Positions 1-64,000 of a DNA stretch of 64,000 nt are shown here, piece after piece; within the stretch, counting starts at the first letter, position 1; the number at the start of each line of letters is the position of its first letter. The stretch comes from Planctomycetota bacterium. Lineage in GTDB: Bacteria > Planctomycetota > UBA8108 > SXIK01. The stretch spans positions 4,352,001 through 4,416,000 of the forward strand of contig CBDCXR010000004.1 in the NCBI GenBank assembly GCA_965223845.1, read 5' to 3'. A program made the translations under genes and the position numbers. The notes under the pieces are model-generated. The model was not told where the DNA came from. It worked only from the letters and a program-made list of their open reading frames with translations, and searched no databases.

Positions 1-2172
1 GTTACGAAAGGATCGGTCATCTGGGGCACGGAGCCCCACGGCGATGCGAGCCGCTTCGAAGCGAAACTCGACGACGCCGGTCGATTCCAGACGAAACCGC
101 TGCTTCTCGGGGAACACCCCTTCACCATCATCGCCCCCGGGTTTCGACCGGAGCGACGTACGTTAAGTGTCTCGCGCACGATGGAAGACGTCCGGATGCA
201 ACTCGTGCCCGGGAAGCGTCTCGCGATCAAAGTCGTCGATACCGAAGGACAACCGGTGCCGGGGGCTCGGGTGTTCGTGGGGAGCTGGCGAGGGGTCGAG
301 CCGCCGTTCCGCGGCGGAGGGTCGAGCATCCTCCAATCTCGAGTGCCCGGATCGGGCGGCGACGACGGCGTTTACCGGTGGGACTGGGCTCCGCCGGACG
401 CCGTGACGTACGTGATTTCGGCCAGAGGTTACGCCTCGGTCACGGCCACGTTGATCCCGACGAAGGAAGGGCATGTCGTCACGCTGCCACCAGAGCTCGT
501 CGCCTCCGGGCGGGTAACCGATGCGAAAACCGGCGAACCGATCGAGCACTTCCGGGTGATTCCGGTGACCGAGTACCGGCCTAAGTTTCTCAACACACGG
601 TTCCCGGACACCCTCATGGGCAGTGAGGGAAGCTACCGGATTCGGCTCGTTCAGCCCGGGCAACGAAACTATCGCTACCGAGTTCGCATCGAAGCCGATG
701 GATATCGATCCTTCGTGAGTCCAACCTCTTACGGCGAACAAGACGGTCACGTGGCCTGCGACGTGGCCCTCGAGCCGGCGCCGGCCCGTGAAGGACGAGT
801 CGTCGATCAAGAGGGCAAGGCGGTAGCCGACGCGACGGTAGTGTTGGCATCGCCCACGATGTTGCCGGCGATGAACAACCTGCAGGTCGACCGGGGTGGA
901 CCGCTCGTTCGCTCCTCGCCAGGCGGGAAGTTCTCCTTCGCGGCGACCGCTGAACCCGTTCGAATCCGCGTCATCCACGAGAAGGGGTTCGCGGACGTCC
1001 GGCGAGAGCCGGGTGACCCCGCCGGGACCATCGCGCTTCAGAGCTGGGCCAGGGTCTCGGGACGTCTCGTCCAGGACGGGCATCCCGTCCGAGATCAGAT
1101 GGTCTACTTTCACGTGCTGCCGCGGGGAGAGCTCGGGGAACCCCGATTCCAAGAGACCTACACCGCAACGACGAACGCGGAGGGACGATTCGACTTCGCG
1201 CGGTTGCCGCCGATCAGCGGAAACGTCCGCGCCTACCTCGGACCGTGGCAGGATTCACCACTCACCTCCAGTCGGTCCCTCCCTCTCTCACTCCGACCCG
1301 GTGAGCATCGAGAGCTGGTACTCGGCGGCGAGGGCGTTTCCATCACCGGCCAGGTCGTCGCGACCGGACGTGAGGCCCACCTCAATCGCAACTGGTCGCT
1401 CAATTACTTGATCAGCCGAGATCGCGAGATCCCCGCGCCGAAGGGGATGCCGCGCACGAGCTTCGACCCATCACAGCCGGTCCAGACCTCGTGGTTTCTC
1501 GACCCGAACCACCACGAATGGCTCCGGACGCGCGAGAACTACTTCGTGAAGCTCACTCCCGATGGTGAGTTCACGATCAGCGGTGTACGCCCGGGGCGGT
1601 ACGACCTCATCTTTCAGCTTTACGAACAACCCGCGGGATGTCTCGTGGAGTCGGTCGGAGCCCGCGTGATCGCGGTCGAGGTGACCGAACGAGATGAAGC
1701 CGCCGGTGTGAAGCCACTCGGGACCATCGAAGTGGCGTGCCGCGCCGGCCCGAGACCGGGTGAAGACATGCGGGTGTACCGATTCGACGACTCCACGGGT
1801 CGCGAGCGGACGATCGGCGACATGACCGGACGTTTCGTGGTTCTCCACGCCTGGGCGAGTTGGTGCGCGCCGTGCCTAACGAGTCTGCCGGACATCAAGG
1901 CGACTCACGACCGACTGTCCGGCCGGCCGGTCACGTTCGTCGGACTCAACCTCGACAAGAATGCTGCCGACGGGAAGGCACTCGCCCGACAAGGCGGTTG
2001 GAACTGGTCTCAGAACTATCTCGGCGACGAATCCGACATGGCTCGCCAGCTCGCGATCAGCTCACTGCCAACCTACTTCTTGATCGGAACGGACGGAACG
2101 TTGATCACCGCGGCGAACGATTGGAAGGAGATCGAGGCCCGGCTCGAGTCCGAGCTCGACATCAGCAAATGA
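1..2172 (+). CDS. Partial (5' truncated) protein with carboxypeptidase-regulatory-like repeats and a C-terminal TlpA-like thioredoxin domain
   Basis: Frame is open from base 1. Repeated 'GRVVD..G.PV..A.V' beta-sandwich motifs; C-terminal LHAWASWCAPC...LPTYFLIGTDG. Confidence 0.8.
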   Translation, partial: VTKGSVIWGTEPHGDASRFEAKLDDAGRFQTKPLLLGEHPFTIIAPGFRPERRTLSVSRTMEDVRMQLVPGKRLAIKVVDTEGQPVPGARVFVGSWRGVEPPFRGGGSSILQSRVPGSGGDDGVYRWDWAPPDAVTYVISARGYASVTATLIPTKEGHVVTLPPELVASGRVTDAKTGEPIEHFRVIPVTEYRPKFLNTRFPDTLMGSEGSYRIRLVQPGQRNYRYRVRIEADGYRSFVSPTSYGEQDGHVACDVALEPAPAREGRVVDQEGKAVADATVVLASPTMLPAMNNLQVDRGGPLVRSSPGGKFSFAATAEPVRIRVIHEKGFADVRREPGDPAGTIALQSWARVSGRLVQDGHPVRDQMVYFHVLPRGELGEPRFQETYTATTNAEGRFDFARLPPISGNVRAYLGPWQDSPLTSSRSLPLSLRPGEHRELVLGGEGVSITGQVVATGREAHLNRNWSLNYLISRDREIPAPKGMPRTSFDPSQPVQTSWFLDPNHHEWLRTRENYFVKLTPDGEFTISGVRPGRYDLIFQLYEQPAGCLVESVGARVIAVEVTERDEAAGVKPLGTIEVACRAGPRPGEDMRVYRFDDSTGRERTIGDMTGRFVVLHAWASWCAPCLTSLPDIKATHDRLSGRPVTFVGLNLDKNAADGKALARQGGWNWSQNYLGDESDMARQLAISSLPTYFLIGTDGTLITAANDWKEIEARLESELDISK

Positions 2173-2217
2173 CGATTCTTCGCCACCCCGCTCGACGAGA
2201 CGGATCGAACGCCGTGC

Positions 2218-2451
2218 TCAAACCGCCCCGATTTCGACGTCGGCTTCGATTGGGTAGAGCTCGTCGAGCACGTTCTGAATCTGCTCTGCAGTGATGTACC
2301 CCTTCTCGAGCAGCATCTGACCGAGGAGCTTCACCTCCCCGCCGGCTTCTCGTTCGGCCGCCTGCTCGATGAGAGCTTCGGCGAGTTGCGACGCGCTGAC
2401 GAATTCCCTCTTCAGGGCGACTTCCCCGAAGAATCGATACCGGTCTCCCAT
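2218..2451 (-). CDS. Small stand-alone MshEN-like (GspE/MshE N-terminal) domain protein
   Basis: Tandem motifs FFGEVALKREFVSASQLAEALIEQ and LLGQMLLEKGYITAEQIQNVL; AAAGGA upstream of the ATG. Confidence 0.65.
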   Translation of the reverse strand: MGDRYRFFGEVALKREFVSASQLAEALIEQAAEREAGGEVKLLGQMLLEKGYITAEQIQNVLDELYPIEADVEIGAV

Positions 2452-2838
2452 GATTCCTTTCTCCTTCGTTCATTCCCGGGCGAGAAGCGATCGAACGATC
2501 CGCACCGGTGCGGCGGACTCGATCGACTCCCGCTCGAATTCCACAAACTGCTCGGCTCGCGATGCTCCTCCGAGCTCCCAAGCGAAACAAGCGAGTGTCC
2601 AAGGCGTTGACGATTCGTCGCTGGACGGGCCGTCTCGTTGCGCTCGAGCTTTCCCCTTCACCCACGATCAGCTCGGGCCCTTCGATTCTCGTTGCCGTGG
2701 AATCGAAGCGCGCTCGCCGCGGAGCGCGGCTGTCTCTTCGTTCCCCGGCGGAGCTCGATCGGCCCTCGCCGAAGGGTCTGCCGCAAGCGGTGTGCCGAAG
2801 CGATCGGAGGCACCGTAGAGTTCGGCCGCCGCCCGTAC

Positions 2839-5508
2839 TTATCGGACGGACGGAGTACTTCCCGACTGCCTCCCCGTCGCGGTCGGTACGACTTCCCGCG
2901 ACCGCGCGGAGATACCGGCGACATCGTTAAGGTGGCAGCGCAGGCCGATCGCGCTCAGTACGCGACCGTGCGGAAGGCGGACCTTTCGCTCGAGCCCGCC
3001 GCGCGGCTCGACTCCGGCGCGAAACTCCTTCTCCTCGCCGAGCGTTCCGTCCGCGCTGAGCGGTCGTCCCCAAACGGCGAGGGTCTTCACGTCCCATTCG
3101 GGAGCGATCCGCGCGCCGAAGCCGGTCGCGACGAAGCCGTCCGGGAGATCGATCGCCGCTTCGAGCCCGGCATCCGTCTCCCAGCCGCCGACGAGGAACT
3201 CGCTCTCGCCGAGAGTCCCGTCGGACGACACCGGCGCGACGCGGAGCCGGAGCGTCGTCACGTTGTCCCTCGCGGCGCGCGCGCCGATTCCGGTGATCAC
3301 GAATCCGGGTGGAGCCGAAAGAGATGCCTCGACGCGATCGCTCGCATCGGCGCGTTCGTGCGCCAGCGCGAGAGCGCGTCCCGTTCGCTGGCCGACGAGC
3401 GTCGTTCCGGCCGACGGCGAACGTTCCGACGCGCCAAGATCGAAGACGCGAACGTTGTCGACGAACGCGCTGGCGCGGTCGAGATCGCGCCAACGAAAGA
3501 AATCGACGCCGATCGTCGCCTCGTCTCCCGCCGCGCGGAACGTGTGCTCGAAGCGAAGCCACCGGCCATCCGTCCAGTACCACTGCGTCCCGTTCGCGTC
3601 GCCGTTCTCCTCGCCCGCGCGGGGATCGGCCCAGAGTCGCACGCGCGTGTCTCCTCGCGGACCGTTCCGAACCGAAGTGTGCGCGCGTACGGACACGAGA
3701 TACACGTGACCGGACTCGGTCGGGATCCGCCGGAAGAGCGAGCTCTCCGCGAAGACTTGCTCGCGCTTCTTTCCGGCCGCGATCGACCAGCCGGCCATCT
3801 TCTTTCCCTCCCACTGCGATATGCGTTCAGCGCCTTCGCCCTGCTCGACCAGGCTCGCGATGGCGTCCGGGCCGGAAGTCATCCAACCTTCAAGCCCGTC
3901 CTCGAAGCCCGCGTTCTCGATCGGCACGGTGCGCGCGAAACGAATCACATTTCGGTGGCTCGGCTGCGCCGGCACCGGCGGCGCGAGTGGGAGAAGAATC
4001 GCCGGGTGATCGGGATAGAGAGGCGGCGGGGGCGGTGGATGCGGACCTCCAGGAGGACGGAGGCGGTAGACCGGCGTCCTCCACTCGGCACCGCCCGCTG
4101 AACGGGCGACGAGCCGAAGATCATGATCGTGACCGCGCCAGAGGTCATCGAAGACGATCTCGCTTTCGCCGATCGGTAGCTCGGCGGTGCGCACTTCGCG
4201 CGGACTGAGCCGTGTGAGCTCGACGGCGACGGTCGCGGGGGCCGTGGTTCCCCAACGAAGCCGGAGATCGCTCTTCTTTTCGTAGCTCGCGCGCAAGTTG
4301 TAGATCGCGGGTCCGGCCGCGTCTGGAATCTCACCGTAGATCCATGCGCGGACGTCGTGCCGCTGAACCTCCGTTTCGCTCGGTGCGGGGATCGAGCCCT
4401 TGTGCGGGATCGTGAACACCTCGAGGCGATACTCGCCGCCGGTCTCGACATCGAGCTCGCCCGAACCGAACAGGAACTGCGCCCGGCGTGTCGTCCCCGG
4501 AGTCGTGCACGCAACGTTCCACTTCGGTCCGGCGAGAAGCCTCGGGACGGGATCGGTCGACCAAACCCGAGCGACGACGTCTCGGCACTTCTCGGGAGCC
4601 GGCGACAGCTTCGCGTCGATGAGACGAACGCTCGGAGCGCGCGAGACAAAGGAAACCCCCGCCGCCCCGTGCACCCAGCCTTCCTCGTCGGCGTCGAGGA
4701 CGAGCGCGCGTGTCACCTCGGGCGGCTCTTCGACGATCCACGCGCCGAGATCGCTGCCGGCGACGCGTCGGCCATCGACGAAGAGTTCACCGCGGGCGTA
4801 GGCGTCGCCCGTCGCGTGCAGGTAGGGACGCCACGGTTCGCCATCTTCGCGGCGAAGAGCTATCGCGTACGTGGCTCCGGGAACGAGAGGCACATCTCCC
4901 GCACGCCAGCGACACCACCCCCACTCGGTCGAGTACCCGCCGCGAAACCGGCGCACGCTGCCGACGCGCTTCCCCGAAGGTCCGCCCGCGCGCACTTCCG
5001 CGAAAAAGCGCCCCGGGCGCGTCGCCACGAGCAAAGTGAAGCTGACGAGCTCGCGACCAGTCGCGCTGAACGTCTGCACGAACTCCCGTCCGGTGGCCCC
5101 CCAGACGCACGCATCGGGAGCGTAGACGTGGTCGATGAGAACGTCTCCGGCGTTGATCACTCCCGACTCGACGGCGGCTCCGAGAACGAACCGCGGAAAG
5201 AACGCGTAGGTCTCCGCAAACGTGTACGAAATCCGTCCCTGGCGAAAGGGATACTCGGTGTAGCCGCTCGTCGCCATCCCGGTCGACGACGTCTTCGGCG
5301 TTCCGTCGATGATGCACACGGTCCGCGTCCGCGGATAGAGAGGCGCGTTTCGCTCCGCATCGAGCATGCGGTAGAAGAGAACTTCCCCCGAGCGCTTCTC
5401 CTCGGCGGCGAGCGGCAACGCGTAAACGAGCGTCGATGCGAGGATCGCGATCCATGCTCGCGCGCGCGAGTGGTGGAGAGGAGAGAGGACCGAAGTCGCG
5501 AGAGACAT
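2839..5508 (-). CDS. Secreted multidomain hypothetical protein with a CBM-like jelly-roll and a C-terminal three-repeat (jacalin-like beta-prism) domain
   Basis: 889-aa ORF with signal peptide (ALPLAA), Pro-rich linker, IENAGFEDGLEGW, and three P.G.V.TG.G.R repeats; GAGG RBS. Confidence 0.65.
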   Translation of the reverse strand: MSLATSVLSPLHHSRARAWIAILASTLVYALPLAAEEKRSGEVLFYRMLDAERNAPLYPRTRTVCIIDGTPKTSSTGMATSGYTEYPFRQGRISYTFAETYAFFPRFVLGAAVESGVINAGDVLIDHVYAPDACVWGATGREFVQTFSATGRELVSFTLLVATRPGRFFAEVRAGGPSGKRVGSVRRFRGGYSTEWGWCRWRAGDVPLVPGATYAIALRREDGEPWRPYLHATGDAYARGELFVDGRRVAGSDLGAWIVEEPPEVTRALVLDADEEGWVHGAAGVSFVSRAPSVRLIDAKLSPAPEKCRDVVARVWSTDPVPRLLAGPKWNVACTTPGTTRRAQFLFGSGELDVETGGEYRLEVFTIPHKGSIPAPSETEVQRHDVRAWIYGEIPDAAGPAIYNLRASYEKKSDLRLRWGTTAPATVAVELTRLSPREVRTAELPIGESEIVFDDLWRGHDHDLRLVARSAGGAEWRTPVYRLRPPGGPHPPPPPPLYPDHPAILLPLAPPVPAQPSHRNVIRFARTVPIENAGFEDGLEGWMTSGPDAIASLVEQGEGAERISQWEGKKMAGWSIAAGKKREQVFAESSLFRRIPTESGHVYLVSVRAHTSVRNGPRGDTRVRLWADPRAGEENGDANGTQWYWTDGRWLRFEHTFRAAGDEATIGVDFFRWRDLDRASAFVDNVRVFDLGASERSPSAGTTLVGQRTGRALALAHERADASDRVEASLSAPPGFVITGIGARAARDNVTTLRLRVAPVSSDGTLGESEFLVGGWETDAGLEAAIDLPDGFVATGFGARIAPEWDVKTLAVWGRPLSADGTLGEEKEFRAGVEPRGGLERKVRLPHGRVLSAIGLRCHLNDVAGISARSREVVPTATGRQSGSTPSVR

Positions 5509-5724
5509 GATCTACCTCGGGGTCGAGCGGGGAAGGGGAGCCAGCGCAGCGTGCGAGCCGAGGCGCCGCCCGACGCTGATTCTCCGGTCGAGCGCGCGAC
5601 GGTCAAGCAGTTCCGCTGCCCGAGCGCACCGAGCACGGATTGCGTTTTGGGCCGCGGCCCCGTATCTCTCGAGACATCGTCTCGCGTCTCACACGGTCGC
5701 CGTCCGCCGCACTCAGTCAGGCAC

Positions 5725-7254
5725 ATGTCGCAATTGGAGAGAACGGCTCGAGCGAGCGCTTGGCGGTCGCCCGCCACGTGGGCGAGCGTGATCATCGCGA
5801 TCGGCGTCGTGCTGCGTGTACGGCAGTACCTCGCGAACCGCTCACTCTGGCTCGACGAGCTATGGCTCGCCAACAGCATTCTCTCGAGCGGATTCGCGGA
5901 GCTCGCCGAGCCGCTACCGAACGCCCAGACCGCGCCCGTCGGGTTTCTCTGGATCGTGAAGGGACTCACCGTCGCCTTCGGTTCGAGCGAGACCGTGCTC
6001 CGGCTCGTGCCGCTCGTCGCGGGGTCGGTCCTCCTCCCTCTCGTCTACATCGGCGCAAGCCCCCTCGCAGGTCGCGGTGTCGCTGCGATGGCAGTCGCGC
6101 TCCTCGCGTTCGAGAAGAGACATCTCAACTGGTCGCTCGAGCTGAAGCCGTACGCACTCGACGCGGTCGTCGCGTTCGCGCTCGTCCTTCTCTTCGTCCG
6201 TGCCGTGAAGCTGAGGTTCAGTGCGACCGCGACCGGCGCGCTCGTCGCCGGCGGGATCTTCGCGCTCTTCGTCTCGCATCCGGCAGTGATCATCCTCGCC
6301 GCCGGAATCGCGGGCGCCGCCGTCGCTACGCGCGACCGGCCGAGCACGACGTGGCCGAAGCTCGCGCTCGCGAGCGCGGTGTGGGCGGCGTGCTTCTCGC
6401 TTCAGTACTGGCTACTTCTACGCGACCAGATCGGGAACGGCGGCAATCAGGAATTCTGGCGCGATCACTTCCCACCCGCTCCGTTCGAATGGCCGAGCGA
6501 TCTCGCGTGGTTTCCGCTCGCCGTTCGCGACATCTTTCGTTCGACGATCAAGACGGGGCTACCCGAGATTTCTCTCGCGCTCTTCGTCGTCGGCGTCGGC
6601 GCACTCGCGCGCACGCAGCGCCTCGGGTCTATCTTCCTCGTCGCTCCCGTTCTCTTCGGTCTCGCCGCGGCGTCCCTTCGGCAGTATCCGTTCGGCGGTC
6701 GCCTCCTCACCTACTTCGCCCCCCTCGCGGGACTCGGCATCGCCGTGGGAGTCGGGTGGATCGGCTCGAGGACTCCTCGCTGGCCGCGCTTGCTCGCCGC
6801 GATCCTATTCGTCGCGGCGATGGCAGAAAACACCGCCGGTGCCGCGGCGCGATGCGTTCGGCCAGAGGAGAAGGAAGAGGCCCGCCCGGTGCTCGAAGCC
6901 GTCGCCACTCGATCCGAGCCGGGAGATCTCTACTACCTCGCGGTGAGCAGCGAACCGGCGTTTCGCTACTACGCAAGTCGCGCGGGGCTCGTCGACGTTC
7001 GCTCGAGCCGAGGAAGCCCGAGCCCGAACTCGTTCGAACACGAGCTCACAGAGCTCGCCGGCGAGCGCCGCGTGTGGATCTTCTTCGCGCACGGGATGCG
7101 GCTCCGCGGAGGCATCGACAACGAGAGGTCGGTGCTCGACATCGCCGATCGTCTCGGCGTCCGTCTCGACTCGGTGCGCGCGACGGGGTCGGCCGCCCAT
7201 CTCTACGATTTTCGGGCTCACTCCGCGTCAGAGGCTGCGGAGAAACGCGAGTAG
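5725..7254 (+). CDS. ArnT/PMT-like (GT-C fold) membrane glycosyltransferase
   Basis: NRSLWLDE, LRLVPLVAG, SLELKPY, YPFGGRL motifs and many TM helices. The upstream extension in the ORF track (from 4357) is antisense shadow. Confidence 0.8.
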   Translation: MSQLERTARASAWRSPATWASVIIAIGVVLRVRQYLANRSLWLDELWLANSILSSGFAELAEPLPNAQTAPVGFLWIVKGLTVAFGSSETVLRLVPLVAGSVLLPLVYIGASPLAGRGVAAMAVALLAFEKRHLNWSLELKPYALDAVVAFALVLLFVRAVKLRFSATATGALVAGGIFALFVSHPAVIILAAGIAGAAVATRDRPSTTWPKLALASAVWAACFSLQYWLLLRDQIGNGGNQEFWRDHFPPAPFEWPSDLAWFPLAVRDIFRSTIKTGLPEISLALFVVGVGALARTQRLGSIFLVAPVLFGLAAASLRQYPFGGRLLTYFAPLAGLGIAVGVGWIGSRTPRWPRLLAAILFVAAMAENTAGAAARCVRPEEKEEARPVLEAVATRSEPGDLYYLAVSSEPAFRYYASRAGLVDVRSSRGSPSPNSFEHELTELAGERRVWIFFAHGMRLRGGIDNERSVLDIADRLGVRLDSVRATGSAAHLYDFRAHSASEAAEKRE

Positions 7255-8964
7255 GTCTTCGCGCTCGGGCGCATCGAGTCGCCCCCCGATTCGATGGCGG
7301 TACTCGCCGAAGACGTCGCGGAGCGAACGCGCACGACCATCGTGCAAGAACCGCGACCGCTGTCCCGCGCCGCGGAGTGACGGGGGATTGAACTTCTTTC
7401 GGCCGGTCTCGTCTTCGAAACCGACGTCGTAGGTCGCGTGCGTCGTGTACGTCCGCGGCGCGTGGCACTCGGCGCAGCCGAGCTCGTCGAAGAGGCGTGC
7501 GCCGCGGCGAACCGCATCCGAAGCGGGCTCGATCGGGGGCGGTGGGCGAAGCGAGTGAAGATACGTCACGATGTCGCTCGCGCGCCGATCCCGAATCGCG
7601 GGTCCGCGCATAGTCGTCGCGACGCTTTGGTGCACCTGGTCCTGCAGTTCCTTCACGCCTCCGTTCCAGCCCCAAGGATCGGTGAGTCCGACTCCGAGAA
7701 GCGTCGGAATACTCTTCGGCGAGCCGTAGCCGCCATCGCCGAGCGTGTCGGCGAGGAGTCCGGCGGTGTGACCGTCCGAGTGGCAGCTGTGGCAGCTCAT
7801 ACGTTGGCCGAGAGAGAGCTCCGCGCTGAAGAAATCTCGCTCGCCGCGGTCTCGCGGGTGGTCTTCGGCTCTCGGCCCGAGCGAGATCTCGCGAGCGGCG
7901 CCCGTCTCCGACTCGACGACGTAGATGGATTCCGAATGCGTCGCAACGACGGCCACTCGACCACCGCCGACATCGACGATCCGCGTCGGCCGGTCCCCAG
8001 CGGCAACTCGCCTCGGCGCACGCTCGCCGTCGAGGAGAAGCACCTCGTCCACTCCACCGAGCGCGATCCAAGTTCGTCGATGGACGTCGACAGTGATTCC
8101 CGCGGGGTCCCCTGCGCCGCGATCGGGTTCGTCGAGAGTCCGCATCGCGGGCTCGAGCCGCGCCTTCGAATCGAGAAGACTCGCGAGGGCGATCGAGCTC
8201 AGCCCGTTCCGAATCAGCTTCCCCGAGTCGATCGCCTCCGGTGTGGTCGGTGACTCCGCGGAAAGAACCTGGTGCGTGAAGAGAAGCTCGCGGCCGTCCG
8301 GCGACAAGCCGAGCCCGCCGATATTGTGTCCGTCGATCGATCGTTCGCTCTCAACGCGCTGCGCACTCGATTCGAGGACCGCAAGCTCACCACCGAACGC
8401 TCCCGCGACGACCGCGTGACCCGACTCCGGAAGAACGAGTAGAGCGCCCGGAGCAAACGAGAGTTCGAGCTCGAAGAGCGGAGATCCCGAGCTCGAAGAA
8501 CCGAGTAGAGACTCGCGCGAATATACGGCGACCCGTCTCCCCCACCGCGACGCGACGAACACGCGATCGCGCCTCGAATCGACCGCGGCACGCCGGGAAT
8601 CCATCGCGACGGCGATTCGGCGGCGTACCGAGACGTCCGCCGAGTGTGCTTCGCCACCCGGAGCGTCGATCACGACGACTTCCGCGGTTTCGTCGTCGAG
8701 AGCGAGAAGTGACTCTGCGTCGAGCGCGACGAGGTCCGCGAGTCGCGCGGCGACCGGGACCGTCCGCACCGTCGCCATCGACTCGAGGTCGATGACAGAC
8801 AGATTCCCCGTGCGCCCTTCGGCCACGAACAGCGTCTTGCCGCGCGCGACCGCCGCGGCGGGTCGGCGTGCGACCTGCGCGGCGGTGCCGTCGGCGGAGA
8901 TCTCGAGTCCCATCCCCGAGGTGAATCCGGCGATCAAGACGAATCGAGCGAGACCGGTTCGCAT
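7228..8964 (-). CDS. YVTN-type beta-propeller fused to a di-heme cytochrome c (peroxidase-like) domain
   Basis: Two heme motifs SCHSCH and GCAECH; KSIPTLLG and FNPPSLRG..RFLHDGRA motifs. Start could be as far up as 9048. Confidence 0.8.
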   Translation of the reverse strand: MRTGLARFVLIAGFTSGMGLEISADGTAAQVARRPAAAVARGKTLFVAEGRTGNLSVIDLESMATVRTVPVAARLADLVALDAESLLALDDETAEVVVIDAPGGEAHSADVSVRRRIAVAMDSRRAAVDSRRDRVFVASRWGRRVAVYSRESLLGSSSSGSPLFELELSFAPGALLVLPESGHAVVAGAFGGELAVLESSAQRVESERSIDGHNIGGLGLSPDGRELLFTHQVLSAESPTTPEAIDSGKLIRNGLSSIALASLLDSKARLEPAMRTLDEPDRGAGDPAGITVDVHRRTWIALGGVDEVLLLDGERAPRRVAAGDRPTRIVDVGGGRVAVVATHSESIYVVESETGAAREISLGPRAEDHPRDRGERDFFSAELSLGQRMSCHSCHSDGHTAGLLADTLGDGGYGSPKSIPTLLGVGLTDPWGWNGGVKELQDQVHQSVATTMRGPAIRDRRASDIVTYLHSLRPPPPIEPASDAVRRGARLFDELGCAECHAPRTYTTHATYDVGFEDETGRKKFNPPSLRGAGQRSRFLHDGRARSLRDVFGEYRHRIGGRLDAPEREDLLAFLRSL

Positions 8965-9044
8965 CACCGCGCCCACGTCCGCTCGAGTCGTATGAGTGGG
9001 AACTCCGGTGTCGGCAACGGGGCGCGACGAACTTCTTCCGCTCT

Positions 9045-10829
9045 TCACCGCCCACTCCGAATGATTCTGATCGCGCGCTCGAGCACGGGGTCATTCCGTC
9101 CCAGGAAGTACTCCGGGCTCGGCTCGACGCGAACATCGGGAGCGACTCCATTCCCATCGAAGAGCTTCCCGTCGACCTGAAACGAGGCCATGGTTCCGAG
9201 TCGCACGTCGAGTGGACTACCGCTCAGCGGAATGCGCGTGGTAAACGCGCTCCCACCGCCGCTCGGAGTTCCGACGAGCGTCACGCCGCGCCAGCCCTTG
9301 AGCCCCGCGAGGAAGATATCCGTCGCGCTAAAGCACTTTTCGTTCGTGAGGACGACGACTGGCCGCCGGTAGTGGTAGACGCCCGGCCGATCGAGACGGC
9401 CGAGCACGAGGTAATGAAACTCGCTGAACTCGCCCGTCGGTAGCTCCCAGTCGGGCTTGAAGCGGCTGGCGAACGTTTTGATCGCCGCTCGTTCAGCCGC
9501 GTTCCAGCGTTCGTCGTTCACCCGATAGAGGAAACGGTGCTTCAGGTGATCTTCGGGGAGCGACGGGTCGAGACGGTACGCAGCGCAGTTCGCAACGCGC
9601 GGCTTGTCGCGGGGAGAGACGAGATACGAGAAGAAGAGCCGAAGTGCCTCCCGCGAACCGCCGCCGTTGTCGCGGACGTCGACGACGAGCCCACGCGTAT
9701 TTCGAAAGCGCGGCATCCATTCCTCGATTTCGGCGATCGCGGTCTCATCCATCGCTCGAATCCGGAGGTAGCCGATCTTTCCTGGGAGCTCGCGCGACTC
9801 CGTTCGCGGCCAAGTCCCGTAGGCGGGAAACCGTCTCGCGATCGGAAGCTCGATCCGGCGTCGTTTCCCGCGGGCCGATCGCAGCTCGACGCGAACGGTG
9901 CTCGATGAGGAATCGCCCAGCCGCGCGCGCCAGTGCGCGAGCCGACGCAGCTCCCGGAGGGCGTGGCGGCGCACGTACTGCGGAGAACCTTTCGGAACGA
10001 CGCTCGCCGCCCCGGAACACCATTCTTCGACCGTTCGGCCGTCGATCCGCGAAACATACGGATACTGGCTGTCGACAAAGGCCGACCGATCGGGCAAGAA
10101 CGCGACGAACTTCTCTCCGACCGGTTCGACGAGAAACGGCAAGAAGCCGTCGTCTCGGGTACGCGCGCTCTCGACACTCGCGTGGCCGTCGATGCCGAGG
10201 GCGAGAATCTCGGTGAGCCCGCGACTGAATTCCTCGAGACCGATCCCCTCGTCGACGCGCTTTCGGAGCGCCGCGATGGCTCCGTCGAAGTCCGCGCCGT
10301 TCGCCCGGTAGTACGACCAGCTTCTCCGGAGCGCGCGGGAGAATTCATCGAGCGCACGCGGGAAGTCATTGTCGTCCTCGCGCCTTTCGCCTCGTTGTCC
10401 CGCCCGAGCTCGCCGCACTCGCTCGCGATTGTCGTTCGTCATCTCGGCGCGCTCAACAACCGAGGCGTCGCGCGTCTTTCGATCGACGAGCTCGAGGCGA
10501 ACGGTCGTTCCCGGCGGTTTCCCTATCTCGCTCATCACTTCTACGAGATCTTCCGCGAAGCGCTTCTCCCAGTTGTCGGCGTAGGTCTTCCGGCAGAACT
10601 CGAGAATCTTGCGTGTCGAGAGGCCATCGATCGAGCGAAGCTCGTAGGCGCGCCCGTCGTACTCGACGCGAGCGCGAAGCCCGCGGCACTCCACTCGGGT
10701 AAACGGCGATAGCTTGGAGTAGCTTTGCGCGGAAGAGGGAATCGCCGTCGCGCAGCAAGCGACGACAGCCAAACATCGGACGAGAGGAGGCGGGAGCAAT
10801 CGAGCGAGCATTGCGGCGACGAACTCCAC
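9045..10829 (-). CDS. S41 family peptidase, secreted
   Basis: IGYLRI, DVRDNGGG, LTNEKCFSATD, VGTPSGG, GVAPDV motifs; signal peptide. Confidence 0.88.
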   Translation of the reverse strand: MEFVAAMLARLLPPPLVRCLAVVACCATAIPSSAQSYSKLSPFTRVECRGLRARVEYDGRAYELRSIDGLSTRKILEFCRKTYADNWEKRFAEDLVEVMSEIGKPPGTTVRLELVDRKTRDASVVERAEMTNDNRERVRRARAGQRGERREDDNDFPRALDEFSRALRRSWSYYRANGADFDGAIAALRKRVDEGIGLEEFSRGLTEILALGIDGHASVESARTRDDGFLPFLVEPVGEKFVAFLPDRSAFVDSQYPYVSRIDGRTVEEWCSGAASVVPKGSPQYVRRHALRELRRLAHWRARLGDSSSSTVRVELRSARGKRRRIELPIARRFPAYGTWPRTESRELPGKIGYLRIRAMDETAIAEIEEWMPRFRNTRGLVVDVRDNGGGSREALRLFFSYLVSPRDKPRVANCAAYRLDPSLPEDHLKHRFLYRVNDERWNAAERAAIKTFASRFKPDWELPTGEFSEFHYLVLGRLDRPGVYHYRRPVVVLTNEKCFSATDIFLAGLKGWRGVTLVGTPSGGGSAFTTRIPLSGSPLDVRLGTMASFQVDGKLFDGNGVAPDVRVEPSPEYFLGRNDPVLERAIRIIRSGR

Positions 10830-10976
10830 TTCGGGACAAGCGGCAGGCGCGATCGACCGGAAAGCGTGGCCTGCGATTCGAGTCGCACCGCGCGGCGCAC
10901 GATGGGTCTGTCGAAAGAGAGAGTCTAACGCGGCGGGCGACCGGATTCTCGCTCGATCGATGCGCGTCGACCCGTT

Positions 10977-12572
10977 CTATTCGTCGAGGATGGTGAGCTC
11001 GAAATAGAGCGCGTGCTCGGTGACCGACTGCTTGAACTCGTCGATCGTCGCCTGAAAATCGTCGCGAATGCGATCACGCAGCTCCTGGAATTCCGCCTCG
11101 GTGTACGAGGTCCAGGTCTTCGTCGAGTGCTCGACCGTCGTCATGTCCGGCTTCGCGTCGGCGAATCCGGAACCGCCCTGGATCACGCGTCCGCGCGTCC
11201 GCTCCAGAAGGCGAACGTAGAGCGGATGGAAGGGCATCGTCCAGCCCTTCTTTTCCCAGCTCCACTTCTCGTCGGTGGGGATCATCGCGACGAGGTCGGG
11301 ATCCGTCATCATTTCGAGACCGAGATCGCGAAGCGTCGCGTTGTGGCTTCCGTGATGGCCGACCTTGTAGAAAACGACGCGCCGGAGGAGATCCTCGGCC
11401 GTCCGCGGGAGGTAGTCCCCGTTGCTGTCGAGTCCGCCGAATTCGAGTTGATGCCAAGACAGCCAGTTTCCGACCTGCGCGTCGCCGGGAAAGAGAAGGA
11501 CCTTGCCGCTTCTCCGGAGCTCGAAGGCGAGAACGAGACTCGTATTGTTCGTGTCGTCGTCGAGCTGCAGCGCGAGATCCGCGGCTCGATCGAGCCAATC
11601 GTAGTCGATGCGGCGCCACGACTCGTCCGCGTCGTCCCCGTAGTGAGTGCGAAAGAACGGGTTCGTCTTCGCCTGCTCGAGTGGCACGCCGTGCACGCCG
11701 GCGAAGGGACGCTGCTCTTTCTCGAGCTCCCGGTCTTCGCCATCGAGATCGTCGAGGCGCGCACTGAGCGCGGCGGCGACGAAGCCACGATTCGAGTCGC
11801 GACGCTGGCGCGCGCCGTAGGCGGCGAGGTGGCCGTAGACCTCCGAGTGCGCACCGGAGCTCGGCGCCGACTTCTCGAGCAGCGCGCCTCGCGGCGGCCC
11901 GAGGACGTGGATGTCGACCTCCGGCACATCCTCGATTTCGAGCCAGTCCCCGGGCTCGAAGTAGTGGTGCGTCTCGGAGACTCCGCGCGCGACCTTGATC
12001 GCGCCTTCGGTTTTCGGACTGAACCGGAAGCCGAAGAGCGAGGCCTCCGCTGCGCCGCGATCCGGTTCACCGTCGTCGTCGAGTCCCGCGCCGACGCCCG
12101 AGAATCCGAGCACGCTCGAGATCTCCGCTCCCGCGTCGAGACCCGCCGCACCGAGCGCATCACTCGCCGCAGCGAGCGCGCGCAGTCGGTCGAACCTCTC
12201 TTCGCCGAGCTCTTGCGCTTCGGCGTCGTCCTCATTCTCCGTCCACGCGAACCAGATCTCGCCGAACTGGATCTTCGTTCGATCCTCGAGAATCTTCCGC
12301 GGTTTCGAGTAGCTGAACCCGCCGAGGTGATCGAAGTGCTCGTGAGTGATGACGAGGATGTCGATGAAGCCGCCCGTCGAAGTGCGGATGTCCTCGACGA
12401 TCTTCTTCAGATGATCGCTCCCCCCAGACGTGCCGTAGAAGATTCCGCAATCGATCAGGATGTACTTCGCGTTTCCGTCGTCTTGGCGAAGTGCAAGGAG
12501 GAGGCAATCACCGAGGCCGACACGGTACATGCGGACCGTCACACCGGATTCGGGCGCGTTGAGGCGCGGCAT
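10977..12572 (-). CDS. MBL-fold metallo-hydrolase (ComEC/Rec2-like, putative nuclease) with a large internal insertion
   Basis: VGLGDC, LIDCG, ITHEHFDHLGG, NNTSLVL, FPGDAQ, KVGHHGSHNAT; no signal peptide. Confidence 0.85.
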   Translation of the reverse strand: MPRLNAPESGVTVRMYRVGLGDCLLLALRQDDGNAKYILIDCGIFYGTSGGSDHLKKIVEDIRTSTGGFIDILVITHEHFDHLGGFSYSKPRKILEDRTKIQFGEIWFAWTENEDDAEAQELGEERFDRLRALAAASDALGAAGLDAGAEISSVLGFSGVGAGLDDDGEPDRGAAEASLFGFRFSPKTEGAIKVARGVSETHHYFEPGDWLEIEDVPEVDIHVLGPPRGALLEKSAPSSGAHSEVYGHLAAYGARQRRDSNRGFVAAALSARLDDLDGEDRELEKEQRPFAGVHGVPLEQAKTNPFFRTHYGDDADESWRRIDYDWLDRAADLALQLDDDTNNTSLVLAFELRRSGKVLLFPGDAQVGNWLSWHQLEFGGLDSNGDYLPRTAEDLLRRVVFYKVGHHGSHNATLRDLGLEMMTDPDLVAMIPTDEKWSWEKKGWTMPFHPLYVRLLERTRGRVIQGGSGFADAKPDMTTVEHSTKTWTSYTEAEFQELRDRIRDDFQATIDEFKQSVTEHALYFELTILDE

Positions 12573-12626
12573 CGTCGATACTCCGATTCGGAATGGACTC
12601 CGGGCTGAATCTACCGCGCGACGGAT

Positions 12627-14621
12627 CTATCCGCCGCAGGACCGATGGAGGGCGGCGAATGGCTCGCCCCGCCGCGAGCTCGAAGCACCGTAGTAAAGAG
12701 AGGCGAGCGAACCCTCGTCGCCGTGAATGAATCGCCGCTGGCGCTCGAGCCGGTCGCCGTCCGCTATGTCGCCGTGGGTGACGATCGCGTACCGGACGCG
12801 CCGGGCCTTGGGATCGAGGATCACCGTACACCCCGCGCGGTACGTAAAGTCTTCCGGCCCTACCTTACGCCCGGCGTCAGCCCGCTTTTGCTTCTCAGGA
12901 TCGAGATACCCGCGTCGCGACTGCGTAATGCTGAGGACGAGCTCGGTGGTCAGCTGTCCGCGAAATCCGGAGCGCCGCGCGGTTCGGACGCCGTGAACCT
13001 CGACCTCGGGAAGTCCGTCCTCTCCGGTGACGATCGTGCGGAGCTTCGTCCTTCCCAGCACGAGCCCGAGCGCACGCGCGGTCGCGGGACCGGCGAGCTC
13101 CCGAAGGCGATGGCGCACGATCTTCGCGCCTTCTCGCATCCCCCGCCACGCTTCCTCGCGGTCGGTCGAGAGATCCCAGGCGAGAGACCACTCGGCGTCT
13201 CCTTCGGCTCGGGGGTCGAACAGCCGATCGAGCTCCCGCCGGAGCTCGGTCTCGTCCACGCCTTCGAGCCGGAAGAACGGCCGCCAGCGGAGGCTGTCGA
13301 CGGAGAGACTGCGTACGCCGCGAGGATAGATTCCGTGGCGCCGAAAGGCCTCGACGAGCGCGATGCGGTAATGATGCGGATCATCTTCGAAGAGATCGCT
13401 GTCCGCGGTGATCAGCGCTCGCAAGTAGTCACCGAACGTGATGTCGACCGGCTGGCAATAGTCGATCGCGCGGATGCACATCCTGAGGACATGGTGCGCG
13501 GACTTTACCGCTTCGTCCGCCATCCGGTCGACGAGCTCGGGCGCGAGGCGACGTTCGGAGCCGCCATCGCCCGCGATCCGAACGAGATCGCTCACGCGGT
13601 TCGTGTAGATCGCGACGAACGCCTCGAACACCGCGGCAACGAGAATCGAGCCACGCGCGTGGGGCTCGCTCGTGCGTCCGAGGCGAGTCGGATCGGGTTC
13701 GCGCGGCCGCCATTCGCCACTCGTCGCATCGATCTCCCCGAGCGCGTCGCGAAGCGCCCCCCCGTGCCCGAGTCCGCGCCCGAACTCCTGCGCGAGCTCG
13801 CCGAGCAGATTCTGACGCGCGAGGTCGCCGCCGGTTTTCGCGATCTGATCTCGCAGCACCTCGCGGTGCGAAAAGTGCTGGAAGATCGCGACGAGATCGG
13901 AGAACGCTTCGTGAAACGCGAAGACATCCGGGTTCGAGACTTCCGCAAAGAGCGGGTGAACTCCGTCGAGGAGTGCGTGGGAAACCTCGTGGGCGATGAT
14001 GTCATGAGAGAGGCACGTGAAGACGATGTTCCCGGGCGCGTGAATCGTCGAGTGGCTCGACGCCGTGAAGTAACCGAAGAGGAGCGCCTTCTTGTCGGGA
14101 CTGTAGTAGGCGTTCGCCTCACGAAGAGCGTGCGGATAAACTCGCAGACGACGAACGAACTTGAGTTCGAATCCGCCGTCGTCGGTGAACTCTTCCCGCC
14201 CCGACCAGATGGCCACGCGACCGAGGGCCTCCTCGAAGAAGCCGATGGTGTTCATCGCGACGGCGTAGACCATCTGCTGATGGAACTGAGGGTGGTCTTC
14301 CGACGGAGCGAGTCCGTCCTGGGCGAGAAGGTGGGGATCGTTGAGATCGACGGGCGGATAGAAGCGGTCGCTCGCCGGGTCGATGTCGACCACCTCGAGA
14401 TACTCACCCACGGGACCGGGCTCGAGCGAAGACCGGCCCGTGCGAGGATCGTGCTCCCACGGCACGCAGAGAACGACCGAATTGATCATCGCGGTGTCGA
14501 GCCGACGCGCGAGACTCGGATCGAAGGCGTAGACGCGCAGACGCCGATGCGGCGGGCGCTGGACTCCGGACGGTGACGCGCCTTCCGAGCCCGGCGCGCC
14601 GCCCTGGTTCTCGTCGGTCAC
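12627..14621 (-). CDS. M4/M36-like gluzincin zinc metallopeptidase, cytoplasmic
   Basis: NAYYS, DIIAHEVSHALLD (HExxH), AFHEAFSD (ExxxD third ligand), EPHARG; GTG start with GAGG RBS; no signal peptide. Confidence 0.82.
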   Translation of the reverse strand: MTDENQGGAPGSEGASPSGVQRPPHRRLRVYAFDPSLARRLDTAMINSVVLCVPWEHDPRTGRSSLEPGPVGEYLEVVDIDPASDRFYPPVDLNDPHLLAQDGLAPSEDHPQFHQQMVYAVAMNTIGFFEEALGRVAIWSGREEFTDDGGFELKFVRRLRVYPHALREANAYYSPDKKALLFGYFTASSHSTIHAPGNIVFTCLSHDIIAHEVSHALLDGVHPLFAEVSNPDVFAFHEAFSDLVAIFQHFSHREVLRDQIAKTGGDLARQNLLGELAQEFGRGLGHGGALRDALGEIDATSGEWRPREPDPTRLGRTSEPHARGSILVAAVFEAFVAIYTNRVSDLVRIAGDGGSERRLAPELVDRMADEAVKSAHHVLRMCIRAIDYCQPVDITFGDYLRALITADSDLFEDDPHHYRIALVEAFRRHGIYPRGVRSLSVDSLRWRPFFRLEGVDETELRRELDRLFDPRAEGDAEWSLAWDLSTDREEAWRGMREGAKIVRHRLRELAGPATARALGLVLGRTKLRTIVTGEDGLPEVEVHGVRTARRSGFRGQLTTELVLSITQSRRGYLDPEKQKRADAGRKVGPEDFTYRAGCTVILDPKARRVRYAIVTHGDIADGDRLERQRRFIHGDEGSLASLYYGASSSRRGEPFAALHRSCGG

Positions 14622-14914
14622 TAGACTGCCTCTTCCTCTCTCGCCCGACTGCGTGCGGACGGAGACGGGTCGCGCGGCCTAAACCCGTACCCCATATGCC
14701 CATGCGCGCGATCGCCGAGCTCGCACGTTGAAGGCGCCGCAATCAACGAACGCGGCATCGAGTAGGCAGAATTGTGATCGAACAGGCGACGAATGTCCAG
14801 TTCGCCTCGACGCTCGACACTCCCGCTATTCGTTGCGCGGCGGATGAGGTAGAAGAGAACGGAACTGAAGAAAGCGTCACTCGAATTGTTCGCAACAGAG
14901 ATCTAGCTCGTGTC

Positions 14915-15481
14915 ATGAAACGCCCGATTCGCTGTGAATGGTGCGGGGACGATCCCCTCTACGTCTCGTACCACGACGAGGAATGGGGAGTCCCGGTTCA
15001 CGACGATCGAAAGCTCTTCGAGTTTCTCACGCTCGAAAGCGCGCAGGCTGGGCTGAGCTGGATCACCGTCCTTCGAAAGCGCGAAAACTATCGAAGGCTC
15101 TTCGCGGAGTTCGATCCGGAGCGCGTCGCGAGATTCAACCGCCGCAGCGTCGAGCGGCTGCTGCGTGACCCCGGAATCATTCGCAACCGCCAGAAGGTCG
15201 AAGCGGCGGTCAACAACGCGAAACGTTTCCTCGACGTAGTCGAAGAGTTCGGCAGCTTCGACTCGTACTCGTGGCGATTCGTCGGCGGCAAGACGATGAA
15301 GAATCGCTGGCGGACTCTTTCCGAAATCCCCGCGACCTCGAAGGAGTCCGACGCGTTCAGCCGTGATCTCAAGGCGCGCGGATTCAAATTTGTCGGCTCG
15401 ACGATCGTCTATGCGCACATGCAGGCCTGCGGCATGGTGAATGACCACGTCCGGTCCTGCTTTCGGCACGGCGAGGTGTAA
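14915..15481 (+). CDS. tag: DNA-3-methyladenine glycosylase I
   Basis: RCEW, YHDEEWG, LESAQAGLSW, IIRNRQK, GFKFVG, MQACGMVNDH...CF. Confidence 0.96.
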   Translation: MKRPIRCEWCGDDPLYVSYHDEEWGVPVHDDRKLFEFLTLESAQAGLSWITVLRKRENYRRLFAEFDPERVARFNRRSVERLLRDPGIIRNRQKVEAAVNNAKRFLDVVEEFGSFDSYSWRFVGGKTMKNRWRTLSEIPATSKESDAFSRDLKARGFKFVGSTIVYAHMQACGMVNDHVRSCFRHGEV

Positions 15482-15625
15482 GGGGAGTCGTCTCAACACC
15501 TTCCGACGTGGCAGCGCCGGAGCGTGGGGCAGGTCTCCGAGTGCGAAGTAGTTGATTCCGCGCAATTCGTCACGCGGAGGGCCGCTCGATCGCCCGCGAA
15601 CGGCGCGTGGTCCCGTCAGTTTCTC

Positions 15626-15654
15626 TTGCACTCCGTGCGCGGGGCCTCGACGAT
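15626..15654 (+). promoter_or_regulatory. Possible sigma70-type promoter for the repeat-protein gene
   Basis: TTGCAC-N17-GACGAT in the intergenic region about 185 bp upstream of the ATG; weak match only. Confidence 0.2.
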
Positions 15655-15837
15655 GGCGCGCGTGGGAACGATGGACAGGGGTCCTCACGGGCCGCAGGTT
15701 GTGGAAGAGGAGGCAGTCACTGGGTGATTCGACGCTGATTGTTGTGGTCCCCCATCCTCGATGTCGGCGGCCCCGATCGCTCGTCCGCGGGGATGCGGTC
15801 TCGCAGTTTGTGGTAGGCAGTTTTGGAGGGAGATCTC

Positions 15838-17865
15838 ATGTTGTGTCGGCTCGTGTTCGCGCTCGCTGCTCTGTTGGCGCTCGTCCCGTCGGACGACGCC
15901 CGCGGACAGCAGTTCAGCATCGATCATTTCAAGATCTACGACGTCGCGGATATTCCGACTCCCGCGTCCGTTCAGCTACGCGGCCAGTTCGACGAGGATT
16001 TCGTCCCGGCGCAGGTGCGTGCGCTCAGTTACTTCGCGACCCCGGTCGACAAGAACGGCGAAGGACTGATCAACCCGAACGCTCACTTGAGCTGGTACAG
16101 CATCGTCGAGCGCACGCGCACGGAACCGCGCTCGGTCATCGTGCGAAACCAGTTCGGGGAGGATCTGCTGACGGTCGGGCGACCGCTCTTCCTCCTCGCG
16201 CCCGCAGAGAAGAGGGAAGCAGGAAGTACGCGTCCGTCCAGGCTCAGCCACTTCAAGGTGTACGCGGTCAGCGAGACCGAGCCGATCAACGCGGTCGTTT
16301 CGCTCAAGGATCAGTTCGGCTCGAGCGAGAAGGTTCGCGTTCTCAATCCGATCCTGTTCGCCGTTCCGGTGGAGAAGATTCACGGGGACACCCGGGAAGA
16401 CATCGCCAACGAAGACGACCACCTCACGATCTATCGAGTCGCTCCGGCCGATCGCGAAGTGACCGATCAGTTCAAGACGGACCGTCCGATCGAGTTCCAT
16501 CCCTGCCGGTGGCTCGCGGTTCCGTCGAAGAAGCAGATCTGTGAAATCCCGCACTTCAAGGCCTACCCACTCGAAGCACAGCCCATCCAAGACAAGGTGG
16601 CGCTCAAGGGTCAATTCGACGAAGACTTCGTCGGGACGAAGCTCACTCGCCTGAGTCTCTTTGCGAATCCGGTGAGCAAGAACGGCGAGGGAATACCCGA
16701 TCGGAACGCCCATCTCAACTGGTACGAGATCGAGGGACCGACCGAGCCGGAGCGCACGCTCGAGATTCGTAACCAGTTCGGCGTCGAGCACATTCGCATC
16801 GGACAGCCGAAGTTTCTCGCGTCCCCGGCGGAGAAGCACGAGGAAGGAAGCGAGTTTCCGAAGCGCCTCGACCACTTCAAATGCTACGAAGTTCTCGAAG
16901 GACGGGCTCCCGACCGGGTCGTTTCGCTCGAGGATCAGTTCGGCCGCGACAACGAGATGCGGGTCCTCAAGCCTCGATTCTTTTGCGTTCCGGTGGAGAA
17001 GCTGCACGGGAGCGGCAAACCCACGCGCATTCACTGCCCCTCGCAGCATCTCACCGTCTACGACGTCGCGCCGAGGCCGCGAGTGGTAGTCGATCAGTTC
17101 GGAGTGCGTCAGATCGAGTTCGCGCCCTGTGAGCTTCTCTGCGTACCGACGCTGAAGAGGGTCACGGTGATTCCTCCGAAGCTCGATCACTTTGAAATCT
17201 ACGACGTCGAGCCCGTCTCGCCGAATCTCGGCCCCGACAATCGAGTCGATCTCACGGGCGCGGGCGGCGTGAGTCATGGGCACGTGTTTGTCGGCGACCA
17301 GACTCGCTTCGCCGTCGCCACGGACAAGAACGGCGAAGGTCTCGCAAACCGGCACGCGCATCTCACGGTATTCGATCTCGACCCGGACGGGTCGACGCCC
17401 GAGAGAACCGTCGAGTTCGAGAACCAATTCGGACCGCAATCGGCGCGGCTCGGAAGAAAGAGCCTCCTCCTCGTTCCCGCCCAAAAATTCGAAACTGGGA
17501 GCCAATTCCCGGCGGGACTCGACCATTACGTCGCCTTCGAGGTACTCGACGCGGCCGACACGGAGTTTGGCCCGGTGACGCTCGTAGACCAGCTGCCGTC
17601 GATCGGAGTCGAGAACGACCTCGAAGACCCTCGACCCGTACGCAAGCTGCGCTTCTTCGCCGTTCCGGTGCGGAAGAAGCACGGCGAAAGCACCTCGCCG
17701 GAAATTCAGAATCCGACGAAACACTTGGCGATCTACGACGTCGACCAGCGAAAGACGAATCAGCAGCGAGGCTGCCAGGATCAATTCGGACGACGCGGTT
17801 TCGTCATCCTGCAGAGCTCCATGCTCGCCGTACCGTCCGATTCGTCGACGTTCGCCGAGAACTGA
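15838..17865 (+). CDS. Secreted protein with three ~210-aa tandem repeats (HFKxY / DQFG / PVxKNGEG / HLxxY motifs)
   Basis: GGAGGGAG RBS before ATG at 15838; signal peptide; repeats begin near 15922, 16549 and 17185. Confidence 0.85.
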   Translation: MLCRLVFALAALLALVPSDDARGQQFSIDHFKIYDVADIPTPASVQLRGQFDEDFVPAQVRALSYFATPVDKNGEGLINPNAHLSWYSIVERTRTEPRSVIVRNQFGEDLLTVGRPLFLLAPAEKREAGSTRPSRLSHFKVYAVSETEPINAVVSLKDQFGSSEKVRVLNPILFAVPVEKIHGDTREDIANEDDHLTIYRVAPADREVTDQFKTDRPIEFHPCRWLAVPSKKQICEIPHFKAYPLEAQPIQDKVALKGQFDEDFVGTKLTRLSLFANPVSKNGEGIPDRNAHLNWYEIEGPTEPERTLEIRNQFGVEHIRIGQPKFLASPAEKHEEGSEFPKRLDHFKCYEVLEGRAPDRVVSLEDQFGRDNEMRVLKPRFFCVPVEKLHGSGKPTRIHCPSQHLTVYDVAPRPRVVVDQFGVRQIEFAPCELLCVPTLKRVTVIPPKLDHFEIYDVEPVSPNLGPDNRVDLTGAGGVSHGHVFVGDQTRFAVATDKNGEGLANRHAHLTVFDLDPDGSTPERTVEFENQFGPQSARLGRKSLLLVPAQKFETGSQFPAGLDHYVAFEVLDAADTEFGPVTLVDQLPSIGVENDLEDPRPVRKLRFFAVPVRKKHGESTSPEIQNPTKHLAIYDVDQRKTNQQRGCQDQFGRRGFVILQSSMLAVPSDSSTFAEN

Positions 17866-17886
17866 CGTTCCATCGAGGCTGAACGA

Positions 17887-17931
17887 AGCACCGCCACCGC
17901 GACTCGTCGAGCAGTCCGCGGTGGCGGTGCT
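17887..17931. terminator. GC-rich hairpin between convergent genes (probable terminator)
   Basis: Perfect 15-bp inverted repeat AGCACCGCCACCGCG / CGCGGTGGCGGTGCT; no strong U-tract. Confidence 0.6.
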
Positions 17932-17954
17932 CGGTTCGGAATCGATCGCGTCGA

Positions 17955-19418
17955 TTAAGCGAAGATGTCGTCGACCACCCGGCCGTGAACGTCCGTGAGT
18001 CGAAAATTCCGCCCCGCGTAGCGATAGGTCAACTTCTCGTGATCGAGGCCGAGAAGGTGAAGGATTGTCGCGTGGAGATCGTGGAAGTGGATCTTGTTCT
18101 CGACGGCGTAGTAGCCGTAGTCATCCGTCTTCCCGTAGCGGAGCCCACCCTTTACGCCGCCTCCGGCGAGGAACATCGAGTTCGCGTGCGGGTTGTGGTC
18201 GCGTCCGTCTTTGTTCCCTTGCTCGGTCGGAGTGCGACCGAACTCGCCCCCCCACCAGACGAGCGTATCCTCGAGAAGTCCGCGTGACTTCAGGTCGCGA
18301 ATGAGTCCGGCGATCGGCTTGTCGACTTCGGCGGCATTCGACGCGTGGTCTTTCCGAAGTCCGCCGTGCTGATCCCACTTGTAGCTGTGCGTGACCTGAA
18401 CGAAGCGGACTCCCGACTCGATGTACCGCCGCGCCATGAGGCACTGGAGACCGAAGTTGCGCGTCTTCGGCTGGTCGATCCCGTAGAGCTTCTTCGTCGC
18501 GTCGCTCTCGCGTCCGAGGTCCTGGAGAACGGGCACTTCGCGCTGCATGCGGAACGCCAGCTCGAACGACGCGATGCGCGACTCGAGCGCGTCGTCGGGA
18601 CCACTCCGCGCGAGGTGATTTCGGTTCAGCTCCGCGAGATAGTCCAGCTCCATCCGCTGCGCGTGCGGCGCGATGTCGGAGTTCGCAATGAACGGAATCT
18701 TCGCCTTCTCGGCCGGAATGCGCGAGCTACCGACGGGTGTTCCCTGATAGTGCGCAGGAAGGAAAGACGACGACCACGCGTTCACGCCTCCGTGCCCGAG
18801 CGTCGGACAAATCGTGACGAACCCGGGAAGATCCTGACTCTCCGATCCGAGACCGTACGTGATCCACGAGCCGATCGACGGGCGCACGAACGTGTCGGAG
18901 CCGGTGTGGAGCTCGAGTAGAGCTCCGCCGTGACGCGAATTCGAGCCGTGGACGGAGTTGAGGAGGCAGAGGTCGTCGGCGACTCCACCGACGTACGGGA
19001 AGAGATCGGAGATCGGGAGTCCGCTCTCGCCGTAGCGACGAAACTCCCACGGCGACGCGAGAAGGTTGCCGGTCTTTCCCGACTGGATGCGCGGCTTCGT
19101 TCCCGGGAACGGTTTGCCGCCGTCGCGCTGGAGAAGCGGCTTGTAGTCGAAGGTATCGACCTGCGACGGACCGCCGTGCATGAACATGAAGATGACATTC
19201 TTCGCACGCGGACGAACGAAGCCTTCACGAGGCTCGAGAGGTCCATGCGTGCGCTCGCGCAGCTTCGCTCCGCCCGGCAATCCCGCGACCGCAGCGTCCG
19301 CCCCGAGGAGTCCGGCGAGGGCGATTCCACCGAAGCCGACACCCGACCGAGCGAGCATTTCGCGCCGCGAGCAGGGCTGCGGCTCGAAATCGAAGCAGGC
19401 GGAACGGCGAGTCGTCAT
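17955..19418 (-). CDS. DUF1501 family protein (Tat-type leader)
   Basis: SRREML leader, FMHGGPSQVDTFDYKP, WDQH, GEFGRTP, GRDHNP, RLTDVHG; GGAGG RBS. Confidence 0.92.
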   Translation of the reverse strand: MTTRRSACFDFEPQPCSRREMLARSGVGFGGIALAGLLGADAAVAGLPGGAKLRERTHGPLEPREGFVRPRAKNVIFMFMHGGPSQVDTFDYKPLLQRDGGKPFPGTKPRIQSGKTGNLLASPWEFRRYGESGLPISDLFPYVGGVADDLCLLNSVHGSNSRHGGALLELHTGSDTFVRPSIGSWITYGLGSESQDLPGFVTICPTLGHGGVNAWSSSFLPAHYQGTPVGSSRIPAEKAKIPFIANSDIAPHAQRMELDYLAELNRNHLARSGPDDALESRIASFELAFRMQREVPVLQDLGRESDATKKLYGIDQPKTRNFGLQCLMARRYIESGVRFVQVTHSYKWDQHGGLRKDHASNAAEVDKPIAGLIRDLKSRGLLEDTLVWWGGEFGRTPTEQGNKDGRDHNPHANSMFLAGGGVKGGLRYGKTDDYGYYAVENKIHFHDLHATILHLLGLDHEKLTYRYAGRNFRLTDVHGRVVDDIFA

Positions 19419-19504
19419 GACGGGCGTTTCCTCCGTTTCGTCAGCGCACGGCGCGGCGAGAGTCGATCGATCCGGCGACGTCCGGATCTCCGCCGCAGAA
19501 CGGA

Positions 19505-22500
19505 TCAATCAAGGTACACGAACTCGCTCGCGGCGACCAGCACGCGGCAGAGCCCCTGCCACGCGCGACGACGGATCCCATCCGCGTCGCGGGCGTCGCC
19601 GGTGCCCTTTAGCGCGCTCGCGTAGTCGCGAACGAAGGCGAGACCGCGATCGACTTCGTCTGCGCGCGCCGGCCGCCCGTAGAGCGTCCAGTAGAGCGCG
19701 CGAACGCGCGCGCCGTCGTCGAGTTCTCGACGGGCGAGAAGCGACTTCGCCGCGGAGAGCGTCTGCTCAAGGACGATCTTCCCGTTCATCATGAAGAGCG
19801 CTTGCGGCGCCACCGTCGTCGAAGCACGCTCCCCGGCGGGAACGCTCGGGTCGGCGAAATCGAAGGTCTGAAATACCTGATAGACCGCACTGCGAAGAAT
19901 CGGAAGGTAGACGGATCGCCGCGAGAAGTCGTACGTCCCTTCCTTCGAACCGGTGCCGGTGACGTAGGCGCGGTTCTTGTCGGGCATGAGCTGACCGCCG
20001 ATCGCGACGTCGAGCTCACCCCCGAACGCGAGGAGCGAGTCGCGGATTTCCTCAGCGGACAGACGGCGCCGATCGAAACGCCAGCGGAGCCGATTCTCCG
20101 GATCGATCTCGTTCGCGCGCGGGTCGAACTGCGTTCCCATCCGGTAGGTCGACGACGTGAGAATCTCGCGGTGGAGATCCTTGATCGACCACCCGAGCTC
20201 GACGAATCGATTCGCGAGCCAATCGAGAAGCGCCGGGTGCGTCGGACGCTCGCCGAGCCGGCCGAAGTTGTCCGGACTGCGGACGATTCCCTCGCCGAAG
20301 TGCCAGAGCCAAACGCGGTTCACCATCACGCGAGCGGTGAGTGGATGCTCCGGCGACGCGAGCCACTCGGCGAGCTCGAGCCGGCCGCTTCGGTCGCTCG
20401 CGATCGCCGCGGGCAAGCCCGTCGAGAAAACTTCGGGAAACCCGCGCGGCGCGTCCTCCCCAAGCGTGAGGTAGTTGCCTCGGATGTGCACTCGAAGATC
20501 TTCGACCTTGCCGTCGCGAACACCCATCGCGCGGGGGAAGACCGGCTTCGCCTTCTCGAGCTCGTTCTTGTCTTCATCGAATCGAGTCAGCGCCTCACGT
20601 TCCGAAGCGGGGAACAACGCGCGCGGATCCTTTCCGAGCCGAAACGGTCCAGCCTTCACGTCGCTCGCTGCCTTTCGAAGCGCCTCGACGACCGGAGCCA
20701 GCGACGGCGAGCCGCCGCCGCGGAGCGCTTCGGCGAGCTCGGTCAGCTTCGCGTCCCGGTCGGACGGCGAAAGTCCGGCCCACGACCGCCACGGTTCGAC
20801 TTCGCGGAGTGCGCGGACGTGAGCGATCCAGGCGGTCACGAACGCGGGTACGAGAGGCGCGGCCTCGGTTTCACCATCGTCCTTCGCGCGCGGCGACTCG
20901 GCAACGCGGACCAGCAGCACCTTGTCGATGTGCGGAACGGGACCGGCGGTGCGTTCGAGACGAAGAATCGTTCGCTCACGCGCAAGCTCGAAGACGCCTT
21001 CGAGATGCCATCGCTGGTGCTTCGGGTACCACCCGCCCGTGACGCCCTTCGCGCCGTCTTCGAGAACGGTCTTGCCGTCGATCGATATCGCGACCGGACG
21101 GGAGTCGGCGGCAGCGTACCGAAGCTCGAGCTGGTAGCGGCCCGGAGGGAGATCGAGGTCGTACTCGACGAAGCCCACATGGAGAAGAACGCCGACCTTC
21201 GATCCCCAGTTCGTGCGATCGACGGAGAGACTTCCACGCTGAAATGCTTCGGCTTCGAAGAGCGCGCCGCGCCCGCGGAGTGGGCCCGAGGCGAAATCGG
21301 CGGGAGAGATCGTACTGCCGATCGATGCCGAGCCGTCCGCCGGTGCGGGGCCCGTCCGGAGCGCAGTCTGCGCCGCCGCGAACACGTACTCCGCGAGCCG
21401 CGAGCGCGCACCATGGAGAAGCTTCGCCTTCGCGGCGCTCTCTCGCGCCTCGACGTTCCTTCTGATCTCCGAGACGCGCTTTTCGATCGCGGCGAGCTTC
21501 TCGCGGTCGGCGCGGGTCGCGAGCTCGTGCTCGTGCCATTCCGCTACGACCTTGAAGTTCTCCATCGTCTTCGTCGATTTGAAGATTCCCGCAAGGGCGT
21601 AGTAGTCGCGCGAAGAGATCGGATCGAATTTGTGATCGTGGCAGCGCGCACAACCCATCGTGATCCCCATGAACGCACGCGAGAGCGTGTCGACTTGCTC
21701 GTCGACGATATCGAGCTCCATCTTCCGGCCGTCGTCGCACGCGAGCATCTTCGGGCCGATCGAAAGAAACCCCGTGGCGACGCGACGTCGAAACGCGACC
21801 CGCTCGACCTCGTCGTCCGCCGCCTCGATCGGAGGGATCAAATCTCCGGCAATCTGCTCGCGCACGAACTCGTCGTACGGAAGATCCTCGTTGAACGCGG
21901 CGATCACGTAGTCGCGGTAACGAAACGCATTCGCGTAGGCGAGGTTCTCATCGACTCCGTTCGAGTCCGCGTAGCGAGCGACGTCGAGCCAGTGTCTCCC
22001 CCACCGCTCGCCGTAACGAGGCGACGCGAGAAGACGATCGATCGCACGCTCGTACGCTCCCGGATCGTCGTCCGCGAGATAGGCGTCGATCTCCGCGCGC
22101 GTCGGCGGAAGACCGGTGAGATCGAATGTAACGCGACGAAGGAGCGTGAGTGGATCGGCTTCGGGTGCGGGTGCGAGACCGGCCTCCTCGAGGCGCGCGA
22201 TCACGAAGCGATCGATGGGAGAGCGGCACCAAGTCTCCGCGCGGACCGCAGGCGGATCGCTCGCGCGGTGGGCCCGGAACGCCCAGAACTGGCGCGCACT
22301 CTCGAGGTCGAGCGCTTCGGCGGTATCGCGCGGAGCGGCTCCCGCCGGACCGGAACGCGGATCGGGGACGCCGAGCTCGATCCACCGCACAAAATCCGCG
22401 ACGACCGCCGAGGGAAGCTTCCCCGCTGGCGGCATCTGAAACTCCGCGTCGTCGTAGCGGAGTGCGGTGATCAACCGGCTCGCCGCGGGGTCACCGGGTA

Positions 22501-22795
22501 CGACGACCGGACCGCCGTCGCCGCCGGCGAGCAGACCGGCCTTCGAGTCGAGATAGAGTCCGCCGTGCAGTCGTTTTGCGTTCGCGGAGTGGCAGCCGTA
22601 GCACTTCTCGACGAGGACGGGCCGAATCTTCGTCTCAAAGAACTCCCGCGCGCTCGCGGACAGACGATGCTCCGGCTTGCTGGCCGTGAGCTCGAGCGGA
22701 GACGCCGCAGAGATCGTCCAAACGCCAGCCACGAAGAGACACGCGATCGGTGCGTGTCTTCGGACCTTCGACGGAGAAGGAGACGAGAAAACCAA
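19505..22795 (-). CDS. Planctomycete cytochrome c / DUF1549 / DUF1553 (PSD1) protein with a CBM-like insert
   Basis: FFETKIRPVLVEKCYGCH, YGERWGRHWLDVARYADS, CARCHDHKFDPI, PLTARVMVNRVW; insert FEAE...YQLELRYAA. Confidence 0.92.
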   Translation of the reverse strand: MVFSSPSPSKVRRHAPIACLFVAGVWTISAASPLELTASKPEHRLSASAREFFETKIRPVLVEKCYGCHSANAKRLHGGLYLDSKAGLLAGGDGGPVVVPGDPAASRLITALRYDDAEFQMPPAGKLPSAVVADFVRWIELGVPDPRSGPAGAAPRDTAEALDLESARQFWAFRAHRASDPPAVRAETWCRSPIDRFVIARLEEAGLAPAPEADPLTLLRRVTFDLTGLPPTRAEIDAYLADDDPGAYERAIDRLLASPRYGERWGRHWLDVARYADSNGVDENLAYANAFRYRDYVIAAFNEDLPYDEFVREQIAGDLIPPIEAADDEVERVAFRRRVATGFLSIGPKMLACDDGRKMELDIVDEQVDTLSRAFMGITMGCARCHDHKFDPISSRDYYALAGIFKSTKTMENFKVVAEWHEHELATRADREKLAAIEKRVSEIRRNVEARESAAKAKLLHGARSRLAEYVFAAAQTALRTGPAPADGSASIGSTISPADFASGPLRGRGALFEAEAFQRGSLSVDRTNWGSKVGVLLHVGFVEYDLDLPPGRYQLELRYAAADSRPVAISIDGKTVLEDGAKGVTGGWYPKHQRWHLEGVFELARERTILRLERTAGPVPHIDKVLLVRVAESPRAKDDGETEAAPLVPAFVTAWIAHVRALREVEPWRSWAGLSPSDRDAKLTELAEALRGGGSPSLAPVVEALRKAASDVKAGPFRLGKDPRALFPASEREALTRFDEDKNELEKAKPVFPRAMGVRDGKVEDLRVHIRGNYLTLGEDAPRGFPEVFSTGLPAAIASDRSGRLELAEWLASPEHPLTARVMVNRVWLWHFGEGIVRSPDNFGRLGERPTHPALLDWLANRFVELGWSIKDLHREILTSSTYRMGTQFDPRANEIDPENRLRWRFDRRRLSAEEIRDSLLAFGGELDVAIGGQLMPDKNRAYVTGTGSKEGTYDFSRRSVYLPILRSAVYQVFQTFDFADPSVPAGERASTTVAPQALFMMNGKIVLEQTLSAAKSLLARRELDDGARVRALYWTLYGRPARADEVDRGLAFVRDYASALKGTGDARDADGIRRRAWQGLCRVLVAASEFVYLD

Positions 22796-23005
22796 GACCG
22801 GACCTCTTTGCGCGCCGTTCGCCGTATCTCGCTGCCTCCAGCATTAGACTGCGGTGCGTGCATCGCAACAACCGGGAATCCAGCGACCAGCGGGACGGGC
22901 GATCAACCTCGCCGACGCGCGCCGCGGCGGAGGAGTTCGTCTTTTGACCGCGCCGACGACGCACGACCTCGACCGGTTAGAGTGTCGACGCTCGAGTCAG
23001 CTCGA

Positions 23006-24103
23006 TCACGATCCTGGCGGCGGCAGGTCGTACGGAGCGATACCGTCTGAAAGCCGAAACGCCACCGCGAACGGAAACTCGCCCTTGGGCGCATTGCGCG
23101 TATAGCGTCCCTCGCCCCAGTAGTCACCCTTGACGACGACGTCGAAGCGAGCGAGGCGACCGTTCTCGACGAGGACGAATCCGAGAATCTCTGCCTTGTA
23201 GCCTCGATCGCCGGCAGCGCTCTCGAAGTGGACCTTGCCGGTGAGGCGTCCCTCGTCCAGCGTGATCTCGAACGACTTCACCTCGCTCTTTCGCCAGCGG
23301 CCCGGTTCGCCACGAGTGTTGTCGTTCAGCAGCGGAGAGATCCGCTGCTTCAACTCGTCGGGCATCCGCCCGCCCGCGAGTGCCGCGATCTCTTCCTTCG
23401 CGATCCAGAGATGATCGCGCGCGAGCGACTGCTGATGGATCCGTCGAAATCGATCGTCCGGCGGTTCGTATCCGCCCAGCACACGCGACGTCACGAGAAC
23501 GGCCTGGCTGCCTTTCGGTAGGGACCACAGCGGCCCGGCGCTCTCGTGGCCCTCCAAGATCTTCGGCAGACCATCCTTCGGTTCGTGCGCGTCGAGCGCG
23601 CGTTTGAGCAGCTTCCATGCCGCGTCCCCCCTCACGGTATTCGAGTAGGAGAGCAGTTCGGCGGATGGAGTAAAGAAGTAGAGTCCCTGGTTGTAACCGC
23701 TCACCTTTTCGCCGGTCTGGCGGACGAGCTTTTCGAAGAGGACGTACTCCACGTCCTTGCGTCGCCGATGGTGATGCTGGTTCACCGCGACGCTGACGAA
23801 CTTGCTCTTGATCTCTCGCACGAACTCGGCGTCGCCAAAGACCGTCACGCGGTCTGTGATGCCGTTGTTTCACACGCACCCGAGCGGGTGACCGGAGCGC
23901 ACGACCATGAAGACGGGCTTCTTCTCCCGCGAAGCTTGAACGCAAGCCTCCGCGAGCGAGGTCTTCCACGCGATGCTGGACCAGCCCTCTTCCTTGGGGG
24001 GACGCAGCTTCTCGTGGATTCTCGCGAATTCCTCATCGTCGAGCTTGGTCGACGGTTCGAGCGCGGTCTGTCCGAGCAGAATCAGAACGGCGAGCGTGGT
24101 CAT
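23006..24103 (-). CDS. Candidate selenoprotein: thioredoxin-like fold with CxU motif (365 aa; Sec78 encoded by TGA at 23870-23872)
   Basis: ORFs 23870-24172 and 23006-23848 share a frame, separated by one TGA plus 7 sense codons: KPVFMVVRSGHPLGCV-U-NNGITDRVTVFGD. A hairpin follows the TGA. ATG at 24103 with GGGAGA RBS. Confidence 0.75.
23828..23863 (-). promoter_or_regulatory. Putative bacterial SECIS element
   Basis: On the minus strand, stem AGACCG / CGGTCT with loop CGTGA; apical GUG starts after a 21-nt spacer from the UGA; imperfect outer GGC/GCC stem. Confidence 0.6.
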
Positions 24104-24340
24104 GGCGGTTTCTCTCCCGTGTCGAGTTCGACGGCTCAGATTCGTCGTTTTCGAGGTCCATTCGTCCCGCAACGTACCCCGTTTCCGCTGGGTGGGTTAT
24201 TCTCGTTCAGTCACAGAAGAAAGTCACGAGGTGCGATCGACCGCCGCCCGTTGCGCCGGACACTCTAGCCGTCAGCGCCCGCCCATCGGGGAGAACGATC
24301 GTCACCCGCTGAGAACACGCCCCCGCCGGAATCCTCAACC

Positions 24341-25690
24341 ATGCGATCGCTTCGTCTCTTTGTCGCTGCAATCCTATCGTTAGTCGATCCCATCTCGACC
24401 ACGGTCATCGGGGCGCCGCAGGAGCCAGTTGTTCTGAATGACAACGGAGGCTGGTGCTGGTTTCAGGATGAACGCGTCATCGTCGTCGGCGATCTTCTCG
24501 TTACCGGATCCGTCGCCACGAAACGCGGAACCGGTGGCGACCGGCGCGCGGGGAACATCGAGGTGGCCGCCTACGACCTGAAGACGAACGCGCCGCACGG
24601 TGTCGCAGTTCTGAACGAACGACTCGAAAGCGACGACCACAACGTCCCGGCGTTTCTCGTTCGGCCGGACGGACGACTCCTCGCCGTCTACGCGCGGCAC
24701 GGAACGGATCACCTGGTCCGATTCCGCATCTCGACCCGACCGGGAGATCCGCTCGAGTGGGAGCCGGAGCGTCAGCTCGATCGAAAGACGAGCGTCACGT
24801 ACTCGAACCTCTTTCGACTCGCCGCGGAAAACCATGGGAAGGGTCGGATCTACAACTTCTACCGGGGCGAAGGATGGAACCCGAACTTCGTCATTTCCGA
24901 CGATGACGGGAAGACGTGGACCTACGGCGGGCGACTGGTGAAGTTCAGCGGACGCCCGTACCTGAAGTACGCGTCCAATGGTCGCGACGAGGTCCACTTC
25001 GTCACGACCGAGCACCATCCCCGAAACTACGACAACAGCATCTACCACGGCTTCGTGCGGCGAGGCGTCGTGCACGCCTCGGACGGAACGCCGATCAAGA
25101 ATCTCTCGGAGGGTCCGATCGTTCCCTCGGACGCGACCCGTGTCTTCGCTGGGGACAGAGACCGGGTCGCCTGGCCCATCGATCTCCATCTCGACGCCGA
25201 GGGCCGGCCGCGCATCGGGTATTCCGTGCAGATGAACGAGGATCCACGTGATCTTCGCTACCGCTTCGCGCGATGGGATGGTTCTCGCTGGAACGATCAC
25301 GCCATGGGCCGCGCCGGATCGGCGCTCTACCTTAGGGAGTCCGACTACAGCGGCCTGATCGCGCTCCATCCGGACGACCCGGCGACCGTGTTCATCGCCG
25401 CCGACGTGCACCCCGTCACGGGCGATCCGCTCGTGAGCAAGGCCGACGGTCGACGGCACTACGAGATCTTTCGCGGCCGAAGTCCGGACCGTGGCGCTTC
25501 TTGGAGATGGTCTCCGATCACCAAGGATTCGACCGCGGACAACATTCGCCCGATCGTGCCGCGCTGGAAGCCGGAGCGAACGATCCTCCTCTGGCTCCGC
25601 GGAGAGTATTTGACGTACACGGACTACGATCTCGACGTCGTCGTTCTCGTCGATCCCAAACCACTCGCGATCGAGGGCGGCGAACGCTGA
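24341..25690 (+). CDS. BNR-repeat (BNR_4-like) beta-propeller protein, secreted
   Basis: GGWCWFQD, DDHNVPA, Asp-box SDDDGKTW, RPYLKY; signal peptide. Confidence 0.8.
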   Translation: MRSLRLFVAAILSLVDPISTTVIGAPQEPVVLNDNGGWCWFQDERVIVVGDLLVTGSVATKRGTGGDRRAGNIEVAAYDLKTNAPHGVAVLNERLESDDHNVPAFLVRPDGRLLAVYARHGTDHLVRFRISTRPGDPLEWEPERQLDRKTSVTYSNLFRLAAENHGKGRIYNFYRGEGWNPNFVISDDDGKTWTYGGRLVKFSGRPYLKYASNGRDEVHFVTTEHHPRNYDNSIYHGFVRRGVVHASDGTPIKNLSEGPIVPSDATRVFAGDRDRVAWPIDLHLDAEGRPRIGYSVQMNEDPRDLRYRFARWDGSRWNDHAMGRAGSALYLRESDYSGLIALHPDDPATVFIAADVHPVTGDPLVSKADGRRHYEIFRGRSPDRGASWRWSPITKDSTADNIRPIVPRWKPERTILLWLRGEYLTYTDYDLDVVVLVDPKPLAIEGGER

Positions 25691-25697
25691 GGTTCAA

Positions 25698-26060
25698 TTA
25701 CACTTCACGCTCTTCGGCGAGGAACGCGGTCGAGCGCGAGTGATCGATGAACTTCGACTCGTCCTCGTGGAGGATCGCGCCGAGCTTCTGCCCTTCCGGA
25801 GAGCTCATGGCATCGATGAACGCCTGCTCCGACTCGAACCAGACTTCCGCGACCCCGTCGAACTCCTGCACCATTCCCCGTGATTCGCGGAGCATCTCGT
25901 TCGCAGGAGAATCGATCGTGTGGTCTTGCACGTATCGCTTGGCCCGATGAGTTTCCGCAAACGAGTGGAAAAGCGGCGCGTGCCGATTCAGCCAGTAATC
26001 CTGAAACTCTTCTCGAGACAGGTCCGGGTGGCGGTGGAGGCACATGACGAACTTGATCAC
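25698..26060 (-). CDS. EthD domain protein
   Basis: LSREEFQDYWLNRHAPL, FDGVAEVWFES, DESKFID motifs. Confidence 0.88.
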   Translation of the reverse strand: MIKFVMCLHRHPDLSREEFQDYWLNRHAPLFHSFAETHRAKRYVQDHTIDSPANEMLRESRGMVQEFDGVAEVWFESEQAFIDAMSSPEGQKLGAILHEDESKFIDHSRSTAFLAEEREV

Positions 26061-26286
26061 GATCGCGAGCTCCTTGATTCTGCATCGGTTGTTCCTCCCG
26101 CTCGACCGCCGGACCCAGGTCGGTGACGACTTCGGTTCGTGGGCTGCCGAGCGAGAACGGATGCTCGTCGAGACGGCTCGCCGATCCTACCCGCTCGAGA
26201 GAGCGCGATCGAGTCGCGCTCGTCCCGTAGAGCTCGTACCAGGAACCTCCCGCGCGTGGTTCGCCGGTTTCGAAACGAGCGTCACT

Positions 26287-26664
26287 TCAAGCCGCCGAGC
26301 GTGAGGCGAGGAACCAAAGAACGAAAAAGACCGTGAGCGTTCCGACGTGAAACCAGACCATCCCGCGGATCTGCGATCTCTCAGCGTCGGTAACCGCGAA
26401 GGCGCCGGGGAAGCCGAGATAGATCAGCAGTTGTGATCCGAGCATCACGAGAAGGCAGATCCGCCCCCAAGACGAGTTGCGCCAGAGGCCCACGATGGTG
26501 ACAACGTTCATGACGAGATAGAAAATGTCGGCGATCAGGAAATGGCGCGGCATTTCCGCGAGCGTATACCTGCCGAACCCAAGCAAGTTGCCCAGGTGTA
26601 CGGATGCGCCGAACGCGTAGACCAAGCAAAGCGCCCGTTGAAACCACACGAACACTACGTCCAT
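26287..26664 (-). CDS. Small membrane protein (DUF6163-like)
   Basis: 125 aa with about 4 hydrophobic helices; VGLW..SSWG motif. Confidence 0.6.
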   Translation of the reverse strand: MDVVFVWFQRALCLVYAFGASVHLGNLLGFGRYTLAEMPRHFLIADIFYLVMNVVTIVGLWRNSSWGRICLLVMLGSQLLIYLGFPGAFAVTDAERSQIRGMVWFHVGTLTVFFVLWFLASRSAA

Positions 26665-26743
26665 GAGCCCTTCTCTCGAGTCTTTCTCGATTCGTCGCTA
26701 CCTGTGAGCGGCGGTAGCCGCGACGAGCGTGCGGAGGAATCCC

Positions 26744-28051
26744 GTGAACGAGCGACTCGCATTGTTGTTTTCAGTCCCTTGGCTGATCGTCAGCATGACT
26801 GCCTCAGCCGACGAGCGTCCCTTCCTTACGACCAAGACTCCCGTCACTCTACTCAGTGCGAACGACGGAGAAATCGCACTGACGAGAAGTGCGGGAGGTG
26901 AAATCACTAAGCGGCAGCGCGTCAAGGACTCCGTAACGATCGTACACCTTGGCCCCGACCACCCTCCCGAAGTCTTGACCGTGTACGGAATCGCGCCCAG
27001 TACCGTTTGGGGCGCCCCCTACACGGCGATCATCGGAAACGGCCGGTACGGCTTCGTCACCAACCACGGAGATCGCGACGGCGCGGTTCAGGCACGGCTT
27101 GAAAGTCCCGAGGGTCAACCGGTTTCAAACGACGACTTGAAACAAGAGGACCTCGACCGTCAATTTCTGTCCGCCCGCCTGAGCAACCTAGTCACCGTGC
27201 TTGACTTGGCGTCCCCGGAGCTAAAGGTGGTGAAGCGATTCGCTCTCGATGAGGAGGTGTGGCACGCCGTTTCGCATCCCGACGGGAAGAGAGCCTTGGT
27301 TGGCTGCACCAAGTCCATTCGGGAATTCGGAATCGAGAACGGCCAAGCGAAACTGCTGCGCTCACACCCGACCCCGGTCAACATAGACTCGTTCGCACTG
27401 AGCCCAAAAGGAGATTGGTTGATCACGCACGGCTTTCATCGGAGCCCCGCGGGAAAGATCGTGACGAACGGTATTCACGCTTTCAAATACTCCGGAGACG
27501 AGATTCGTTACGTCGGTGAGATCAGAGTCCAACCGGGTGCGCGAGCGAAAATCGACCAGCCGTTCGCGCCGCGAATCAGCCCCGATGGGAAGCGAGCCTT
27601 GACCCTCAACGGCTGGGGAATACCCGGCAAGGGAACCTTGGATGCGGTGCTGAGCATCGACCTCACACTCGACAAGCCGATGGTTACGGAGGTCGTGCCT
27701 CAGGTAGGAGATGGTCTGGAGAGTCTGACGTTTCACCCAACCGGGGAAATGGCCGTCGTCGCCTGCTTGGACTACGATTCAGTGCTCGGCGTCGGGGGAA
27801 CGGCAAGTTTGGGCGTCCTTGATCTGACGATCAGCCCGGCCCGCCTGCTCTACCATACTCCCGTCGAGAGTCCGCCCCAGGGGATCGAGTTTACACCTGA
27901 AGGCGACAAGCTTTTCGTGGGATTGAGTTCGTCCAACCGCATCATCGCTTTCGATGTTGACGGGTTCGTCCTCAAACGCCTTCCGTTCTTCATCAAGACC
28001 GGGCACGGCCACGCTTCCATGGCCATCGCGCCTCGGTACCCGCGGAAGTAG
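26744..28051 (+). CDS. YncE/lactonase-like beta-propeller protein, secreted
   Basis: Repeated SPDGKR, SPKGDW, HPTGEM, FTPEGDK blade motifs; GGAGG RBS before GTG at 26744. Confidence 0.75.
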   Translation: MNERLALLFSVPWLIVSMTASADERPFLTTKTPVTLLSANDGEIALTRSAGGEITKRQRVKDSVTIVHLGPDHPPEVLTVYGIAPSTVWGAPYTAIIGNGRYGFVTNHGDRDGAVQARLESPEGQPVSNDDLKQEDLDRQFLSARLSNLVTVLDLASPELKVVKRFALDEEVWHAVSHPDGKRALVGCTKSIREFGIENGQAKLLRSHPTPVNIDSFALSPKGDWLITHGFHRSPAGKIVTNGIHAFKYSGDEIRYVGEIRVQPGARAKIDQPFAPRISPDGKRALTLNGWGIPGKGTLDAVLSIDLTLDKPMVTEVVPQVGDGLESLTFHPTGEMAVVACLDYDSVLGVGGTASLGVLDLTISPARLLYHTPVESPPQGIEFTPEGDKLFVGLSSSNRIIAFDVDGFVLKRLPFFIKTGHGHASMAIAPRYPRK

Positions 28052-28149
28052 CTCTCCCGCGGCACAAGAACTCGCGGACTCAGTGCGCGGTCGCGACGTG
28101 GTTCATCTCACGAGGTTAGCCAAACCGAGGGCGCCGCTGACGAGAAGAT

Positions 28150-28614
28150 TCATTCGCTCAAGTACTCGACCCCGTATCGTTCGCCGAGTGCGTTCAGGGA
28201 CGGGATCAGGGCCGAGACATCTCCCGCCGGGAGCTCCCCGTCGGCAAACTCATCGAAGAGCCCTTCGATGCCGGCCGGCGTAAAGAAGAAGAGCATTCTC
28301 GCCGTTCGATCGCCGTTGTTTCGAAACCGATGCTTGGCGCCCTTGGGAATGTTGAGGTACGTGCCCGGGCCGGCGGTCAGTTCGCCGTCTTCTCCGTAGA
28401 ACGACACCTCGCCATCGAGGATGTAGAAGGCCTCCTCTTCCCGCGTTTGAACGTGGAACGGAGGGCCACCTCCCGGCGGCACGACGGCTTCGACAAGGAA
28501 GTACCCGCGGTCGGTTTCGTCGCCCGTCGCAAGGTATCGATACTCGTCGCCCGCTCCGCGAATGGTCTTCACCTTGTCATCCGGACGAACGACTCTGATC
28601 TTTCGCGTGGTCAT
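28150..28614 (-). CDS. Cupin domain protein (quercetin dioxygenase-like)
   Basis: PPGGGPPFHVQTREEEAFYILDG and IPKGAKHRFRN; AAGGAG RBS. Confidence 0.85.
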   Translation of the reverse strand: MTTRKIRVVRPDDKVKTIRGAGDEYRYLATGDETDRGYFLVEAVVPPGGGPPFHVQTREEEAFYILDGEVSFYGEDGELTAGPGTYLNIPKGAKHRFRNNGDRTARMLFFFTPAGIEGLFDEFADGELPAGDVSALIPSLNALGERYGVEYLSE

Positions 28615-28840
28615 AGGAGGACTCCTTCGCCGAGTCTCGTGTCGCATTCGTTTCGTGTTTCCCAGTGCCCCAGCTGCCTCCGCCGCTCGAACCTCACGTG
28701 ACTCGAGAGCGAACGGGCTCGAGCGTAGGTCGCCGGTGGACTCTCGCCGAAACCATCGTCGAGATCGACGGGTGTCCGCGTGCGGCCGCGACGAGGAAGA
28801 GCGCGGCGCGGCGCACTCGATGGGAACTCGGCGGGCAAGA

Positions 28841-30289
28841 CTACGCGATGATCTCGCTCACGACGTTCCCGTAGACGTCCGTCAGGCGAAAATCCCGGCC
28901 GGAGTGGCGGTAAGTCAGCCTCTCGTGGTCAATCCCCATGAGATGAAGGATCGTCGCGTGAAGATCGTGCACGTGAACGGGATTCTCGACCGCGCGGAAG
29001 CCGAACTCGTCCGTCGCGCCGTACACCGTGCCGCCCTTCACGCCGCCGCCGGCGAGCCACATCGTGAATCCGTAGTGGTTGTGATCGCGGCCGAGCTTGC
29101 TTTTTCGCGCTCGCGTCTCGACCGTCGGCGTCCGTCCGAACTCGCCGCCCCACAGGACGAGTGTCTCGTCGAGAAGGCCGCGCTGTTTAAGGTCAGTGAG
29201 GAGAGCTCCGATCGCCTGCGAACACTCGCCAGCGAGCTGCCGATGGTTCTTTTCGATGTGGTCGTGGTTGTCCCACGGCTGCCATTTGCCATGCCAGAGC
29301 TGGACGAACCGTACTCCGCGCTCGATGAGTCGCCGCGCGATGAGCGTCTGACGCGCCTGAGTCGTCGAGCCGTACATCTCTCGGATGTGCTCCGGTTCCT
29401 TGTCGACATCGAACGCGTCCGAGGCGGCGATCTGAACGCCGTAGCCCTGCTCGAACGACTGAATCCGCGCCTCGAGCGCGGGATCGTGGCCTCGCTTCGC
29501 CAAGTGCCGACGATTGAGCCGCGCGAGAAAGTCGACCTGTGCGCGCTGCTCATCGAGATTCAATCGCGGATTGCGAATGTTCTCGATGAGCTGCTCGATC
29601 TTCTTGTGCTGCGTGTCGACGTAAGCGCCTTCGTAGATCCCGGGAAGAAAGGCCGAGCGCCAATTGTCCGGCCCCTTGACCGGATGGCCGCCGGGGCACA
29701 TGGCGACGAACCCCGGTAGATTGTGGTTGTCGCTCCCCAGCCCGTAGGTGAGCCACGAACCCAGGCTCGGGCGCGGCAGCGTGTTGTCGCCGCAGTTCAT
29801 GAGCATGAGCGACGGCTCGTGATTCGGCACGTCAGCGACCATCGATCGAATCACGCAGAGGTCGTCCGCGTGCTCGCCGACGTGCGAGAAGAGCTCGCTG
29901 ATCTCGATCCCGCTTTCGCCGTAGCGCCTGAACTCGAACGGTGAACCGAACGCAGCGCCCGTCTCGCGCTCCGTGACGAGATTCGGAGTCGGGAGCGGCT
30001 TCCCGTCGTAGCGGGTGAGCTCCGGCTTCGGATCGAAGGTATCGACGTGCGAGACGCCGCCGTTGAGGAAGATGTGAATGATCCGCTTCGCGCGCGGGGC
30101 GAAGTGCGGCGCGCGGGACGCGAGAGGACCGGTCGATCCCGCGCCCGACGTTCCACGCGGACGTCCGTCCTCCGCGAGGAGCCCGCCGAGTCCGAGCACC
30201 GCGAACCCCATCCCCGACCGACTGAGAAAGTCCCTCCGCGACGACGGAATCGCGGCGAGGTTCGGATTCGGTAGCTCAGGTCGCGTCAT
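28841..30289 (-). CDS. DUF1501 family protein (Tat-type leader)
   Basis: SRRDFL, FLNGGVSHVDTFDPKP, PWDNH, GEFGRTP, GRDHN, RLTDVYG. Confidence 0.92.
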   Translation of the reverse strand: MTRPELPNPNLAAIPSSRRDFLSRSGMGFAVLGLGGLLAEDGRPRGTSGAGSTGPLASRAPHFAPRAKRIIHIFLNGGVSHVDTFDPKPELTRYDGKPLPTPNLVTERETGAAFGSPFEFRRYGESGIEISELFSHVGEHADDLCVIRSMVADVPNHEPSLMLMNCGDNTLPRPSLGSWLTYGLGSDNHNLPGFVAMCPGGHPVKGPDNWRSAFLPGIYEGAYVDTQHKKIEQLIENIRNPRLNLDEQRAQVDFLARLNRRHLAKRGHDPALEARIQSFEQGYGVQIAASDAFDVDKEPEHIREMYGSTTQARQTLIARRLIERGVRFVQLWHGKWQPWDNHDHIEKNHRQLAGECSQAIGALLTDLKQRGLLDETLVLWGGEFGRTPTVETRARKSKLGRDHNHYGFTMWLAGGGVKGGTVYGATDEFGFRAVENPVHVHDLHATILHLMGIDHERLTYRHSGRDFRLTDVYGNVVSEIIA

Positions 30290-30296
30290 CTCTCGC

Positions 30297-33200
30297 TCAA
30301 TCCACGAAGAGAAACTCGTTCGACTGGAGAAGCGACTGGGCGAGCGTCGCCCAGGGAGACATCGCCATCGATGCCGCCATGCCGTCGAAGTCGCGGGCCG
30401 CGTCCCAGACGAGCTCCGCCGCGCCGCCGTCGGCCACGGAGGTTGCCGGGCGGTCGACGTACCGAATCACCGGCGCCCACTCGAACTCATCGCAGAGATG
30501 ATTCTCCCGACAGTCGGCGACAAAGTCGACGGTCTCTCCGGCGACGACCGCAACTTCCTTCGCCGACGTCTCGACCTCACTCTTGTACGCGATCCACTCG
30601 CCGAGGGATCCGCCCCGCGCCGTCACGATCCGCGCGCGAACGCCGTCGCCGCAGTCTTCTCGGCCGTGACGCAGCGTGCCCAAGACCGCAACGACGCCGG
30701 TCCGCGGCGCGATCCACCGCCGTACCGCTGCGTGCTCGCGGTCGACTCCGACGTGTCCGCCCGTCGCGTCCAGCCGAAGGTAGTGAAGGCTTCCGTCGGG
30801 ATAGTCCTCCGCTCCCTGCCACGCCGAGCCGGTGAAGTGTGGAAGTGGAGTGAACGATTTCAGTCGACCGCGCACGGGATCGAACGCGCCGAAGCCGTAG
30901 CGCCAGTCCGCGCTTCGCCGTCGCGTCGCGATTTCGGCCGCGTTCCCGCGCGATCGCGTTTCGTGCCGCCGCACGAACCGTTCGGTGAGCGCAAGCTCGT
31001 CGCCATCGGGATCTCGCCCGTAGACGGCTCGGTAGAGTAGGCGGATCCTCCGCTCCGCTCCCGCATCGGCCGAAACGCTCTCGATTCTCCGCGCGAGGTC
31101 TTCCGCGCGCGCGATGACGAAGGGACTATTGAGAAGAAAGAGCGCCTGCTGGGGAACCGTTGTGCTCGGACGCTCCGCGGCGGAAAGATTCGGGCTCGGA
31201 AAGTCGAAGACGCGGAAAAGACCGGGCAGCTTTTCGCGATCGACGAAGAGGTAGATCGTCCTCACGCTCGACTCCGGATCGTCCGGTCGCCGCGTAACCG
31301 CACGACCACCGACGCGTGCGTCGAGCCGCCCGGCGACGGCGAGCATCGCGTCGCGCATCGATTCGAAGTCGAGCCGGCGACGATTCATCCGCCAATAGAG
31401 CTCGTTCTCTGCATCGACGGTGCGGCACTCGGCGCGATCGACGCTCGACTGGCGGTACGTTCGCGAGTTCAGGATCAATCGGTGCAGCTTCTTCATCGAC
31501 CAACTCTGATCGACGAACCAAGACGCGAGAAAGTCGAGCAGTTCGGAGTGCACCGGGGGTGCGCTTCGCGTCCCGAAATCGCTCGGTGTCTCGACTAGGC
31601 CGCGTCCGAAGTGCCACGCCCATACGCGATTCACGATCACTCGCGCCGTGAGTGGGTTTTCGGGATGAACGATCGCGCGGGCGAGCTCGAGTCTCCCGCT
31701 CGCATCAGACGGGAACGCGCCGGGACTGAATGCAGCGAGGAGATCTGGGACGCGGCGCTCGACCGGCTCGCCCGGGTCTTCTGCGTTCCCGCGGCGGAAC
31801 ACCCTCGGCTCAACGGGACGCTCGCGGTCGACGAGCACCATGGCGCGCTCGAACGCGTCTGTGTGCTTCAGAAAGACTCGTTCGATATTGGCGAACTTCG
31901 TGCGGACGTTCGAGTGCTCATCGAGATGGTAGTAATCCTCCGACTCGTCGACCGAGACGGACGCCGGCGAATCCGCCCCGTAGAGAACGAGCCGAAGCTC
32001 CTCGCGACTCAAGTCGTCAAACAGGGTCGCCGCCGGCGCGGACTCGAGATGAGCTCGCCACTCTTCGTCGCACGCTTCCAAGATCTCGCCGTAAACGTTC
32101 GCGACGTCCGCCATGTTCGCGGGCGGGGACGATTCGATCGCGCGCCGCAAAATCGGGTTGAGGTGCCCGGCGGAATCGAGTGCCGCGATGACGTTCAATG
32201 CCTGCGCCTCGAACTCGTTCCGGTCGAGCGCCATCAACCGATTCCAAGCTCCGAAGACGCGATCGTTCTCCCCGCGTTCCGCGATAAAGCGGCGCCAACG
32301 CCCCACTGCGCCCGGCCCGTAAGCACTGAACTCGCGAAGGAGGCCGCGGTCGGTCCGGAGCTCGGGTTGATCCTGCGTGCGGTGCGCCGGAGTCGTCTCG
32401 ACGATGTACCGAAGGTAGTCGCCGATCCAGGCCCGGAGCTCGTGCTGGATTTGCCGGTGGAGCTTCGCGCGAGTTTCCCCGTAGTCCTTTTTCGCTTTTG
32501 CCAGCGCCGCGCGGAGCTCATCCGATTCGGCACGAGTCGTATCGCCCGATCGAAGCACGGGATACTCGCTCGCCGGCGGTTCGCGCGAACTCGCAAACAC
32601 GCCGTAGAGCGCATAGTAGTCCTCCGTCGAGACCGGGTCGTACTTATGGTCGTGACAGCGCGCGCAGCTCACCGTCAGCCCCATCAATCCGCGCGTGACG
32701 ACGTCGATGCGGTCGTCGATCACCTCGTGGGGAAAGAAATTGAAGCGAGAGCCGACCGTGAGAAACCCGAGCGCCGCAAGCGACCGGTTGTCGCTCCTCG
32801 CGCCGCCGCGGTCGAGTTGGTCGGCCGCGAGCTGCTCGAGAACGAAGCGGTCGAACGGAAGGTCTTCGTTGAACGCGCGAACGACGTAGTCGCGATACGC
32901 GTACGCGAAGGGAAACCGCGGCTCGCCGGCGTCGACGTAGCCCTTGGCGTCGGAGTAGCGCGCGACGTCGAGCCAATGCCGGGCCCAGCGCTCGCCGTAG
33001 CGCGGAGAGCCGAGGAGTCGGTCGACCAGTCGCGCGTAGGCCTCCGGCGATTCGTCGCGAACGAACGCCTCGATCTCGTCGTACGTCGGCGGGAGGCCGA
33101 CGAGGCTGGAGTACACCCGTCGGACTAGCTCGCGTGGATCCGCCTCGGGCGACGGCGCGATGCCTCCGTTTTCCAAGCGAGCGAGAATGAACCGATCGAT

Positions 33201-33707
33201 CTCGTTGATCGGCCAATCGATGCGACGGACGACCGGTGTCCGCGGGCGGCGTAGCGGCTCGAACGCCCAGTGCGGCGCGCTCCGTCCGTCGGAATCACGT
33301 CCGGCGCCCCGCTCTGCTCTCGTACTCAGAGCTGACGGAAACACCGCACCCGCCGCGATCCACGTCTCGAAGTCTCGGATGACGCTCTCCGGCAATCTGC
33401 CCGAAGGCGGCATCTTGAGCTCGCTCGCTGAATCGTGACGGAGCGCGCGGAGGAGGCGGCTCGCCCCTGGATTCCCCGGGACGACGACCGGCCCGGACCG
33501 GCCGCCGCGACGGAACGCGTCGCGGGAATCGAGACGCAGCTCGCCGCGAATTTGCTTCGCGGTCCCCGAATGGCAACCGTGGCAACGCTCGACGAAGACG
33601 GGCCGAACGTTCTTCTCGAAGAACTCGATCCGCTCGTCTCGCACTGCGCCGTGATCGATCTCTTCGGCGACTCCGAGCAGGCTGACGACAACAACGAGCT
33701 GGATCAC
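30297..33707 (-). CDS. Planctomycete cytochrome c / DUF1549 / DUF1553 (PSD1) protein with a C-terminal insert
   Basis: FFEKNVRPVFVERCHGCH, YGERWARHWLDVARY, CARCHDHKYDP, NPLTARVIVNRVW, SNEFLFVD end. Confidence 0.92.
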   Translation of the reverse strand: MIQLVVVVSLLGVAEEIDHGAVRDERIEFFEKNVRPVFVERCHGCHSGTAKQIRGELRLDSRDAFRRGGRSGPVVVPGNPGASRLLRALRHDSASELKMPPSGRLPESVIRDFETWIAAGAVFPSALSTRAERGAGRDSDGRSAPHWAFEPLRRPRTPVVRRIDWPINEIDRFILARLENGGIAPSPEADPRELVRRVYSSLVGLPPTYDEIEAFVRDESPEAYARLVDRLLGSPRYGERWARHWLDVARYSDAKGYVDAGEPRFPFAYAYRDYVVRAFNEDLPFDRFVLEQLAADQLDRGGARSDNRSLAALGFLTVGSRFNFFPHEVIDDRIDVVTRGLMGLTVSCARCHDHKYDPVSTEDYYALYGVFASSREPPASEYPVLRSGDTTRAESDELRAALAKAKKDYGETRAKLHRQIQHELRAWIGDYLRYIVETTPAHRTQDQPELRTDRGLLREFSAYGPGAVGRWRRFIAERGENDRVFGAWNRLMALDRNEFEAQALNVIAALDSAGHLNPILRRAIESSPPANMADVANVYGEILEACDEEWRAHLESAPAATLFDDLSREELRLVLYGADSPASVSVDESEDYYHLDEHSNVRTKFANIERVFLKHTDAFERAMVLVDRERPVEPRVFRRGNAEDPGEPVERRVPDLLAAFSPGAFPSDASGRLELARAIVHPENPLTARVIVNRVWAWHFGRGLVETPSDFGTRSAPPVHSELLDFLASWFVDQSWSMKKLHRLILNSRTYRQSSVDRAECRTVDAENELYWRMNRRRLDFESMRDAMLAVAGRLDARVGGRAVTRRPDDPESSVRTIYLFVDREKLPGLFRVFDFPSPNLSAAERPSTTVPQQALFLLNSPFVIARAEDLARRIESVSADAGAERRIRLLYRAVYGRDPDGDELALTERFVRRHETRSRGNAAEIATRRRSADWRYGFGAFDPVRGRLKSFTPLPHFTGSAWQGAEDYPDGSLHYLRLDATGGHVGVDREHAAVRRWIAPRTGVVAVLGTLRHGREDCGDGVRARIVTARGGSLGEWIAYKSEVETSAKEVAVVAGETVDFVADCRENHLCDEFEWAPVIRYVDRPATSVADGGAAELVWDAARDFDGMAASMAMSPWATLAQSLLQSNEFLFVD

Positions 33708-33983
33708 GAAAACCTCTCCGTTCCGACCGCTATTCTCAGCGATCAGAAGAGAACGATCAACGGCAACGAGATGCGACCTCGGAATCTCCGCCCGAACAAT
33801 CGGCGGTCTTCGCGCGCTCTCCGATCTTCAAGCCGCCTCGATCGAGAGGGCGGCGACGATCGCCGGAACGGTGTCCGGTTCGTGGATGGGATCGAGAAAC
33901 CGCCGGCGATCCGCGGTGCCGAATGAAACGGGCCTGGTGCTCGGAACCAGGCCCGTTCTGGCAACCCCGTCGCTGCGGTCCGC

Positions 33984-35771
33984 CTACTGCGGGCAGCTCT
34001 TCGGTGCGATCTCGCACGCCCCTTCGTCGGATGGCAAAGCTCCCGGGCCACAGTCGGGGAACGGCGCTGCCGGCGGCGGCCCTACCACAAAGAGCCAGTT
34101 CAGCAGGAAGGTCGGATCGGCGATGTTCGTCCCGGAGTCGCCGTTTACGTTCGTCGTCGCGACGCACTGCGGCTCCACTCTGCCGGAAAAGAGCCATTCG
34201 AGGATGAACACGGCGTCGGCGAGATTGACCGGGCCGTCGTCGTTGGTATCGCCGCGAAGGAATTCGATCGCAGTCGAGTCGCAGCCGCCCGCGACGAACT
34301 CGTACGCGCCGATATCGACTGCGTCGCCACACGGTCGGGACTCCCCATCGAAGTCAGCCGGCGGTGCCCCATCGCTGCCGCCGGCATCGATCGCCGGCGA
34401 GTCGGCGAGCAGGTGATAGTCCGGTCGCACGACCACAAAGTCTGGAAGCTCGTATTCCTGACCGGCGATTTCGACCGTCACAAAACTCGAGAAGTCGAAC
34501 TCGCCCCTCTCGACAAACATGGGATCCCCGTCTTCCAGGCTTTCGAACACCGAGCCGCATACCGCCCCGGGGAGCACGATCGAGTTCCTGACGACAGGGC
34601 TCGCTTCGCTGCACAGCATGGCCGAAGGCACGTTGTCGACTACGGTGCAGTTCTGAAGTACGGGCCGGGACCGAAAGCTGTGGACGCCGCCCTTGTTGGT
34701 CCCGCCATCGCGCGCCACATTGGCGGCAATGATGCAGTTCGAGAACAACGGGAACGAGTCCGACCCGCAGTACACGCCACCGCCCTGACTGCCGAATTCT
34801 CCGCCGAAGTTGTAGTTCCCGATGACGACGCACGAATCGAAGGTCGGGGACACCGCGTTGTACTGGCAAATCCCGCCTCCTTGGCCGTCCGAGGCGACGT
34901 TGCCCTCGATCAAGCAGTTCGCTACCAGTCCTCCCCGACGGCCGACCACGAGGAATCCGCCTCCGCGAGACGCCCAGTTGCGCACAACGTCGCACTCGCG
35001 AATCGTCGGCTCCGAATCAACAACGAACACTCCGCCGCCTTGGCCGGCCTCGGTCGTCGCGTTGTTCTCGATCCTGCACCGAAGCAGCTGCGCCGGCGAC
35101 GCGTTCAGATAGACGCCGGCCCCGAGTCCCGCGTGGTTGCGTTCGATGACGCAGTCCGAAATGCGAGGGGCGGCTCCGAGGCCACAGCCGACACCACCGC
35201 CGATTCCTCGTGGAGCAGTGTTCTCCGAAATCTCGCAGTCCCTGATCGTCGGCGCGGCGCCAAACGTGCAACTGATTCCACCCCCGCCGCGAGCCGAGTT
35301 ACCCCGAATATGACACTCGAGAACGGTCGGAGACGACTCGTTCCGAAAGTAGATGCCGCCGCCGAGCGTTCCGGACACGTCGCCGCGAGTCGAGAAGAAC
35401 CCCTGTCCGCCGCTGATCGTAAAGCCTTGGAGGACAGAAGCGCCGGTCTCGCCGGCCTCGAAGATGAAGACACCGGCACGATCCGGATCGGCGGGCAGCT
35501 CCGCCATCCGGATCACCGTCTCCGCTGCGCCGGAAGCGGACCGGACGGTGATGTTCTTCACCGACCCGATCCCCGCGTTGTGTTCCCGGTTGAAATCGAT
35601 CGGTTCCGTGATCACGTACTCGCCGGGCGCGACCTCGACGATATCCTCGGCCTCCGCCTCGTCGATCGCCTCCTGGATCGTCGCGTACTCGTCTGGAACA
35701 TGAAGCACGGCGGCGGCCAACGGATTCGCTGCGCTAGCAAGCAGCAGCAAGATGCACTGGGGTTTCATCAT
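33984..35771 (-). CDS. Secreted right-handed beta-helix (pectin lyase-like) protein with a C-terminal dockerin-like domain
   Basis: HVPDEYATIQEAID, repeated N.A..GGGI, DYHLLADSPAIDAG..DIGAYE, FLRGDTNDDGPVNLADAV...PAAPFPDCG; GAGGA RBS. Confidence 0.85.
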   Translation of the reverse strand: MMKPQCILLLLASAANPLAAAVLHVPDEYATIQEAIDEAEAEDIVEVAPGEYVITEPIDFNREHNAGIGSVKNITVRSASGAAETVIRMAELPADPDRAGVFIFEAGETGASVLQGFTISGGQGFFSTRGDVSGTLGGGIYFRNESSPTVLECHIRGNSARGGGGISCTFGAAPTIRDCEISENTAPRGIGGGVGCGLGAAPRISDCVIERNHAGLGAGVYLNASPAQLLRCRIENNATTEAGQGGGVFVVDSEPTIRECDVVRNWASRGGGFLVVGRRGGLVANCLIEGNVASDGQGGGICQYNAVSPTFDSCVVIGNYNFGGEFGSQGGGVYCGSDSFPLFSNCIIAANVARDGGTNKGGVHSFRSRPVLQNCTVVDNVPSAMLCSEASPVVRNSIVLPGAVCGSVFESLEDGDPMFVERGEFDFSSFVTVEIAGQEYELPDFVVVRPDYHLLADSPAIDAGGSDGAPPADFDGESRPCGDAVDIGAYEFVAGGCDSTAIEFLRGDTNDDGPVNLADAVFILEWLFSGRVEPQCVATTNVNGDSGTNIADPTFLLNWLFVVGPPPAAPFPDCGPGALPSDEGACEIAPKSCPQ

Positions 35772-35818
35772 AGTGTCCTCAATGGTTTCTGTTCGGGACA
35801 TCGATCCTCTTCGAGGAT

Positions 35819-38800
35819 TCAGTCCCGCGGAGAGTTGGAAGTGGTCGCGACGATTTCGATCGCCGAGATCTTCGGCGCGCCGATGACCGGCACGAACTCG
35901 ACGTCGAGAGTTCCGTCGTCGACGACCGCGGTCCAGGGGTGAGCGTTGGCCACCGCAAACCCCTCCGAGGCAGGTTCGAAATTCGTCAGAGCCGGCCGCC
36001 GCTCGACACGTACGTCGAATCGGCGTGCACCCGGCTCGCGCAGATCGAGCTCGGCGAAATGAAAGGTGATCCGGTAGGTTCCCGCCGGCAGCGGAATCCG
36101 GTATGCCGGCCGGGAGTCCTCGTCGTCAAAGTCGCGAAACGTACGATAGAGAAGGTGATCGCCAGTGTTCCGGACCGGCCCTTGGAGCGTGTATTTGAGC
36201 GTGCTCCGGGAGCCTCCCTCAAAGAATCGGTCCCGCTCCCAGATCCGATCGCCGCTGTCCGTGTACCGCTCGCCGCCGCAGTTGATGCGAACGGTCCCAC
36301 GCTCGAGCTCTTCGAGTAGGGAACGCATGTCCGCTGCGTAGCCGTCGGTCGAGCTCGAAGGAAAACTCTCGAGCAGATCTCGCGGTCCTCGATGCAGATC
36401 GGAGATCGCCGTCTCGAGCCAAAGTGTCCAGAGCCTTCTGTCGTCGTGTCGGTTCAGAACCTCTTGCAAATACGCATCGGCCCGAACGAAATCTCCCTGA
36501 ATGCGCAGGCTTTCGATCCGTCGGAGATGGACCAGCACATCGGCGTCGGGTACGCCGGCCAAGCCTTCGAGAGTCTCGAGCGCGAGCTCGGGTCGGTCTC
36601 CGCGCTGCAGGAGGCGAGCGTCGAGGTAGGAGAGGACCGCCGGTGCATTCGCCGCCGTGCGCATTGCTGCTGCCAGCTCCTTCTCGGCGCGCGAGCCGGG
36701 CTGAACGTTCTCGAGCGCAGCATCGACGGAAGCGGCGGAGGCGACCTCGGGAAGGAGCTGCTCACGGAGCTCGGCGAGCGCCCGGAGACTCTTTCGGGTA
36801 ACGTCCGGAAGCAGGACGGCCTTTTCCAAGAGACGCACCGCGCCTCGAGCATCGCCACGCGCCGACGTGATCTCCGCGAGCGTGCAAAGTGCTGCGTCCC
36901 CCTGCCACTCCGAGTTCTCGACGGCGCGGACCGCGAGCGCGTAAGCCTGATCGCGATCTCCGTACGGAGCGTGAAAGAGAATCGAGGCTACTGCGGCTTG
37001 GAGATCATCTCGAATCTCCCGACTGGACTCCGCGATGCGGGTCAACTTCGCGACGACCTCGGCCGGAGGAAAGCGGCCGGAGTCCTCGATTCTCCGAAGC
37101 GATCTTGCCAGAAGGCGCTGCGTCCAGTGGGCTCCGCGCACCCGCGAGAGGTGATTCATCAGCGGATCGAGCGCCTTCAGAAACTCTCCTGCGTGAAACA
37201 GGGCGTGCCCGAACTCGCGTCGGGCCGACGCGTTCCGAGGCGCCAGTTCGACGGCTCGTTCGGCGGCTTCGATCGCCTCCGCGTGCTTTCCCAGCTTCAA
37301 TCGGGCGTTGCAGAGACCGGTATAGGCGCCCGATCGAGCCGGGACGAGCTCCGCGAGCTCGCCAAACGTCTCTTCCGCCTCGCGGTAGCGTCGCTCCTTG
37401 ACGAGCGTCCAGCCCAGCTGCGAGCGAACCGAGAACACGGACCCGAGCTCCTCGGCCTTCCGGATCGAAGCGGCGGACTCCTCGTCTCGATTCAGGTGTC
37501 TCAGGATCCGCGCGCGAGCAAGCCACCGTTCCACCCTCCGCTCGTCCAGCGAGATCGCGCGATCGATTACGGCGAGCGCCTCCTCCACCTTGCCCTGCAG
37601 AAAGCGAACCCGCGCGAGCCCGGTGAGACCCTTGCCGTTCTCCGGCGGCAGGGTCGACGCCGAGAAGAAGTGCTCGCCGGCCTCGTCGTACTTGCCCTCG
37701 TCCAGGCGACACAGCCCCAGGAGGACGCGCGGCAGTGCCCAGTTCGGATCGAGCTCGGTTGCGCGCATCGCGGCCTCGATGGCAGCCGTCGGATCCCGTC
37801 GCTCGTAGCAAACCATTGCGAGCGAGGTTTGGAGATAGCTGTCGTCCGGGGCCATGGAGACTCCGCGGCGTACGAGCTTCTCGGCCTCGTCGAGGCGGCC
37901 TCGGGAGTACGCCAGGATGCCTCCGGCGACGTGCGCGATCGGATGGGATGGATCGAGTGCGAGTGCACGATCCACGGCGTGCTGGGCTCCGGCGCGGTCG
38001 TTCTCTCTGAGGAGCGTCAACGCCAGAATCGCGAACGGAAACGGGTTCGCAGAGTCCAGCTCACAGGCGCGGCGGAGAGAACGGAGCCCTTCGGCTTGCA
38101 AGGATTCGTCGCGCCCATCCGACGAGAAAAGCCTTTCGAAGTAGACGGACCATCCCAAGACGGCGTGGGCTACGGGGTCGGCTTCGTTGAGCGCGATCGC
38201 CGAACGAGCTGCCTCGATCGCCTCGGCGGACCTCCACAGCCGGCACAGGAACACGGCGCGAAGCCGACGCGAGAGCTGCTCGCGCGAAATCCTGCGGCTC
38301 CAGCGAAGGGCGTGCTCGTACTGCCGCAGGGATTCGTACGTGATGGCGATCCACGCGGCGGCGATGTCCTTGTGCTCGACCATGTCGTGAAGGCCCGCGA
38401 AGGTCGCTTCCGCGCGAGACGGGCGTCCCCCGCGGAAGTACGTCTTCCCGAGAAGCAACCACGGTTCGAGCAGGGTCGGCCACAGGGCGCGGAGCTCGAC
38501 GAACGCGACCTCGGCTTCGTCGAGGGCTCCGGCGGCGAGCAGCGCGGCGCCCTTCGCGAGCCGCGTCTCGATCGACGAGCCGAGGAAGAGCTCGTTACCG
38601 GGCCCCTCCATTCGCGCGAGGTGGTCGAAGGCGCGTGCGACCTCGAGCCACCGCTTCTTCGTCTGTTCGAGGTCCCGGTTCGCCACGCGTTCCTCGGCTC
38701 TCCGTGCGGCGCGATAAGCGTCGAGCCAGGACGACGCCCACGAAACACCTTGCGACGCTCGCGACCAATCTTCGATGCGCTTCTCGTTGACGGTCTCCCC

Positions 38801-40372
38801 GGAGAGCCTCGCGCGAAGGATTCGAGCGGGAACGAAGCTCGGCTCGCTGCGGAGCACGCGGTCCAGCGCCTGGATCGCCTCATCATCCTTCCGCAAGAGC
38901 GCCAAGGCCTGGGCCCGGTGGTAACCGGCCTCCGGTCTCGCGGGAACTCGCTCGGCAGCCGCGGCGAGGTCCTGCACGGCCTTCGCGATCCCATCGGATT
39001 CGCTCGCGATCGCGACGAGTTGAAGATCGCCGGGCGTGAACCAGAATCGAGAGGTCACCGGATTGCCGATTCGGCCTTCCGCTCTGAGAGTCAGGTAGCC
39101 TGGCATCAGCCGAGTCAACGCGGAGCGCACCCGCGGTTCGTACTCGACCAACGCCACCCGCGCTCGCTCCTGGTGCGCGCTGATGGCAAACCAAGCAGCA
39201 GCGGGAACGAGCACGAGCAAGGCGGAGATCACCGCTGAGTTCAACGCGTTGCGCCGGACGAAACGGAGCGCCTTCTCCCATTTCGGCTGCGGGCGCGCCT
39301 CGATCGGATCGCCGCGCACGAACCGCTGCAGGTCCTGCGCCAAAGCCTCCGCGGTTCCGTATCGGTCGGCGGCGTTCTTCCGAGCGCACTTCAGAACGAT
39401 CGTCTCGAAGTCCTTCGGCACGCGAGGGTTGGTCTTTCGCGGCTCCGTCGGATTTCGGTCGATGATCTGAGACAGCGTGTCGGCGTGGTCCTTGCCCCGG
39501 AAGGGCGGACGACCGCAGATCGCCTCGTACATCGTCGCACCCAGCGAGTACACGTCGGTACGGTGATCGACGGGGACTTTCTTCCGACGCGCCTGCTCGG
39601 GCGACATGTAGAGCGGGGTGCCGACGAAATCTCCCGAAAGCGTCAGCGACTCTTGCCCTTCGAGGAGTGCCAAACCGAAGTCGAGGATCCGGAGTCGGCC
39701 GTCCTGGTCGAGAATGAGATTCGATGGCTTGATGTCGCGATGGGTGATGCCCTTCGAGTGCGCGTGTTGGAGGCCGTCGGCGACGTGGGCGAACGCCTTC
39801 GCCATGTTGTGGAAGTACGCGACCTCGTTCTTGGAGCCAAACGGCGTCTCCGTCTCAGACTCGGCGTCCTTTGTCCTGGCGAGAATCTGCGCCAGCGTCT
39901 CGCCCTCGACGAAATCCATCGAGTAGTACGGCGTGTTCTCCTCCTGCCCCATGCCGTGAACGCCAACGATATTCGGGTGGTTGAGCTTCGCCGCCGCTCT
40001 CGCCTCTCGCATGAAGCGGTGAAAGCGCTTGTCGTCGACCGCGACGGCACCGGGCAGAACCTTCAGCGCCACCTGTCGCTCGACGGAGTTCTGCCACGCC
40101 TCGTACACCACACCCATGCCGCCGCGCCCGATTTGGCGACGCAGGGTGTAATCGCCGAGGGTTCCGAGATCTCTCGAAGCCGCGGAATCTCGGTATACGT
40201 CTCGCAGGAGTCGCAGTTGATCAATGAGCTCTTGGGCCACTTCCGGGTGGTCCGCCCGGATAGTTTCGATGTCGATCGCCTCTCCGGCATTCAAACGCTC
40301 GACGTACTGAGCGAACAACGCTTCGACGCCGGAAGGCAAGCCGCCGTGAGAGCCGTTCGTTTTCTCACTCAT
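35819..40372 (-). CDS. Membrane Ser/Thr protein kinase with TPR repeats and a C-terminal malectin-like domain
   Basis: IGRGGMGVVY, VALK, HRDIKPSN, DFGLA, GTPLYMSPEQ; one TM helix; TPRs; RINCGG...W.RD, FHFAEL, PKISAIE. Confidence 0.92.
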   Translation of the reverse strand: MSEKTNGSHGGLPSGVEALFAQYVERLNAGEAIDIETIRADHPEVAQELIDQLRLLRDVYRDSAASRDLGTLGDYTLRRQIGRGGMGVVYEAWQNSVERQVALKVLPGAVAVDDKRFHRFMREARAAAKLNHPNIVGVHGMGQEENTPYYSMDFVEGETLAQILARTKDAESETETPFGSKNEVAYFHNMAKAFAHVADGLQHAHSKGITHRDIKPSNLILDQDGRLRILDFGLALLEGQESLTLSGDFVGTPLYMSPEQARRKKVPVDHRTDVYSLGATMYEAICGRPPFRGKDHADTLSQIIDRNPTEPRKTNPRVPKDFETIVLKCARKNAADRYGTAEALAQDLQRFVRGDPIEARPQPKWEKALRFVRRNALNSAVISALLVLVPAAAWFAISAHQERARVALVEYEPRVRSALTRLMPGYLTLRAEGRIGNPVTSRFWFTPGDLQLVAIASESDGIAKAVQDLAAAAERVPARPEAGYHRAQALALLRKDDEAIQALDRVLRSEPSFVPARILRARLSGETVNEKRIEDWSRASQGVSWASSWLDAYRAARRAEERVANRDLEQTKKRWLEVARAFDHLARMEGPGNELFLGSSIETRLAKGAALLAAGALDEAEVAFVELRALWPTLLEPWLLLGKTYFRGGRPSRAEATFAGLHDMVEHKDIAAAWIAITYESLRQYEHALRWSRRISREQLSRRLRAVFLCRLWRSAEAIEAARSAIALNEADPVAHAVLGWSVYFERLFSSDGRDESLQAEGLRSLRRACELDSANPFPFAILALTLLRENDRAGAQHAVDRALALDPSHPIAHVAGGILAYSRGRLDEAEKLVRRGVSMAPDDSYLQTSLAMVCYERRDPTAAIEAAMRATELDPNWALPRVLLGLCRLDEGKYDEAGEHFFSASTLPPENGKGLTGLARVRFLQGKVEEALAVIDRAISLDERRVERWLARARILRHLNRDEESAASIRKAEELGSVFSVRSQLGWTLVKERRYREAEETFGELAELVPARSGAYTGLCNARLKLGKHAEAIEAAERAVELAPRNASARREFGHALFHAGEFLKALDPLMNHLSRVRGAHWTQRLLARSLRRIEDSGRFPPAEVVAKLTRIAESSREIRDDLQAAVASILFHAPYGDRDQAYALAVRAVENSEWQGDAALCTLAEITSARGDARGAVRLLEKAVLLPDVTRKSLRALAELREQLLPEVASAASVDAALENVQPGSRAEKELAAAMRTAANAPAVLSYLDARLLQRGDRPELALETLEGLAGVPDADVLVHLRRIESLRIQGDFVRADAYLQEVLNRHDDRRLWTLWLETAISDLHRGPRDLLESFPSSSTDGYAADMRSLLEELERGTVRINCGGERYTDSGDRIWERDRFFEGGSRSTLKYTLQGPVRNTGDHLLYRTFRDFDDEDSRPAYRIPLPAGTYRITFHFAELDLREPGARRFDVRVERRPALTNFEPASEGFAVANAHPWTAVVDDGTLDVEFVPVIGAPKISAIEIVATTSNSPRD

Positions 40373-40988
40373 GCTCGCCCTCCGACGCCCGGATGGAGCG
40401 GTCGGGAAGGTGCAAGCTCTCGGTGTCTCCGAAAGCCGACTTCAAGTTCTCCAGTGCACGATAGAGAAGTCGTTTCACCGCCTCTGGAGACCGCCCCATC
40501 TCCTCCGCCGCTTGCTGAAACGTCAGCCCGTCCACCCGAACTCGCAGGATCACTTCGCGGTGTTCGGCGCTGAGCTCATCGAGCGAATCTTCCAGTCGCT
40601 TGAACCTCTCTTCGCGGCGCATCGCTCGACTGGGGGAAACTAGCTCGACGGGCATGTGCTCGTCCAAAGGAGCTCTCCGTTCACGAGCTCGCTTCCGTGC
40701 CAATTGCAGAGTGACGTTTTCCGCGATACCGCCTAACCAATGAAGGAGAGAGTCCCTTCCCCGCCATTCGAAATTCGCGATGGAACGATATGCCCGAAGC
40801 AGAGTCTCCTGGTAGACGTCATCCACCTCGACACCAAACACGATGCGGGCGCTCAGTCGGGACGCAACGAGCGCTCGTATTCGATTCCGGTCTTGCGAGA
40901 CGAGAGTCTCGAATGCCTCGCGGTCGCCGGACTTTGCGGCTTCGATCAGTCCCTGGTTGTCGTTCGCTTTGGTCATGAGGTTGTTCAT
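40365..40988 (-). CDS. ECF RNA polymerase sigma factor (kinase-associated type)
   Basis: GDREAFETL, DDVYQETLLRA, WLGGIAEN, SPSRAM, LSAEHREVILR; overlaps the kinase start by 8 bp. Confidence 0.9.
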   Translation of the reverse strand: MNNLMTKANDNQGLIEAAKSGDREAFETLVSQDRNRIRALVASRLSARIVFGVEVDDVYQETLLRAYRSIANFEWRGRDSLLHWLGGIAENVTLQLARKRARERRAPLDEHMPVELVSPSRAMRREERFKRLEDSLDELSAEHREVILRVRVDGLTFQQAAEEMGRSPEAVKRLLYRALENLKSAFGDTESLHLPDRSIRASEGEHE

Positions 40989-41512
40989 TCCATCTGCGTT
41001 ATTCCCACTGAGCGCCCAAAGGGTCGCGGAATCTCAGAAGATTCTCTGGCCCATTGTATTCCCGTGCTCCACGAGGCCGGAGCGACCAGTTGGGTGCACC
41101 CGATCAGTACGAGACTGGTGACGTTCGCAGGCTCGTTTCGCCTCCTCGGGGCGCCTCTCCACTCTGCCAAACGCGAGTTACGGCCACTCGAAACCGCTGC
41201 GCACGGCTCGAGATCGACAGGGAACGGAGGGTCTCGCTCAAAGCGCGAAGTCGCGGCATGCGCACTTTTCTTTCGAGTGAGCGAAATCTTTCGGCGTAGC
41301 TCGGAAGTCTAGCGATCGCGCTCTCAAGCGAGCGACGCGCAAGGGGCGGGATGGAATTCACGCCGCGAGAAAGGGAGAACTCGAACGACCGGTCGCGGGG
41401 GTACGAAAGATTCCTCACTCCGCGCCATTTTCCCCACCGCACCAATCCTCGAGCTGAAGAGCGTTCTCAGCCGATTCTCTATGGTAGGCTGACGTCGAAA
41501 AGGTGTTCGGTG

Positions 41513-44455
41513 ATGGTGTACGAAAACCCGCGCGAGCTGACTCGATCTGTTCCGGTGTGCCGCCACGAATGTTGCGGCACGGTAGGTACGCTCTGCCGCT
41601 GGTCCCGACGCATCGCCGCGCTCGCGCTCACGTTCGCCTTCCTCGTCTTCCTAGCGAGCTGCTCGCGATCTTCGAGCGGTCCGGGCGCGGGACTCGATCC
41701 TCTTCCGATCGCCGGCGGCGTGACCGAGATGGAACGCGTTGAAGAGCTCAGTGAGACGGTTGCCAACCGATTCATCGAGTTCTCGGACAAGGTTCGGAGG
41801 CGCGACTTCGACGCCGCGGCCGTCTACCTGGGCGAGGATTTTCTCGGCACTGCATTCGGCGCGTGCGCGGCTCAGCCCGCCGAGACGCTTCCGGTCGGCG
41901 TGACGAGAACGCGTTTCGATCCCGCGCCGGCACGCGCCGAGCCGGCGAACCGAGCGACTTTTCTCCGCTCGCTTCGCGAGTTTCTCTCTCCGCTCGAGTC
42001 GATCGAGTACGTCTTCTTCAAGACGCGCGGCGCCGAGTTCACCCCGGATGCGAACCGAGGAGTCCTCCGGATGACCGTGCAGATCATCGGCCGCGAGCCG
42101 GGCGACCGTCCGTTTTCACTGAACGGCGCCGCGGCCGCGGAGGCGCTCAAGGTCGGCGAAGCCTGGGTGCTCCGGCGATTCGTACTCAAGAGCTTGAATG
42201 TCACGCGGCGAGATTCACCCGTGTTCACGGACGTGGCGACTTCGGCCGGAGTCGCGTCGTTCGGCCCGCGACTGGGAACGGGCGACAACACTAACTTCTA
42301 TTGGCGGGGCGCGGCCACCGCCGATGTCGACGGCGACGGGTACTACGACATCTTTACGACGACCAGTCGGCGCGCGTGGCTCTACCGCAACCGAGGCGAT
42401 GGCACCTTCGAAGATGCGACCGGCGGATTCGGCATCGACGCGCCGGCGAACTCGACTGGACCGCTCTTCTTCGACTACGACCGGGACGGCGATCCCGATC
42501 TCTTCCTGGGCTACGTCGGCTGGAGGGTCGACGGCGTGCCCCAAGGACAGTCGCTTCGCCTCCTTCGAAACGAGGGCGGAAAGCGATTCGTCGACGTGAC
42601 CGACGCGGTCGGTCTCGGAAACCAATACCTTGAAGCGTTCAGCGCCTGCGCGTCGGACGTCGACGGAGACGGTTGGCTCGACCTCTACATCTCCGCCTAC
42701 AACCGACTCGACGCCGAGTACCCGAACTCCTGGTACCGGGCGACGAACGGCAGCCCCAACGCGCTCTTTCACAATCGCGAGGGACGATTCGTCGACATCG
42801 CCGCGGAGGCCGGAGTCGCGGGAACGGGATGGAGCTACGCGGCATCCTTCGCCGATTTCGACGAAGACGGTGACGAGGACCTCTACGTCGCGAACGACTA
42901 CGGTGACAACTCACTCTACCGAAACGAAGGCAGTCTTCGTTTCCGCGACGTCGCCGCCGAGCTCGGCGTCCTCGATACGGGAAACGGGATGGGAGTGACT
43001 TGGGGCGACCTCGACAACGACGGGCGCCTCGATCTCTACGTCTCGAACATGTCATCGTCCGCCGGCAACCGCATCCTCTCGCGGCTTCCGCGCTCCGGCG
43101 GGCCGGGCTCCGAGCGGTCGGAGGGCTCCAGCTCGCGGCACTCGAGCCGCGGCGTACAGAGCACACTCGCGAAGCTCGCTGCCGGAAACACGATCTTCCG
43201 GCAGTCGGGTGCGCGCTTCGAAGCGCTGCCGGCCGAGAAGGGCGGGATCGGCGCGTCGTGGGCCTGGTCTGCGGCCCTGCTCGATATCGACCTCGACGGT
43301 CGATTGGACATCTACGTCGCCAACGGATTCATCTCCGGCGACTCGCTCAAGGACACATGAAGCGTCTACTGGCGCCACGTGGTGGCGTCGAGTCTCGCGG
43401 ATGACGCATCGGCGAATCCCGCGATCACGACCGCGAAGATCGAGGCCGAACGCCCGGGAAGCGATCGCTACAAGCAGGACCATATGTCTCTCATCTTCCA
43501 GCGCGGGCTTTCGTTCAGCGGTTTCGAACGGAACAAAGTGTTCTTCGGCGGATCGGACGGCGGGTACGTCGACCTCTCGGACGTGTCCGGCGCCGACACG
43601 GATGCCGACGCGCGAGCGGTTCTGGTCGCGGATTTCGATGACGACGGCGATGCGGACCTCTTCGTGAACGCGATCCAGCGCGAGCAGCACCTGCTTTATC
43701 GAAACAATCTCGACGGAGTCGCACCGAACCGCTTCGCGAAGTTTCGGCTGCGCGCCGCGCGAGGTCATCCGGACGCGATCGGGGCGATCGTGCGCGTCCA
43801 TCGAGGGAGCGTCGTCCAGGCGCAAGTGCTCACCTGCGGCTCCGGCTTCGAGTCGCAAAACGCGCTCGAGCTCATCTTCGGGCTCGGGGGCGTCAACAAG
43901 GCCCGCGTCACGGTTCGCTGGCCCGGACGCGAAGAAGAGGATTTCGGCGAGATCGAGGCCGGTGGTCGCTACGTCCTCACCGAAGGCGCGGGAAAGCCGT
44001 CTCCCTTCGCGGCGAAGACGTTTCGGTTCGTCGACCCGGCTCCGAGAGGCGTCAAGGTACGACTCGGAGACCGTCTCGGTTCGCTCGCCCTCAAGACCGT
44101 GACGGGCGAAGACAAGACGCTCGATCTCACGCAGGAGAAGCGAAAGACCCTGCTCAATTTCTGGGCCACGACCTGCGCCTCCTGCGTGGCGGAACTCCCC
44201 GAACTGGCGAAACTTCACACCGGCGAGACCTACCGAGTCATCGCGGTGAACCTGGATCCACCGAGTCAAAGAGATGCGATTCTCGAACTTTGGTCGAAGC
44301 TCTCCCTCCCGTTCGACACGTTTCTCATCGGCGACAAAGATGCGGATCGCCTCTTCGACGTCGCTCGGATGGGCATTCCGCTCTCGATCGTCGTCGGGGC
44401 CGACGGACGCATCGAGCGCATCCTTCAAGGGCGCATTCGCGAGGGCCAGCTGTAA
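41513..44455 (+). CDS. Candidate selenoprotein: lipoprotein with FG-GAP propeller, ASPIC/UnbV domain and C-terminal TlpA-like CxxC domain (980 aa; Sec616 encoded by TGA at 43358-43360)
   Basis: ORFs 41351-43360 and 43379-44455 are in frame: NGFISGDSLKDT-U-SVYWRHVVASS. Six DxDxDG..D blades lie before the TGA and the seventh after it. Lipobox LASC; NFWATTCASC. Confidence 0.75.
43362..43407 (+). promoter_or_regulatory. Putative bacterial SECIS element
   Basis: Stem ACTGGCGCCAC-GTG-GTGGCGTCGAGT plus outer GCGTC/GACGC; apical GUG starts after an 18-nt spacer from the UGA. Confidence 0.6.
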
Positions 44456-44492
44456 GCGTCCCCGCGGGTTCGCCGCGGCTTCGCGCGGACTC

Positions 44493-47400
44493 GTGATGTT
44501 CGCGGCGTCGATGGCCTTTTCGGCCTGCGAGCCGGCGAAGACGCCGACGGAGCTCGAAGCCGCCGCGATCTCCGATCCGTACCGTCTGCGCAACCTCGGA
44601 AAGCTCCACGCCGATCGAGACTCGGGCGAGGGGTACTTCGACGCCGTCGCGTACTTTCGCCGCCTGGTGGAGCTCCAGCCCGACGACCCCGCCGACCGAC
44701 TGCGTCTCGCGAAAGCGATGCTCTTCGCGGAAGAACCCCAGCGATCCGGCGCCGACGCCGAAGGCGAAGAGAGCGCGCGAGCGCGCGCCGCCGCGAGAAC
44801 GGACGAGGCGAAGCGCCAGCTCGAGGCGGCCCGGCGACTCTTCGGCGACGAGGTCCCGCCGGACGTGGACTACGTCGAGGGACTCATCGAGCGGCGCCGA
44901 CAGCGCTACGTCGAAGCCGCGGCGGCATTTCGCCGAGTGACCGAGCAACGGCCGCGACACGGTTTCGCTTGGTTTCAGCGGGGGCGGATGAACGAAGAAG
45001 CGGGGAATCTCGAAGAAGCCTTGAATTGCTACTCGCGGCTCGTCGAGATCGACGCGACGCACCGAAGCGGCGTCTACCGTCTCGCCACGCTTCTCACGCG
45101 GCTCGAGCGAAAGGACGAAGCGAAGCGTGCGTTCGATCTCTTCGCAAAGATCCCGAAGAGTGAGCACACCGAGAACGAGAAATGCGACCTGACCGCGATC
45201 ACGCTCCGGCCGTCGGGAGGCGAACGGGACGAACTACCGGGAGCCGAGCTCCGCTGGGCAGACGTCACCGCAAAGCACTTTCCCCACGGAGCACCCGAGG
45301 GAGTGAGCCGCGCGTTTCCCCTCTGGCTCGGATCGCCGAAGGACGTCGCATCTCTCGAGGCGGCCCTTCTTCTCATCGGCCCGAGCGTCGCGGACCGCGA
45401 ATCGGGTGCACGGATTCTCACGCACGACGGAGATCGACTCGCTGTCGCCCCCACGACCGACCAGCTCGCCGGGGCGATCGCCGGCATCAACGACGCGGCG
45501 GTGTGCGATCTCGACGGCGACCGGCGCCATGACGTCGTCCTCGTCTCTGAGGCGGGAATCCAAGTCTTTCGCGGCGCGGAGCCGCGAGGATTCGAGCTCG
45601 TCGAGGCGCTCGCGATCGAACGAACGCCCGGGACCATCGAACACGTCCGCCCCTACGATGCCGACCACGACGGAGACCTCGACCTCGTCGTCATCGTGCG
45701 CCGAGACGGACGCGCGCACGCTTCGATTCTACGGAACAACGGAGTCGACGACGGCGTCTCGTTCACCGAGCTGACCCCGTTCGAAGGTCTCTCGATCGTT
45801 TCGGACCCGGAAGTGCGGCGCTTCTCGGTCGACGCGCACGACGTCGATCAGGCGAACGATATCGACTTCGTCTTCGCGGGCGGAGATCCCGGCGTCCAGG
45901 CGTTCCTCAACAAGCGAGGTGAGGGCTTCGAGCGCGTAGCTCTCCCCGAGCTCGGCCGCCATGATCGCGTGCTCGTCGAGGACTTCGACGGCGATGGCGC
46001 GCCCGACTTCTTCGCGACCGGAGCCGATCCCGGCTGGACGATCGCGATGAACTCGGACCAGTACGGAAATCCTTACCGGCTCAGACTGGACGCTCCCATT
46101 TCCGAACGAGCCCCGCGCTCGGGCGCCATTCACGATGCCGTTCTCGGCGATGTCGACAACGACATGGATACGGACGTCGTGCTCGCCACCGATTCGGGAA
46201 TCGTGATTCTGCGAAATCGCTCGGGAGGAAAGCTCGTCGAGGAGAACGCGGTTCCGATCGCGAGCGCAAACGAATCGATGGCCGCTCGTACCTGCGAAGT
46301 CGTCGATCTCGATCTCGATGGTCGACTCGAGATCGTCGCGACCGACTCGGCGAGCCGCCTCGTCGTGCTCGAAAACGAAACGCCCGGACTGTCCGCCGGT
46401 TGGACGATCAGCCCCGTCGGCGGACGAGACAACACGGACGCGGTGGGAACGGTGGTCGAGCAGTTTCGCGGCAACCGCTACCAGAGCCGAATGATTCGCC
46501 GCGCGGGCGGGCTCCACCTCGGACTCGCTGGCGAGCGGCTCGACGGCGTTGACGGCCTTCGGCTCCGCTGGCCGCAGGGAATCGTGCAGGCGGAGCCCGC
46601 GCAGTCCATTCGCCGCGGCACGAAGGGCGAGAAGCAGCCGCTGTTTCGCTTCGACCAGAAAGCCGGGCTCGTCTCGAGCTGCCCGTTCCTCTACGCGCGC
46701 GGGCCGAGTGGTTTTCGCTTCCTCACCGACGTGCTCGGCATCGCGCCGCTCGACGAATGGCTCCCGGAGGGCGGCACACCGCACTACGACCCGGAGGAGT
46801 TCGTGCGAGTGCCCGGCGACGCCCTTGCCGCGTTCGACGGACACTACGAGTTCGCGCTCACGGAGGAGCTACGCGAGACGGCTTACCTCGATCGATTCGA
46901 GCTCATCGTCTGCGACCATCCGGCCGATCGGGAGCTCTATCTCGACGAAAGCACTCGCCAGGGTGTCTACGAACCGCTGCGCCTGATTGTCGTGCGGCAA
47001 GAGCACTTGACGCCGCCGACCAGCATCGAGCTCGAGTACGGAAAGGCGACGACAGACGACGTCGCGCGAATCGACGGGCGCTACGCGCACGGATACCCCC
47101 GCGCACCGAGTCAGCTCGCGGGTTGGGTCGAGCCGTTCGATGTCGAGCTCGAGACCGATTCGCCGGCTCGGGCTCTTCTTCTCACGGGACGCATCGCGTG
47201 GTACGACTCGACCGTCGTGTACGCCCTCTCCCAAAACGGTCGCGAATGGGGCCCCTATCGGCTCGAGCGCATCGAGGAAGACGGCCGGACGACGACGCTG
47301 GTCGAGAACCTGGGATTCCCGGCGGGCATGAATCGCACGATCGTAGCGGAGCTTCCCGCGGGATCGGTGGCCGCCGGTACGCGGCTCCGGCTTCGCGGTC

Positions 47401-47984
47401 ACCACCGGTTTTTGTGGGACCGCATCCTCTTCGCGCGAGACATCGAGCGCGTCGAGATCGAGAAGCGAGAGGGGGAGATCGATCTCGCGCGCGCAGGACC
47501 CGCGGGGCCATCGAGCATCCGGTTCCAGACCGTCGCGGTTTCCGATGCCCGGCTGTCGTTTCACGGCTTTTCAAGAACGAGCGGAAGCCGAGCGCGCCAC
47601 GAGCAAACGTACCACTACGCCGACGCGGCTCCGGACGACTCGTTCGCACCCGCGGTGGGCCGCGCCACTCGCTACGGCGACGTCACGCCGCTTCTTCACG
47701 AACACGATGACCGGCTCGTCGTCGTTCCGGCGGGCGACAAAGTCGAGATCCGCGTGCCGGCGGTCGACGAGCCGCCGGCGACGATGCGCCGCACGTTTTT
47801 CGTTCGAATCACCGGCTGGGCGAAGGAAGGAAGCTTCCACAACCCATCGGGAGGACGAATCCTCCCGCTCCCGCGAAAGGACATGACGCGCTATCCGCCC
47901 GGCGCGGAGGTTGCTGACGATCCCGAATACGTCGAGTACCTGAACGCCTACCAGACTCGCTGGATTCGACGCCGCTCACCATGA
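44493..47984 (+). CDS. TPR + FG-GAP + ASPIC/UnbV-type lipoprotein
   Basis: AFSAC lipobox-like; N-terminal TPRs; multiple DxDxDG repeats; LRWPQG, SSCPFLY, LTEELRETAYLD, RYGDVTPLL. Start uncertain. Confidence 0.85.
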   Translation: MMFAASMAFSACEPAKTPTELEAAAISDPYRLRNLGKLHADRDSGEGYFDAVAYFRRLVELQPDDPADRLRLAKAMLFAEEPQRSGADAEGEESARARAAARTDEAKRQLEAARRLFGDEVPPDVDYVEGLIERRRQRYVEAAAAFRRVTEQRPRHGFAWFQRGRMNEEAGNLEEALNCYSRLVEIDATHRSGVYRLATLLTRLERKDEAKRAFDLFAKIPKSEHTENEKCDLTAITLRPSGGERDELPGAELRWADVTAKHFPHGAPEGVSRAFPLWLGSPKDVASLEAALLLIGPSVADRESGARILTHDGDRLAVAPTTDQLAGAIAGINDAAVCDLDGDRRHDVVLVSEAGIQVFRGAEPRGFELVEALAIERTPGTIEHVRPYDADHDGDLDLVVIVRRDGRAHASILRNNGVDDGVSFTELTPFEGLSIVSDPEVRRFSVDAHDVDQANDIDFVFAGGDPGVQAFLNKRGEGFERVALPELGRHDRVLVEDFDGDGAPDFFATGADPGWTIAMNSDQYGNPYRLRLDAPISERAPRSGAIHDAVLGDVDNDMDTDVVLATDSGIVILRNRSGGKLVEENAVPIASANESMAARTCEVVDLDLDGRLEIVATDSASRLVVLENETPGLSAGWTISPVGGRDNTDAVGTVVEQFRGNRYQSRMIRRAGGLHLGLAGERLDGVDGLRLRWPQGIVQAEPAQSIRRGTKGEKQPLFRFDQKAGLVSSCPFLYARGPSGFRFLTDVLGIAPLDEWLPEGGTPHYDPEEFVRVPGDALAAFDGHYEFALTEELRETAYLDRFELIVCDHPADRELYLDESTRQGVYEPLRLIVVRQEHLTPPTSIELEYGKATTDDVARIDGRYAHGYPRAPSQLAGWVEPFDVELETDSPARALLLTGRIAWYDSTVVYALSQNGREWGPYRLERIEEDGRTTTLVENLGFPAGMNRTIVAELPAGSVAAGTRLRLRGHHRFLWDRILFARDIERVEIEKREGEIDLARAGPAGPSSIRFQTVAVSDARLSFHGFSRTSGSRARHEQTYHYADAAPDDSFAPAVGRATRYGDVTPLLHEHDDRLVVVPAGDKVEIRVPAVDEPPATMRRTFFVRITGWAKEGSFHNPSGGRILPLPRKDMTRYPPGAEVADDPEYVEYLNAYQTRWIRRRSP

Positions 47985-48075
47985 CTCCGGACTGATCGAG
48001 CGAGCGCTCTACCGCGGAGCAACGGGGCAACCGAAATCGAGGGGGGAAACTCTTTTTCTCGGAGTGTCGATCGTT

Positions 48076-49386
48076 ATGCGCCGAGCCGTGATCCCTCTAC
48101 TCATTCTCTTTCCCCTCCAGGACTTCTCCGCCGGCGAGACGCAGTCGACGTCGCGGGACGAGTCCCTCCAGCGAATCGAAGACGCCCTCGCCGAGGACGA
48201 GGGCCTCGATCCTAAGACGAAGAAAGCTCTCGAAGATCTAGTGGACGTACTCCGGGCCGACGGCGAGCGAGCAACGGGCCGAGTCTCGGGGGACGAGCCA
48301 CCCGAGGAGGCTTCGCTCTGGGAGAAGTTCATCGACGCGTTCACGCTCTACGGCGATGCTCGTTTTCGCTACGAGTCGAGTTTCGAGCTCGACGACAAGG
48401 CGGACCGCCACCGCGCAAGGCTTCGTTTGCGTCTCGGGGCCACCTATCGGCTTCTCGACGAAGTCGCCATCGGCGCGAGACTCGTCACCGGAGATCGAGA
48501 GGATCCCAATTCTCCGCATGTCACTCTCGGAGACGGCCTCAAGAACCTCGAAATCAGCCTCGACCGGGCGTTCATCAACTACCGGCCGTCTCGACTCGAA
48601 GGTGCATACCTAACCGGGGGCAAGTTCGGACACCCGTTCTACGCGAACCCCGTCTACGGCGAGCTGGTGTGGGATGCCGACGTTCAGCCCGAGGGAATCG
48701 TCGCGGGATACTCACTCCCGGAGCTCGGTCCGATGGCAAGCCTCCGCTTCACCGCCGGCGGGTACATCCTCGAGGAACGATCCTCGGTGTCCGATTCGTT
48801 CCTGCCGGTCGTCCAAGCGGCCGGGCGGTTCGAGGTCTCAGGCGACGTCAGCGCCACTGCGGCCGTCGGATACTACTGGTACACAAACGTCGACACTTCG
48901 CTCCTCGTCGAGGACAACGCCGGCAACGGAGTGGTGGATACGGACGGCGACGGATCTCCGGACGAGTACGATTCGGAGTTCGGGATCCTGAATCCCATCC
49001 TCGCCTTCACCTACAGCGGCTGGGACTTGCCCGTGACGCTCTCCGCGGAGTACGTCCTCAACACGGAAACCGGGGCCGAGGACAACGAAGGTTGGGCGGC
49101 CGGCATGGCCGTGGGAAGCACGAGAGCGAAAGGGGACTGGCGGTTCTACTACCAGTTTCAGGTGATCGAACAGGATGCCGTCTTCTCCGCGTTCGCGCAG
49201 GACGACTTCTTGTTTGCGACCAACCACCGGAGTCACCTCTTCGGCATCAACTACCAATTCGTGGACGAAATCGGGATCCACGTGTGGGGCCTGGTCTCGC
49301 AGCGCGACGAGACGTTCTCGAGCGCGACCGCCGACAGCGACAAGGGGCAGTGGCGAGTGCGCGCGGACTTGAACATCCGCCTGTAA
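48076..49386 (+). CDS. Putative porin (outer-membrane beta-barrel)
   Basis: YGDARFRYE, RARLRLRLG, LDRAFI, LVWDADVQPEG; ends with amphipathic strand VRADLNIRL. Confidence 0.8.
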   Translation: MRRAVIPLLILFPLQDFSAGETQSTSRDESLQRIEDALAEDEGLDPKTKKALEDLVDVLRADGERATGRVSGDEPPEEASLWEKFIDAFTLYGDARFRYESSFELDDKADRHRARLRLRLGATYRLLDEVAIGARLVTGDREDPNSPHVTLGDGLKNLEISLDRAFINYRPSRLEGAYLTGGKFGHPFYANPVYGELVWDADVQPEGIVAGYSLPELGPMASLRFTAGGYILEERSSVSDSFLPVVQAAGRFEVSGDVSATAAVGYYWYTNVDTSLLVEDNAGNGVVDTDGDGSPDEYDSEFGILNPILAFTYSGWDLPVTLSAEYVLNTETGAEDNEGWAAGMAVGSTRAKGDWRFYYQFQVIEQDAVFSAFAQDDFLFATNHRSHLFGINYQFVDEIGIHVWGLVSQRDETFSSATADSDKGQWRVRADLNIRL

Positions 49387-49582
49387 CGCGGCGAGCGGCT
49401 GCCGGTGGGTGTGCGCGCGAATCGAGCGGATCGACGCGACGCGCCATGGCGTCGCTCATCGTCAATCGACGCACGCTACCCAAAGCTCGATCCGTGTAGC
49501 TCGAGACGATCTACGAGCGGACAGGTACGGCTGCAGATCCTCGCCGCGCCGACGGCGGCTCACCTGTTCTTCGACGTCGGGC

Positions 49583-49774
49583 CTAGCCCGGACTTCTCAC
49601 CGGATTCTACTGCGCCACCACAAGACGCGAATCGAGCATCGGATGCGTCGCCACCCCGATCCTCACTGTGCCGGAAGCACACCTCCGGTCGGTGCGGCGC
49701 CACCGCCTTGTCAATTCAAGCCTTGTGGCGACTCGCCGCTTCGCTCACCGAATCCGGTGAGAAGAGCGGACTAG
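49583..49774. mobile_element. MITE-like element, 192 bp, with CTAG ends and 25-bp terminal inverted repeats
   Basis: Left CTAGCCCGGACTTCTCACCGGATTC versus reverse complement of right CTAGTCCGCTCTTCTCACCGGATTC (22/25 identical); no transposase. Confidence 0.65.
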
Positions 49775-51445
49775 AGACTGCGCCCAGGCAACGAATTTCG
49801 GCTCGAACTTCTCGAGCGGCTCCACATGCTTCTCGAACTCGGCAACCCCTCCCTTCCCGGTCGAAACGAGCTCTTCGAGGTACGCATGGAACGGCCGACG
49901 ATAGCGCTCATTTTGCTCGTCCTCGAGAAACCGAAAGAGCGCCCAACTCTGCGATCGCCGCGCGACCGAGTCTTCCGCGCGGCCCGGTTCGACGAGCCGG
50001 TCGAGCGGGATCAACTTGTCGCGACGCGCCTGAAGTCGCACGAAGCTCGCGAGTCGCGAGAGCTTCGTCTCGTGGCACTCCCCGAGAGTGATCTCCTTCG
50101 TTCGCGAATGGACGGAGTTCCCGACGTAGTACGCAATCGCCTCCTGGACCCACCGACCGCTGCGTGCGGAGTAGAGGCTCGCCGCGAGCCCGTGAGTCAC
50201 TTCATGCGCGACAGTCTGGTAGAGGTAGTCCTTCGTGAGGCCCTTCCGATACGTGCACGCCGCGCCGGCGTAGGGATTGTAGTGAGGAAGGAGGTGCTTT
50301 CCGTACTCGAGCTTCATGCCGAGTGTGCCGAGAAAAGCCGCGTATTCCTCCTTCGTGTCGAAGAAGTAGATCTTCATCCGCCCGGGCATCACGAGACCAG
50401 CATCCCAAAAGCGACCGGCGAACTTGTCGTACACTTTCTCCGCCAGATCGAGGAGCTCGCGCGAGAGTTTTTCGTTGCTCGTCGTGAAGAGGACAAAGTG
50501 CGGCGACTCGATCCTCTCGTCGTAATCGAAACGAGCCTCGAGCTTTCGCTTGGCCTGTTTTTCCTGAAGCGCCGACTCGCGAGCGCGGTGCCGGATCCAC
50601 TTGTAGAGGTCTCGATCGAGGTCGGCGAGATCCGAGTATCCGTAGACGCTCGCAAGCGATTCGCGTACGGGCCGCTCGACTTCCTTCTCTGTGGACACGA
50701 CGACCTTCCGGCCGCGCCCGACGGACTTTTTTAGTCGCGCGAGTCGGTTCTCGAATCTCCGGCGGACTTCCCCGCCGAATTCGTAAAAGCGCGCGAGGCC
50801 GCCGCGAGCCCGAATCAGAAACTCGAGCGCCATGCGGGATTGAAGGTAGAACTGGTCGGTCGGCATGCCGGTCTCGGCGAGAGAATGGATCGCGACGAGC
50901 CGATCCATCGGCAGGAAGGATTGCTTCCGAACCGAGCGCCGGGCAGCGGCATAGGAACGCGCCTTCGCGCGGAGATAGCCTCCGCTCGCGAGACCCTCCT
51001 GAATCCAGATCGGCATCGACGGCAGGTAGGCGTGCACGACGAGATGGACGATTTCGTGCTCGAGCGCGCCGAGAATCGCGACTTCGTACGAGCATATCTC
51101 AGTGGTCGAGGTGCACTGAGCGACGGCGAAACGCGAGCTCGCATCACCGTTGGCGAGAAACTCCTCACGATCGCGATAGACGCGCACGTGAAACTTTTTG
51201 AGCCGCGGCCGCTTCCAATCACGAGGCGCGATCCGCTCGGTGATGCGAGCCAGATGCTCTTCGGCGGACTCAGCAACGCGAGCGGCGAGCTCGTCGTTTC
51301 GGTGATGAACTCGAAAGTGTTTCGACCGGTGGATGCGCAGTGCCGGCGATTCCTCGGCACGCTCGTCCGTCCGAGCGGGTGCTCGAGCGACGAACACGAT
51401 CGCGACGGCGATGCTCGTGAGAACTGCGCGGCGGACGAGATTCAT
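49745..51445 (-). CDS. Secreted protein with two zincin (peptidase MA/DUF1570-like) domains
   Basis: LEHEIVHL...WIQEGLA and VAHEVTHGL...WVQEAIA; GGAGG RBS before ATG at 51445. Confidence 0.75.
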   Translation of the reverse strand: MNLVRRAVLTSIAVAIVFVARAPARTDERAEESPALRIHRSKHFRVHHRNDELAARVAESAEEHLARITERIAPRDWKRPRLKKFHVRVYRDREEFLANGDASSRFAVAQCTSTTEICSYEVAILGALEHEIVHLVVHAYLPSMPIWIQEGLASGGYLRAKARSYAAARRSVRKQSFLPMDRLVAIHSLAETGMPTDQFYLQSRMALEFLIRARGGLARFYEFGGEVRRRFENRLARLKKSVGRGRKVVVSTEKEVERPVRESLASVYGYSDLADLDRDLYKWIRHRARESALQEKQAKRKLEARFDYDERIESPHFVLFTTSNEKLSRELLDLAEKVYDKFAGRFWDAGLVMPGRMKIYFFDTKEEYAAFLGTLGMKLEYGKHLLPHYNPYAGAACTYRKGLTKDYLYQTVAHEVTHGLAASLYSARSGRWVQEAIAYYVGNSVHSRTKEITLGECHETKLSRLASFVRLQARRDKLIPLDRLVEPGRAEDSVARRSQSWALFRFLEDEQNERYRRPFHAYLEELVSTGKGGVAEFEKHVEPLEKFEPKFVAWAQSLVRSSHRIR

Positions 51446-52054
51446 GCCTCCAGCATCGAGGGCACGTGTCACTGTCCGGTCATCGACTCTCGCCACGCGT
51501 CGAGAAAGAACCGCACCACCATGACGTACCAGGACGCCACTCAACGAGTGCTCGATAGCGATTTAGACTCTGCCCCCGAGTCCGATCGAAACCCTCTTCG
51601 ACTAGGTCGATGCGAACTCGGCCGCCGCGGTATCTAGCGGCGAGATCGTCGCGATCGATCGTGCGCGCAGCACCGCAACCGCTGCCGGCGCGTATCCGCT
51701 ACGAGTCGCGTCGGCCTCACGAGTCGAGGCGCGCGTCGCCAACAAGCAGCGCCTCGTCGTAAAACATGAGTTCCCTCCGCAAGGCGATCTTGCGGGACCG
51801 CCTTAGTGGCATACTCGCACTCTAACGAGACCTGGATCGAGAAAACCCGCTCCACCCCGCAGTTGGACTCGTGGTAGTTTGGGACATTCTACGGAATGGA
51901 CGCGTCGATCGTAGCCGTACGGCGAGTGAGGGATCGATAGACGCTGGCCCTAACCTAGAGCTTTCGACCAGGCCTCCCGCATCGACGGGGTCGGACGAGA
52001 GGTCTGGGCGATCACCGACGCCTAGTGTCTCCACCCCGCATCGGTTATCGGAGC

Positions 52055-54529
52055 ATGCGTTACGTGTCTCACCATCGGCGGGCGTCTCTCGCCGCCGGAA
52101 CGATCCTCTTCATCTCGCTCGGTGCCTGTTCGCGGACGGACTACCGCACCGACGCAGATCGCGAGGCGTACGAAGTCATCGCCGAACGGAACGATGACCC
52201 GCGCTGGGCCATCCGCGATTACAGCATCGAGATCGACCCGCGGAGTCGTTTCTTCGATCCGTACGACCTCGACCATCCGCCGATGCCCCCCGACGATCCG
52301 GCGTCGGGGCGGTACATGCAAATCGCGCACGGAATCGACGGTTGGCCGCACTGGGAGAAGAACGGGATCCGCGACGCGATCGAGAACCCGAGCTGGCGAG
52401 ACTCGATCGCCGATTACGCTGAGGTCGGCGAAGACGGCGCGATCACACTCGACGTCGAGACGGCGCTCAAGCTCGCCTACCTCCACTCGCCGTTCCATCA
52501 ACGTCAACTCGAGACGCTCTACGTCTCCGCGCTCGACGTCACGCGCGAGCGTTACCGTCTCGATACTCAGTTCTTCGGCGGTTACGACGCCGAGTACACG
52601 AACACGAAAGACGACGACATTCTCGCTACCGGAGAGAAGGGCCCGACGGTCGAAGCGGCAAAGCTGTTCGCGGCGGGCGGAGAGCTGCTCGTCGGAATCG
52701 CGAACTCGTTCGTGTTCGATCTCAGCGGTGGCGCGGCGGATTTCTCCGCGACGATCGCGAATTTCACGTTCATTCAGCCCCTTCTCCGCGGCGCGGGCAA
52801 GGATATCGCGCTCGAGCAACTGACCCGGACCGAACGACAACTCCTCGGAAACCTGCGCTCGTATAGTCAGTTCCGCCAGGGGTTTTACACGCAGGTCGTC
52901 ATCGGCGAGCTAGGCGTCGCCGGCCCGCAGCGATTCGGGCCCGGCGTCGGCGTCGAATTCTCTCGGGGCGACGAGGGGGTCGGCGGCTACTTGGGCCTCG
53001 TTCAGCAACTCCAGCGTGTTCGCAACACCGAAGACAATCTCGACCTTCAACTGCGCACGCTCGAGCAGCTCGAAGCGAATCTCGAAGCCGGACTGATCGA
53101 CCTCGTTCAAGTCGATCAGTTCAGGCAGAACATCGAGCGCGAGCGAGTGAGTCTCCTCGCCGATCGCAATCGACTTGAACAGTCGCTCGATGGGTACAAG
53201 ACGGGGACGCTCGGACTGCCGCCCGATCTGCCGATCCACCTCGACGACGAACCGGTGCGGTCGTTTCAGTTTGTCGCCCGCGAGGCGTCGGCGATTCAGG
53301 ACTCGATCGCAAAACTGCAGGCTCGAATCGGCGGATTGCCCGGCGATCCGGCGCTCGAAGCCATCACCCCGATACTCGATGACTTGACGGCACTCCTCGA
53401 TCCAGCACGGGCCCACGTCGATCGAGTCCGCGCGGACATGGACGCGATGGATGAAGCCGTTCCCTCGCGCGAGCACGCGATGGACGAGGAAGCGCGTGAA
53501 GCCTTCGAGATCGAGCGAACCGAGCTCCGTGAACGACTCGAAGGCGTCGTGGCAAAGCTCGAAGAAACCGCGAGCGCGATCACAAACTTCGCGCCGCAGC
53601 TCTCAGTCGGCACGAGGGAACTCACGATTCGCAGCGTTGTCGTTCGACTCGGCGAGCTTCTTCGCGTGGTTCAGGCGTCGGTTCTCGTCCAGGCCCGCGC
53701 GCGCCTCGAAGCGATTTCGGTCGATCCCGTCGAGCTCGAGTCGCAGGAAGCGTTTGAGATCGCGCTCGAACACCGTCTCGACTTCATGAACGCGCGCTCG
53801 GCGCTCGTCGACAGTTGGCGCGGAATTCAGCTGAGCGCCGACGCGCTGCAGTCTCGCCTCAATATGATCGCGAGCGGCGAGCTCAGGACCTCGGACGACA
53901 GCGCCGTCGATTTTCGCTCCCCGGACCATACCGTACGCCTCGGCGTCGAGTTCGACACTCCGTTCCGCCGTTTGCTCGAGCGAAACGCGTACCGCGAATC
54001 ACTGATCAGCTACCAACAGAGCCGCCGCGCGTTCATCCAATCGCGCGACGCGCTGCATCTCCGTCTCCGGGCGCTGCTCCGCGACATCGAGGAACTGCGC
54101 TCCAGTCTCGAGATTCAGCGCCGCGCCGTTGCGATAGCGATTCGCCGCGTCGATCTGACGCGCGCCGAGCTCTACGCGCCAGTGCGACCGCCACAGCCGG
54201 GACAACGACCGGCGCAGTTCGGGCCTACTGCGGCGATCAATCTGCTGTCCGCGCTCTCGTCGCTCCGCGACACGCAGAACAACTTTCTCTCCGTCTGGTT
54301 GAGCTACTATGCAGCTCGCGTCCGCCTCTACCGCGAGCTCGGAATCATGCAGCTCGACGGCGAAGGCCGTTGGATCGAGACGGAGATCCCGCCCGCCCGA
54401 CCCACCGGCGGGGCCGGCGCCCGAGTGAGATTAGCCGCCGAGTTGCCCCCACCGATTCCCTCCGCGTGGCTGGACGAGACGGACGGACGCTCGACGAACA
54501 CCGGACCGACGCGGCGAGCGAGAGAATGA
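52055..54529 (+). CDS. TolC-like outer-membrane efflux lipoprotein (extended planctomycete type)
   Basis: LGAC lipobox; LETLYVSALDV, QPLLRGAG, HRLDFMNAR, ERNAYRESLI, LYRELG. Confidence 0.8.
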   Translation: MRYVSHHRRASLAAGTILFISLGACSRTDYRTDADREAYEVIAERNDDPRWAIRDYSIEIDPRSRFFDPYDLDHPPMPPDDPASGRYMQIAHGIDGWPHWEKNGIRDAIENPSWRDSIADYAEVGEDGAITLDVETALKLAYLHSPFHQRQLETLYVSALDVTRERYRLDTQFFGGYDAEYTNTKDDDILATGEKGPTVEAAKLFAAGGELLVGIANSFVFDLSGGAADFSATIANFTFIQPLLRGAGKDIALEQLTRTERQLLGNLRSYSQFRQGFYTQVVIGELGVAGPQRFGPGVGVEFSRGDEGVGGYLGLVQQLQRVRNTEDNLDLQLRTLEQLEANLEAGLIDLVQVDQFRQNIERERVSLLADRNRLEQSLDGYKTGTLGLPPDLPIHLDDEPVRSFQFVAREASAIQDSIAKLQARIGGLPGDPALEAITPILDDLTALLDPARAHVDRVRADMDAMDEAVPSREHAMDEEAREAFEIERTELRERLEGVVAKLEETASAITNFAPQLSVGTRELTIRSVVVRLGELLRVVQASVLVQARARLEAISVDPVELESQEAFEIALEHRLDFMNARSALVDSWRGIQLSADALQSRLNMIASGELRTSDDSAVDFRSPDHTVRLGVEFDTPFRRLLERNAYRESLISYQQSRRAFIQSRDALHLRLRALLRDIEELRSSLEIQRRAVAIAIRRVDLTRAELYAPVRPPQPGQRPAQFGPTAAINLLSALSSLRDTQNNFLSVWLSYYAARVRLYRELGIMQLDGEGRWIETEIPPARPTGGAGARVRLAAELPPPIPSAWLDETDGRSTNTGPTRRARE

Positions 54530-56058
54530 GCAATCCCGAGAGTTCGAAAGCGTCTCGCAATTCCGCGGATTTCAAGACTCCGTCGCGAATCCACGCGGAC
54601 GGAAACAACCGCGGGAGCGGAAACGCGACGCCCGGAAGCCGCTGGGTGGTTAGAGCCGCCATCGCAGTAGTGCTCGTTAGCGTGGCCGCGGGAGCCGTCG
54701 TACTCGTCGAGCGTGCGTTCAGGTCCGACGAGACCGCCGCGGCGATGACCCACACGATCGCACGCGGAAATCTCATCGTCTCCGTCACGGAACGCGGCAC
54801 GCTCGAGAGCTCGAACAACACCGAGATCAAGTGCAAAGTCCGTGGGTTCAGCACCGTGACATGGGTCGTCGACAGCGGCTCGATCGTCGCCCCTGGCGAC
54901 GAACTCGTCCGCCTCGACACGCGTGTCATCGAAGAGACGGTCAGCTTAACGAAGACGAACGTCGATCTCGCGCGGGCGAAGCTCGAGCGTTCAAAGGCGA
55001 ACTACGCGCGAGCGAAGATCGCGATCGACGCCTACCTGAAGGGGCAGTTTCGCTCGGAGTTGAAAACGCTCGAAAAGGACCGGGTGATCGCCGAGTCGAA
55101 CCTGCTCACTGCGGGCAAAATGCTCCGGCAATCCCAGTCCCTCTTTCGGCGCGGCTACGTCACCGATCTCGAGGTCAAAGGGCACACGTTCACGGTCAAG
55201 CAGGCGGAACTCGAGCTCAAGGTCAAGGAGACGCAGATCGACGTCCTCGAGCGGTTCACGAAAAAGATGCAACTCGAAGGACTCGAGGGAACTCTGCGTG
55301 CCGCCAAGTCGAAAATGGCCGCGGACACCGCCGAATTGGCGATGACGACCAAGCAGCGAAGCCGAGCGCTCGAAGAGCTCGATGCCTGTGTCGTGAAAGC
55401 TGAGCGCGGTGGGCTCGTCATCTATCCGTCGGCCGCGGAATGGAAAGATACGCCGGACGTCACCGAGGGCGCGACGGTTCGGAAGGACCAAGTGCTACTC
55501 CTCATGCCGGACCTCTCGAAGATGCAGGTCAAGATCGGAGTTCACGAGTCCATCGTCGACCGCGTCAAAGAAGGACTGCCGGTTCGGATCACGCTGCCAG
55601 ACCGGACTCTCGACGCGAAAGTAACGACGGTGTCCACGGTCGCGAGTGCAGCGGGATGGTGGACGGGTAATGTCGTCAAGTACGACGTCATCATCGAGCT
55701 CCCTGCAGTCGCCGGCTTGAAGCCGGGAATGAGCGCCGAAGTGGAAGTCGTGATCGCGCGCTACGACGACGTGATCGCGGTTCCGGTCGCCGCCGTCGTC
55801 GCAACGGAAGACGGCGACTTCGTCTGGGTGAAGACGACAACCGGGCCGGAGCGGCGCCGACTGCAGCTCGGGGATACGAACGACCGGTTCATCGTCGTCG
55901 AGGGAGGACTCGCGCTCGGGGACGATGTGTTCCTCAATCCGCTCGCCTTCATCGCCGAAGCGCAGCACGACGCGTTGAGATCGAAGCGCGAGCGTTCCCG
56001 CGGTACCGAGAACAAACTCGGCGCCGCGAATGTATCGGAGCCCCCGCCCGGTGACTGA
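54526..56058 (+). CDS. Efflux periplasmic adaptor (MFP/HlyD-MacA family), copy 1
   Basis: TM anchor, GTLESSNN, GDELVRLD, LKPGMSAEVE; ATGA overlap with the tolC-like gene. Confidence 0.88.
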   Translation: MSNPESSKASRNSADFKTPSRIHADGNNRGSGNATPGSRWVVRAAIAVVLVSVAAGAVVLVERAFRSDETAAAMTHTIARGNLIVSVTERGTLESSNNTEIKCKVRGFSTVTWVVDSGSIVAPGDELVRLDTRVIEETVSLTKTNVDLARAKLERSKANYARAKIAIDAYLKGQFRSELKTLEKDRVIAESNLLTAGKMLRQSQSLFRRGYVTDLEVKGHTFTVKQAELELKVKETQIDVLERFTKKMQLEGLEGTLRAAKSKMAADTAELAMTTKQRSRALEELDACVVKAERGGLVIYPSAAEWKDTPDVTEGATVRKDQVLLLMPDLSKMQVKIGVHESIVDRVKEGLPVRITLPDRTLDAKVTTVSTVASAAGWWTGNVVKYDVIIELPAVAGLKPGMSAEVEVVIARYDDVIAVPVAAVVATEDGDFVWVKTTTGPERRRLQLGDTNDRFIVVEGGLALGDDVFLNPLAFIAEAQHDALRSKRERSRGTENKLGAANVSEPPPGD

Positions 56059-57568
56059 GGTGACGAACGAGCGAGCAGACGCCCGAAAGCCGTCCCGCGA
56101 GGAGCGATCGACGGGTCGCCGTTGGTGGATTGTCGCCGTTCTCGCTCTCGGCGGCGTCGCTGGGGTCATCGTCGCGCTTTCGGGCCGCTCGGACGCGCCG
56201 CCGACCATCGATCCCCGCACGGCTCTCACTCACCCGATCACTCGCGGCGACCTTCTCGTCACGATCACGGAACAGGGCACTCTCGAGAGCTCCGACAATA
56301 CGGAGATCAAGTGCAAGGTGCGCGGACAGAACACGGTCACCTGGGTGATCGAAAGCGGATCGATCGTCGAGCCGGGCGACGAGCTCGTTCGACTCGATAC
56401 GCTCTTTATCGAAGAGCAGATCAACGAACGTTCGAAATACGCGCACTGGTCGAGATCGGGCGCCGAGCACTGGAAAGCGAATGTCGCCCGCGCCGAGCTC
56501 GCGATTCCGGAGTACCTCGAAGGTCGCTACGTCACACAGATGATGACGCTCGAAAAAGACCTGGCGATCGCGAAGTCCAATCTGACGACCGCGCGCAACA
56601 TGCTCGATCACGCCCGGATGATGCACGAGCGCGGCTACCGGAGCGCGATCGATGTCGAGGAGAGAGAGTTCGCCGTCAAGCAAGCGGAGCTCGACGTTTC
56701 GGTTAAGGAGACCGAGATTTCCGTCCTTCGGGACTACACGAAAGCTATGGAGCTCGAAACGCTGCGCGGCAACTTGAACTCCGCGCGGGCAGAGTTCTCC
56801 GCGAGCGACGAGCGAGCCGAAGCGGACGCCGCACGCCGGGACCGCGCGCTCGAGGAACTCAAGCACTGCGTCGTCCGGGCGAAGCGGGGAGGGATGGTGA
56901 TCTATCCCTCCGCTGCCGCCTGGGAGCGGACGCCCGACATCGAGGAAGGAGCGACCGTGCACAAAGATCAGGTGCTCCTTCTCATGCCCGATCTGTCGAA
57001 GATGCAGGTTCGACTCGGCGTCCACGAGTCGATCGTCGATCGCGTGAGACCGGGTTTGCGCGCGAGGGTGGCTCTCCCGGATCGAATTCTCGATGCGGAG
57101 GTCTCCACCGTGTCGTCGATCGCACGCCCGGCGGGTTGGTGGACCGGAAACGCGGTCAAGTACGACACGATCGTGCAGCTCCCTTCGATCGACGGACTGA
57201 AGCCGGGAATGAGCGCCGAAGTCGAGATCGTCCTCGCGACTTACGACGACGTGCTCACGATTCCGGTCGCCGCGGTGCTCGAAACTGCGGACGGCGAATT
57301 CTGTTGGGTTCGGTCCGACGAGATCACGGAGAAACGGCCGCTCCGGCTCGGCGACACCAACGACATGTTCGTCGTCGTCGAGGGCGGCCTCGCGGAAGGC
57401 GAAGAAGTCGTGCTCAACCCGCTCGCATTCGTTCCGGAAGCGCAGGCGGCCGCGCTCGAGCCGCTTGGGGATGAGTCTCCCGACGACTCGTCCGAGCTCG
57501 CGCCCACCGATGCGAAGTCCGGCCGTGCTGCTTCCGCCCGCTCGGACCGACCGGACCGCGCGCCGTGA
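56051..57568 (+). CDS. Efflux periplasmic adaptor (MFP/HlyD-MacA family), copy 2
   Basis: Close paralogue of the preceding gene (GTLESSDNTEIKCKVRG, LMPDLSKMQV, GWWTGN, LKPGMSAEVE). Confidence 0.88.
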   Translation: MTEVTNERADARKPSREERSTGRRWWIVAVLALGGVAGVIVALSGRSDAPPTIDPRTALTHPITRGDLLVTITEQGTLESSDNTEIKCKVRGQNTVTWVIESGSIVEPGDELVRLDTLFIEEQINERSKYAHWSRSGAEHWKANVARAELAIPEYLEGRYVTQMMTLEKDLAIAKSNLTTARNMLDHARMMHERGYRSAIDVEEREFAVKQAELDVSVKETEISVLRDYTKAMELETLRGNLNSARAEFSASDERAEADAARRDRALEELKHCVVRAKRGGMVIYPSAAAWERTPDIEEGATVHKDQVLLLMPDLSKMQVRLGVHESIVDRVRPGLRARVALPDRILDAEVSTVSSIARPAGWWTGNAVKYDTIVQLPSIDGLKPGMSAEVEIVLATYDDVLTIPVAAVLETADGEFCWVRSDEITEKRPLRLGDTNDMFVVVEGGLAEGEEVVLNPLAFVPEAQAAALEPLGDESPDDSSELAPTDAKSGRAASARSDRPDRAP

Positions 57569-58884
57569 GAATCGCGTTTCTGAAGATCGTCCGCACGGGA
57601 CTGAAGAGCCTGATGCTTCAGAAGCTGCGCGCCGGTCTCGCGGCGCTCGGCATCTTCGTGGGAACGACGACGGTGATCTGGCTCGTCGCGATGGGCGAAG
57701 GTGTGAGCTACCAGGCCGAGCAACAGATCCTCGAGCTCGGAGCCACGAGCGTGATCGTGCGCACCAAGGAGCCGACGGAGCCGGGAGACGCACAGAACGC
57801 GACGACGAGGATCAAGAGATACGGACTCTTGCGTGCCGATTACGATCGCCTCGTTTCGAATATTCCGAGCATCGAACGCGCCGTGCCGATGCGCGAGGTG
57901 AGATTCGAGCTCCGCTTCAGCAATCGAACCGTCGACGCCAAGCTCGTCGGATGCCTCGAGGAGTACCTTCAACTCAATCGCCTCGAGATCGCACGCGGCC
58001 GGTGGCTCACTCCACGCGACCGAGGCGAAAAGGTCGTCGTGCTGGGACACGACACGGCGAAGCGTCTCTTTCCGTACGAGAACCCGGTCGGACGTGCCAT
58101 CTGGGTCGGAAGCGAGTTTTATGTCGTCGTCGGTCAGACGAAGGCGCGCATGGCGTCTGCGGCGATCGGCGGAAGCCTCGACTCGCGCGACTACAATCTC
58201 GACGCCTACATTCCCCTCAAGACACTCGAGCGCTGGATTGGCGACCGAGTCATCCGCCGCGTTCCGGGCGGCGGTGTGCAGGGCGAGATCGTAGAGCTGA
58301 GTCAGATCACCGTGAGCGTCGATCAGTTCGATCGAGTCGACGAAACCGCCGCGATCATCGAGAATCTGCTCGAGCGCTACCACGACCAGGAAGACTGGGC
58401 GGTGGTCGTTCCGAAGGAACTCCTCAGCCAGGCGAAGCGAACGCGGGCGATGTTCAACGTACTCCTCGTCGTCATCGCATCCATATCGCTCCTCGTCGGT
58501 GGAATCGGAATCATGAACATCATGCTCGCTACGGTCACCGAACGGACGCGAGAGATTGGCGTTCGCCGCGCACTCGGCGCGCGAAAGCGCGACATCGTCG
58601 AGCAGTTCCTCACGGAAACGCTCGTGCTCACGGCGAGCGGCGGAGTCCTGGGCGTTCTCTTCGGTCTCCTCTGCGGACCGCTGTTCCGCGCGCTCCGCGC
58701 GGGAGTCACGGCGATCTGGGGTGATCTCCTGCCGCCGATCGTGTACACCCTCGAGCCGCGCATCGCACCGTGGTCGGTCGTCCTCTCCGTGTTGATCTCA
58801 CTCGGCGTCGGCCTAATCTTCGGCGTGTACCCGGCGCGGAAAGCCGCGGATCTGAATCCGATCGAGGCGCTTCGTCACGAGTGA
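57565..58884 (+). CDS. MacB-like ABC transporter permease (no ATPase domain)
   Basis: SLLVGGIGIMNIMLATVTERTREIGVRRALGA; PARKAADLNPIEALRHE. Confidence 0.93.
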   Translation: MRIAFLKIVRTGLKSLMLQKLRAGLAALGIFVGTTTVIWLVAMGEGVSYQAEQQILELGATSVIVRTKEPTEPGDAQNATTRIKRYGLLRADYDRLVSNIPSIERAVPMREVRFELRFSNRTVDAKLVGCLEEYLQLNRLEIARGRWLTPRDRGEKVVVLGHDTAKRLFPYENPVGRAIWVGSEFYVVVGQTKARMASAAIGGSLDSRDYNLDAYIPLKTLERWIGDRVIRRVPGGGVQGEIVELSQITVSVDQFDRVDETAAIIENLLERYHDQEDWAVVVPKELLSQAKRTRAMFNVLLVVIASISLLVGGIGIMNIMLATVTERTREIGVRRALGARKRDIVEQFLTETLVLTASGGVLGVLFGLLCGPLFRALRAGVTAIWGDLLPPIVYTLEPRIAPWSVVLSVLISLGVGLIFGVYPARKAADLNPIEALRHE

Positions 58885-59005
58885 TCCATTTCTCATTTCG
58901 GCGATCAACGCCCGCGACTCAATGCGAATGCAGATCGTGTCACTTTCCGTGGACTCGACTGCGCGGGCATGGCAGGCTGGAATGAACCTGGATTGAGAAT
59001 CGGCG

Positions 59006-60007
59006 ATGACCAAACGGAAGGACCGCTCTCGCTCGAGAATCCGTCGCCTACCGAGTGGCGACGTTCTTCTCGCGACATGCGCTAGTGCGGCCTGGTGCCT
59101 TTCGCTTTCGGGTCTCGCGCTCGCACAAGAGGACCCCTGTCCCGACGCGAGAGCCCTCGCTTATTTTTCTCTCGACGCAGCCCCCTCCGCTTCAAGCTTG
59201 CGCGAAGGGATCCCGCCCCTAGCCGGGGACGATGTGCCGACGCGAGTCATCTCGACGTCGGAATCGATCGATCTATACGGAAAGCTCTCGCTCGATCTGT
59301 CGGGAGTCGTCGGGTGGAACACGTCCTTCGACGTTCGCGGCGCCGAAATCCTCGGCCTAACCCACGACGGCACGCTCGCCGCTGAGGCCTCCGCGGATCC
59401 GCCAGGACTTCGGCACGAAGGCTTCGCCCAGATCCGGGAGTTCGGCGAGCGGGACGGCTTCGAGCAAGGGATCACTAGCGTCGTCGTTCTGTCGTTTTCG
59501 CACCCCGTCACCCTCCCGCCGGAAGGTACGTTTTCCGTTCTCCACATGACGCTCTTCGGAAAGCTAGGCTCTTCCGCGCGGATTCTGTTCATCGAGGACG
59601 TGTTCGAGAGACGATTCCGTGCCCCTGACGGTCGCGCTGGCGCCGCCCCTTGGGGCGGCACAACGGTATCACGCGCAGACGGATCGATCGTTTCGGTTTG
59701 TCCCCTCTCCCTCGCGGTCGAGTTTGAGAATCGCCCCGTGTTCCTTCGTTGTGATCCGAATCTAGACGGCCGACTTCATGTCGCCGACGCCGTGTTCGTC
59801 TTGAACGACCTGTTCGGACAGCTCGACGCGCCGTGCGACGCCGCAACAGATTGCAATGGAGACGGGAGGCGCGACATCTCGGATGCGGTCTTCGCTCTCG
59901 TCCACTTGTTCGCCGAGGGACCTCCACCGCCGACCCCCTATCCCGAATGCGCCGCCAGTCGCTCTCCCTTCGCTTGCCCTAGGCGGTCTACGGCGTGCCC
60001 GGAGTAG
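59006..60007 (+). CDS. Secreted protein with a C-terminal dockerin-like domain
   Basis: Signal peptide; FLRCDPNLDGRLHVADAV...DCNGDGRRDISDAVF...PPPPTPYPEC. Confidence 0.75.
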   Translation: MTKRKDRSRSRIRRLPSGDVLLATCASAAWCLSLSGLALAQEDPCPDARALAYFSLDAAPSASSLREGIPPLAGDDVPTRVISTSESIDLYGKLSLDLSGVVGWNTSFDVRGAEILGLTHDGTLAAEASADPPGLRHEGFAQIREFGERDGFEQGITSVVVLSFSHPVTLPPEGTFSVLHMTLFGKLGSSARILFIEDVFERRFRAPDGRAGAAPWGGTTVSRADGSIVSVCPLSLAVEFENRPVFLRCDPNLDGRLHVADAVFVLNDLFGQLDAPCDAATDCNGDGRRDISDAVFALVHLFAEGPPPPTPYPECAASRSPFACPRRSTACPE

Positions 60008-60111
60008 CGCCGGTCTCGGCCGCAGTTTTCGAACTCCGAGCTCCTCTAGATTGAGCGGCCTCTGCGGCGGAAGAGCGTTCTCGAGAGCATGTTCGCCGGG
60101 CGCAACTCGAT

Positions 60112-60945
60112 CTAAACCTCGGCGACGATCATGTTCGAAACCATACGCCCGATCGTGGTTCCGTCTTCGCTCAGCTCTCTCGTTGCAGTGACGAGCGCCG
60201 ACCGAAAGCGCGCCTGCTGATCGTCTGAAAGCGCGTGGATCTGGGGGCCGATCGGTGTTGCGCAGGCCACTTCGATCGTATGCTCCGGTCCGCCGGGAAC
60301 GACGAGATCCTGAGTCTGCGACCGAGCCTCGACGCGTGCGAATCCAGCCGACTCGAAATGAGAACGGAGCTCAGGCGCGGGCATGTGGTCGAAAGGAATG
60401 CGCATCGCCTCAGCGATCTCTGGTTCGTCGATCGATTCGAGCGCCCGACAAATCGCGCCAAAGAATTCGCATTCCTCCACCGGCCTCCATGTCGTCACGA
60501 TCGCCTCCCCCCCCTCACTCAGGACTCGCCGGATCTCCCGCGCCGCCGCCCCGCGATCGGGAAAGAACTGAAAGCCCTGCTGGCACACGACGGCATCGAC
60601 CGCATCGTCCGGAAGATCGAGCGGATGCGCCGGAGACTCGACGAAGTGCACCGGGGCGGTCGCGGTAGCACAGCGCTGCTTCGCGATCGACAGCATTTCG
60701 GCGTTGATGTCCGCTGCGATCACCCTCCCCTCCGCGCCAACTCGATCGGCGAGAAGGCGGGCGACCACACCCGTTCCGGTCGCGAGATCGAGAACGACTC
60801 GACCGTTCCACTCCCCGTGTTCTTCGATCAGTCGCTCGGCCCACGGGCGAAAGAGGACCGGCACGAGAACGTCGTCGTAGGCGGAAGCCACCGTTGCACG
60901 GCCAAAATCGAACTCTGGTGAATCGATCATCTCTCCCTCGCTCAT
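60112..60945 (-). CDS. Class I SAM-dependent methyltransferase (UbiE-like)
   Basis: VLDLATGTG, DINAEML, VCQQGFQFFPD, EIRRVL. Confidence 0.9.
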   Translation of the reverse strand: MSEGEMIDSPEFDFGRATVASAYDDVLVPVLFRPWAERLIEEHGEWNGRVVLDLATGTGVVARLLADRVGAEGRVIAADINAEMLSIAKQRCATATAPVHFVESPAHPLDLPDDAVDAVVCQQGFQFFPDRGAAAREIRRVLSEGGEAIVTTWRPVEECEFFGAICRALESIDEPEIAEAMRIPFDHMPAPELRSHFESAGFARVEARSQTQDLVVPGGPEHTIEVACATPIGPQIHALSDDQQARFRSALVTATRELSEDGTTIGRMVSNMIVAEV

Positions 60946-61164
60946 CCGTCCGTGCGCCGTCGAGCCGTCCCGTGCCCGAATCCGCATGCTACTCGTCTAA
61001 CTGCGAAATCCGGCGAAACGGGACGGATATTCTCTCAGAATCGATCATTCTCGGATCCGCATCGTCGACGGTTTGGAGAGCTGACTCGAGCTCTATCCTC
61101 CGGCATCATGGATCTCCGCCCTGATCGGGGCCGACCTCTTCATCGAAACAGCGGGAGAAAGCCG

Positions 61165-62493
61165 ATGCGAATCCATAGTCTTACGCTCGCCCTCGCGGTG
61201 ATGCTCACGAACGCACCTCGAGCGCAGGACGGGGACGCGCTCCGCAACGCTATCGCGAGCGATTACGAGAGCCACCTCTCCGCGCTCTTCGATCACTTTC
61301 ACCGCAACCCCGAGCTCTCGCTCGTCGAGCACAAGACCGCGGCCCGCCTCGCCAAGGAGCTGAGAGCGGCAGGATACGAAGTCACCGAGGGCGTCGGCGG
61401 AACGGGGGTCGTCGCTCTCCTGAAGAACGGCGCCGGTCCCCTCGTCATGATGCGCGCGGACATGGACGGACTTCCCGTGGAAGAGAAGTCGGGACTCCCG
61501 AATGCGTCGAAGGCGGCGCAGAAGAGTCCCATCACCGGCAACGTGGTTCCCGTCATGCACGCCTGCGGCCACGACGTTCACATGACGGCGCTCGTCGGAA
61601 CGGCTCGGCGAATGGCCGCACTCCGCGGCGAGTGGTCTGGAACCCTGATGCTCATCGGCCAACCGGCCGAGGAGCGCGTCCTCGGGGCGAAGGCGATGAA
61701 AGAGGACGGCCTCTGGCGGCGATTCGGGACGCCGAACTACGCCCTCGCGTTTCACGTTTCGGCGCGGCGCGAAGCGGGAAAGCTCTTCGTCTCCGAGAGC
61801 GCGGCGTACGCCGGGTCAGACAGCGTCGACATTACGATTCACGGCGTCGGCGCGCACGGCGCGTCACCCCACCGAGGTAAGGATCCAATCGTACTCGGCG
61901 CTCAAATCGTACTCGCCCTCCAGACGCTCGTCGCTCGCGAGCTGCCGCCGCGAGATCCCGGGGTCGTTACCGTCGGATCGTTCCACGCCGGCACGAAGCA
62001 CAATATCATCTCCGATCGAGCCAAGCTTCAGCTCACGGTGCGAAACACGAGCAAAGAGACGCGCACGCTCCTCCTCAACGGAATCCGCCGCATCGCAGAG
62101 AACATGGGCCGCGTCGCCGGCCTCCCCGACGACAAGCTCCCCGAGGTCAAGCTGAAGGAGTCGACTCCTCCGACGGTGAACGACACTGAGCTTGCGCGAC
62201 GCCTGAAGCGCGTGTGGATCGACAAGATGGGACCGGACGCCCTGCTCGATCAGAGCGGGAAAGGAATGGGCGCGGAGGATTTCTCCTACTTCACGACGGA
62301 ACCGCCCGTTCCGAGCGTCTACTTTCAGGTCGGGGGAACGCCGAAGGCGGACATGGAACGCGAGAAGAACGGCGGTCCGCCCGTCGCATCGCACCACTCG
62401 CCGCTCTTCAAGGTCGCGCCGGAGCCGTCGGTGACGCGTGGAGTCGAAGCGACGGTGTGGGCGCTCCTCGAGCTGCTCGGGCGGCACGAGTAA
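61165..62493 (+). CDS. M20D family amidohydrolase, secreted
   Basis: HRNPELS, RADMDGLP, MHACGHDVH, QPAEE, GAHGASPH, GAEDF, HHSP; signal peptide. Confidence 0.93.
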   Translation: MRIHSLTLALAVMLTNAPRAQDGDALRNAIASDYESHLSALFDHFHRNPELSLVEHKTAARLAKELRAAGYEVTEGVGGTGVVALLKNGAGPLVMMRADMDGLPVEEKSGLPNASKAAQKSPITGNVVPVMHACGHDVHMTALVGTARRMAALRGEWSGTLMLIGQPAEERVLGAKAMKEDGLWRRFGTPNYALAFHVSARREAGKLFVSESAAYAGSDSVDITIHGVGAHGASPHRGKDPIVLGAQIVLALQTLVARELPPRDPGVVTVGSFHAGTKHNIISDRAKLQLTVRNTSKETRTLLLNGIRRIAENMGRVAGLPDDKLPEVKLKESTPPTVNDTELARRLKRVWIDKMGPDALLDQSGKGMGAEDFSYFTTEPPVPSVYFQVGGTPKADMEREKNGGPPVASHHSPLFKVAPEPSVTRGVEATVWALLELLGRHE

Positions 62494-62506
62494 CCCGGAT
62501 CGCACG

Positions 62507-63517
62507 ATGCTGACGATCGATGGCTCGTACGGCGAAGGCGGGGGGCAGATTCTCCGCTCCTCGCTCGCGCTCTCCATGCTGACTCGGACGCCGATCCGGA
62601 TCGAGAACATCCGGGCCAATCGCCGGAAGCCCGGGCTCAAGCGACAGCACCTCGCGGCCGTGCGAGCGGCGGCGGCCGTCTCGGCGGCGGAAGTCGTCGG
62701 CGACGAGATCGAGTCGCGCGAGCTCACGTTTTCGCCGGCTGAGATTCGCGGCGGAGACTACACGTTCCGCATCGGGACCGCCGGCAGCACGACGCTCGTT
62801 CTCCAGACCGTTCTCCCGGCACTCGTCCTCGCCGATCGGCCGAGCCGCATCGTTCTCGAAGGCGGGACGCACAATCCGATGGCGCCGCCGTTCGACTTTC
62901 TCGCGAAGGCGTTCCTTCCTCTACTTCGCCGGATGGGACCGAGAGTCGACGTCGAGCTCGAACGCCCCGGCTTCTTTCCGGCGGGGGGCGGACGGTTCAC
63001 CGCGCGTATCGAGCCCGTCGACAAGCTCGAAGCGATCGACCTCCACACTCGCGGCAAAACGATCCGCCGGGCGGCTCGGGCCGTCGTCGCGAACCTCCCG
63101 CGGCAGATCGCCGAGCGCGAGCTTCGCGCCATTCAGAAGAAGCTGAGCTGGCGTTCGCAAGAACTCCACGTCGAAGAGACGACGGCGGATTCTCCCGGAA
63201 ACATCGTCCTCCTCGAAGTCGAAAGCGAAGAGGTGTGCGAAGTATTCACGAGTATCGGCGAGGTGCGCCGGTCCGCGGAGAGCGTCGCGAACGCCGCCGC
63301 TCGGGACTGCCGGCGGTATCTCGAGCGCGAAGAACCCGTCGGCGAATACCTCACCGATCAGCTCATTCTTCCCCTCGCGCTCGCTCGCACCGGCTCGTTC
63401 CTCTCGACGGGGCTCTCGTCCCATGCGACGACGCACATCGATCTCGTGCGGCGGTTTCTCGATGTTCGCGTGGAGACGGAGCGACGCGGCGACGGCGTTC
63501 TCGTCGAAATGTCCTGA
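62507..63517 (+). CDS. rtcA: RNA 3'-terminal phosphate cyclase
   Basis: IDGSYGEGGGQILR, KPGLKRQHL, TAGSTTLVLQT, GFFPAGGG, EYLTDQL, catalytic His in SSHATT. Confidence 0.95.
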   Translation: MLTIDGSYGEGGGQILRSSLALSMLTRTPIRIENIRANRRKPGLKRQHLAAVRAAAAVSAAEVVGDEIESRELTFSPAEIRGGDYTFRIGTAGSTTLVLQTVLPALVLADRPSRIVLEGGTHNPMAPPFDFLAKAFLPLLRRMGPRVDVELERPGFFPAGGGRFTARIEPVDKLEAIDLHTRGKTIRRAARAVVANLPRQIAERELRAIQKKLSWRSQELHVEETTADSPGNIVLLEVESEEVCEVFTSIGEVRRSAESVANAAARDCRRYLEREEPVGEYLTDQLILPLALARTGSFLSTGLSSHATTHIDLVRRFLDVRVETERRGDGVLVEMS

Positions 63518-63554
63518 CGAGCACGCCGTCGTCACCTCGACGCCCGGGAGACAA

Positions 63555-64000
63555 TCAGTTCGCAGTGCCCGTGTCGGCGTTCGTATCCGCACCGCGCTGG
63601 AGTGAGACGCGCGCGCGAACGCCTTGCTCTTCGAACGTGATGCCGAAATCGCCCGAGCGATACGCGCGAAGCGGCCAGGGCACGTCACCGGCACTCTTCG
63701 GTTCACCCGGATGTCCGTACGCGGTCGACTCCATCGTTCCGTACTTCGCGTTCCACTGATACCGCCCACCGCCGGGGCAGACCAGTCGAACGCCCCAGAG
63801 TCGTTCGTGGAGAGCGACAGGATCTTCGTTCGGATAGAGCCGCTTCCACTCGTTCAAAATCGGCAGACTGGACCACGAGCGCATGCGGAGAACGTTTTGA
63901 TACTCGTTTCGCGACAAGGCCTCGACCATGCGTGCGGCTCCCTGCGAAGCGCGGAGCGCGAGGCTCTCGCCGAGCCACGGCTCGGCGGGAGTCGTCGGTT
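63555..64000 (-). CDS. Partial (5' end outside window) hypothetical protein, C-terminal part
   Basis: Frame open to the window edge; LVCPGGGRYQWN..TMESTAYGHPG; converges on rtcA. Confidence 0.65.
   Translation of the reverse strand, partial: PTTPAEPWLGESLALRASQGAARMVEALSRNEYQNVLRMRSWSSLPILNEWKRLYPNEDPVALHERLWGVRLVCPGGGRYQWNAKYGTMESTAYGHPGEPKSAGDVPWPLRAYRSGDFGITFEEQGVRARVSLQRGADTNADTGTAN

Follow-up and report, generated by a model that had tools for sequence, protein, structure and literature searches.

An in-frame UGA in a planctomycete gene probably marks a thioredoxin-domain selenoprotein family distantly related to selenoprotein N

We analysed a 64,000-nucleotide stretch of DNA from a Planctomycetota bacterium (the window) and found that a minus-strand gene, 24103-23006, carries a single internal TGA at codon 78 which, to judge from its recurrence among relatives, is almost certainly read as selenocysteine (Sec, U). 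The gene represents an uncatalogued family that occurs in 93 of the 301 sampled genomes of the phylum and that gene callers split in two. The evidence as a whole makes it probable that one frame with a conserved Sec codon encodes an exported thioredoxin-domain protein whose selenol attacks oxidised thiols in the periplasm, and that this protein is a distant relative of selenoprotein N (SelN) with its domains in reversed order.

The frame begins with the ATG at 24103 (...KPVFMVVRSGHPLGCV), meets the TGA at 23872-23870 and continues for 287 codons to a terminal TGA at 23008-23006 (Table 1). An earlier sequence-only reading had described a short ORF ending at TGA whose frame runs on for about 287 codons, exactly as we see it. 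The codon lies in the context VVRSGHPLGCV-TGA-NNGITDR, which gives the motif GHPLGCV-U-NNG. Contigs from three public DNA runs span the stretch with 0 differing letters (at most two samples from one study, possibly the source itself), and the TGA is therefore no assembly slip.

Table 1. Features of the selenoprotein gene, in window coordinates
Feature	Position	Strand	Basis
Whole gene	23006..24103	-	365 aa with TGA as Sec; one-piece Cys homologues 355-387 aa
Putative ribosome-binding site, purine-rich GGGAGAG 8 nt 5' of ATG	24112..24118	-	sequence; function inferred
Short hydrophobic leader, residues 1-15, LAVLILLG	24059..24103	-	Kyte-Doolittle 9-residue maximum 2.7
N-terminal helix (23-32) and predicted thioredoxin-fold domain (39-177), DsbD-gamma/AGR/DsbH/UAS type	23573..24037	-	
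Active-site segment G71-H-P-L-G-C76-V-U78-N-N-G81-I-T-D-R85	23849..23893	-	conservation in 60 Sec forms
In-frame TGA, likely Sec codon U78	23870..23872	-	same site in 34/35 loci; Cys in 31/31 full-length homologues
SECIS-type hairpin: upper stem AGACCG/CGGTCT 23855-23839, loop CGTGA 23849-23845, lower stem	23827..23864	-	
Conserved Q139-G-L-Y142, start of third thioredoxin strand; SelN has F-P-V there	23678..23689	-	alignment register
C-terminal beta-rich domain, residues ~190-365, possibly homologous to luminal beta domain of SelN	23009..23536	-	model, profile comparisons, element order

TGA stands at the motif in 34 of the 35 loci examined, the remaining locus not spanning the site. It also lies inside 138 of the 148 matches listed from the 301 phylum genomes, with TAA or TAG in none (count by eye). 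Of the 10 listed matches without a stop, five do not span the site, and the five that we inspected comprise one Cys-x-Cys form, three with neither Sec nor Cys and one SSP411-type thioredoxin. Cysteine homologues, which the sequence-only reading had proposed to seek, do exist: among the best 120 database matches, 31 are full-length and have Cys at the site in every case, and 89 are without the N-terminal part. The nearest named loci belong to Planctomycetaceae and Pirellulaceae MAGs (67-69% identity). Two paralogues in the same genome carry TGA at the same site; one, G000:C4:74173-75700 (-) (L020), reads GHPLGCT-U-NNG and has an extra C-terminal domain, and the other, G000:C4:335215-336366 (-) (L021), reads GDPLDDC-U-TF, nearer to the SelN motif.

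The genome also encodes selA, selB and selD (all over cut-offs) and a tRNA-Sec(UCA), machinery whose absence would have counted against the earlier reading. Among the family-bearing genomes, selA is present in 91 of 93, compared with 221 of 301 overall (compared by eye), a comparison of related genomes that are not independent observations and for which we give no P-value. The two selA-less exceptions are G142, which has the form with neither Sec nor Cys, and G246 (84% complete), which has a TGA form. The overall figure is itself far above what older planctomycete surveys would suggest. It is extremely unlikely that the TGA is a true stop between two genes or in a pseudogene, or is read as another residue: although public collections do store the halves as two proteins (77 and 280 aa) and a GTG start directly follows the TGA, the interruption is always TGA, always at the seat of the Cys and co-occurs with selA, it would cut the thioredoxin fold after the first strand, and homologues end with TAA or TAG where this gene ends with TGA, so that TGA works as a normal stop elsewhere.

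Other recoding candidates were seen in passing. A second hidden selenoprotein candidate lies in the window at 41351-44455 (+), where 669-aa and 358-aa ORFs share one frame across a TGA at 43358-43360 (GDSLKDT-U-SVYW), with a 9-pair hairpin and FG-GAP-like repeats. Elsewhere, the gene at G000:C4:5875542-5876906 (-) for a Trx7/PDZ-type protein contains TGA in frame at two places (R-U-V-P-U, against R-C-V-P-C in a paralogue), and G000:C4:2830225-2832876 (+), with TGA at 2832589, encodes a DsbD-like protein with a C-terminal thioredoxin U-T-N-C. ARAGORN reported two CUA-anticodon tRNAs (labelled Pyl; G000:C4:1643846-1643919 and 6791124-6791203) and two tmRNAs in the same genome, all of which may be false calls. 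The 15-kb contig G000:C1 has 48% G+C, compared with 65% for the main contig.

Past the TGA, the sequence-only reading had noted a perfect 6-bp stem with loop CGUGA, and it is present (AGACCG/CGGTCT), 15-31 nt 3' of the TGA with its loop at +21. It fits the bacterial SECIS model as quoted in PMC13188914 (loop of 3-9 nt, G in the first two places, 16-37 nt after UGA). Taken by itself the hairpin is weak: its z-score is -2.1 over 45 nt and 0.2 over 63 nt, a comparable hairpin under a loose model is found after 128 of 1293 TGA triplets when all six window frames are counted, and a 6-pair hairpin arises in 179 of 2000 synonymous recodings of the same peptide. Across 60 distinct family genes, drawn from 85 loci, a model-fitting hairpin occurs in 59; 200 synonymous recodings gave 20.1 on average and never more than 30. 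The hairpin is significant only across the family and not in the single gene.

We ran the covariation test that had been proposed for the hairpin. Across 26 aligned genes, the 7-pair stem has 23 cells changed on both sides, compared with 9.7 in shuffled alignments (0 of 500 as high), while stems slid along the alignment give 4-7 such cells; two of the five measures do not stand out from the shuffles (52 and 137 of 500). The compensatory pairs include TTGAC/GTCAA, TGGAC/GTCCA, TCGAC/GTCGA and GGAT/ATCC, and lie for the most part at third codon positions. The gene's own subgroup keeps the CGUG loop but, compared with the majority of members, places it 2 nt farther from the UGA and in a different codon phase, a shift that points to selection acting at the RNA level.

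We examined a structure model of the protein (mean pLDDT 81, pTM 0.78), which resolves the leader, helix and two domains of Table 1; the fold neighbours of the first domain are DsbD-gamma-like, AGR/ERp18, UAS and DsbH domains. The stop sits where the sequence-only reading had placed it, at the redox motif of a predicted thioredoxin fold. Confidence is low in the active-site loop (pLDDT <50 at residues 72-88), and its geometry is therefore inferred from alignment. U78 aligns with the first Cys of the SSP411-type CxxC and with the U of the DsbD UxxC of proteins from the same genome, and it is predicted to occupy the first, attacking Cys seat of the CxxC helix in a site of the form U-x-x-G.

Across 60 Sec forms, conservation is G71 58, H72 54, P73 58, C76 49, G81 54 and R85 60. 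Position +3, where a resolving Cys would stand, holds Gly (54), Ala (4) or Ser (2), and position +7 is Arg throughout. G140 and Y142 are invariant, as is Q139 in a 36-row alignment, and by alignment the cis-Pro seat holds N138/Q139-G140 and no Pro. The protein had been called a CxU selenoprotein; the second word stands, but the first appears not to define the family, since just 49 of 60 Sec forms and 28 of 31 Cys forms retain the upstream Cys at -2, which, judged by this conservation, is dispensable. In L051 and L140 the U is directly followed by Cys (GHPLG..-U-C-N).

A short hydrophobic leader was also part of the earlier description, and we find it to be common: on a crude measure whose windows differ between forms, hydrophobicity reaches at least 2.0 in 56 of 60 Sec forms and in 0 of 30 measurable Cys forms. 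The leader is short, without a basic N-region, and is likely an export signal or anchor. In a quick tree, the Cys forms make up one branch within the Sec family, adjoining the gene's own subgroup; from this arrangement Sec looks ancestral, with a single switch to Cys accompanied by loss of the leader.

The comparison with SelN began from a lead only: the top ESM Atlas feature match for a Cys homologue is a 'Selenoprotein N' cluster (0.91, 197 shared features). A short SelN motif fetched 55 metagenome loci, mostly eukaryotic genes or transcripts and three bacterial-looking ones, where 'eukaryotic SelN' is our label for sequences that fit by membrane helix, EF-hand, SC-U-G and coding hairpin, with no named database match. 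L085 (601-1899 (-)) is flanked by bacterial-type genes, eight more proteins end exactly at DDQSC, one of them from a planctomycete MAG, and a SelN profile matches 8 of the 301 phylum genomes at E <1e-30, 7 with TGA within the match. Bacteria therefore encode Sec proteins in SelN's own domain order. This set consists of L074, L085, L094, L143-L149 and P0122-P0129, the L-numbered loci being without the EF-hand; its genomic genes have an in-frame TGA and a SECIS-type hairpin in 7 of 7 cases, with an identical CGUG loop in 3. The SelN profile finds no such protein in the window's own genome, and in the literature we found no description of bacterial SelN-order selenoproteins.

Two further SelN-like groups were noted. 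One is a thioredoxin family (G000:C4:3949274-3950245 (-), L151-L158, L161 and L162) with the motif G-x-L-x-G-G-L-U-S-A-G-H-S-L-R, which lacks Cys around the Sec, differs in its C-terminal part and carries a hairpin with the loop CGUGAC; the other is a branch formed by L159 and L160 (LG.LDEEFC-U-ANGRFMR).

The thioredoxin domain of the window family is closest to that of the bacterial SelN-order proteins (98.4%, score 93) and also matches eukaryotic SelN (94.9%, score 53); the profile alignment sets Sec on Sec, with G at +3 and R at +7 common to both. The likeness could instead reflect a shared fold, the protein being a real selenoprotein of just another thioredoxin_7/DsbH-type family with a C-terminal domain unrelated to that of SelN. 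Same-genome thioredoxin_7, DsbH and DsbD profiles score 57-68 against the family, higher than eukaryotic SelN (53) but below the SelN-order proteins (93), which score 73-84 even when cut to 3 sequences, and eukaryotic SelN itself scores only 28-32 against generic thioredoxin profiles. The best Pfam leads are likewise DsbH (PF03190, 13.4 bits against a cut-off of 27) and Thioredoxin_7 (PF13899, best E 0.00097 among 36 members), neither of which reaches its gathering cut-off. In a quick tree of 167 columns, eukaryotic SelN groups with the bacterial SelN-order proteins (support 92) and the window family forms a separate branch (91), yet U-x-x-G-x-x-x-R and the loss of the resolving Cys are common to both.

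The second domain bears on the same choice. Its description as uncharacterised was apt, as it has 0 family matches. In the model, the thioredoxin domain begins about 40 residues from the N-terminus and the beta domain lies behind it. Compared with the bacterial SelN beta domain, the C-terminal domain matches at 61% (E 8e-5, 117 columns; 38% in the reverse direction), and its score of 37.0 exceeds the maximum of 22.9 in 60 block shuffles (60 of 60 lower). Two independent models give the same order of strand-helix-strand-helix-helix-five strands, in register with that alignment. The match is lost with two other alignments (0.7% and 0.3%), as the shared-fold explanation would have it, and against eukaryotic SelN alone it is 0.2-0.6%. 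On balance, homology of the two beta domains is slightly favoured, and we regard the generic-family explanation as rather improbable.

The window protein is not a SelN orthologue. SelN likeness had been put forward as loose and confined to the SCUG region; at the level of thioredoxin profiles it proves stronger than that, but the SCUG motif is absent (GCV-U-NNG here, SC-U-G in the SelN-order genes). There is no EF-hand either, with no Pfam match and no room for one between leader and thioredoxin domain.

We next consider the eukaryotic coding hairpin. Judged by eye, 25 of the 28 folded sequences show it beginning 6 nt past the UGA, with its centre at about nt 26; of the three that deviate, two enter an intron or stop within a few codons. 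In L074 and L085, the loop of the SECIS-type hairpin lies at nt 25-28, with the pairing register one base off that of the eukaryotic hairpin. The SelN coding hairpin is possibly descended from a bacterial SECIS-type hairpin. A broader scheme, which we offer as a tentative conjecture with the odds somewhat against it, would make the window family a domain-swapped branch of a large and unrecognised SelN superfamily, derive eukaryotic SelN from the Sec-using bacterial SelN-order branch and regard its SRE as a SECIS remnant. If this were true, the chemistry and structure of the myopathy protein, both unsolved, could readily be modelled on the soluble bacterial forms, among them those that naturally carry Cys.

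The family likely acts as a periplasmic selenol oxidoreductase, in the manner of a SelN-type thioredoxin oxidoreductase with a single Sec. SelB would bind the hairpin through its CGUGA loop, 21 nt after the UGA, and deliver Sec-tRNA; without selenium, only the 77-aa stub would be made. The leader would direct the protein across the inner membrane. There U78, predicted to lie at the start of the active-site helix, would attack an oxidised thiol as selenolate, leading to reduction or rearrangement of oxidised thiols in the periplasm. With Gly81 in place of a resolving Cys, resolution of the mixed selenenylsulfide would fall to Cys76, in members that have it, or to an external thiol, and Arg85, His72 and Gln139 likely shape the site. 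The C-terminal beta domain may pick the substrate or partner.

The main chemical rival is a peroxidase-type role, with the selenol serving as a one-Sec peroxidase or small-molecule reductase (of peroxides, sulfenic or mixed disulfides, or halogenated aromatics) and the beta domain holding a small substrate. The absence of a resolving Cys and a cis-Pro and the presence of invariant Arg and Gln are marks of peroxidase-like thioredoxin folds, and the site has them all: no resolving Cys in the helix, a dispensable Cys76, no Pro in the cis-Pro seat, and an invariant Arg and Gln nearby. We nevertheless judge this role unlikely, as the fold neighbours (DsbD-gamma, AGR/ERp18, DsbH) handle disulfides and are not peroxiredoxins or GPx, and SelN is described as a reductase of a protein, SERCA, in the ER lumen (PMC12839072), a role that parallels the thiol oxidoreductase proposed here.

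The genomic neighbourhood gives little further indication of function. After a gap of 210 bp downstream comes a co-oriented DUF1553/DUF1549/cytochrome ORF and then a DUF1501 gene, as the sequence-only reading had observed. Its suggestion of a redox link finds no support, and it is very improbable that the selenoprotein is the dedicated redox partner of this cytochrome c/DUF1501 pair: beyond the shared strand and short gap, both products are likely exported and three other loci have such a neighbour, but the resulting 4 of 55 loci (window included; flanks mostly 1.5 kb) compare with a background of 6.1% in the genome, where DUF1501 alone has 71 matches. Distant loci share no neighbour except further copies of the family itself; tandem copies occur in L024, L041 and L140. 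Upstream, a BNR-repeat protein gene (24341-25690 (+)) diverges from the selenoprotein gene across 237 bp.

No Pfam or NCBIfam model (June 2026) reaches its cut-off for the family; NF041199 scores 10.5 bits against a cut-off of 300, and NF041383 has a best E of 0.0055 in 5 of 36 members. The motif is absent from the 119 prokaryotic selenoprotein families of Table 1 in PMC13188914, for which the model comparison covered the Pfam and NCBIfam rows. We found no description of the family in the literature, where supplements (BSepDB Table S2, bioRxiv files) and subscription papers might contain one. SelN has been described as animal-specific (PMC2375036) and later as rare in algae (PMC7539508), and the list of prokaryotic families common to eukaryotes in the 2026 review is without it (PMC13188914). 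Bacterial relatives, some in SelN domain order and others leaderless, readily expressed natural Cys forms, would allow direct tests of SelN's substrate chemistry, of what the myopathy residue R469 does and of where the SelN recoding hairpin came from.

Compared with known systems, the family shares its thioredoxin fold with Thioredoxin_7 (PF13899), DsbH (PF03190), DsbD-gamma, AGR/ERp18 and UAS domains, but it has no CxxC and no Pro in the cis-Pro seat, scores below the Pfam cut-offs, and has a longer active-site loop and an extra C-terminal domain. The catalogued thioredoxin-like selenoproteins (Trx7/PDZ NF041199, VPGUxxT NF041383, TsoX NF045809, SaoT NF040730 and Sec.1 CxU; Table 1 of PMC13188914) likewise have Sec in a thioredoxin fold and a SECIS within the reading frame, but they differ from it in motif and architecture. 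The bacterial SelN-order proteins share the in-frame TGA, the SECIS-type hairpin, an N-terminal hydrophobic segment and the split at TGA in databases; unlike the window family, they have the SelN domain order and a [DE]SC-U-GSG motif, and they group with eukaryotic SelN.

Eukaryotic SelN differs from the window family in its motif (WGxLDDQSC-U-GSG versus GHPLGC[TV]-U-NNG), in the position of the upstream Cys (-1 versus -2), in having F-P-V where the family has Q-G, and in carrying its beta domain before rather than after the thioredoxin domain; the EF-hand belongs to SelN only. In both, Sec occupies the same seat in a thioredoxin_7-type domain that lacks a resolving Cys and has Gly at +3 and Arg at +7, the latter corresponding to human SelN R469, which is mutated in myopathy (PMC3541580). 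Both also have a helix before the domain, a coding-sequence hairpin just past the UGA, possibly the same beta domain, and a place in an oxidising compartment, the ER lumen for SelN and, as inferred here, the periplasm for the window family.

Follow-up and report, generated by a model that had tools for sequence, protein, structure and literature searches.

We found that the window, namely the whole stretch of 64,000 nucleotides of planctomycetal DNA analyzed here, harbors a gene whose internal UGA almost certainly encodes selenocysteine (Sec, residue 616), the predicted product being a single 980-residue lipoprotein made by SelB/SECIS read-through. From the sequence evidence presented below, we propose that this protein probably acts as an envelope reductase with a built-in Sec-CxxC relay, which would be recharged by its own CxxC motif. 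With less assurance, we lean towards the view that it belongs to a predicted large family of envelope selenoenzymes built on a CRTAC1-type propeller and operating an intramolecular relay, in which non-redox residues would many times have replaced Sec, the CxxC mostly disappearing with it, so that forms capable only of binding remained. This reading adds that where the fused CxxC was lost instead, a cysteine beside Sec would often have taken over.

As stated in the preliminary description of the locus, two in-frame ORFs are parted by a single internal TGA (Table 1), which is the sole break in the translated 980-codon frame. That description had recommended verifying the sequence at position 43358, and the contigs of two public runs (X1 and X2) carry the TGA; they span positions 41400-44600 in one piece, with zero differing letters. 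Because X1-X3 represent one sample, which may be the source of the host genome assembly, these contigs rule out an assembly slip and are not independent support. The anticipated splitting of the gene by gene callers is indeed observed: it is annotated as two proteins in databases, and 47 of the 120 best listed protein matches end exactly at the TGA. A promoter scan returned 0 sites, and terminator-like sites numbered 8 versus 6.5 expected, none of them lying between the gene and its downstream neighbor.

Table 1. Positions in the window of the gene, its domains and motifs, the SECIS-like hairpin and the downstream neighbor.
Feature	Position	Strand	Details
Whole gene	41513..44455	+	980 codons, one in-frame TGA, ends at TAA
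Start codon	ATG 41513 likely; GTG 41510 also in frame	+	
Signal peptide ending in lipobox LASC	41513..41662	+	Cys50 at 41660-41662; from sequence
NTF2-like domain	41702..42214	+	Residues 64-234; model pLDDT 96.4
Seven-bladed FG-GAP beta-propeller	42215..43711	+	Residues 235-733, seven DxDxDG loops; Pfam PF13517/PF01839 and model
Helical insertion in blade 6, bearing the Sec helix	43325..43534	+	Residues 605-674; from model
In-frame TGA, inferred selenocysteine 616	43358..43360	+	Context GDSLKDT-(TGA)-SVYWRHVV
SECIS-like hairpin	43370..43390	+	UGGCGCCAC-GUG-GUGGCGUCG, 9-bp stem, loop GUG 43379-43381, 18 nt after UGA
ASPIC/UnbV domain	43733..43990	+	Pfam match at residues 755-820, PF07593 E 4.1e-12; model
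TlpA/ResA-like thioredoxin domain	44060..44452	+	Residues ~850-980; PF08534 and PF00578 above cut-off
CxxC motif C888-A-S-C891	44174..44185	+	From sequence
Conserved neighbor, 1162-aa predicted lipoprotein	44496..47984	+	TPR, FG-GAP repeats, C-terminal region opening with SCPFL motif; no internal stop

The AlphaFold2 model, computed from a 121-row alignment (pLDDT 91.3, pTM 0.90), comprises in that order a lipobox, an NTF2-like domain, a seven-bladed propeller, an ASPIC domain and a thioredoxin domain, and the whole protein matches five Pfam families. A pattern search detected a lipobox-like motif in 35 of the 60 TGA loci with enough upstream frame. The N-terminal NTF2-like domain, which was absent from the preliminary description, best matches 3rob_A (Z 14.5, rmsd 2.7, 129 aligned), along with a list of NTF2-like folds. 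The propeller and ASPIC domains match murine CRTAC1 (9etn_A; Z 42.2, rmsd 2.5, 455 aligned; next match Z 30.9), and the fold neighbors are CRTAC1, integrins and lectins. The seven Ca-type DxDxDG loops are present and highly conserved in the alignment. Other conserved residues, which have no structural role, occupy like loops (N461-D462, M493, M513-S515-G518-R520, W583, D614, W620, S669, E672, D699 and R701; M493 is invariant and M513 near-invariant), which, from the topology of FG-GAP propellers, we take to form a single face opposite the Ca-type loops. For the C-terminal part, the redoxin Pfam match (residues 852-968) and the thioredoxin match (31.5 bits versus a cut-off of 26.6) agree with the proposal of a fused TlpA-like domain, the CASC motif of which corresponds to C888 and C891.

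In this model, helix 616-634 starts at residue 616 itself; with helices 636-640 and 651-663, it lies within a 70-residue insertion that separates strands two and three of blade 6 (599-604 and 675-679). The stop had been assigned to the junction between blades 6 and 7, and Sec to a propeller loop devoid of a classical CxxU motif. The TGA does lie between the sixth and seventh DxDxDG loops and Sec does sit on the propeller without CxxU or UxxC, but the model places the site inside blade 6, and at a helix start instead of a plain loop. The accompanying statement that the truncated fold would be incomplete holds, since termination at residue 616 would leave blade 6 half built and blade 7 absent.

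The TGA is conserved among paralogues and homologues. The eight paralogues at the top of a tblastn search of the host genome (E <= 2e-62) all contain one stop only, located at the aligned residue; it is TGA in all eight, as compared with about 62% of ordinary stops in this genome, and it is followed by a serine, with frames open on both sides and a CxxC downstream in each, while more distant CRTAC1-like genes of the same genome are devoid of the Sec-site motif. Six of these eight paralogues possess long C-terminal extensions resembling TPR arrays by eye. Matches occurred in 20 of 31 related genomes, and 70 of the 72 matches displayed one TGA. We then considered 109 loci, i.e., 79 from the best 80 of 158 candidates and 30 from related genomes (two loci belong to the host genome and at least one is a duplicate; 93 of the 99 TGA 39-mers are distinct). 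The site is TGA in 99 of these 109 loci (96 by direct alignment and three after correction of a four-codon register shift) and a sense codon in the other ten (Glu, 2; Arg, 3; Ile, Leu, Asn, Asp and Ala), whereas TAA, TAG or Cys occurs in none of the 109. The record titles assign the TGA forms to Planctomycetota, Acidobacteriota and Verrucomicrobiota, as well as to single or few MAGs labeled Myxococcota, Bacteroidota, Pseudomonadota and Cryosericota (all MAG labels as deposited). In most sense homologues the residue at the site is Asn, Ser, Glu or Arg; it is Cys in 4 of 98 sense-codon rows, and the phylum sample contains four TGC loci, all ending without a thioredoxin domain. The tBLASTn tabulation of the aligned residue, advocated in the preliminary description, thus yields a prevailing TGA, and the Cys homologues looked for in a selenoprotein family do exist, though Cys is rare beside other residues.

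The hairpin that follows the UGA (+10 to +30, loop from +19, -13.7 kcal/mol) was compared by hand with the bSECIS model given in section 5 of PMC13188914, and its 3-nt loop, 9-bp stem, 18-nt distance and -13.7 kcal/mol energy agree with all four constraints stated in that section (loop of 3-9 nt with a G as its first or second nucleotide; stem of 4-16 bp; 16-37 nt from the UGA; MFE <= -7.5). The hairpin and its apical GUG loop are as first described, but the qualifier "strong" does not hold, since the hairpin alone is not above chance in this GC-rich DNA (z -0.94; 33 of 200 dinucleotide shuffles match or surpass it), and its evidential weight comes from conservation, not from single-sequence stability. 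Tested against synonymous-codon shuffles, the hairpin has z < -1 in 93/99 TGA loci versus 2/10 sense loci, with mean energies of -11.1 and -5.2 kcal/mol, respectively; one sense locus with Asp at the site (L157) is an exception in that it still folds at -11.1. G19 and U20 are each kept in 96/99 TGA loci, where they double as the opening bases of a conserved Val codon; greater weight lies in the preference for GTG at codon +8 (85/99 TGA loci, as compared with GTC in 7/10 sense loci) and the variation of stem pair 15:25 among TGA loci (C-G 43, G-U 17, A-U 13, G-C 8, U-G 2). In the host genome, the TGA of a formate-dehydrogenase-like gene is followed by a loop (GGUCU) at the identical +19 position.

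A search for selA, selB, selC and selD had also been suggested, and the host genome contains all four: its tRNA-Sec scores 68.1 bits (cut-off 47), and selA, selB and selD are all above cut-off. Two ARAGORN "tRNA-Pyl" calls were rejected, their stems being poorly paired. Among the genomes behind TGA loci (50 tested out of 69 chosen), 45 have selA, and selB was detected in four of the remaining five. As the selA background is high, 121 genomes drawn evenly from the phylum served as a comparison: 91 possess selA, 30 the family and 24 its TGA form. All 24 TGA-form genomes have selA, versus 91/121 overall (Fisher p 0.0009, a value that is overstated because kin genomes are not independent and the host genome is included). 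The two family carriers with no detected selA (G094, 91% complete; G197, 86%) have TGC at the site, with no hairpin after it (0.0 and -0.3 kcal/mol). Among the selA-positive phylum genomes, two share this Cys type, and Glu or Asp is found at the site in two; furthermore, selA matches occur in 9/9 tested genomes behind sense-codon loci, showing that Sec loss is not simply a consequence of machinery loss. Together, the Sec machinery, the TGA conserved in paralogues and homologous loci, the SECIS fit and the occurrence of TGC where selA was not found argue for the initial reading of the UGA as Sec.

As evidence for the relay, we noticed that residue 616 co-evolves with the CxxC of the thioredoxin domain. 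The alignment comprised 197 rows (99 Sec, 4 Cys and 94 other), the sense rows originating mostly from protein databases and the TGA rows from DNA. An in-frame CxxC occurs in 78 of the 99 Sec rows, the 21 others having no in-frame thioredoxin, and in three of the four Cys rows; as for the 94 other rows, 8 have the CxxC, 54 cover the region without it and 32 do not have the region. C888 is present in 79/79 Sec rows versus 11/57 non-Sec, non-Cys rows, and E894 in 97% versus 17%; the C888/C891 pair, Glu894 and Pro956, at the cis-Pro position, are intact in almost every Sec row. Constraint on S515 and S669 is likewise relaxed where Sec is lost, and the pocket residues D614, W620, W583, R520, D699 and R701 are kept in most sense homologues. 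On an unrooted FastTree phylogeny of the propeller and ASPIC regions (the site's own columns and two gappy rows being excluded), the Sec/Cys versus other state changed no fewer than 16 times. Of 12 independent pairs (starred branches), 8.7 show the CxxC changing in parallel and 0.0 in the opposite direction (p with a median of 0.004 and a range of 0.002-0.039); with the thioredoxin-region rows only, these values are 5.8 and 0.0 for 10 pairs (p 0.03, range 0.03-0.06). We infer that Sec was lost repeatedly across this tree, because it is improbable that a TGA plus a hairpin arose again and again at a single site. A blind scan of mutual information over 142 rows and 657 columns ranked 616-888 fourth of all pairs, with 888 as the top partner of 616; it shares most rows with the other tests and is thus not independent evidence. 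The other top pairs resembled phylogenetic noise and were not taken as contacts.

The loci devoid of a fused CxxC are also informative. After setting aside four duplicates, one decaying copy and three truncated TGA loci, and counting as fused three loci whose CxxC domain sits past a gap or a frameshift, the fused CxxC is absent from 23 of the 112 complete TGA loci. A cysteine adjoins Sec, at -1 or +2, in 15 of these 23 loci versus 0 of the 89 with a fused CxxC, and eight of the 23 have neither; this pattern appeared in at least three lineages, but it amounts to only five independent pairs (p 0.25). Two loci (L142 and L143) combine a thioredoxin-like tail without CxxC with a C-U at the Sec site. 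The loci of the clade without thioredoxin contained no stand-alone thioredoxin gene, apart from a tandem family copy in L088. The Sec/CxxC and adjacent-Cys patterns are as the relay predicts, and the earlier suggestion that the fused CxxC could re-reduce Sec is supported by co-evolution, from which we infer the re-reduction itself. A complex prediction between the thioredoxin domain and the rest of the natural Cys homologue P0005 (score 0.00, no interface reported) is evidence neither way.

Regarding the genomic neighborhood, the C-terminal region of the downstream lipoprotein adjoins 14/109 loci, with TGA or sense codons alike, and this TPR/FG-GAP protein with an SCPFL motif is therefore likely a partner of the subfamily, not tied to selenium. 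Neighbor clustering over loci L020-L098 revealed no recurring redox or metal gene.

The present gene resembles the SelB-dependent selenoprotein genes with an in-ORF SECIS of formate dehydrogenase type, for which PMC13188914 gives a consensus model, in its in-frame UGA, the selABCD genes of its genome, and the G then U opening a small loop 18 nt downstream, at the same position as in the host FdhA-like gene. It differs from them in that Sec belongs neither to a thioredoxin fold nor to a CxxU/UxxC motif or molybdopterin site, that Cys homologues are a small minority, and that eight paralogues occur in one genome. Like CRTAC1/ASPIC-UnbV proteins (murine CRTAC1, PDB 9etn), it has a seven-bladed FG-GAP propeller followed by ASPIC/UnbV, and its uninterrupted relatives are named "CRTAC1 family protein" by NCBI; unlike CRTAC1, it also has a lipobox, an NTF2-like domain, a Sec-bearing helical insertion and a thioredoxin domain. 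This latter domain shares with TlpA, ResA, StoA and DsbE the thioredoxin fold, the CxxC at a helix start and the conserved Pro956 and Glu894, and its sequence relatives in the PDB are StoA, ResA, TlpA, DsbE and the PilB N-domain. It differs in being the C-terminal domain of a 980-residue protein, and its scores with the NCBIfam TlpA, ResA, StoA and DsbE models are far below the cut-offs (33.3/230, 34.8/170, 31.1/210 and 37.5/123 bits). Neisseria PilB is an envelope reductase with its own thioredoxin domain, TlpA-like and fused to MsrA/MsrB. The PilB N-domain (2fy6, E 0.003) is a weak sequence relative of the present thioredoxin part, and PilB offers an analogy in its way of working; here, no MsrA/MsrB domain occurs among the five matched Pfam families, and the proposed catalytic residue is Sec on the propeller.

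As for the catalogues, the 119 families in Table 1 of PMC13188914 include no FG-GAP, ASPIC, VCBS or CRTAC1 entry, and a term search of that paper, with UnbV added, was likewise negative; no FG-GAP/ASPIC/CRTAC1-type term occurs in the text and four supplements of PMC12013277 (deep-Sep), and the family terms were not found in the text and one supplement of PMC13326102 (BSepDB) or in the text of PMC13745706. NCBIfam 20.0 has no model across the Sec site, and only sub-cut-off thioredoxin models over residues 848-979. A literature search, which covered few subscription journals, found no paper that connects selenocysteine with bacterial FG-GAP, ASPIC, UnbV or CRTAC1 proteins. Hence, the family is absent from the catalogues searched, the recoding being known and the scaffold new; it may have been described elsewhere.

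A selenolate at a helix N-terminus near conserved serines is well suited to act as a nucleophile. In the mechanism that we propose, the read-through product would be exported and lipid-anchored, with Sec at the N-terminus of the blade 6 insertion helix, on the side of the propeller that points away from the Ca-type loops. The selenolate would attack an oxidized sulfur or peroxide group of a substrate in the conserved pocket, such a group on an envelope molecule being the favored substrate. C888 of the fused thioredoxin domain would then attack the oxidized Sec, C891 would resolve the mixed bond, and the CxxC would be recharged by DsbD/CcdA, a membrane domain of this type being present in the host genome. 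In the proteins without a fused CxxC, the neighboring cysteine would reset the oxidized Sec.

Two other explanations deny that the UGA encodes Sec. That it is a true stop, with two cistrons, a restart at GTG 43379 or 43382 and co-assembly of the products, or else a pseudogene or a sequencing error, is barely credible. The two proteins annotated in databases and the frequent in-frame GTG at codon +8 are what a restart would lead one to expect, but this GTG is part of a hairpin stem arm, and the SxxWR between the TGA and the GTG is conserved as protein, with synonymous changes, and is also found in uninterrupted homologues. Moreover, the second part would have no export signal, neither TAA nor TAG replaces the TGA in the 109 loci, and the TGA is borne out by the contigs from the sequenced sample. 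It is likewise highly improbable that the UGA is recoded as Cys or Trp, or is leaky, although UGA is read as Trp, Gly or Cys in some bacteria. TGA is the main ordinary stop of the host genome (about 62%, 1317/2120, with a crude ORF filter), tRNA-Sec is the sole UCA tRNA among 58 ARAGORN calls, the hairpin loop has the +19 position of the host formate-dehydrogenase-like gene, and motif inspection found Trp at the site in none of the 98 sense rows.

The two remaining explanations accept Sec and concern its role. The strongest rival, because most sense homologues retain the pocket without a redox residue, is that Sec serves as a redox switch: the propeller would function in ligand binding or adhesion, with a pocket that opens or closes according to whether Sec616 is oxidized, and the CxxC would do the resetting. 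The 94 sense-codon rows that keep the pocket and scaffold after loss of Sec/Cys, the kinship in fold with CRTAC1, integrins and lectins, and the TPR-like extensions (by eye) of six of the eight host paralogues are consistent with such a switch, and the co-evolution of C888 is equally compatible with it. We nevertheless consider it unlikely, as the costly UGA recoding in eight paralogues and the intact CxxC, Glu894 and Pro956 suggest turnover. Alternatively, Sec could be a ligand for soft metals or metalloids (Hg, Cu, As), capturing or passing ions in the envelope while the CxxC keeps it reduced. C-U and U-x-C variants do occur, the conserved loops contain M493 and M513, and metal-handling selenoproteins are among the entries of the 2026 catalogue; this role is quite doubtful, since loci L020-L098 have no recurring metal-resistance or transport gene nearby, their recurring neighbor being another FG-GAP protein. 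As compared with both, we prefer the envelope reductase with its Sec-CxxC relay; even so, the pocket persists, without a redox residue, in most sense homologues, so that the scaffold has some role independent of selenium.

According to our findings, Sec is carried by a propeller of the CRTAC1/integrin-like type, which is not among the folds and motifs listed in the catalogue consulted (PMC13188914), and this suggests that bacterial CRTAC1-like proteins have a redox function that can be tested. The family is common, with its TGA form in 24 of the 121 sampled phylum genomes and eight copies in the host, and it is wrongly annotated as a pair of genes. Pipelines based on Sec/Cys pairs may have passed it by because its Cys homologues are so scarce, which would imply that more families of this kind are hidden. 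If our proposal is true, it would reveal a new catalytic use of the integrin-like fold and, with up to eight copies per genome, a major selenium sink so far overlooked in Planctomycetota and neighboring phyla.

The fused CxxC, i.e. the thioredoxin motif encoded in the same frame as the Sec-site TGA, is absent from the TGA-bearing family loci L080-L097, L069, L142-L145 and L156, many of which have a cysteine beside the presumed selenocysteine (U), as U-x-C or C-U. In L137 and L141, a cysteine replaces the near-invariant arginine at +5. A Cys-type subgroup (L152, L154, L155 and L158), with the motif DYC-T-x-FW, has neither the hairpin nor the thioredoxin, and it occurs with and without selA alike.

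In two loci, L085 and L088, the family gene is followed immediately downstream by another copy in tandem, which likewise carries an in-frame TGA and a hairpin of its own. The copy in L139 (genome and contig G113:C78), which is probably decaying, combines the Sec-site TGA and an intact hairpin with two extra TGA codons, 21 and 25 codons later.

In the window, the C-terminal region of the 1162-aa lipoprotein has no match in Pfam, and one further copy of this SCPFL-type region occurs in the source genome (G000). In L027 and L029, a porin gene that by eye resembles the putative one of the window lies on the upstream side of the family gene.

Elsewhere in the source genome, the formate-dehydrogenase-like gene served as the internal control. 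ARAGORN called two tmRNA genes, only one of which encodes a typical tag, ending YALAA. Finally, the selD match sits inside an 809-codon open frame with no internal stop and, judging from this frame, the gene probably encodes a fusion and Cys-type SelD.

Coordinates of the family copies, neighboring genes, Sec-related genes and tmRNA genes
Feature	Position	Strand	Remarks
ECF sigma factor, then Ser/Thr kinase-TPR-malectin protein	window 35819-40988	-	divergent
Predicted TPR/FG-GAP lipoprotein, 1162 aa	window 44496-47984	+	C-terminal region opens with conserved SCPFL cysteine
Putative porin	window 48064-49386	+	Pfam Porin_5, E 2.6e-32
Further SCPFL-type region	G000:C4:3364022-3364819		
Tandem family copy	L085:5186-7903		
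Tandem family copy	L088:4876-8007		
tmRNA	G000:C4:307037-307556		
tmRNA	G000:C4:1957400-1957756		YALAA tag
Formate-dehydrogenase-like gene	G000:C4:4984214-4984963		in-frame TGA (CSRA*HAP), SECIS loop at +19
selD match	G000:C4:5317241-5318161
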